Source: a virus
Lineage: Duplodnaviria; Caudoviricetes
Strand: one strand, 5' to 3'
Length of the DNA stretch: 29,238 nt
Virus record (IMG/VR): IMGVR_UViG_3300005662_000156
Coordinates: 1-29,238 of that record
Both the position numbers and the translations under genes were made by a program. Numbering within the stretch: position 1 is the stretch's first letter; every line of letters begins with the position of its first letter. The notes beneath the pieces are model-generated. The model had not been told where the DNA came from. It saw nothing but the letters and a program-made list of their open reading frames with translations, and searched no databases. Shown here piece by piece: positions 1 to 29,238 of this stretch.

Positions 1-1209
1 CCTCAAGCCGACGACCTTATCGAGCGAGCTAAACAGCTATACCTACCCTTAAAAGCTCACTGGCAAGACCAAAAAAAGCAGTTCACATTCCCTCAAGGCG
101 GTCGTCTTCGGTTCCGTCCTCTCGCTAATGACGATGATGCCGAGAAATATCAGGGACAGAACTTAACCCTCTGCTGTATCGAGGAGGCGGGTAACTTCTC
201 CGACCCAAGTTGCATTTGGAAGCTCTTTGGAGCGCTCCGAGGACAGGGTGGTGGTCAGGTCATTCTTACTTTTAACCCAGGCGGCGTAGGCCATACGTGG
301 CTTAAAAGGATGTTTGTAGAACCTAGTCCTATGGGAAAGAAGATCCTATGGAAGGAACTGCCAAACGGCGACAAATTTGACTACATTTACATTCCAAGCA
401 AGGTTTACGATAACCAAATCCTCCTTGCTAAAGACCCTAAGTATATAAGTCGATTGCACATGGTAGGTTCTCCCCAACTTGTCCGTGCATGGCTAGAAGG
501 AGATTGGGAAATCCATGAAGGAGCATTCTTTCCTGAGTTTAGTAGTAAACACATCGTTGCGCCTTTTAACATTCCTAAGCATTGGCCTCGCTACCTTGGC
601 TACGATTGGGGGTATCATAGTCCTTTCGCTGCTGTTTGGGGTGCTGTCAGCTCTGGACGCGATGATCACGGCAATGAGGTTCCGTACCCCAAGGGAGCCA
701 TCATTATCTATCGAGAAATGCACGGAAAAGGCATTGATAACGTCGAACAAGCCAATCGTATCGCCTCCGTCTCGGTTGGTGAGAATGTACAAGCTGCTGC
801 CGACCCCTCCATCTTCAACAATCAGGGAGGACCAACTATTGCAGATCAGTTTCATTCAGTGTTTGCACGGTACAAACACCCAAACTTTAGGCAAGCGGAT
901 AATGAAAGAGCGGGAGGATGGTCACAGATAAGACAGAGGTTGGTGGCAACGCCTCCTCTGTTATATATTACGGCTAACTGTCCTTACCTGTTAGAGACAC
1001 TACCAGCGTTGGCAATTAACAAGAAGAAAATGGAAGACGCCGATAGTACTGGCGACGACCACGCTTGTGATGCTTTACGATATCTGTGTAAAGAGCGTCT
1101 TATTGATAGTAAGTGGCAGCAACCACCTGAAGTGTTTAACAAAGGTGTAATCAAGTTACAGGCATATGTCGCTCAAATGAGAGCAAACGCAGGTAGACCA
1201 AGGATATAA
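1..1209 (+). CDS. terL: Terminase large subunit (5' truncated)
   Basis: Frame 1 is open from base 1 (PQADDLIERAK...), upstream of the listed 310 start. Shows Walker B-like CCIEEAG, motif III LTFNPGG, nuclease GYDWG and DHACDALRY; lies directly before the portal. Confidence 0.95.
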   Translation, partial: PQADDLIERAKQLYLPLKAHWQDQKKQFTFPQGGRLRFRPLANDDDAEKYQGQNLTLCCIEEAGNFSDPSCIWKLFGALRGQGGGQVILTFNPGGVGHTWLKRMFVEPSPMGKKILWKELPNGDKFDYIYIPSKVYDNQILLAKDPKYISRLHMVGSPQLVRAWLEGDWEIHEGAFFPEFSSKHIVAPFNIPKHWPRYLGYDWGYHSPFAAVWGAVSSGRDDHGNEVPYPKGAIIIYREMHGKGIDNVEQANRIASVSVGENVQAAADPSIFNNQGGPTIADQFHSVFARYKHPNFRQADNERAGGWSQIRQRLVATPPLLYITANCPYLLETLPALAINKKKMEDADSTGDDHACDALRYLCKERLIDSKWQQPPEVFNKGVIKLQAYVAQMRANAGRPRI

Positions 1210-1211
1210 GT

Positions 1212-3722
1212 ATGAAGCCACTCGTTGATAAGTACTCAGGTCGCTATTGGAAAATAGAAATAACTAAAGCCAAAGAGCGATCTAAGTCATTCATTGACAT
1301 GGCCGAAGAATCAATTCGAGTCTATAACGCACATAAGCAAATCAATGTACTTACCGATACCGAGCGAAGACTTAATAGTTGGTGGTATTGCGTTAATACT
1401 CTCATGCCTGCTTATTACTCATCTACACCAAAAGCCGAAGTAGGACTCCGCAAGCGAACCGGAGGAATTATAGAAGAACTTTCCGCTACTATTCTCGAGC
1501 GAAATGTTCAGTATCAAATGGACGTAAATTTTCCATTCGATACCATTGGATCTAACGCAACATTGCAGTTTCTCCTTACAGGCCGTGCGGTTTTGTGGCC
1601 TCGCTACGAAGTAGAACTTGACGATGAGATGGTAGAAATTGCCATCTTTAAGGCACCAGACGGCACATACGTTGACGATAAGGGTGCGCCATTTGATATT
1701 ACCGACAAAGAGTTACGCCAAGGTCCAGGCAACATTACTCTTGTAAAAATTACTATTGAAGCAAAGAAAGAAGAGTACGCTTGCCTTGATGTAGTGCAAT
1801 ACAGCGATTATTTCTGCTCGGATGCTCGTAACGAAACTGAAGTTGAATGGAGAGCAAAACGCGCTTACTTAACTCGCGAAACAGCAGAAAAACTTTTTGG
1901 AAACCGCGCAGACAAACTTAAATACGATTCGTTTCCTGATAAAAATAGTCGCGACCGTCAACGAGATAATACAAACATTGAAGGTAAGGCTGAAATTTAC
2001 GAAATCTGGTGCGAAGACGCAGAGCGAGTATTTTGGTATAGCGATAGTTTTGAAGAAGGAATTATTTTGGAGTCCGAGCCTCCATTTGAGTTCGAAGATT
2101 TCTATCCTTGCACTATTATAGCGCAAAGCACCGATCCAGATTCTGTGCTTCCAGTATCTGACTATGCTCACGTTAAAGACCAGATTCTTGAGGTAGAGCG
2201 TCTCACCACCCGCATTCATGCCGTAACTCAAGCTATTCGCACCAACGCTCTTTATGACTCAAGCCTTGGAAACCAAGTAGAGCAAATGCTTATTGGTGAC
2301 CTTAAAATGGTGCCAGTTATTAACTGGCCGTCATATAAAGGCAGAGGCGGTCTTGCAAATGGCGTAGAGTTTATGGATGTGACTCCATATATTAACGCAC
2401 TTCAAGTGCTGCAGGCAGCTCGCCAAACGGCCTTACAACAGCTTTACGAAACACTAAAAGTTTCAGACCTTCTTCGCGGAACAAGCGAACAATATAAGTC
2501 AGCCACTGCAAATCGCCTTGAAAACGCATGGTCCTCAATGGGACTTATTGTGCGTCAAAATATGTTCACCAAGTTTATGTCGGACGGCATTGAAAAACTT
2601 GGTACAATTATTGCGTCACAATTTGAGCCAGAGGACATATTTGAGATCGGAGATGCGGATAGACTTATATCGGCAGTTCTTCCTCCACCACCTCCACCTC
2701 CAGTAGGTCCAGACGGACAGCCTATTCCTGTCCCTCTTCCAGACCCACAGATACAGATAGACCAAGTTAAACAACAAATTATTGGTTTGTATCGTAATGA
2801 CGATAGGCTTTCATACCGCATTCGAATTGCTTCAGATTCAATGGTTGCCGTTGATCAAGCACAAGAACAGCAAGAAAGCGCGCAACTCATGTCAACCACA
2901 GGAGAGTTTTTCAACCAAATGCGGTCGCTTATTGAGCAGTACCCACCGCTACTTGGGTTTTCTATAGAGCTATTTCAAAATGTTATTAAACGCTTTAAAG
3001 GTGGCAAGGAATTGGATGGAATCTTTACTAAGGCGCTTGCACAGATCGGTGAAATCGCTGCGGCAAAGGAGGAAGCTGCGAAACAACCGCCGCCGCCAGA
3101 TCCTGTCATGCAAGAAGTTCAGGGACGCTTGCAAATAGCACAACTTGAATCGCAAGCACGTATCGAAGCAACTCGATTGCAAATGGCCGATGCTCACGAA
3201 AAGAACATGCTAGCATTCCAAGAACAGCAAATTAAAGCTCAACGAGAACAGTTAATGTCTCAGCTTGAGATTCAAAAGCAACAGTTTAACGAGTACATAA
3301 AACAGCAAGAAGTAGCGATCTCGCAACAAGAGGCGCAAGTTAAGGCTAATAGCGTACAAGTAGACATGCTTAAAGTTCAGGCAATGACTGAATCTGAGGC
3401 TTCTAAACAAGCTATTACACAAGAAAGCAATCGCATGTCGCAAATTCTTGAGATTCAAAAACTCGAGCTTGAACAAATGCGTATGCGTTTAGTTGAATCA
3501 GAAAAGCTCATGGAAGAGCGACGTCTTGAATCTGAGCAACAACTTGAAAAGATCCGTATCGCTATGGATTCTATCAAGGTAGGTTCGCAAGAGGCTACAA
3601 AGTCTCAACCAATTGTTATCAATAATGTCATTCCAAAACGTGCAAAACGTGTTGGTAAGGTAACAATGGATGAATTCGGTAATCCAAGCATTGAGCTTAA
3701 CGACATGGATGAAGAGGCATAA
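1212..3722 (+). CDS. Portal protein with long C-terminal coiled-coil (P22-like barrel)
   Basis: 836 aa directly after terL; globular N-terminal ~600 aa, Q/E-rich coiled-coil C-terminus, polyproline linkers; SD AGGA upstream. Confidence 0.88.
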   Translation: MKPLVDKYSGRYWKIEITKAKERSKSFIDMAEESIRVYNAHKQINVLTDTERRLNSWWYCVNTLMPAYYSSTPKAEVGLRKRTGGIIEELSATILERNVQYQMDVNFPFDTIGSNATLQFLLTGRAVLWPRYEVELDDEMVEIAIFKAPDGTYVDDKGAPFDITDKELRQGPGNITLVKITIEAKKEEYACLDVVQYSDYFCSDARNETEVEWRAKRAYLTRETAEKLFGNRADKLKYDSFPDKNSRDRQRDNTNIEGKAEIYEIWCEDAERVFWYSDSFEEGIILESEPPFEFEDFYPCTIIAQSTDPDSVLPVSDYAHVKDQILEVERLTTRIHAVTQAIRTNALYDSSLGNQVEQMLIGDLKMVPVINWPSYKGRGGLANGVEFMDVTPYINALQVLQAARQTALQQLYETLKVSDLLRGTSEQYKSATANRLENAWSSMGLIVRQNMFTKFMSDGIEKLGTIIASQFEPEDIFEIGDADRLISAVLPPPPPPPVGPDGQPIPVPLPDPQIQIDQVKQQIIGLYRNDDRLSYRIRIASDSMVAVDQAQEQQESAQLMSTTGEFFNQMRSLIEQYPPLLGFSIELFQNVIKRFKGGKELDGIFTKALAQIGEIAAAKEEAAKQPPPPDPVMQEVQGRLQIAQLESQARIEATRLQMADAHEKNMLAFQEQQIKAQREQLMSQLEIQKQQFNEYIKQQEVAISQQEAQVKANSVQVDMLKVQAMTESEASKQAITQESNRMSQILEIQKLELEQMRMRLVESEKLMEERRLESEQQLEKIRIAMDSIKVGSQEATKSQPIVINNVIPKRAKRVGKVTMDEFGNPSIELNDMDEEA

Positions 3723-3724
3723 AC

Positions 3725-5446
3725 GTGTCAGATAACGTAACAGTATCTAACTCACCTACAAGCATTAACACTGACATACCTGTTCGCACACTTGATAAGG
3801 GTGGCGAGCAGGTACAAGTCATGACTGTAGATTGGGGTGGTGCTGGCGCAGAGAATCTTACTGTTCCAGACTTTGCTACGGAAACAACATTGTCGGCTCT
3901 GGAAGGAAAAGACTTTGCCACCGAAAACACTTTGCAAAGTATTAACGCTGCAATCGCTGGCGGCTTGTATTTCAACATTACAACCAACTCAGACATTCTC
4001 GGCGTAAGCGTTGGAGGCCGAAGAAACAATGAGATCGAACTAAGTTTCTTTGACTCGTTTGATGCAAATCTTATTAACAACACTCATAGTACTACTGGTT
4101 CAGCAACCATTACAGCAGGACACGCACAATACAGCACTGGAACTAATACAAACGGTGCTTCGCGTGGAGAAACCATTTACAAATGTAACTACAGACCTGC
4201 ACACGAAGAATACGCTTTTTTTACTGCGGCATTTACAACAGGAATTGCAAACTCATATCAGCGCATTGGTATTTACGATACTGATAATGGCGCTTTCATT
4301 GGATACGAAGGTACGTCATTTGGCGTGACGCTTCGTAGTGGAACTAGTGATACAAGAATAGCGCGAACAAGTTGGAATGGCGATCCGCTTGATGGTTCTG
4401 TTGGCTCAATCTTTACTCGTGCTGGCACACCAGAAGCAATCAATCTTGCGTATTCAAATCTTTATCGCATTCGATTTGCTTGGCTTGGCTCAGCATCATT
4501 TATATTTGAAGTGTTTAGTCCTGACGCAAAATGGGTAACCTTCCACACCATTCGCATACCTAACTCACAACTTGCACCGTCAATTCAAACTCCTAATCTT
4601 GGAATGAAACTTGAATGCGTTAAATCAGGTGGTGGAGCCACAAATTTATCAATTTACACAGCATGTTGGGCGGCTGGAACTACATCAGATTACAATCCAG
4701 TTACAGAAACTCTTACTGATTACAGCATGGCTAACCTTACCCGTGCTATTATTGCCGGACGCTCCAGCACTGGTGGTGGAACGTACTACAACGTAAAAGT
4801 TAATCCGTCTGGTTCCCTTATTACTGCTATTGGCGATATCACAGGCATTGTTGGCCAAAATACGATGGCAAACAGCTTGCCAGTAGCTATAGCAAGTAAC
4901 CAAACTGCCATACCTGTTACAGATAATGGTGGTTCACTTACAGTTGACGGTACTGTAGCTGCAACACAAAGCGGCACTTGGAACATTAACAATGTAAGCG
5001 GCACGATTAGTTTACCTACGGGTGCTGCAACAGAAACAACGCTTTCCACCCTCAATGGTAAAGTTACGGCATGTAACACAGGTGCAGTTACTATCTCTAC
5101 GGCTTTACCTGCTGGAACAAATAACATAGGCGATGTTGATGTTCTTACGTTGCCGGATGTTGCGCTGAAGAATTATTCAACAAGTGCTGTAACAAGTGTC
5201 GTTTCAGCGGCAACAAGCACAAGTGTTCTTGCGAGTAACGCAAATCGCCGCATGGCAATCATGGTGAATGACACCGACAGAAACACTTATGTAAAACTTG
5301 GTGCTACTGCTAGTACAACCAGTTTTTCGTACAAACTGTCGCCTGGTCAAATATTGGAACTTCCTATTCCAATTTATACAGGCGCTATTGATGCTATATG
5401 GGATGCAAGTCCGACGGGTAGTATGCGGGTTACGGAGATCACATAA
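3725..5446 (+). CDS. Putative virion fibre/appendage protein (beta-rich central domain, ATETTL repeats, small C-terminal beta domain)
   Basis: 573 aa, GTG start with GAGG upstream; T/S/G/A-rich; central QRIGIYD..WNGDPLDG..WLG segment resembles uncharacterised phage virion proteins (recall). Confidence 0.6.
   Translation: MSDNVTVSNSPTSINTDIPVRTLDKGGEQVQVMTVDWGGAGAENLTVPDFATETTLSALEGKDFATENTLQSINAAIAGGLYFNITTNSDILGVSVGGRRNNEIELSFFDSFDANLINNTHSTTGSATITAGHAQYSTGTNTNGASRGETIYKCNYRPAHEEYAFFTAAFTTGIANSYQRIGIYDTDNGAFIGYEGTSFGVTLRSGTSDTRIARTSWNGDPLDGSVGSIFTRAGTPEAINLAYSNLYRIRFAWLGSASFIFEVFSPDAKWVTFHTIRIPNSQLAPSIQTPNLGMKLECVKSGGGATNLSIYTACWAAGTTSDYNPVTETLTDYSMANLTRAIIAGRSSTGGGTYYNVKVNPSGSLITAIGDITGIVGQNTMANSLPVAIASNQTAIPVTDNGGSLTVDGTVAATQSGTWNINNVSGTISLPTGAATETTLSTLNGKVTACNTGAVTISTALPAGTNNIGDVDVLTLPDVALKNYSTSAVTSVVSAATSTSVLASNANRRMAIMVNDTDRNTYVKLGATASTTSFSYKLSPGQILELPIPIYTGAIDAIWDASPTGSMRVTEIT
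3869..3934 (+). repeat. 42-nt (14-aa) in-frame tandem repeat DFATETTL/DFATENTL
   Basis: GACTTTGC at 3869 and 3911; a third related copy ATETTLSTLNGK at ~5027. Confidence 0.75.
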
Positions 5447-5976
5447 TGCCAGTTTATGGATCAGATGTACCTGTAGGTGCTGGCATGATTTGGTATACCA
5501 ATACCGCTCCCGCTGGCTGGTTAATTGCTGATGGTAGTAGCTTAAACCGAGCTGATTACCCAAAACTGTTTGCCGTAATAAACACTACTTACGGTTCAGC
5601 AAGCGGCACAACCTTTAACATTCCTGACCTTAGACAGCGTTTCCCGATGGGTAAAGCGGCTTCTGGCACAGGCAACACTCTTGCTGGAACAGGCGGTAGT
5701 ATAGACCATACCCATAGCGTTCCTGCGCATTATCACGGGATGGGAACTGGTGCTGATTTGGCAGTTAGCAATTCTCCTAGTGGTTACAGTGCTTGGGGTG
5801 GTCAAATTACGACAACAGCTCCAAAAGGAGATACTTCTGCTGGATCTTATACAGCGCCAAGTATTTCAGGTCGCATTGGTCTTGTAACAGGTGGAGTTGA
5901 TGGTAACGCTGCTATGACCTCTGGTAGTCAAAACTCCCCTTATTTGGTTGTTAATTACATCATAAAAGCCACATGA
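5446..5976 (+). CDS. Phage tail-collar domain protein
   Basis: Collar signature PVGAGMIW..APAGWLIADGSSLNRADYPKLFAVI...FNIPDLRQRFPMG, H-x-H motifs and C-terminal PYLVVNYIIK. Confidence 0.9.
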   Translation: MPVYGSDVPVGAGMIWYTNTAPAGWLIADGSSLNRADYPKLFAVINTTYGSASGTTFNIPDLRQRFPMGKAASGTGNTLAGTGGSIDHTHSVPAHYHGMGTGADLAVSNSPSGYSAWGGQITTTAPKGDTSAGSYTAPSISGRIGLVTGGVDGNAAMTSGSQNSPYLVVNYIIKAT

Positions 5977-6293
5977 GCCTGTTACTGCTTCTTAACCCAA
6001 AGCAGTACGGTGGTGAGGTTGTAACGCCAGACACTAGCGATATTTTGGATGTTTACCGAAAGCGCCGTAAAAAGCGTGAGGATGAACTACTAGAAGAAGA
6101 AATTGCCGCACAACTTCTTAAAAAACGACAAAAAGATATAGTAATACCTGAAAAAATAAATAAGATTAAATTAGCTAGCGTATTACAAGGCAAATTGTTT
6201 GATACGCCAAAAGCCGATGAGGTTGCTGGAAAAGAGCGAGCAAATAGAGTTCGTTTATTAATGATGGTTTTAATCTTGGACGAGTATGAGTAA
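5973..6293 (+). CDS. Hypothetical protein (hydrophobic N- and C-terminal tips)
   Basis: 106 aa; ATGA overlap with the collar gene; MSLLLLL start, LLMMVLILDEYE end. Confidence 0.7.
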   Translation: MSLLLLLNPKQYGGEVVTPDTSDILDVYRKRRKKREDELLEEEIAAQLLKKRQKDIVIPEKINKIKLASVLQGKLFDTPKADEVAGKERANRVRLLMMVLILDEYE

Positions 6294-6603
6294 ATACAAA
6301 CTATTTCAGTGGTGTCCGATACAAGAAAAGGTTGTTTCAGTTGATGAAGTAATGGTGCGAGTTCATGCCAATGCAGCGCATAACTTTATCCACGACGAAA
6401 TGCCTCCCACGCGAAACCCACTAAATCCTAAAGAAATTTACACAAGCAAAAGCAAACTGCGAGCGGCTTATAGAGCTGCTGGCGCGATAGAAGTAGGTGA
6501 CTCATACGACCGTGGGTATTCCCCTGAAAAGGAAAGTTCCTCGCGAGAAAAGGCTGTAGTCGCTAATTTTATGAAACAAGTAAGGGACAGAGCAAATGGA
6601 TAA
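6286..6603 (+). CDS. Conserved hypothetical protein preceding scaffold
   Basis: 105 aa overlapping both neighbours; IYTSKSKLRAAY...IEVGD resembles small pre-scaffold proteins of podoviruses (recall). Confidence 0.7.
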   Translation: MSKYKLFQWCPIQEKVVSVDEVMVRVHANAAHNFIHDEMPPTRNPLNPKEIYTSKSKLRAAYRAAGAIEVGDSYDRGYSPEKESSSREKAVVANFMKQVRDRANG

Positions 6604-7687
6604 CGTAGAAAATCAAGTAGAAGAAGCGCAAGACGCTAAACCGTCACTAAGAGAGTCTATTGGTCGTTCTTTGGCCGCTCAAAATATAGATACTGAGCCA
6701 CAAACACCCACAATAATTGAAGATTCAAAAGAAGCCGTTGCCTTAGACGAATCCTTGGAAACTTTAGAACCTCAAGAAGCTCCTGCATTGCAAGAGAGTG
6801 TATCACCAGTAGAGACACCTGCAGTGGAGCGAATTCCATTGGTTCCTCCCGCAGATATGAACAAGTTGGAAAAAGACGCTTTTCTTAATCCAACAATAGA
6901 CAATGCACATATTTTGCAACAATACATGAACCGACGTGCGTATGAGACTCGCACGGATTATCAACGCAAGATGCAGGAAGTCGAGGATCTTAGAAAGAAA
7001 ACCTCGTCCGTTTATGACACGATTAAAGAATATGAAGATGACTATGCTCGCAAAGGCATAAACATTGGAGATATTACTAAGCGATCCATTGCTTGGGATA
7101 AGGCAATGCAAAGCAGTCCTGTTGAAACTGCATTGGAATGGCTGGACTCTTATGGCCTAACTTTAGAAGATTTAAAAAATCGTTCTATACCGCAAAATGC
7201 AGCAGCGGCTCAAGTTCCAACAAATTATTTGACTAGAGAGCAGGCCGAAAAAATAGCGGAAGATAAAGCTCGCGCTTTGTTTGAACAACAGCAAGAAGAA
7301 CAGAAACAATCTGCCGTTGCTTATTTTAATGAGCGAGTTGTACAATCTTTCATGACAGCCAAGCCACTTTTTCGCGACCCAGAAACAGCTTCGCAATTAG
7401 AAGCTGAAATGGCACCGATAGTAAGTGCGCTCTCTAGCACAGGCAAGTACAGCTCTCCCGAAGAGATCCTGGAAACTGCCTATAACTATGTAGTGGCTGG
7501 CAACCCGACCTTTTCCAGTCTTCAATCAGCGATGACTGCAAGGCCGATGGTAGAACAAAAACAAGCCGTCGCTCAAAAAGCAAAAGCGGCTTCAAAGACA
7601 ATATCTGGCTCCGCTGGTTCGGGGACTCCCAGATCGGAAATACGACACTTGAGGGACAACTTGCGGCGTCGTCTTGGCGGCGAATAG
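6596..7687 (+). CDS. Capsid scaffolding protein
   Basis: 363 aa; acidic disordered N-terminus, helical/coiled-coil body, basic C-terminal helix LRDNLRRRL; immediately upstream of the major capsid gene. Confidence 0.8.
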   Translation: MDNVENQVEEAQDAKPSLRESIGRSLAAQNIDTEPQTPTIIEDSKEAVALDESLETLEPQEAPALQESVSPVETPAVERIPLVPPADMNKLEKDAFLNPTIDNAHILQQYMNRRAYETRTDYQRKMQEVEDLRKKTSSVYDTIKEYEDDYARKGINIGDITKRSIAWDKAMQSSPVETALEWLDSYGLTLEDLKNRSIPQNAAAAQVPTNYLTREQAEKIAEDKARALFEQQQEEQKQSAVAYFNERVVQSFMTAKPLFRDPETASQLEAEMAPIVSALSSTGKYSSPEEILETAYNYVVAGNPTFSSLQSAMTARPMVEQKQAVAQKAKAASKTISGSAGSGTPRSEIRHLRDNLRRRLGGE

Positions 7688-7743
7688 CGCATAGCTATTT
7701 TAGTTGTCCTTCGTAATAAATTTAAAAGGACAACTAAAATGGC
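7651..7743 (+). promoter_or_regulatory. RBS/AUG-sequestering hairpin with competing alternative structure (candidate RNA switch)
   Basis: Perfect 15-bp inverted repeat 7697-7711/7726-7740 (18 bp with one G.U) covering AAGGA and ATG; 7651-7661 can pair instead with 7702-7712. Confidence 0.75.
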
Positions 7744-8695
7744 AAATTTAGAAGAAGCAGTGGTAGCTACCCTGTTTGATCAAAGCGATCAAATTGCGGA
7801 CGAGGTTTTACATCATAACCCACTTATGAAATCTCTTGATGCTCAGGGACTTATTCGTAGGTTCTCTGGTGGATATGAGCTTCGTAAGCCAATCATGTAC
7901 AATGATACGGCTCAGGGTAATTTCTATTCGGGTTATTCTTCGTTTAACCTTGATGCAATCGACGACCTTACGGCGTTCCGATTCGCTATTAAGCAGTGTT
8001 ATGAGCCTGTAGCTATCTCTGGTCGTGAGCGACGAGCCAACAGAGATCAAGCACAGCTTCTTGACCTTGTTGAATCGAAGATGAATGCGTCTATCGCTCG
8101 ACTTAAAAACACAGTGTCAACCTCGCTTCGTGGCGACGGAACTGGCTCTGGAGGACTTGAGTTTGACGGTATTAAGAAAGCGGTTTCGACTTCACCTTCT
8201 TCCGGTACCTATGGAACGATTGATCGTACTTCCAATGCTTTTGCACGTAACCTTGCAGTAAACGTCACACTTTCTGCTTCAAACGTACAAGAGCAAATCA
8301 CGGATGCAATCAGCCAGATCACTCGTGGTGATGAGCAGCCTGACCTTGGACTTATGGATCGAACAGCATGGAAATTCCTACATAGCTCGCTTACGGCTAT
8401 TCAGCGCATTCAGCTTCCTGCAAAGAAGGCTGTCGCTGGATTCCGCGTTCTTAGCTATGACGGATGTGACTTTGTGTTTGATGGTGGATATGGCTCTACG
8501 GTTCTTGAAACCAATAGCTGTCGCCTTTTGAACACAAAATACTGGTCGATGGACTTAGTCCGAGGAGCAGATTTTAAGCCTTTGGCACCTGAAATGACAC
8601 GTCCTGTTGACCAGGATGCGTTCTTCACCGTGATCATTGTAGAGGGTAACCTCTGCTGTGCTGCTCCTGCGCTTCAGGCTGTTATTTACGCTTAA
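7739..8695 (+). CDS. Major capsid protein (podovirus type)
   Basis: 318 aa; IADEVLHHNPL, FSGG, GDGTGSGGLEFDG, GTYGTIDR motifs match a podoviral major capsid family (recall); follows the scaffold. Confidence 0.92.
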   Translation: MANLEEAVVATLFDQSDQIADEVLHHNPLMKSLDAQGLIRRFSGGYELRKPIMYNDTAQGNFYSGYSSFNLDAIDDLTAFRFAIKQCYEPVAISGRERRANRDQAQLLDLVESKMNASIARLKNTVSTSLRGDGTGSGGLEFDGIKKAVSTSPSSGTYGTIDRTSNAFARNLAVNVTLSASNVQEQITDAISQITRGDEQPDLGLMDRTAWKFLHSSLTAIQRIQLPAKKAVAGFRVLSYDGCDFVFDGGYGSTVLETNSCRLLNTKYWSMDLVRGADFKPLAPEMTRPVDQDAFFTVIIVEGNLCCAAPALQAVIYA

Positions 8696-8713
8696 TTGTA
8701 GGAGGAACATAAT

Positions 8714-9193
8714 ATGTCAGGTTCAGGATCATTTGGAGTTAATTACAAGAAGGTATGGGATGGTGTTTCATCTCCTCTTCCTGCCAAGCTCAAAGACGTT
8801 GGCCATTCGACAGAAGGGTCTTTTGTATTTGTTCAAGCAAATGGCGCGATTGCTCAGTATGACTTTGTGCATATTGATACCGAAGGCCAAGCTGCTAAAT
8901 GCACAACGACTCTTGCTGCTCAAACTAGCCAGGTTGGTGCTGCTCAGGTAGCTGCTGCTGACAACGAATACCTTTGGGTATGGATTGGTGGAGAGCAGGG
9001 TGGTGGAACGGGTAAGGGAATTAAAGGCAGTATCCTTACTGGGTATGTTGCTAAAAACACCCTTTACACAACTGCTACTGCCGGTTCTGCTGATGACACT
9101 GCTACGACTAAGTTGATTGGAGTAGTGGGTCTTACAGCTACCACAGCAACTCAGGCTGTAGAGCTTACTTCCACGTCAATCATCACAACCTAG
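8714..9193 (+). CDS. Putative capsid cement/decoration protein
   Basis: 159 aa, A/T/G-rich beta protein directly after the capsid gene; strong SD AGGAGG. Confidence 0.65.
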   Translation: MSGSGSFGVNYKKVWDGVSSPLPAKLKDVGHSTEGSFVFVQANGAIAQYDFVHIDTEGQAAKCTTTLAAQTSQVGAAQVAAADNEYLWVWIGGEQGGGTGKGIKGSILTGYVAKNTLYTTATAGSADDTATTKLIGVVGLTATTATQAVELTSTSIITT

Positions 9194-9203
9194 TTGTGTA
9201 ATA

Positions 9204-9227
9204 GAGGGAGGCTTGTACAGCTCCCTC
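9204..9227 (+). promoter_or_regulatory. Leader hairpin, copy 1
   Basis: GAGGGAG-G-CT-TGTAC-AG-CTCCCTC; near-identical copy at 9654-9677. Confidence 0.65.
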
Positions 9228-9244
9228 GCTTCTAAGGAGATTAT

Positions 9245-9649
9245 ATGTCACTTCTTACAGATTTGATTGGTTTGGGACTTCCTCCAGAGCAAGCAAATGT
9301 GTTGTCAACTTTTAGCATTACGTCGGCTCCTGCACTCTCATCGAGTGGAAGTTTGACTGCTACTGGCACAACAATTGCAGATGCTCTTGCTCTTACATCG
9401 TTTCTTAACCTTGTAGGAACCACTGCTGCCTCGACAGGAGTTAAACTTCCTGATGTTCAGATTGGTGGAATCGTGGTTGTGCAAAACAATGGCGCAAATG
9501 CTCTTAACGTATTCCCGCATTCATCACTAGGAACACTTAACGGTGGTACTGCTGGTGCTGCGGTAACGTGTGCTGCTGCGGCTGGTAACATTTGTATTAA
9601 ACGCTCGTCAACAGATTGGCTTGTATACGTTGTTGCTAAGGAATCATAA
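9245..9649 (+). CDS. Putative virion structural (capsid accessory) protein
   Basis: 134 aa, SD AAGGAG; LTATGTT..DAL, GVKLP, VQNNGANALNVFP motifs recalled from podoviral structural proteins. Confidence 0.65.
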   Translation: MSLLTDLIGLGLPPEQANVLSTFSITSAPALSSSGSLTATGTTIADALALTSFLNLVGTTAASTGVKLPDVQIGGIVVVQNNGANALNVFPHSSLGTLNGGTAGAAVTCAAAAGNICIKRSSTDWLVYVVAKES

Positions 9650-9653
9650 CAAA

Positions 9654-9677
9654 TGGGGAGGCTTGTTCAGCTCCCCA
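9654..9677 (+). promoter_or_regulatory. Leader hairpin, copy 2
   Basis: TGGGGAG-G-CT-TGTTC-AG-CTCCCCA; compensatory changes at the stem base relative to copy 1. Confidence 0.65.
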
Positions 9678-9694
9678 CATTTCATTGGTGATTT

Positions 9695-9952
9695 ATGCCA
9701 GATTTTACACCCTCTAATCCTAGTGCATTATTTTCCGCTCGAAGCGTTGCCGCTGTGACTGCTTCTGATTCTACCGATCTAACTGGCTGTAGAGCTTTGT
9801 GGGTTGGCGGTACTGGCAACCTAGTTGTCAAAGGAGTGGACAATGCTTCATCTGTTACAATCGTTATTCCTGCGGCTGGTGTGCTTATTCCGATTTTTGC
9901 TAGTCGTGTTATGGCAGCTACTACCGCAACGTCTATTGTGGCGTTTTACTAG
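9695..9952 (+). CDS. Head-spike base protein (RcGTA Rcc01079-like)
   Basis: 85 aa; AVTASDSTDL..RALWVGGTGNLVV..GVLIPI..RVMA.TTAT.IVAFY matches the spike-base family pattern (recall). Confidence 0.75.
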   Translation: MPDFTPSNPSALFSARSVAAVTASDSTDLTGCRALWVGGTGNLVVKGVDNASSVTIVIPAAGVLIPIFASRVMAATTATSIVAFY

Positions 9953-9953
9953 T

Positions 9954-10721
9954 ATGTTTATTGGAATCAATGGCATATCAATTTGTCGTCCTGGCAAGCA
10001 GGGTGCGTCATTTGATCCAAGTTCTTTAAGTCCTTTGGTGTGGCTTGAGGGAGATAAAAACGTAACTAATGACGGTAGTGGCAACTGTTCCGCTTGGGGA
10101 GATTTGTCTGGCAATTCACGCAATGCCGCTCAAGCTACTCTTGCTGATAGACCTCTTATTGTTGCAGCGGGTCAAAACGGTCTCAATATTCTTAGGTTTG
10201 ATGGTAGCACTGATTTCTTACAAATACCTCTTTTTACTGGACCATTTGCTTATCCCGTTACGTGGTATGTAGCATTGAAGGTGCCTACGTTGTCGGTGGA
10301 TTACGGTCCAATCATTGATACTTATCAGGGACTAGGTGGCAATGCTGGTTATACGTTTTATATTAAAAGCACGTACAAAAGTGCTGTATACGCTAAGACT
10401 GGTGCGCCACAGGTATCGTATGATGGGACTGGTGCTACAACGTATGTTGCCAATAACAAATACACGCTAGCTTGGGTAGTTGGAAACAGCGCAACAAATC
10501 CCACGACTTCCTACACAAACAATGTTCAAGATGGTCAAATCAGTGGCACCTACACCTTAGACACAAATACTTTGGCTCAACCACTTTTGATTGGTAAAGG
10601 TTTTGGCACGGCAAGACGCATGGCTATGGATCTATATCACATATCCTGTTTTGCAGGAGCGCATGACGCTACGACAAGAGGTAAGATGCAGACCTGGATA
10701 CAGGCCAAATGGGGTATTTAA
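9954..10721 (+). CDS. Putative head-spike fibre with LamG/ConA-like lectin domain
   Basis: Likely start is ATG 9954 (1 nt after the upstream TAG), not 9825. N-terminal MFIGINGISI peptide; PLVWLEG, WGDLSGNSRNAAQAT..RP, LRFDGSTDFL and C-terminal WIQAKWGI typical of phage LamG-like proteins. Confidence 0.7.
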   Translation: MFIGINGISICRPGKQGASFDPSSLSPLVWLEGDKNVTNDGSGNCSAWGDLSGNSRNAAQATLADRPLIVAAGQNGLNILRFDGSTDFLQIPLFTGPFAYPVTWYVALKVPTLSVDYGPIIDTYQGLGGNAGYTFYIKSTYKSAVYAKTGAPQVSYDGTGATTYVANNKYTLAWVVGNSATNPTTSYTNNVQDGQISGTYTLDTNTLAQPLLIGKGFGTARRMAMDLYHISCFAGAHDATTRGKMQTWIQAKWGI

Positions 10722-10790
10722 ATGCACTGGTCCAAAGATTTAATTTCTAGTGTATACATAATGGCATAGGCAATCTTATATAGGAGAATT

Positions 10791-11495
10791 ATGCCACAAA
10801 TAGATTGGGACTCCATTGCAAACGGACGACAACAAAATCGTCGTCGGTACCATGGTGCTAATATTCGTTTTTTTAACGCTTACAACGAAAACCGAGAAAA
10901 AAGTTTTGCCGCAGGTCGAGCAATCTTTGACGAGATTCCATCCATTTCCATTCAATATCCGGGTGGAGATGAGACAGTTCGTCGTATAGAGCCACAAGAT
11001 ATTCAGGACTACCCTGAGCTTCATGCGGCATTTAAAGCAGGAAATGAACCTGTAGTTAGCGGAACTCCTCTTGCTGAATGGCCTCTTATGAATGGGTCAA
11101 CATTGCGAGAGTTGCAACATCTTGGATTTAAAACAGTAGAACAGTTGGCTGAAGCTCATGATGAACTTCGTCGCAAACTTGGACCAACTGGCCGTTTTAT
11201 TAAAATGGCTAAGGATTGGATGGATGCGGCTACTTCGTCTCAATATCAAGTTACTACATTGAAACAGCAACTTGATCGTGCAGAGACACAAACAGCAAAA
11301 CTTCGAGAGCAAGTAGAGTTGTTAATGCAACGTATTGAAGGCAACGAGGGTATCGACCTACGACCACAACGAAAGGAGGTGATCCATTCTACCGAGTTTT
11401 CTTATGGTTTAGATGAAGCTGAAAACGCAACTTTTGAAGAGTCTACACAAGAAACTCCTAAGCGTAGGGGTAGACCAAGGAAAATGACAGTATGA
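10791..11495 (+). CDS. Conserved hypothetical protein (HhH-like motif, coiled coil, AT-hook-like tail)
   Basis: 234 aa, SD AGGAG; GTPLAEWP, LGFKTVEQLA, C-terminal PKRRGRPRK. Confidence 0.75.
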   Translation: MPQIDWDSIANGRQQNRRRYHGANIRFFNAYNENREKSFAAGRAIFDEIPSISIQYPGGDETVRRIEPQDIQDYPELHAAFKAGNEPVVSGTPLAEWPLMNGSTLRELQHLGFKTVEQLAEAHDELRRKLGPTGRFIKMAKDWMDAATSSQYQVTTLKQQLDRAETQTAKLREQVELLMQRIEGNEGIDLRPQRKEVIHSTEFSYGLDEAENATFEESTQETPKRRGRPRKMTV

Positions 11496-12349
11496 GTTTA
11501 GCAACGATTGTTTCGAATGTGGCGGCTGAATGCGGGTATACCGTAGAATCGACTGTTACTGGTTCTACAGAAACCACAACGAAACAGTTGCTAGCGATGA
11601 CCCAGCGCATAAATAAGGACATATTTGAGTCTTATCCGTGGCCAAAATGTTATGCGGCTGGGTCTATTACGCTTGTAAGTGGACAAGCAACTTATGAACT
11701 TCCTGCAGCATTCTCCTGGTATCAATATGAGACGTTTTGGAATAGTAGTACTCGTTGGCGAATACTTGGACCAATGACAGAACAGGAGTACGGAGAGATC
11801 CGTGGTTTTGGTCTTAACACTACAGTTTACCAAAGATTTCAAATTCGTGGATTAAGCAATAATCAGTTGTTAATTAGTCCTACTCCGTCATCAAGTGGCA
11901 ATGTTATTGTTTTTGAATATATAGCGGATAGGTGTGTGCGTCCTGTAACTTGGACCGCAAGCACATTGTTTGCTGCGAATGCGTATTGTTTTTATAACGG
12001 CAACTATTACCAAACTACTGCCGGAGGAACTACAGGAGTTACTGCACCAACGCATACAACTGGCTCTGTGTCTGATGGTGGAGTAACTTGGACATATTAT
12101 AGCGGAGCTTACGATCAGTTTATTGCAGATACTGACGTTAGTATTTTTAACGAAAAAATGGTTGAGCAAGGAGTCATTGAAAGATTTGCTCAGATACATG
12201 GGTTAACTGGAGTAGTCCCACAATTTAAACAACAAGTAGATGAAGAGTTTAGCCGTGAGAATCCTGGCAAGATTTACTATGCTGGTGGTCATACTCGCGC
12301 TGAAATCTTTGCACGTAGTGGAACTGCTGTATTTGGGACTTGGATCTAA
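11492..12349 (+). CDS. Head-tail adaptor (tail tubular protein A-like) with inserted carbohydrate-binding-like module
   Basis: 285 aa; MSLATIVSNV, YPWPK, GQATYELP, LLISPTP; insert WTAST...YNGNYY...GGVTWTY. Confidence 0.75.
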   Translation: MSLATIVSNVAAECGYTVESTVTGSTETTTKQLLAMTQRINKDIFESYPWPKCYAAGSITLVSGQATYELPAAFSWYQYETFWNSSTRWRILGPMTEQEYGEIRGFGLNTTVYQRFQIRGLSNNQLLISPTPSSSGNVIVFEYIADRCVRPVTWTASTLFAANAYCFYNGNYYQTTAGGTTGVTAPTHTTGSVSDGGVTWTYYSGAYDQFIADTDVSIFNEKMVEQGVIERFAQIHGLTGVVPQFKQQVDEEFSRENPGKIYYAGGHTRAEIFARSGTAVFGTWI

Positions 12350-13530
12350 TGGCACAAAATTATCCTCAACAACAACAACAACAAGATCCTCAAATTACAT
12401 ACCAAGATCCCTTGGCCTATATTGCATGGCTTAGGACTCGCGGTCTTAATCCTTTGCAAATTCAAGAAGCGGTTTATACGCGCTTTGGTCCTGGAAAAAC
12501 TCCAGAACAGCGACAAAGAGAAGCAGAAAGCCAGCAGTCAAACTCACAACTTTCACAGGTAGGTGGTGCTGTTGGAGGAGCTGTGGTTGCAGGAGAAGCA
12601 CTTCGAGGGTTTCCAAATGTAGCAGGGTTGTTCAGTACTGCTCCTGCGGCAACAACAGCGACAACGGCAACAACGGCTGGAACTACAGGAGCTACGGTAG
12701 CTACCCCACAGCTTGTAGGAGCAAATGTTGTAGGTGGTCAAACAGCAGGAGCTTCTACTCTTGGCTCTGTTGGCGGGATAGCCTTACCTGTGGCGGCTGC
12801 GGCAATAACTCTTAATAATGCTTGGGAAACTGGCATGAAAGATATCCTTCGTGGTCGTGGGACACGTGAGGACTATTTGAATCAAGCCGCAAACATTAGT
12901 CCTGTTGGTAGAATTGCGAATATTGGACTGCGTTTAGCTGGCAAACGGTCTATTGGACAGATGATGACCACTGGCAAGTCGGATGCTCAATTACAGCGTG
13001 ATGACTTCCGAGGTATTCTCAAAGAAACAGGCGTTGCTGATAAAAGCTATCATGTAACTCTTGCCGATGGTTCTAAGTTTAATGTCGGACTTGATGGTAA
13101 AACTCGTTACAAAAACGTAGGCGAAAACATTGACGGCAAGAAAGAACGTCAAGCGTGGGACGTAGATTTTAGCAATCCACTCGCCAAGTATGCTACCGAC
13201 CAAATTGACCCAATGATTCGCAGCATTTATGCAGGGTCACCTAAAAGCGTAAAGCCTGAGCAGTATACGGGTATGTTAGTAAACGCGGCCACATCCAATG
13301 CTAAGTCAGAGCAGGATGTGCAAAACAACATCCAGGCCATGCTTGGTAAGTCTACGTTTGCTAAAGAAGCAGGAGTTGGTGTTACCCCACCGCCACCACC
13401 ACGACCAGCAAAGGGTGAAGTTGTGCGCGTTTCACCAGGAATGTACATGAACGATAAAGGTCACGTAGGACCAGCTAAAACAATAAAAGAATCACTAAGA
13501 GCAAACTATAAAGCTAGCAAAGGGAAGTAA
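12349..13530 (+). CDS. Hypothetical protein, probable internal virion/ejection protein
   Basis: Likely start ATG 12349 (TAATG overlap); poly-Q N-terminus, glycine-zipper hydrophobic segments, polyproline near the C-terminus. Confidence 0.6.
   Translation: MAQNYPQQQQQQDPQITYQDPLAYIAWLRTRGLNPLQIQEAVYTRFGPGKTPEQRQREAESQQSNSQLSQVGGAVGGAVVAGEALRGFPNVAGLFSTAPAATTATTATTAGTTGATVATPQLVGANVVGGQTAGASTLGSVGGIALPVAAAAITLNNAWETGMKDILRGRGTREDYLNQAANISPVGRIANIGLRLAGKRSIGQMMTTGKSDAQLQRDDFRGILKETGVADKSYHVTLADGSKFNVGLDGKTRYKNVGENIDGKKERQAWDVDFSNPLAKYATDQIDPMIRSIYAGSPKSVKPEQYTGMLVNAATSNAKSEQDVQNNIQAMLGKSTFAKEAGVGVTPPPPPRPAKGEVVRVSPGMYMNDKGHVGPAKTIKESLRANYKASKGK
12367..12384 (+). repeat. (CAA)6 trinucleotide repeat encoding Q6
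   Basis: Six perfect CAA units seen directly. Confidence 0.9.
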
Positions 13531-15134
13531 TGGCGTTTCAAGGATACACAATGCCACCTCCGTACAATGGCCTCGACTTAGTGAGCGCCATTGACAACAT
13601 GGAGCCAACCTATGCGTTGGAGTTGGTAAACGTGTTTCCTGGCGCAGGTTCTCCAACAGTTCGCAATGGATACAGTGAATATGTTGCAGCAAGTAGTCTT
13701 GCTGGATCTGTGCCTATTTTATTTATGGACACTCTTCATAAAGCCGATGGCACTTCAGAGCTAGTTCTTGCTACCCAAACAAAATTATATCGAATAACAG
13801 AAACCGCAACTGTTACAGATATAACTAGCGTTCCCGCGCATACTAACGGAGAGTTTCAAAGCATTGTTTTTGGCAATCGCATGTATCTTTGCAATGGTGT
13901 GGATAATGCAAAGGTGTATGACGGAACTGGTACGGCTGCAACTGATCTAACTTTTACTGGAGTTACTCTAAGTACTCTTGTTAACGTAAACGCATATAAA
14001 GAGCGTCTTTATTTTGTTGAAAAAAACTCTGCGCGATTTTGGTATGGTGGAGTTCAAGTAACTGGCACTGGTGGTAGTCCTGCTCTTACTAGTTTTGACT
14101 TGCAATATGTATTTACAAAAGGTGGCCGACTACTTTTTACAAGTAGCTACACAAATCAATTTTCTCAAAGTTCACAGTCATTGTTTATGGCTGTTAGTAG
14201 CGAAGGTGAAATTGTATTTTACACAGGTAGCTATGCTGGAGATGTTAACACCTGGGGATTAGTTGCGCGTTACTTTATTGGCCGTCCTCTTGGCTACAGA
14301 GCTTTTATTCGCATAAACAATGATATTTGGATTCTTACACAACAAGGAATTGTTCCGGTATCTTCATTGTTTCAAATGGATCCAGAGCAAGCGTTAAACG
14401 TAGTAAGCCAACGCATCAATCCGCTTATTACTGAGTTTGCAAATATAAACTCATTTGATCATGAATGGACTGGTTTTTTCTGGCCTGCTGGCAGAAGAGT
14501 TTATGTAAACGTGCCAAGCTCATCGAGTACGTCTTTCTTCTTGGTTTATAGCCTTGATACTAAAGCGTGGACCAAGTTTACATTGTCTTCTGAAACACAT
14601 GGCATATCCTCATGTGTATTTAAAAATCTTCCGTTTTACGCTTCCAATACTGGAAATGTATGGCAAGGAGAAACTGGTCAAGCTGATGCGTTGCTACTTT
14701 CAGGCGGCACTGGAGATAGCATTGTATTTTCATATCGAGGACCGTTTAGTTTTTACGAAAGTCGCGGCAATTATAAAGCCTATAAAGACATTAGACCTCT
14801 TATAAAAGCAAAAAGAGGAGTAACTTTTAACATTGGGTTGGATACGGATTTTAAGAAATCTCAAACTGTTTCTACAGTTACATCGTCGCCTGGTTATTAT
14901 ACTGCATGGGGAAGCGCGTGGGGAATTGGTGCTGGAACACTTAGCACTGTTACAGGATTGCCTTTACCAACCGTGTTTACTCCTTGGTCGTCTGACGTTG
15001 AATACATATTTGATAGGTTTGCGGTCAAAGGACAAGGACATTGCGCGGCTATAAGAGCTGGCGGTTCTATAAAGAATAGCACCTGCCAATTCTTTGGTTT
15101 TGAGATACGCTTTGATTTAGGAGGTCAGGTATAA
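13530..15134 (+). CDS. Tail nozzle / DNA-stabilisation protein (P22 gp10 / tail tubular protein B-like beta-propeller)
   Basis: 534 aa, beta-rich; PPPYNGL..VNVFP, YLCNGVD, YKERLYFVE, YTGS motifs; position between adaptor and ejection genes. Confidence 0.8.
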   Translation: MAFQGYTMPPPYNGLDLVSAIDNMEPTYALELVNVFPGAGSPTVRNGYSEYVAASSLAGSVPILFMDTLHKADGTSELVLATQTKLYRITETATVTDITSVPAHTNGEFQSIVFGNRMYLCNGVDNAKVYDGTGTAATDLTFTGVTLSTLVNVNAYKERLYFVEKNSARFWYGGVQVTGTGGSPALTSFDLQYVFTKGGRLLFTSSYTNQFSQSSQSLFMAVSSEGEIVFYTGSYAGDVNTWGLVARYFIGRPLGYRAFIRINNDIWILTQQGIVPVSSLFQMDPEQALNVVSQRINPLITEFANINSFDHEWTGFFWPAGRRVYVNVPSSSSTSFFLVYSLDTKAWTKFTLSSETHGISSCVFKNLPFYASNTGNVWQGETGQADALLLSGGTGDSIVFSYRGPFSFYESRGNYKAYKDIRPLIKAKRGVTFNIGLDTDFKKSQTVSTVTSSPGYYTAWGSAWGIGAGTLSTVTGLPLPTVFTPWSSDVEYIFDRFAVKGQGHCAAIRAGGSIKNSTCQFFGFEIRFDLGGQV

Positions 15135-15136
15135 TT

Positions 15137-16099
15137 ATGGCAAGTGCACTTAATAAAACACCACAAGCAACACAAAAAAGTCCGTCGCGAGATCCTCGTG
15201 AAATGGATCAATATAAGAAAGCACAAGAAAACATTAAAAAGTACACCTATGATTCTCCTGAATACAAAGGTGCCGCAAAGCGCTTGGAAACTATTGGCGC
15301 TAAGTATGGCCTTAAATGGCAACAATGGATCCCAAAAGGATCAAACAACCAACCTCCTCCAATAGGTGCCGATGTTCGTGCTGAAGATGCTGCAGTAGGA
15401 AATGTTGGATCCGATCTTCTTCAACAAATGGGTGGATACGCAGCACAGTTTAATCCTGCAACTTTCCAACAACAATACGAACCTCAGTTTAATGAGCAAA
15501 TGAATCGTGCTTACAACGCAGTTTATGATCAGTTTAACAGACGTAACCAAGGTGAGTTTGCAAGACAGAATCAAGAGTTTCAGCAATCAATGGCAGAGCG
15601 TGGACTGGACCCAAATTCAGAAGCCTATAAAACGCTTTCCAAGCAAATGACCGATAGACAAGACCTTGCAAGACAGGAAGCGCAAAATGCTGCAACACAA
15701 CAGGCATACGCAGTTAACCAGCAAGGTTATGAGCAAGCAACCGGAGCGTCTCTTCTTGGTGGTCAAATTGCTAACCAATACGTAGCTCCATATATGGCGC
15801 AATATGGAACCCGTGCCGCGATGGATCTTGCGTCACAACAAAACGATTACGCAAAAGAACTTGCGGCACTTGATTTTAAATATAAGCAAAAACTTCAGCA
15901 ATCTGCTCCTCGCGGCGGCGGTGGTGGCGGTGGAGGAACTGATTATTTTGGTCAGTATGTACTTAACACGCTTGGTCAAAACTACGCTCCTCAAGGGTCT
16001 TCTCCTAGCTATGCAAACGCTGGCATTCAGGGTGGAGCTGCTGGGTTTGGCAATGCGTTTACGAACTATTTAAATCAATTACCTAAAAAAGGAAGTTAA
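15137..16099 (+). CDS. Putative DNA ejection/pilot protein
   Basis: 320 aa, Q/A-rich helical, MAERGLDPNSEAY motif, G-rich C-terminus; follows the nozzle. Confidence 0.65.
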   Translation: MASALNKTPQATQKSPSRDPREMDQYKKAQENIKKYTYDSPEYKGAAKRLETIGAKYGLKWQQWIPKGSNNQPPPIGADVRAEDAAVGNVGSDLLQQMGGYAAQFNPATFQQQYEPQFNEQMNRAYNAVYDQFNRRNQGEFARQNQEFQQSMAERGLDPNSEAYKTLSKQMTDRQDLARQEAQNAATQQAYAVNQQGYEQATGASLLGGQIANQYVAPYMAQYGTRAAMDLASQQNDYAKELAALDFKYKQKLQQSAPRGGGGGGGGTDYFGQYVLNTLGQNYAPQGSSPSYANAGIQGGAAGFGNAFTNYLNQLPKKGS

Positions 16100-16100
16100 C

Positions 16101-17453
16101 ATGGCTGGTGAAGATTTATACACAGCACTGCAAAACTTAAATGTTCCTGCTACCAATACAGGATATGGAATTGGCGCAGTTGCATTGTCACAATCTTTGC
16201 CAAAACTTGTTAATCCAACAGGAAGCGTTGGTAGGAACCTTGGAGTTGTTCTTGGCGGCGCACTAATGTCGTCGCTACTTGGATATCAAGCGCGCAAACA
16301 GGCAACTGAGCAATCTCTTCTTGCGAGTACTCTTGGTTCGCAAATGCTGCGTATGAAGACCCCAGAGGAACGCCTTGCACTTATTAAGGGTGTAGACGAT
16401 TCGGCAATACAGCCACGATTACTTGACCTACAGTCGGCATTACAAGGCCGTGAAGAGGCAAATCGTCTTGGCGCTCTTGAGGCTGGACAAAGACAAGAGG
16501 CGTTGTATGGTGCACTCGGTTCTCCTGCTGGTCAAACATATATTAAAGCGCAAGCGGATCTTTATGGTCAGAAACAAGAAGCGAATCTTGAAAATAAGAT
16601 GGCATTGGAAGCATTCCGCAAAGAATCAGCAATTGATTTAGCCAAACTTAAAGGGACTCAAAGACTTCAATTGGAGTCAGCAATTCAAGAAGGAAAATTA
16701 AGTCGAGATCAAGCAAAAGCAGTTTTGCAAGATACGTTGAATCAAGCTCAATCTCGTCGCCGTATGGCAGAAGATCAGTTTAAATCTGCACTTGATACAG
16801 AAACGTCAAGCCTTCCAAAAGATGTTAGAGAAGAGGTTCAAGACGCAACGAGCGTCTCAAGTCGCATCTTTGACCTTGCAAGTCGAGTTGAGCAAATGAA
16901 TGTTGCAGAATTTAAACTTTATAAGAATTGGGATGCTCTACCTAATTCATTTAAGGGAGAGTTTGCAGATATTGCCGGAACTATTGGTAACGTCAGATAT
17001 GGAGCATCTTTTACTGGCAATGAGCGTAAGATGTTGTTTGATATATTTGGCGATGATTTAACAACTGGACCCGAATCGTTTGCTCGAAACTTACGCAATG
17101 CTGCTACTGCACTTTTGCAAAAAGCAAAGACAGGTGTGCAAGTTAGTCAAATGAAGCCAGTAACTATCAATAGTATGCTGGATAAAATGATTGCTAATAA
17201 GAGTGGTTTTGCAGATATGGATATTGCCGCTGCACCAAAGGCAGTAATGCCGGAACCTGTTGCAGCAGATATTGATGGTGTATTCAATCAATTGTCTGGC
17301 ACTCCAGCATCAAATATTGCGATGCAACCAAAGGGAAGTGACCTTGAAACTCGCAAGCAAGCGCTAGTTAACAAAGTTAATGCGGCTGGTGGCAAAGTAA
17401 CTGACGAAGACAGAAAAGAAGCACAAGCGATAGCGGCATTGGAAGGTAGATAA
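16101..17453 (+). CDS. Putative DNA ejection protein
   Basis: 450 aa, helical, N-terminal hydrophobic segment; second of three consecutive ejection-type genes. Confidence 0.6.
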   Translation: MAGEDLYTALQNLNVPATNTGYGIGAVALSQSLPKLVNPTGSVGRNLGVVLGGALMSSLLGYQARKQATEQSLLASTLGSQMLRMKTPEERLALIKGVDDSAIQPRLLDLQSALQGREEANRLGALEAGQRQEALYGALGSPAGQTYIKAQADLYGQKQEANLENKMALEAFRKESAIDLAKLKGTQRLQLESAIQEGKLSRDQAKAVLQDTLNQAQSRRRMAEDQFKSALDTETSSLPKDVREEVQDATSVSSRIFDLASRVEQMNVAEFKLYKNWDALPNSFKGEFADIAGTIGNVRYGASFTGNERKMLFDIFGDDLTTGPESFARNLRNAATALLQKAKTGVQVSQMKPVTINSMLDKMIANKSGFADMDIAAAPKAVMPEPVAADIDGVFNQLSGTPASNIAMQPKGSDLETRKQALVNKVNAAGGKVTDEDRKEAQAIAALEGR

Positions 17454-17454
17454 A

Positions 17455-20400
17455 ATGGCTGATAAGGCGTTATCATATGAAGACATATTGGCACAGGCGC
17501 GAGGGTCTAACGTATCTACGCAACCGCTATCCCCTGCGATAACGTCGCTCATTTCCGAGCCACAAGTAATGACGCCAATGTATCGTCCTGGCAGCATGAC
17601 TCCTGCAATAGAACCTCTTCGTGGTCAAATGACACCATATGAGGAGCCAGGATTATTAAGTTATACAGCGCAACAGTTTGGTCGAGGAATCGCTGAAACA
17701 CCTCGAGCATACGCTAACCTTATTGCAGCGCTTCCATCATTTGGACAAGCGGCAATATCACCATCTACGTATGCAGGTCTTGGCTCATACATTGCACAAA
17801 ATCCTTTAGCAGCAGCAGAAACAGGACTAGATATTATTGGCGATGTTTCAACCCGTGCGGCTGGTGGTATGCTTGGAACCGCATTATCTCTTCCTGCGGC
17901 TGCAAGAACTCTTGCTTTAACACGTAGTCCTGCCACTGCTGCAACTACACTTATGGCCGGGCCTGCAATGGGACAAGCTGCTGGTGGTTTAGTATGGGAT
18001 GTAGCAAAAGGAATTGCTACTGACGCAGCTAATTATATTCGAGGCGTTGCTGGTAAATCAGAACTTCCAATGCCAGAAGATGTACCAAAAACTTTGCGAG
18101 AAGCTCTTGGTCGTTTGGCATACGAAACTCCACAAAACGTACTTGGAGAAGGGTTTGAAAAATTATCTATTAAAGCTATTAAAGCAATTCCAAAAATAAA
18201 TGCGGCACCTAAAGCAGCGACCAACATTTATAATACCATTATTAACAAAAAAAGTGATGATGCTATTATTCTTGAGACTGCTAAAGTTTTAAATGAAGTT
18301 GGTGTTGATAAGCAAAAGATAATGACAGCATTGCAAAACGCTAAATATAGCGGCAATCCCTTTGCTGGTAATGCGACAACTGCTGAATTGCTTGGAGACC
18401 CAAATTTATATCGAATACAACAATTTACTCAGGAAAGCGTAGGGGGATTATCTCCTGAAGTTAATGCTCGCAAAGCAGAAATTTATAACATTACTAATCA
18501 ACTTGATGCAATAACTGGAGTGGATACGACTGACGCAATTCAACTGCGAAAGGATCTTCAAACAAAACTTGCAACAATTATTGAAGATGAAAAAACTCGC
18601 TTTACGCAAACCTATGAAAATATTTTAGCGCAAGGTCCAACACATTCTTTGTATGATGTGGCGGCCAAACTAAAACAAATAGACCCAAACTTATTTTCTA
18701 CTTCTACACGGAAACCTCCGTTAGCAAGTGAAGCAAAGGGAGGATTAAGTTCCAATGCAAAAACAGCGCTTGAATTTTTAAATCCAAATAGAGGAGGAAG
18801 GGTTGGAGTAACTTCAGTAACCTCAAAAGAATTGCATAGCGTTAGTTCAACGCTTAAAGAAGAAGCACGGGATGCAACTGGTCAAATTGCTGAAACTTAC
18901 AGTTCTTTAGCAAAATCTATTGATGATATTTTGTACGAAACACCAATAGGAAACGATCTTAAAAAAACAAATGTTGAATATCGCGATTTTGCAGAAACTT
19001 ACGCAGAGGGGGCGGTTAAGTCACTTGAAGACCCTCGTGTTATTACTCCAGAAAATGTTATTGAAAAGATAACGGCAAATACTACTGCGTGGAGAGATTC
19101 GCTTGCTAAGTTTAAAAATGACCCCGCAGCAATTCAAAAAATTATTGCTATTACATTTCAAGAATTTAAAGAATTAAAAAACATTGCTGATAAACGAGCA
19201 TGGATTAAAAAGCAACGCACTAATTTTAAAGAAACTCCGTTTAACGAGACGCTTGTTAAGGCAGACCTTGCACTAAAAAATCTTGACGAGATACTTCAAA
19301 ACAAAGAGCAACTTGAAGATTTGTTACCTAACCTGGATCAACTTGAATCGCTTGATTTAAGTGAATTGGCAAAAGTTGGATTTAGTGGCGAACTTTCTTC
19401 TGTTTCTCCGATTGAAAAAGCTAAAGGTGGGCTTGCTCGTCAAGTTATTCGAGATAAAACCCGCCAAGGGTTAAACGCATTTGGCAGATTATTAAAAAAT
19501 AAAGAAGCTATTGTTGGAGGGTTAAGCAGTATTGGATCGTATATAGTAGCTCCTACGGCAGCGCTTGCGGTTGGTGCAACTGCTATTGCGCGACTTGCCA
19601 ATAACGCAAAAAACGTCAAAAAACTTAACAGCAATTTGGCAAATGCACTTCAAAGACCAACTAAGGCATTAGAGATATTAGATGCGGCAGATGAAATAAA
19701 TAACAGGGGTGCTTCTTCGAATGTAGAAGAGCGTTTAGTTAAAGCTCAAAAAGACCTTGCTGTCAAACGAAAGCAAGTTGTTTCTCCAGAGCGTGTTGGA
19801 GTAGTTGCTGGGGCTCGAGGTGCTGCACTTCAAAGTGCTCTTCAAGGTGAGGCTGCTGCGCCAAGTATCCCAATGGCACAGCCTACTCCTAGTGCAACTC
19901 CTACTCCTACTGCAACTCCTACTGCCGCGCCTCGTACATTTAGCGACATATTAAAAGAAGCTTCGGATATAATAATACCTCCTGCTGAAGCTGCTGAACG
20001 AGTTTCAAGTTCAAAAAGCGTTGCAGCAGCACAAGCAAAACTTCGTGCTCGTGGAGCTATGCCAGAAGGTAATGTACAAGCAAAAACAACGCCTGGAAAA
20101 CTTTCGTTACGACCTCAATTAACTAAAAAAGAAAAGAGCATTCCGCTTCCACCTGTTGGCGAGAATTGGTCCCAACAGCGTATTAATGCACTAAAGACTG
20201 CATTTAATATGAAAAAGAGTGAACAAATTGGGTTGTTGAAACAATTTGCTACTAACAAGCCATACGACAAATTGCTTAAAAAGGTAGACCCTCTTACCCG
20301 TGCTGTGATCATGACTGAATCAACAGGAGATCACGCAAAGATTAGTCCTGTTGGTGCAATAGGGTTGATGCAAATTATGCCTGGAACGGCTTCTCATTTG

Positions 20401-20664
20401 CGTATTAATCCTTACGATCCAGAAGAGAATGTTCGTGGTGGTTCACAATACTTAAGGCAAATGAAAGATAAGTACAAAGACACCGACCTTGCACTTGCTG
20501 CGTATAATTGGGGTCCAGGGAACATGGATCGTGCCATGTCTTATCTTAAGAAAAAGAACGTGTCCCCAACATTTAAGAACATGGTAAAATACGCTTCTAA
20601 GATAGGTGTTCCACAAGAAACTATTGATTATGTACCAAGAGTAAAAGCAAACTTTCGCAAGTAG
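17455..20664 (+). CDS. Large ejection protein with C-terminal lytic transglycosylase (SLT) domain
   Basis: 1069 aa; C-terminal MTES, GAIGLMQIMPGTA, ALAAYNWGPGN, ETIDYV are SLT motifs. Confidence 0.9.
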   Translation: MADKALSYEDILAQARGSNVSTQPLSPAITSLISEPQVMTPMYRPGSMTPAIEPLRGQMTPYEEPGLLSYTAQQFGRGIAETPRAYANLIAALPSFGQAAISPSTYAGLGSYIAQNPLAAAETGLDIIGDVSTRAAGGMLGTALSLPAAARTLALTRSPATAATTLMAGPAMGQAAGGLVWDVAKGIATDAANYIRGVAGKSELPMPEDVPKTLREALGRLAYETPQNVLGEGFEKLSIKAIKAIPKINAAPKAATNIYNTIINKKSDDAIILETAKVLNEVGVDKQKIMTALQNAKYSGNPFAGNATTAELLGDPNLYRIQQFTQESVGGLSPEVNARKAEIYNITNQLDAITGVDTTDAIQLRKDLQTKLATIIEDEKTRFTQTYENILAQGPTHSLYDVAAKLKQIDPNLFSTSTRKPPLASEAKGGLSSNAKTALEFLNPNRGGRVGVTSVTSKELHSVSSTLKEEARDATGQIAETYSSLAKSIDDILYETPIGNDLKKTNVEYRDFAETYAEGAVKSLEDPRVITPENVIEKITANTTAWRDSLAKFKNDPAAIQKIIAITFQEFKELKNIADKRAWIKKQRTNFKETPFNETLVKADLALKNLDEILQNKEQLEDLLPNLDQLESLDLSELAKVGFSGELSSVSPIEKAKGGLARQVIRDKTRQGLNAFGRLLKNKEAIVGGLSSIGSYIVAPTAALAVGATAIARLANNAKNVKKLNSNLANALQRPTKALEILDAADEINNRGASSNVEERLVKAQKDLAVKRKQVVSPERVGVVAGARGAALQSALQGEAAAPSIPMAQPTPSATPTPTATPTAAPRTFSDILKEASDIIIPPAEAAERVSSSKSVAAAQAKLRARGAMPEGNVQAKTTPGKLSLRPQLTKKEKSIPLPPVGENWSQQRINALKTAFNMKKSEQIGLLKQFATNKPYDKLLKKVDPLTRAVIMTESTGDHAKISPVGAIGLMQIMPGTASHLRINPYDPEENVRGGSQYLRQMKDKYKDTDLALAAYNWGPGNMDRAMSYLKKKNVSPTFKNMVKYASKIGVPQETIDYVPRVKANFRK

Positions 20665-20673
20665 GAGAATAAA

Positions 20674-21570
20674 ATGGGTTGGTCTGGAGGAAATTATAGC
20701 AAAGGAAACTCTTCTACTGGAGGGTGGGTAGGAGATGCATCCCTTGGTATAGGCATTGAAGCGGGGCGCCATGATACTCAAGACTCGGACTTCGCGACTG
20801 GTATTAATCAATGTGTTAATAAAGATGGTTCAAATGCCTTTACTGGCAATGCAAATCTCAACAACAATCGTATTATAAGCGTAGCAACGGCAACTGCTCG
20901 TACCGACGCGCCACAAGTTGCACAGGTACAAGACGGTGACTTTACCTGGCTTGGCACCACTGCTGGCACTGCTACAGCTATGACTGCTTCAGCTACTCCT
21001 GCGATTACAGCGTACAAAGCTGGTCAAAAGTTTAGGATGCTTACTGGCACTGCGAGCACTGGCACGAATGTTACAGGACATTCGTTAGCCATTAACGGTT
21101 TAGCTGCTAAAAGCATTAAAACTGGACAGGGCAGCTTTGATCCGACAATTGGTGATTGGATAGCAAATAGCTTGCTTGAGCTTGTTTATGATGGAACTAA
21201 TTTTAGAATAAACAATGCTGCTGGAACGTGGATAACGTATTCTCCTACGCTTACTGTGCCATCAGGGACCGCAACAGGAATTAGTTACGATCATGCCGTT
21301 TATCAAAAATATAGTCGTATTGTACATTGGCAACTAACCGTCTTGTGGACGCAAAATACATCCACGGCTGCTTACGTTGATATTACTTTTCCAATTGCTC
21401 CCTATTATAATTATCAAACCTTAGCGGTTACTGCACAAATTGGCGGGTCTACTGTCTCTGGTTTTTGTTTGCCAACAGCTACAACATTCAGATTCTATAA
21501 TTATAATCAAAATACTTGGGGCACTGGCCCAAATTTATTAAGTGTTGGTGGAATTTACATGAGCGCATAA
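20674..21570 (+). CDS. Tail fibre protein
   Basis: 298 aa, SD AGGAG; N-terminal DFATGINQCVNKDG anchor-like region, T/A/G-rich, followed by a fibre chaperone. Confidence 0.75.
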   Translation: MGWSGGNYSKGNSSTGGWVGDASLGIGIEAGRHDTQDSDFATGINQCVNKDGSNAFTGNANLNNNRIISVATATARTDAPQVAQVQDGDFTWLGTTAGTATAMTASATPAITAYKAGQKFRMLTGTASTGTNVTGHSLAINGLAAKSIKTGQGSFDPTIGDWIANSLLELVYDGTNFRINNAAGTWITYSPTLTVPSGTATGISYDHAVYQKYSRIVHWQLTVLWTQNTSTAAYVDITFPIAPYYNYQTLAVTAQIGGSTVSGFCLPTATTFRFYNYNQNTWGTGPNLLSVGGIYMSA

Positions 21571-21578
21571 GGATAACT

Positions 21579-21818
21579 ATGAAATGGAATGACTTGCTAA
21601 TTATCCCTTTTGGAAATGAAAATCCGCCAGAAGAAAATATTAAAGCGGCAATTCGTGGCTGGCGTAACCGTGAACTAGCAGCCTCAGACTGGACGCAATT
21701 ACCCGACGTAGACCTTGCAAACAAATGGGATTGGGCAGTCTATCGCCAATCATTGCGGGATATGATGGCGCAGAACGAAGACCCTAAACTGATTGTGTTC
21801 CCGACGCCTCCAGTATGA
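21579..21818 (+). CDS. Tail fibre assembly chaperone
   Basis: Likely start ATG 21579 (SD AAGGA); RNRELAASDWTQLPD...WAVYRQSLRD...FPTPP signature. Confidence 0.88.
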   Translation: MKWNDLLIIPFGNENPPEENIKAAIRGWRNRELAASDWTQLPDVDLANKWDWAVYRQSLRDMMAQNEDPKLIVFPTPPV

Positions 21819-22207
21819 AAACCTTGAGGCTTGTCAGAGTCACAGAACATAATAACGCTACGTTTGGTGTGCTTTGTATCAATGATAGGCCTATGTTTCT
21901 TACGTTAGAGGATGCTTGGCGAGACAATGAGCGTTTGGTGTCGTGCATTCCAAAAGGAAAGTACGTTATCAAGCGACACAAATCTCCTAAGTTTGGAGAG
22001 TGTTTCAAGGTACAAGATGTGCCTGATCGTAGTGATATTCTTATCCATGCGGGAAACACGCATATAGATACTCATGGTTGTATTCTTTTAGGTTTGATGT
22101 TTGGAACAGTTGGAACGAACAGTGCAATCCTCTCAAGTAGAGCTGCGGTCGCCAACTTCATGACAGAAATGCTTGAAGTGGAGGAAGCAACGCTTGAGAT
22201 TGTATGA
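21815..22207 (+). CDS. DUF5675-family putative endolysin (L,D-transpeptidase-like)
   Basis: 130 aa; TFGVL, TLED, SCIPKGKY, VPDRSDILIHAGN..DTHGCILLG. Confidence 0.85.
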   Translation: MKTLRLVRVTEHNNATFGVLCINDRPMFLTLEDAWRDNERLVSCIPKGKYVIKRHKSPKFGECFKVQDVPDRSDILIHAGNTHIDTHGCILLGLMFGTVGTNSAILSSRAAVANFMTEMLEVEEATLEIV

Positions 22208-22446
22208 CGGAACACGACATTACTGAGTTTCGCTATTGGCTAGACCTTTTGCTTAAGGGTGCTATTGGTGTGATCTTATCTCTTGTTGGACTGGATTATC
22301 GTCAAGTTAAAAACTCTCTTAAAGAGTTGGAGCAGAGTAAGTACAACCTTACGATGCAAGTTCAGGTTGCCAATGTTGAGCTTAGTACGATTAAGTCGCG
22401 ACTTGAGCGAATAGAGCAAAAGTTGGATAGGATACTAGAGAAATGA
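22204..22446 (+). CDS. Single-TM coiled-coil protein, holin/antiholin candidate
   Basis: 80 aa; hydrophobic LLLKGAIGVILSLVGL then heptad-rich tail; directly after the endolysin. Confidence 0.55.
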   Translation: MTEHDITEFRYWLDLLLKGAIGVILSLVGLDYRQVKNSLKELEQSKYNLTMQVQVANVELSTIKSRLERIEQKLDRILEK

Positions 22447-23267
22447 GAATCCTAGTTGTGTTGTTAGCATTTATGGTAACAGCACAAGCACAAGGGGTTA
22501 GTTACATAGGTTTGTGCAACAGTACTTGGGACTGTGACAGCATAATGCGTACTTGGGATAGCAAGCCTATTATCACTGGATGGCTTGAAGAGTCTTTTGG
22601 TGCGCGATGTGAGTGTGGGAAGCGTATTCTTCGTAGCAAGAAAGAAAAGGTGCTTCGTATTCATTTGATAAACTCTCCGTGCATGAGAAACAAGCGGTGC
22701 GAACCGTCTGATGTGCTTTATAGGCAGTCAGCGACCTCTGCAAGCCGTAAGATGCTCAAGCCTAGGTCTAACCTAAGACGCAAATTTCAACGCGTTGTAG
22801 AGCGGTTTAAGAGACGTATTGCGGCTTCCAAAGGACCGCTTACTTGTTATGTATCGCCTTGTCTGGAGTGTGATCTTTATGAACCAGCTCGGAAAGCTAT
22901 GCTTGATATTGTATCTATTGCTTTGCCTGCTTGTATCCTTGTGGACAATCCGCTTAAGGGACGTTGCATTGAAGGCGCGGTGTGTGAGCGGCATGGCTCC
23001 GATCCAGGACTGTCCTTTCCCTGTATCGCCGACCTTGACGGGGAAGAGCTTTCAAAAACTGTTGACATACAAAGGTTCTATAGAAACACTAGGCAGTGCG
23101 ACTTACGTTTTTACTGGTCGTCATGGATGAATTGCAGCGGCGTTAAAGATCCTTCGCTAAGTATATCCCTCTTATTTACGCCACCATCCGAGCGTCGTTG
23201 CAATTCGTCTATGTTTAAAATTAAAGAAGCTGGGAGAATCGCATGGAAATTATTATCGCCTCGGTAA
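22443..23267 (+). CDS. Exported cysteine-rich protein of unknown function
   Basis: 274 aa; signal peptide MRILVVLLAFMVTAQA; 16 Cys counted. Confidence 0.75.
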   Translation: MRILVVLLAFMVTAQAQGVSYIGLCNSTWDCDSIMRTWDSKPIITGWLEESFGARCECGKRILRSKKEKVLRIHLINSPCMRNKRCEPSDVLYRQSATSASRKMLKPRSNLRRKFQRVVERFKRRIAASKGPLTCYVSPCLECDLYEPARKAMLDIVSIALPACILVDNPLKGRCIEGAVCERHGSDPGLSFPCIADLDGEELSKTVDIQRFYRNTRQCDLRFYWSSWMNCSGVKDPSLSISLLFTPPSERRCNSSMFKIKEAGRIAWKLLSPR

Positions 23268-23428
23268 TTAGGCATCTTCTTACTTTGGTTGCTGGAGGTC
23301 TTTTGACTGTTGGAGTATCTGAGGCTGAGTCACATCAGTTAGCAGAAGCAGCAACGCCTGTAGTATCTGGAGCAATTCTTTACGGCGTATCTCAAGTTTG
23401 GTCGCTCAAAGATAAAAAGAAAAAGTAG
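23243..23428 (+). CDS. Putative holin (two TM helices, basic tail)
   Basis: 61 aa; IRHLLTLVAGGLL and WSLKDKKKK; SD GGGAG. Confidence 0.75.
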   Translation: MEIIIASVIRHLLTLVAGGLLTVGVSEAESHQLAEAATPVVSGAILYGVSQVWSLKDKKKK

Positions 23429-23926
23429 TTAAAGTCTAAACTTTTTGTAGCGTAATGTGCTTTCTTTCTCTGCCGCTTGGGAAGGTTCTATGCGTATTTT
23501 TTGTCTAACATAAGACGTTATTGCTACGAAACGACCTGCTTCTTCTATCGTAAGAAAGTGTAGTTTAAATTGCATGATTGCTTGTTTCCGTATGCAAGAG
23601 GCCGCGCTATCCCCATCGTTGTATAGTTGTTCTGTTAAGTAGGTCAGGTTAAAGGCAAGTGGTTCTTTTTCAAACAAAAACCACCGTAGTCTATTAAACT
23701 CGTTAATTGCTTTTATATTAAAGTCGTTATTGAAAGTGGGTGATCTACTTTCGCAATTGATCAGTTGTCCCTGTCCTGTATTTGAAAGTTTGTTAAAGAA
23801 AAAACAATAATCTTTAAGTGCGCGTTCTATTACTGCAAACCACAAATTGCGCTCTGGAGTTTCGTTTGATGGTGGCTCCTCGCCACTCTTAGAAACCCTC
23901 CAGTTTTTATAGCTATCGGATATCAT
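23429..23926 (-). CDS. Hypothetical protein (PERNLWFAVIERALKD motif)
   Basis: 165 aa, 4-nt overlap with the VRR-NUC gene; motif recalled from uncharacterised phage proteins. Confidence 0.7.
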   Translation of the reverse strand: MISDSYKNWRVSKSGEEPPSNETPERNLWFAVIERALKDYCFFFNKLSNTGQGQLINCESRSPTFNNDFNIKAINEFNRLRWFLFEKEPLAFNLTYLTEQLYNDGDSAASCIRKQAIMQFKLHFLTIEEAGRFVAITSYVRQKIRIEPSQAAEKESTLRYKKFRL

Positions 23927-24306
23927 AATTGATTAGCTACATACTTTTTAAGTGTTTCTATAGCTTCAGACGCTGACCAACATAGTACGGCATAATTTCC
24001 TACTGAGTTGAGATGCCGCAGGACTGCCATTTGTTCAGGAGATGCCTTGTTTGGCTTAACTTTCATCTCGATATAGAGGCCTGCGTATTTATCGTTTGGT
24101 ACAGGAATAACTATGTCGGGTATACCTTTCCTTACCCCTGCTCGTTTTAACGCAACACGGCGCTGTATAGAGGCCTTGCGTTCGTTTGGGACATGAAACG
24201 CAAGCCGATAGGCAGGACTTTGTTCTTCCATGTAACGGCAGAAGTCGAAGAAGGTGAACATTTCAAGTTCTTCAGGACCGTGTTTAAACTTAGTAATACG
24301 TTTCAT
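23923..24306 (-). CDS. VRR-NUC domain nuclease (Holliday-junction resolvase-like)
   Basis: FHVPNE, GVRKGIPD, GLYIEMK, SPEQ motifs. Confidence 0.9.
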   Translation of the reverse strand: MKRITKFKHGPEELEMFTFFDFCRYMEEQSPAYRLAFHVPNERKASIQRRVALKRAGVRKGIPDIVIPVPNDKYAGLYIEMKVKPNKASPEQMAVLRHLNSVGNYAVLCWSASEAIETLKKYVANQL

Positions 24307-24898
24307 CGGTATCCGCTACTGACCATCTATCACTATTCTCGGCGCTCCAAACGGTAGGAATTGTTTTGTATCCTCGCTTGCCTGGTTCTGGATTATTACC
24401 CAAGAAGTAGGCGTCTTTGAAAGCAACTCTGTTGGTAGGCAAACATGCAATTTGTCCGTTAGCAAGCAATAGGACGTGTGCACATTTGTTTTGATCAGGC
24501 TGGAGCAGGAGGCCAGGTTTATCATCGCTATCAGGTAGCCAATCAATCGTAAACCAATACTGACCATGTACAGTTCTTTTGTCTTTAAGTGTAGCGTTGC
24601 ATGAGTAGTCACGCAAAAAGTCAAATACAGTAACTATTGGCTTGTAACTAAAACAATCCCAAAGTTGTAGACGCTCCAGGTCATATGTTTCTGTTGCTGT
24701 TATGTCGTGAAGAACCCAATGTAACGGAACATGCCTGAAGTGTGCACCTGATTGTAGCAATACATGAAACTGCAGTGCGCGACTTTTGAAAGATTGAATA
24801 GCGAATGCATATCCCGCCTCATATCCATCTGCCTCCTCATTGTCGAGAAGGTGTCTGTTATGAATCCATACTTTTAGAGGTGGGATATCTGCATTCAC
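24290..24898 (-). CDS. Conserved phage hypothetical protein
   Basis: 202 aa, GTG start; NADIPP, QLWDCFSY, YWFTIDW, NGQIACLPTNR resemble a family common in aquatic phages (recall). Confidence 0.8.
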   Translation of the reverse strand: MNADIPPLKVWIHNRHLLDNEEADGYEAGYAFAIQSFKSRALQFHVLLQSGAHFRHVPLHWVLHDITATETYDLERLQLWDCFSYKPIVTVFDFLRDYSCNATLKDKRTVHGQYWFTIDWLPDSDDKPGLLLQPDQNKCAHVLLLANGQIACLPTNRVAFKDAYFLGNNPEPGKRGYKTIPTVWSAENSDRWSVADTDETYY

Positions 24899-25041
24899 TT
24901 TTTCTTCTTTTCTTCTTTTTTAGTTACGTTTTTAACGGTGCCTTTGTTTTCACTGGCGTAGAAAACTTCTTCACCTTTTTCTTTGCCGTAATACTTTTCC
25001 ATTGCGGCGCGAATCTTAAGTCCTTTTTTGTTTAGTGGCAT
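24895..25041 (-). CDS. Small basic protein, 48 aa (not in the ORF track)
   Basis: Hand-translated MPLNKKGLKIRAAMEKYYGKEKGEEVFYASENKGTVKNVTKKEEKKKK; TAATG and GTGA overlaps fill the gap exactly. Confidence 0.85.
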   Translation of the reverse strand: MPLNKKGLKIRAAMEKYYGKEKGEEVFYASENKGTVKNVTKKEEKKKK

Positions 25042-25259
25042 TACGCATCCTCTTTTATTTTATCGGGTGAGAAGAGCAACATGTCATTGTTCATGCAATG
25101 AATGTCGTTCAGCAATGCGTCTATGTTACCTCGTAGGTAACCGGAACAATAAGCATCTTTAAGGTTCTCTGGATAGATTTTGCCGTCTTTCATTATCTCC
25201 ATCATGAAATCAACGTAATCTTGTGCCAATTCTTGTTTTGTTTTTTTATCTTTCAACAT
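25041..25259 (-). CDS. Hypothetical protein
   Basis: Likely start ATG 25259 (MLKDKK..., GGAGG upstream) rather than TTG 25319. Confidence 0.6.
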   Translation of the reverse strand: MLKDKKTKQELAQDYVDFMMEIMKDGKIYPENLKDAYCSGYLRGNIDALLNDIHCMNNDMLLFSPDKIKEDA

Positions 25260-25488
25260 AAACGCCTTTGCCTCCGAATAAATCGACTTGTACCTTTTCT
25301 GCGTGTAGCACCGTTTCAAGAATGGCTTGTGCCATCTCTATTGGAGAGCAGCAATAGTATATGTTTATAAGTTCTCTAAGGTCTGGTCTTTGGATTGGAT
25401 CGTGCGTGTAGTTCTCGTCTTCGCGTATCCAAACAACGATCTCCCACCTACCATCTGTGATTCTGTGGCTGCTGTAGTATTTGTTCAT
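25246..25488 (-). CDS. Hypothetical protein
   Basis: 80 aa, ATGA overlap with the upstream gene. Confidence 0.65.
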   Translation of the reverse strand: MNKYYSSHRITDGRWEIVVWIREDENYTHDPIQRPDLRELINIYYCCSPIEMAQAILETVLHAEKVQVDLFGGKGVYVER

Positions 25489-25844
25489 ATTGCGATCCTA
25501 AACGATAATAGCTGAAGCAATTCTTCTTTGCTTATTTCTTTTTCGTCCCACCAAATCCTTCCATCGTCTGGAGAGGTTCTTTCAAACTGTAAGAGGTGGA
25601 ATCCTTCGTACATTGGATCTTTTTTACAGCATTGATCTATGACTTCGATAAGGTCGCGTTGTGCTTGCCTAAGCGAAGATTTCCATCGTTTTTCTTCTAT
25701 CATCATCCATTTGAGTTTCTCGTAGTTACCCCAAATATAATCAAGGTTAGTTGCAAGATACCCGTGTTTTTGATCTAGGCTTTTTTGATTTCTAAGCCAT
25801 AAACCAAACTCAGTTGAGTGCGAATCGTTTCTTTGTCTAGTCAT
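25485..25844 (-). CDS. Putative PD-(D/E)XK-like nuclease
   Basis: Likely start ATG 25844 after SD TTGGAG; NLD...MIEEK...Q pattern. Confidence 0.6.
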   Translation of the reverse strand: MTRQRNDSHSTEFGLWLRNQKSLDQKHGYLATNLDYIWGNYEKLKWMMIEEKRWKSSLRQAQRDLIEVIDQCCKKDPMYEGFHLLQFERTSPDDGRIWWDEKEISKEELLQLLSFRIAI

Positions 25845-25859
25845 ATGTGTCTCCAATTA

Positions 25860-25894
25860 GGTCGTAGGCGCTTATGGAGAAAGCACCCACGACC
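25860..25894 (-). promoter_or_regulatory. 14-bp RNA hairpin with anti-SD loop, 3 nt before TTGGAGAC
   Basis: GGUCGUGGGUGCUU-UCUCCAU-AAGCGCCUACGACC; two G.U pairs only on the - strand. Confidence 0.6.
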
Positions 25895-25905
25895 ATCTGT
25901 CTACA

Positions 25906-26160
25906 TTAGAACGGCACGTTGTCGCTAGATGTTTTAGACTTTTTTAGTGCGTGATTGATCCAATACAGATTGTTGTTCAGGTTCATCACCTCACTGATTA
26001 GGATCATAATCAGCGCATCGGTCTTGCTGTTGGCTCCGATATCTGCCGCCTTCGCGATCTGCTTAACCATGTCGATGTTGTCCACCGCCTTCTGAAGATT
26101 CTTAGCCTTAGCCTCTGCATCCCACTCTTCACGTGTTTTCTTTGCGAACGCCATATTCAT
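25906..26160 (-). CDS. Hypothetical protein ending in SSB-tail-like DNVPF
   Basis: 84 aa helical; ATGA overlap with the upstream gene. Confidence 0.7.
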   Translation of the reverse strand: MNMAFAKKTREEWDAEAKAKNLQKAVDNIDMVKQIAKAADIGANSKTDALIMILISEVMNLNNNLYWINHALKKSKTSSDNVPF

Positions 26161-26672
26161 CCTATTTCTTTTACATTTACGTTGATTTTCGGCAGGGACC
26201 GTAACAAGTTTTTGCGAGTTGCCTGGTTGTCCTGGCTCTCAGTACCTACTTCCAGTCTCTGACGAAATTGTGCGCGGATTACCGCTATATGCTCTGGAGT
26301 GCTTTTAGCGATCTCCTTTAACCCGTCCGTGCCACCTATGGCCTTTAGTGCCTCTGGTGACAGTTTGGCGGCTTCTTCTTCGGCGTAGTACAGGGAGCGT
26401 GAACCTGCCTTTGCTACGGTGTTCCATAATTCTGACCAGTCAACTGCTTCGGCTTTACGGCCTTTAATGACCTCCTGGTTGATTTCTCCGACTGAGGGAG
26501 GGAAAGCTCTAGCCTCTGAGAGAAGTTTCGCCACAGCGAGCTGTGCTTCGTTATACGAGCTATGAGCAAGAACGACCTGCCATACATTTACCCTTTCCTC
26601 GGTGCAAACGACCTTGTTTCCATACTCTGCTCTTAAAATGAGCATCAGTTGTTTGATTTGTTCAACATTCAT
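26157..26672 (-). CDS. Replicative helicase loader/inhibitor-like protein (SPP1 G39P-like N-terminus)
   Basis: Likely start ATG 26672; L..L...Y, VNVWQVVL..SSYNEAQLAV, FPPSVGEI, then ALKAIGG..L..RAQFRQ. Confidence 0.75.
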   Translation of the reverse strand: MNVEQIKQLMLILRAEYGNKVVCTEERVNVWQVVLAHSSYNEAQLAVAKLLSEARAFPPSVGEINQEVIKGRKAEAVDWSELWNTVAKAGSRSLYYAEEEAAKLSPEALKAIGGTDGLKEIAKSTPEHIAVIRAQFRQRLEVGTESQDNQATRKNLLRSLPKINVNVKEIG

Positions 26673-26731
26673 AAACTTTTTTGTCTCCAATTAAACTTTT
26701 TTTGCAGAGAGGGTCTTGACAAGATGGGTGT

Positions 26732-26759
26732 CCCTCCCCCCTAATACCCCCCACCCCCC
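26732..26759 (-). other. G-quadruplex-type motif G6-T-G6-TATTA-G6-A-G3
   Basis: C-runs on + at 26732-34, 26736-41, 26747-52, 26754-59. Confidence 0.7.
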
Positions 26760-26762
26760 TAC

Positions 26763-26969
26763 TCATTCACTAATCTCGATAACAGCCTTAGCTCTGTCTG
26801 TTAAAAAGAATACCTTCCCCCAATACCCCATTAGTGAGTTAGTAGGATCAACTAGTAAGTAGTTAGTTAGATCAATCGTCTTCCGGTAGGAAGATGTGTA
26901 TCTATCATTTAAACACCCTCTATCGTGTATTGGCATAAGTTGCTTTGTTTTAGGGTATTTGATACTCAT
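26763..26969 (-). CDS. Dubious 68-aa ORF (may be a non-coding origin region)
   Basis: Open frame but no clear SD and low-complexity TAGT repeats. Confidence 0.3.
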   Translation of the reverse strand: MSIKYPKTKQLMPIHDRGCLNDRYTSSYRKTIDLTNYLLVDPTNSLMGYWGKVFFLTDRAKAVIEISE

Positions 26970-27013
26970 TTATTGATTTTCGGTAGCTAGTCACTGTCGA
27001 TTGTCTCCAATCG

Positions 27014-27057
27014 CCGAGGGTAAGTAGTTTTTTGATTCTACCTACCCTCGGTTTTTT
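27014..27057. terminator. 14-bp hairpin 3' of the tRNA; T6 tract on + strand
   Basis: Arms 27014-27027 and 27038-27051; one G.U on -, a mismatch on +; could be a terminator or a processing/leader stem. Confidence 0.6.
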
Positions 27058-27059
27058 AT

Positions 27060-27135
27060 TGGCTGAAGCGGGAGGATTCGAACCTCCGACATGACGGTTA
27101 ACAGCCGTCTGTTCTACCAACTGAACTACGCTTCA
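27060..27135 (-). tRNA. trnN: tRNA-Asn (anticodon GTT), CCA encoded
   Basis: 76 nt: acceptor TGAAGCG/CGCTTCA, D arm GTTC/GAAC, anticodon arm GACGG-CTGTTAA-CCGTC, T arm GGAGG-TTCGAAT-CCTCC, G73, CCA. Confidence 0.97.
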
Positions 27136-27145
27136 GTATTAACCT

Positions 27146-27397
27146 TTAGTCTTCTTTACTCTTTGCAAATACATTACTGGTATCTACCGTGATCCGAAGG
27201 TCTCGTCCTGCTCTATCAAAACTACACACTTCAAAAATTTTAACAGCGGTCGCAGCAACCCACTTGTCTATCTCGTCACTTAAATCCTGCATCGCCTGCA
27301 CACGAAGGTTTCTAACAGCTTCCTTAATGTGTTGCTCAAGATAGGTTCTTAGCTCTTTCTCAAAAGTGTTATGCAAGTCAAAATTTACTGTAGCCAT
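27146..27397 (-). CDS. Hypothetical protein
   Basis: 83 aa, strong SD GAGGAGAGG. Confidence 0.75.
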   Translation of the reverse strand: MATVNFDLHNTFEKELRTYLEQHIKEAVRNLRVQAMQDLSDEIDKWVAATAVKIFEVCSFDRAGRDLRITVDTSNVFAKSKED

Positions 27398-27416
27398 ATC
27401 CTCTCCTCAACCACCG

Positions 27417-27596
27417 CTATTCGTTGTCTACATTAACCCAATTACTAATAGCCTCGTTTGCCGCTTCCAGCATGGACTTTTTTTCTTCCGCCGCTAAATC
27501 TTTAAACTTTTCCAATAGTTCTGCTTCCAGGTAAATTGTGTAACGAACGTACCCTTCTCTCGGCTTGTCGTAACCAGGCTTATAATAACGGATCAT
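27417..27596 (-). CDS. Ribbon-helix-helix DNA-binding protein, 59 aa (not in the ORF track)
   Basis: Hand-translated MIRYYKPGYDKPREGYVRYTIYLEAELLEKFKDLAAEEKKSMLEAANEAISNWVNVDNE; ATGA overlap with bet. Confidence 0.8.
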   Translation of the reverse strand: MIRYYKPGYDKPREGYVRYTIYLEAELLEKFKDLAAEEKKSMLEAANEAISNWVNVDNE

Positions 27597-28270
27597 TTTT
27601 TCTTTCCACTAGACGACTTTCTTTCTGCTTCCCACGGAAGATCATCGTCGGTAAAAACCACATCAACTAGCTCTCCAGTTTGCTTGTTCAAGACCTCTTT
27701 CGTCTTCACCACAAGCTCTGGCTGAACCTCAACAAACTCTTCTTTTGGCGCTGCATACTTAACAGGCATTTCCTCTTCTGTATACAAGCCATTTAATTCT
27801 TGAGAGAACGCCTTACGCAACGCGATGGATTCTGCGACCTTTTTGATCATGATTCGTGGCTTGTATTTCCACAGACCGTTTCCAGTGTCGTAATCGGCCA
27901 TCATAGCCTCGCCTTCCATCGGATACTTCCTGTCCTTGCGGTAAATGCGACACCAAGCGCCAATGAAACTGGTATCGCCTACGGACTTTACCCACTCACC
28001 GTCTTTGTTAATCATGCCACCCTCGCATCCATCAAATTCAGGATGAGCGTTTGCTATGGTCCAATAGCCATTGATACCCGTCATAAGCTGTACGCGATCT
28101 CCGGCCTTTATAAACCAGATTTCTTTCTTAAACGGATTTAACTTAGTGCTCTTGCAGTACTCAAGAAACAGCGCAAACTCTGCATCTGTAGCTCCGCGAG
28201 CAACTGTGTGTTTTAGCACTTTGATAATGTGTGGGTCTTGATAGTTAACTGTAGTTAATTCGGTAGTCAT
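27593..28270 (-). CDS. bet: Single-strand annealing protein Bet/RecT
   Basis: ATDAEFALFLEYCK..LNPFKKEIWFIK, TGINGY..IA, GAWCRIYRKD, P..MIKKVAESIALRKAF, GLYTEEEM. Confidence 0.93.
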   Translation of the reverse strand: MTTELTTVNYQDPHIIKVLKHTVARGATDAEFALFLEYCKSTKLNPFKKEIWFIKAGDRVQLMTGINGYWTIANAHPEFDGCEGGMINKDGEWVKSVGDTSFIGAWCRIYRKDRKYPMEGEAMMADYDTGNGLWKYKPRIMIKKVAESIALRKAFSQELNGLYTEEEMPVKYAAPKEEFVEVQPELVVKTKEVLNKQTGELVDVVFTDDDLPWEAERKSSSGKKK

Positions 28271-28278
28271 TGCTTCTC

Positions 28279-28704
28279 CTACTTATCGTTAAGAATAAGG
28301 TATGTGCTCATCATATCCATGTACAAATCGTTCCGTGAACACCCACGCTTCTCAGCGATTTTGGTGAACTTTTCATGAACAGAAAGCGGCACTTGTTTGA
28401 TTGTTATTGCTATTGAACTCTTCGAAATATTGTTGGCTTTCTTAACGAGTTTCTTGTTGATTTTAACGCGATGCTTTTTGCCAACCTTTGCTTGACACAC
28501 TCGGCAATAAGGTTGCAATCCATCCTTAGCGTTTACTGATTTATTGAAGCTCTCTGCCGTCTTTGCGGTGTTGCAATGCTTGCACGTTTTTAAAACTTCT
28601 TTCTTGCGTGTTGGTAACTTTGCAAGCGGAGTAGGCCAAGTTAATAGTTCTTCCGTTTTTGTTGCTGGTATTTTGTTGGTTTTCTTAAACAATTTCCAAA
28701 TCAT
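28279..28704 (-). CDS. Zn-ribbon plus ribbon-helix-helix protein
   Basis: KTCKHC...F....KDGLQPYCRVC then ITIKQVPLSVHEKFTKIAEKRGCSRND; SD TTGGAG. Confidence 0.75.
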   Translation of the reverse strand: MIWKLFKKTNKIPATKTEELLTWPTPLAKLPTRKKEVLKTCKHCNTAKTAESFNKSVNAKDGLQPYCRVCQAKVGKKHRVKINKKLVKKANNISKSSIAITIKQVPLSVHEKFTKIAEKRGCSRNDLYMDMMSTYLILNDK

Positions 28705-28727
28705 AGTCTTTTATCTCCAATTCAATT

Positions 28728-28785
28728 TTCCGAATTTTTATTTCACCCAAAACCTAAAGTTCCGAATTTTATTTTCACCCCAAAA
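28728..28785. repeat. Imperfect ~25-bp direct repeat, 32-nt period
   Basis: TTCCGAATTTTTATTTCACCCAAAA and TTCCGAATTTTATTTTCACCCCAAAA. Confidence 0.8.
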
Positions 28786-28906
28786 AAATCTGGCTGGCGG
28801 TCAGTCTGGCTGCAGTGGTTTAGGTCGTCCGGGACCCGGCATGCGGTCCCTGTCCGGTCCCTGCTTAGGTCTGCAGGTCTCCCTTTGGGTGGTTTTTTAG
28901 GGGTGT

Positions 28907-28990
28907 TTACCCTTTCCTGAGCTTTTCCCAATTGTATCCTGTCCAGAATGCTACCGCTCCATAAGTGATTACTAGTATTGCTGACGACAT
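28907..28990 (-). CDS. 27-aa putative membrane micro-protein
   Basis: MSSAILVITYGAVAFWTGYNWEKLRKG; SD GGAG 9 nt upstream of ATG. Confidence 0.6.
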   Translation of the reverse strand: MSSAILVITYGAVAFWTGYNWEKLRKG

Positions 28991-29038
28991 TTTTGTTTTC
29001 TCCATTCGTTGTGGGAGTCATTCCCAATCGACACGCCG

Positions 29039-29066
29039 ACTGTATCACTACTGTATACAGAAGCAA
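29039..29066 (-). promoter_or_regulatory. Putative sigma70-type promoter
   Basis: TTGCTT-N16-TACAGT with extended TG; spacer holds the palindrome CTGTATACAG. Confidence 0.5.
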
Positions 29067-29108
29067 GGGGATAGGATAAAAATATTACCCTATCCCCCCA
29101 CTTTTTTT
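29067..29108. terminator. Intrinsic terminator-like hairpin, possibly bidirectional
   Basis: GGGGATAGG/CCTATCCCC stem (29067-29097), T7 run at 29102-29108 on +, UUGCUU after the stem on -. Confidence 0.7.
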
Positions 29109-29238
29109 AGCATTCGTTAGAGTCAAATTGATCTGACCATTCGGCAATCGGTTCTCCCATTTCCCTCGCTCCATAGTGATCCATCAAGAACGAATTTGCC
29201 ATTCCCTCATAATTAACTAGATCGTGAGGGTAGATCGC
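29107..29238 (-). CDS. Hypothetical protein, C-terminal fragment
   Basis: Open from the window edge: AIYPHDLVNYEGMANSFLMDHYGAREMGEPIAEWSDQFDSNEC-stop, followed by the hairpin. Confidence 0.55.
   Translation of the reverse strand, partial: AIYPHDLVNYEGMANSFLMDHYGAREMGEPIAEWSDQFDSNEC

Follow-up and report, generated by a model that had tools for sequence, protein, structure and literature searches.

The window, that is, the whole analysed stretch of 29,238 nucleotides, is a phage contig that makes up its entire record and carries terminase and portal genes, a gene of 363 aa and a major capsid gene. The features relevant to this analysis are as follows (positions in the window):

6596..7687, plus strand: likely head scaffold gene, 363 aa, directly 5' of the capsid gene; putative role
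7604..7633, plus strand: hairpin candidate H0 in scaffold codons S-G-S-A-G-S-G-T-P-R, with an outer-pair swap and near-fixed codons
7651..7661, plus strand: arm A, the anti-anti-SD, within scaffold codons R-D-N-L; pairs with 7702-7712
7667..7699, plus strand: inner helices of the ON fold (P2, weak, and P3), variable among relatives
7694..7712, plus strand: arm B, the shared switching strand, with an anti-AUG extension (7694-7701) and an anti-SD core (7702-7711)
7712..7725, plus strand: loop of the OFF hairpin, AU-rich; its length in relatives is 5-17 nt, and no fixed motif was seen
7726..7743, plus strand: arm C, comprising the capsid SD AAGGA (7726-7730), the spacer and the AUG (7739-7741); pairs with B
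7739..8695, plus strand: major capsid protein gene, 318 aa, Mx8-like (phrog_9953, E 2e-65)
27063-27135, minus strand: tRNA gene (Rfam), in an oppositely oriented region

The capsid protein is 33-34% identical to those of Myxococcus phages Mx8 and Mx9, the nearest annotated phages, and has a profile match to the major capsid protein of PDB entry 6j3q (E 2e-4). For the 363-aa protein (6596-7687), a PHROG/Pfam search returned no matches. Its single-sequence structure model (mean pLDDT 56) was helical and disordered with a basic C-terminal helix at residues 345-361, and there was a weak likeness to p47 of Mx8 (21% identity over 235 aa, pairwise E 0.015). From its position, predicted shape and the weak likeness to p47, we infer that this gene encodes the head scaffold. 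Across 27 representatives, the corresponding frame encodes 334-371 aa. Close relatives were found among uncultured viral contigs (299 in one search), three single-protein queries against GTDB genomes returned no relatives, and two further queries at 42-46% identity found no viral loci.

Between these two genes, the intergenic arm B can pair either with A, which leaves the capsid site open, or with C, which closes both the SD and the AUG. In sequence, A and C come close to repeating each other directly, with B as the inverse of both. The sequence-only reading had described a bistable RNA, in which an OFF hairpin competes with an ON fold drawn as a three-way junction of P1 (A:B), P2 and P3. All of its helices were recovered at the positions given: the OFF helix (7694-7711/7726-7743) contains 17 Watson-Crick pairs and one G.U and buries AAGGA and AUG, P1 (7651-7661/7702-7712) contains ten Watson-Crick pairs and one G.U, and P3 (7683-7688/7694-7699) six Watson-Crick pairs with the UAG stop (7685-7687) inside. 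Sharing arm B, the two folds indeed exclude each other. P2 can be formed as drawn but is weak (three Watson-Crick and three G.U pairs, probability 0.07-0.18), and a shifted helix is preferred within the P1 fold. In the window, the scaffold frame contains the 5' strands of both ON helices, and arm A is carried by the last 12 scaffold codons (L-R-D-N-L-R-R-R-L-G-G-E). The computed fold of 7630-7770, proposed earlier as a check, gave z = -3.9, with none of 200 shuffles as good. Only one of 5000 synonymous recodings equalled the native A:B duplex of the window, and 42 of 6410 opened the capsid site as well as the native codons.

We compared 134 unique related junctions. Left out were 6 of 201 records in one set (three not capsid, three too short) and 44 of 120 in the second (43 not capsid, one too short); L332, L337 and L150 were left out of alignment A2, and L184 was without the protein motif. 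Arm B was sought as the partner of the SD arm, with A unused. It was present in 118 of the 134 junctions, and these keep all three arms; 15 were scored as lacking B and one more lacks the protein motif. Two of those scored without B (L150 and L222) keep A:B with B:C shifted, and the 13 junctions with no B at all have gaps of 13-31 nt. The AUG is paired upstream in the OFF fold of 91 of the 118 junctions.

Where the first codon of arm A encodes Arg, it is one of the rare xGG codons (CGG or AGG) in 111 of 113 cases, as against 25 of 813 Arg codons in the capsid-gene background, and no xGG Arg codon was found in the 13 junctions devoid of B. At the third position of the Asp codon, A:B is U-A in 74 junctions, C-G in 26, U-G in 15, another combination in three and C.A in none; the same position of C:B is U-A in 75, C-G in 23, U-G in 19, A-U in one and, again, never C.A. 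By comparison, the fraction of C at 17 control two-fold sites is 33-88% when B has A. In 27 of the 118 junctions, A and C differ at the Asp position while each still fits B, which indicates an RNA pattern and not a repeat pattern. In L299, Asp is changed to Glu and all three arms are altered together.

Over 44 representatives, 97.2% of the A:B cells and 89.6% of the B:C cells are paired, values as high as these occurring in none of 500 shuffles, and the covariation score was better than 500 of 500 shuffles for both helices. Counts of double-change pairs were not above shuffles for either A:B or B:C (120 and 288 of 500). Slid registers of the two helices pair only 30-57%, and 115 of the 118 junctions pass the synonymous recoding test at p<0.05. 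Relatives have thus kept the pairings on which the sequence-only reading depended, namely the A:B and B:C cores, with G.U tolerated and C.A never seen. The remainder of the drawn ON fold did not fare as well: a three-way junction occurs in only 11 of 47 ON folds and the stop is paired downstream in 6 of 47, so that P2, P3 and the junction are ruled out as conserved parts by their weakness or variability. These patterns support two mutually exclusive folds under selection. Judged from codon usage and pairing, arm A is held by synonymous codon choice and B stays complementary to both A and C.

On a flank-based tree, two sites each had about four of eight independent pairs in which B changed the same way as A, and no pair in which the two went opposite ways (sign-test p 0.125 per site). 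B against C at one site was mixed (2.1 vs 1.2). Tree-independent contrasts are few and under-powered. The capsid protein tree, which left out 12 representatives, placed the main type in one clade (37 rows, support 96), sister to the short-gap clade, with an unsure root. As the main type is a single clade, the presence or absence of B amounts to one or two events, and loss is indistinguishable from gain. The 13 junctions without B imply that the switch is dispensable.

The same layout was found with other sequences in L332, L337, L338 and L342 (75-78% capsid identity), placed on separate branches among the short-gap forms. L332 uses R-D-I-L codons in a 13-bp A:B, L337 has arm A shifted to N-L-R-R, and L338 and L342 have arm A in an Arg run and arm B at the stop. 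The recoding test is passed by L332, L337 and L338 and failed by L342 (rank 9/30). From these sequences, the layout appears to exist in at least four versions within one phage family. In L337 (850-930) and L345, an extra long-range helix joins scaffold R-M-A codons to post-stop sequence and encloses the last ~20 codons.

A few neighbouring structures were also noted. In H0, one outer pair is U-A in 47 of 60 sequences and G-C in nine, and the majority-codon fractions at 7604, 7607 and 7628 are 0.97-0.98 vs a gene median of 0.56; RNAalifold gave no consensus for this hairpin. H0 is also seen in forms without arm B. The start of the scaffold gene overlaps the stop before it (6596-6604), and GGATAAC there matches arm B, likely by chance. 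Long-range pairing of B with this start (GGAUAAC at 6598) was rejected, being available in only 9 of 27 relatives, and so was a helix joining scaffold codons further upstream to capsid codons, which the long-gap forms do not conserve. Another GGATAAC (21571) with its inverse (21600-21606) lies just past the stop of the gene at 20674-21570 and could be a hairpin.

Independently of any helix register, we computed what it costs to open the capsid SD and its AUG in 63 representatives (47 long-gap and 16 short-gap) and in three states: native, synonymously recoded, and with the coding part held single-stranded (cleared). The long-gap medians were 3.3, 11.3 and 14.0 kcal/mol, respectively; native cost was below the recoded mean in all 47, and in 45 of them at most one of 30 recodings was as low. 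In the short-gap forms (n=16), the values were 2.25, 4.0 and 1.4. None of nine other junctions of the window displayed the native-codon opening pattern. In the model, clearing the coding end closes the capsid SD, which is the opposite of what defines positive coupling. The cost was 7.6 for naked RNA and 13.0 when a ribosome occupied A; footprints reaching 6, 9 and 12 nt past the stop gave 12.1, 10.9 and 6.6. Among 47 naked RNAs, just three had a mostly unpaired SD.

The capsid end of the window (8660-8716; stop 8695, next start 8714) behaved the other way round. There, the following gene has its SD paired with the final codons of the capsid gene, and the opening cost of this SD is 10.1 native and 2.2 cleared; medians over 34 representatives are 9.8 native, 5.5 recoded and 2.3 cleared. 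By these modelled costs, the capsid-to-next-gene junction would represent conserved, classical positive coupling, opposite in sign to the scaffold-capsid junction. The scaffold-capsid signature is missing from nine distant annotated phages of 24-34% capsid identity, among them Mx8, Mx9, BUCT555 and Brucella phage Tb; in these, cleared minus native cost is at most 1.5 kcal/mol. Mx8 (L081:1342-1495) and Mx9 (L082:1325-1495) have a structured gap of 146-163 nt before the capsid gene, where a shared helix of 10-12 bp covers the AUG at an opening cost of 19-21 kcal/mol that is not relieved by native upstream codons. In Stenotrophomonas phage BUCT555 (L084:1347-1489), the pre-capsid gap of 141 nt holds several strong competing hairpins.

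As for the balance of the two folds, ON was lower than OFF within the module in 27 of 47 cases (median -1.1 kcal/mol, with A kept unpaired in the OFF calculation). When the folded stretch also took in the 30 nt before A, OFF was ahead by a median of 3.5 and won in 88 of 95 cases, ON in seven. The modelled balance is therefore a matter of the stretch folded. The window is among the more OFF-leaning members: at equilibrium, its OFF fold has a probability of 0.999 and lies about 6-7.5 kcal/mol below ON, with a P1 probability of about 1e-5. Modelled barriers were 12.9 kcal/mol from ON and 11.9 from OFF; with barriers of about 12-13 kcal/mol, both folds are predicted to be long-lived.

The supposition that ON forms first during transcription agreed with the predictions for 94 of 95 prefixes and with 25 of 30 simulated runs for the window, whose transcript prefixes ending at 7711-7732 had a P1 probability of about 1.0. 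For five relatives, only 21 of 91 such runs resolved within the step limit. Folding prediction thus has A:B forming on nascent RNA before C exists, with the SD left free. When release of a ribosome from the stop was simulated, 400 of 428 non-trivial runs went to OFF, none to ON and 28 stayed unresolved; 160 further runs, already closed at the start, are outside the 428. From a fully open chain (188 simulations), 50 ended OFF, 18 ON and 120 unresolved. All mechanistic steps were computed with nearest-neighbour models and assumed ribosome footprints.

Ribosomes finishing the scaffold gene had been named as a possible trigger. This is likely: arm A sits inside the scaffold frame, 33-39 nt from the end of the stop, and every scaffold ribosome must consequently break A:B. 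The direction of the flip had been left open, and the models point to the ribosome turning ON into OFF. According to the mechanism that we propose, A:B would form first on the nascent RNA, before C, with the SD free. A ribosome entering the last 11-13 scaffold codons would strip A (in the window also P3 at the stop), whereupon B would snap onto C, and the hairpin would re-zip once the ribosome is gone. Most capsid would then come from transcripts with no ribosome on the scaffold end. By extension, the switch might set the capsid-to-scaffold ratio, and a two-way feedback would arise if translation of the scaffold is autorepressed, as in P22. We will call this inverse coupling, and favour it on account of the modelled footprint costs and the outcome of the release runs. 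That the junction carries a conserved three-arm, two-state switch on the capsid RBS, flipped from open to closed by ribosomes at the scaffold end, has in our judgement an even chance of being correct.

Several observations speak against inverse coupling. The anti-AUG strand begins at the stop codon (0-3 nt past it) in 47 of 67 short-spaced forms, in which a terminating ribosome would melt it; clearing the RNA just upstream of A lowers the cost from 7.6 to 3.7; and 18 of 68 resolved open-chain runs went ON. It is also counter-intuitive that the most abundant virion protein should be shut off. The first two points would suit positive coupling with a latch, in which the RNA rests in OFF until it is opened by a ribosome that nears the scaffold stop or terminates there, and A:B subsequently keeps the site open. 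In the short-spaced forms, moreover, the +12 footprint spares only 0-3 of 8-9 core pairs, and OFF is the equilibrium fold in the 88 of 95 cases mentioned above. We nevertheless consider such a latch unlikely, since 51 of 118 junctions have an arm B that begins 12-18 nt beyond the stop and remains paired, none of the simulated releases led to ON, native upstream codons sequester A no more than recodings do (20/47), and the 5' strands of both ON helices of the window lie within the scaffold frame.

Alternatively, the switch might work independently of scaffold ribosomes, either as a kinetic window, with ON a nascent trap that decays, or through short transcripts that start inside the scaffold gene and stay ON. 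The nascent ON fold and its barrier of about 13 kcal/mol would fit this, as would the conserved hairpin candidate just upstream and the precedent of the MS2 maturation gene (PMC4615214). It is rather improbable given that A lies in a translated frame, where any scaffold ribosome must break A:B, and no sigma-70-type promoter was seen on the plus strand before 7739, although this consensus may not be that of the host. Terminator-like sites were absent from the junction on both strands. Four RNA runs offered nothing but contigs, at small shares, and gave no information on transcript ends or abundance.

Slightly more doubtful still is a balance set by a protein that binds one fold, be it free scaffold, capsid or some host factor. 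Near-equal fold energies in many relatives would allow for it, and the N-terminus of P22 scaffold has been linked to translational autoregulation (bioRxiv 2022.12.13.520362). However, the loops vary in length and sequence, the inner helices are not conserved, and the four other versions share the layout and not the sequence. A static rheostat or thermometer, in which A merely weakens the SD hairpin to set its level or its response to temperature in the manner of lambda cIII, seems distinctly improbable: A does lower the equilibrium opening cost, and warming raises the predicted opening of 10 of 47 relatives by more than 0.3, but the median shifts only from 0.02 to 0.28, the window stays closed (at most 0.001) at all temperatures between 5 and 45 C, and one weaker hairpin would achieve the same without any codon constraint. 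That the arms are repeats at the DNA level (a protein site in triplicate) or due to chance, as the near-direct repeats A and C and their inverse B might suggest, can hardly be entertained when the variation tolerates G.U and forbids C.A, A and C diverge while each fits B, and GGAYAAY is not enriched in the window (15 vs 11.5 expected).

The element at the scaffold-capsid junction is real and under selection, is predicted to be two-state and has apparently not been described before. As the sequence-only reading had held, no earlier description of the arrangement was found in Rfam or in the literature covered, outside of which most subscription papers lie. An IMG/VR screen (PMC10690425) is described as having used intergenic regions only; it could hold the B:C hairpin alone, the key arm A being in coding sequence and outside its reach. 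Returning to inverse coupling, we tentatively suggest an inverse coupler written in synonymous scaffold codons, in which each completed scaffold shuts the capsid start on the same mRNA so that a transcript makes mainly one protein, and which exists in at least four sequence versions; with scaffold autorepression added, such a coupler would amount to a controller that balances the stoichiometry of the head by itself. Should the sign prove inverse, this would be a rare case of the translation of one gene repressing the next through RNA alone. At 90 nt, the element comes with natural compensatory variants and natural switch-less relatives.

Finally, we compared the junction with known systems. 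In T4 e/soc, the hairpin belongs to the early transcript, and a promoter located within it yields RNA that lacks the anti-SD arm. This analogy, drawn by the sequence-only reading, fits poorly because at the junction the upstream arm opens the site. In four-arm attenuators of the ermC type, a further upstream arm sequesters the anti-anti-SD until a ribosome stalls there. A four-arm model was rejected for the junction, the fourth arm being only a 4-bp UCCC/GGGA match and native upstream codons being no more closing than recodings. Rfam yielded only the tRNA at gathering threshold in the whole window, and five weak hairpin matches far below thresholds in 7450-7900. With no terminator, no leader peptide and no Rfam match, the switch is a member of none of the compared classes (trp, MS2 maturation, lambda cIII).

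The trp operon leader, a ribosome-position attenuator (PMC4615214), is similar in that the position of the ribosome decides whether a shared strand pairs with upstream or downstream sequence, and that smooth translation leads to OFF. The junction likewise has mutually exclusive helices that share one strand, one of them overlapping the upstream frame; it has neither an intrinsic terminator with a U-tract nor a short leader peptide. Its output is the predicted burial of the SD and AUG, whereas that of trp is a terminator, and its sensor is the end of a 363-aa structural gene instead of a short leader peptide with stalling codons. The MS2/Levivirus maturation leader also holds its anti-SD strand in a nascent metastable helix, which frees the SD before the inhibitory fold forms (PMC4615214), and at the junction, too, a permissive co-transcriptional fold is predicted to precede the inhibitory one. 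The MS2 leader, however, lies in a 5' UTR of an RNA phage and limits a low-copy protein, while here a DNA phage uses a coding arm of the upstream gene for its major capsid protein. Lambda cIII (Rfam RF01804) has two exclusive folds that set initiation in a DNA phage mRNA (PMC4908349); in contrast, the junction switch spans two genes and has little predicted temperature response. In the positive coupling of MS2 coat and replicase, upstream coding sequence pairs and ribosome passage remodels the downstream start (PMC9894550); the predicted sign is reversed here, as clearing upstream codons raises the cost from 3.3 to 14.0. P22 shares with the window phage a scaffold and a coat on one mRNA with unequal needs, as well as a basic C-terminal scaffold helix (PMC9894550, bioRxiv 2022.12.13.520362). 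How tailed phages draw unequal scaffold and capsid output from one mRNA is unresolved for P22, the translational control of which is described in PMC9894550 as still to be elucidated, and it is to this question that the junction may speak.
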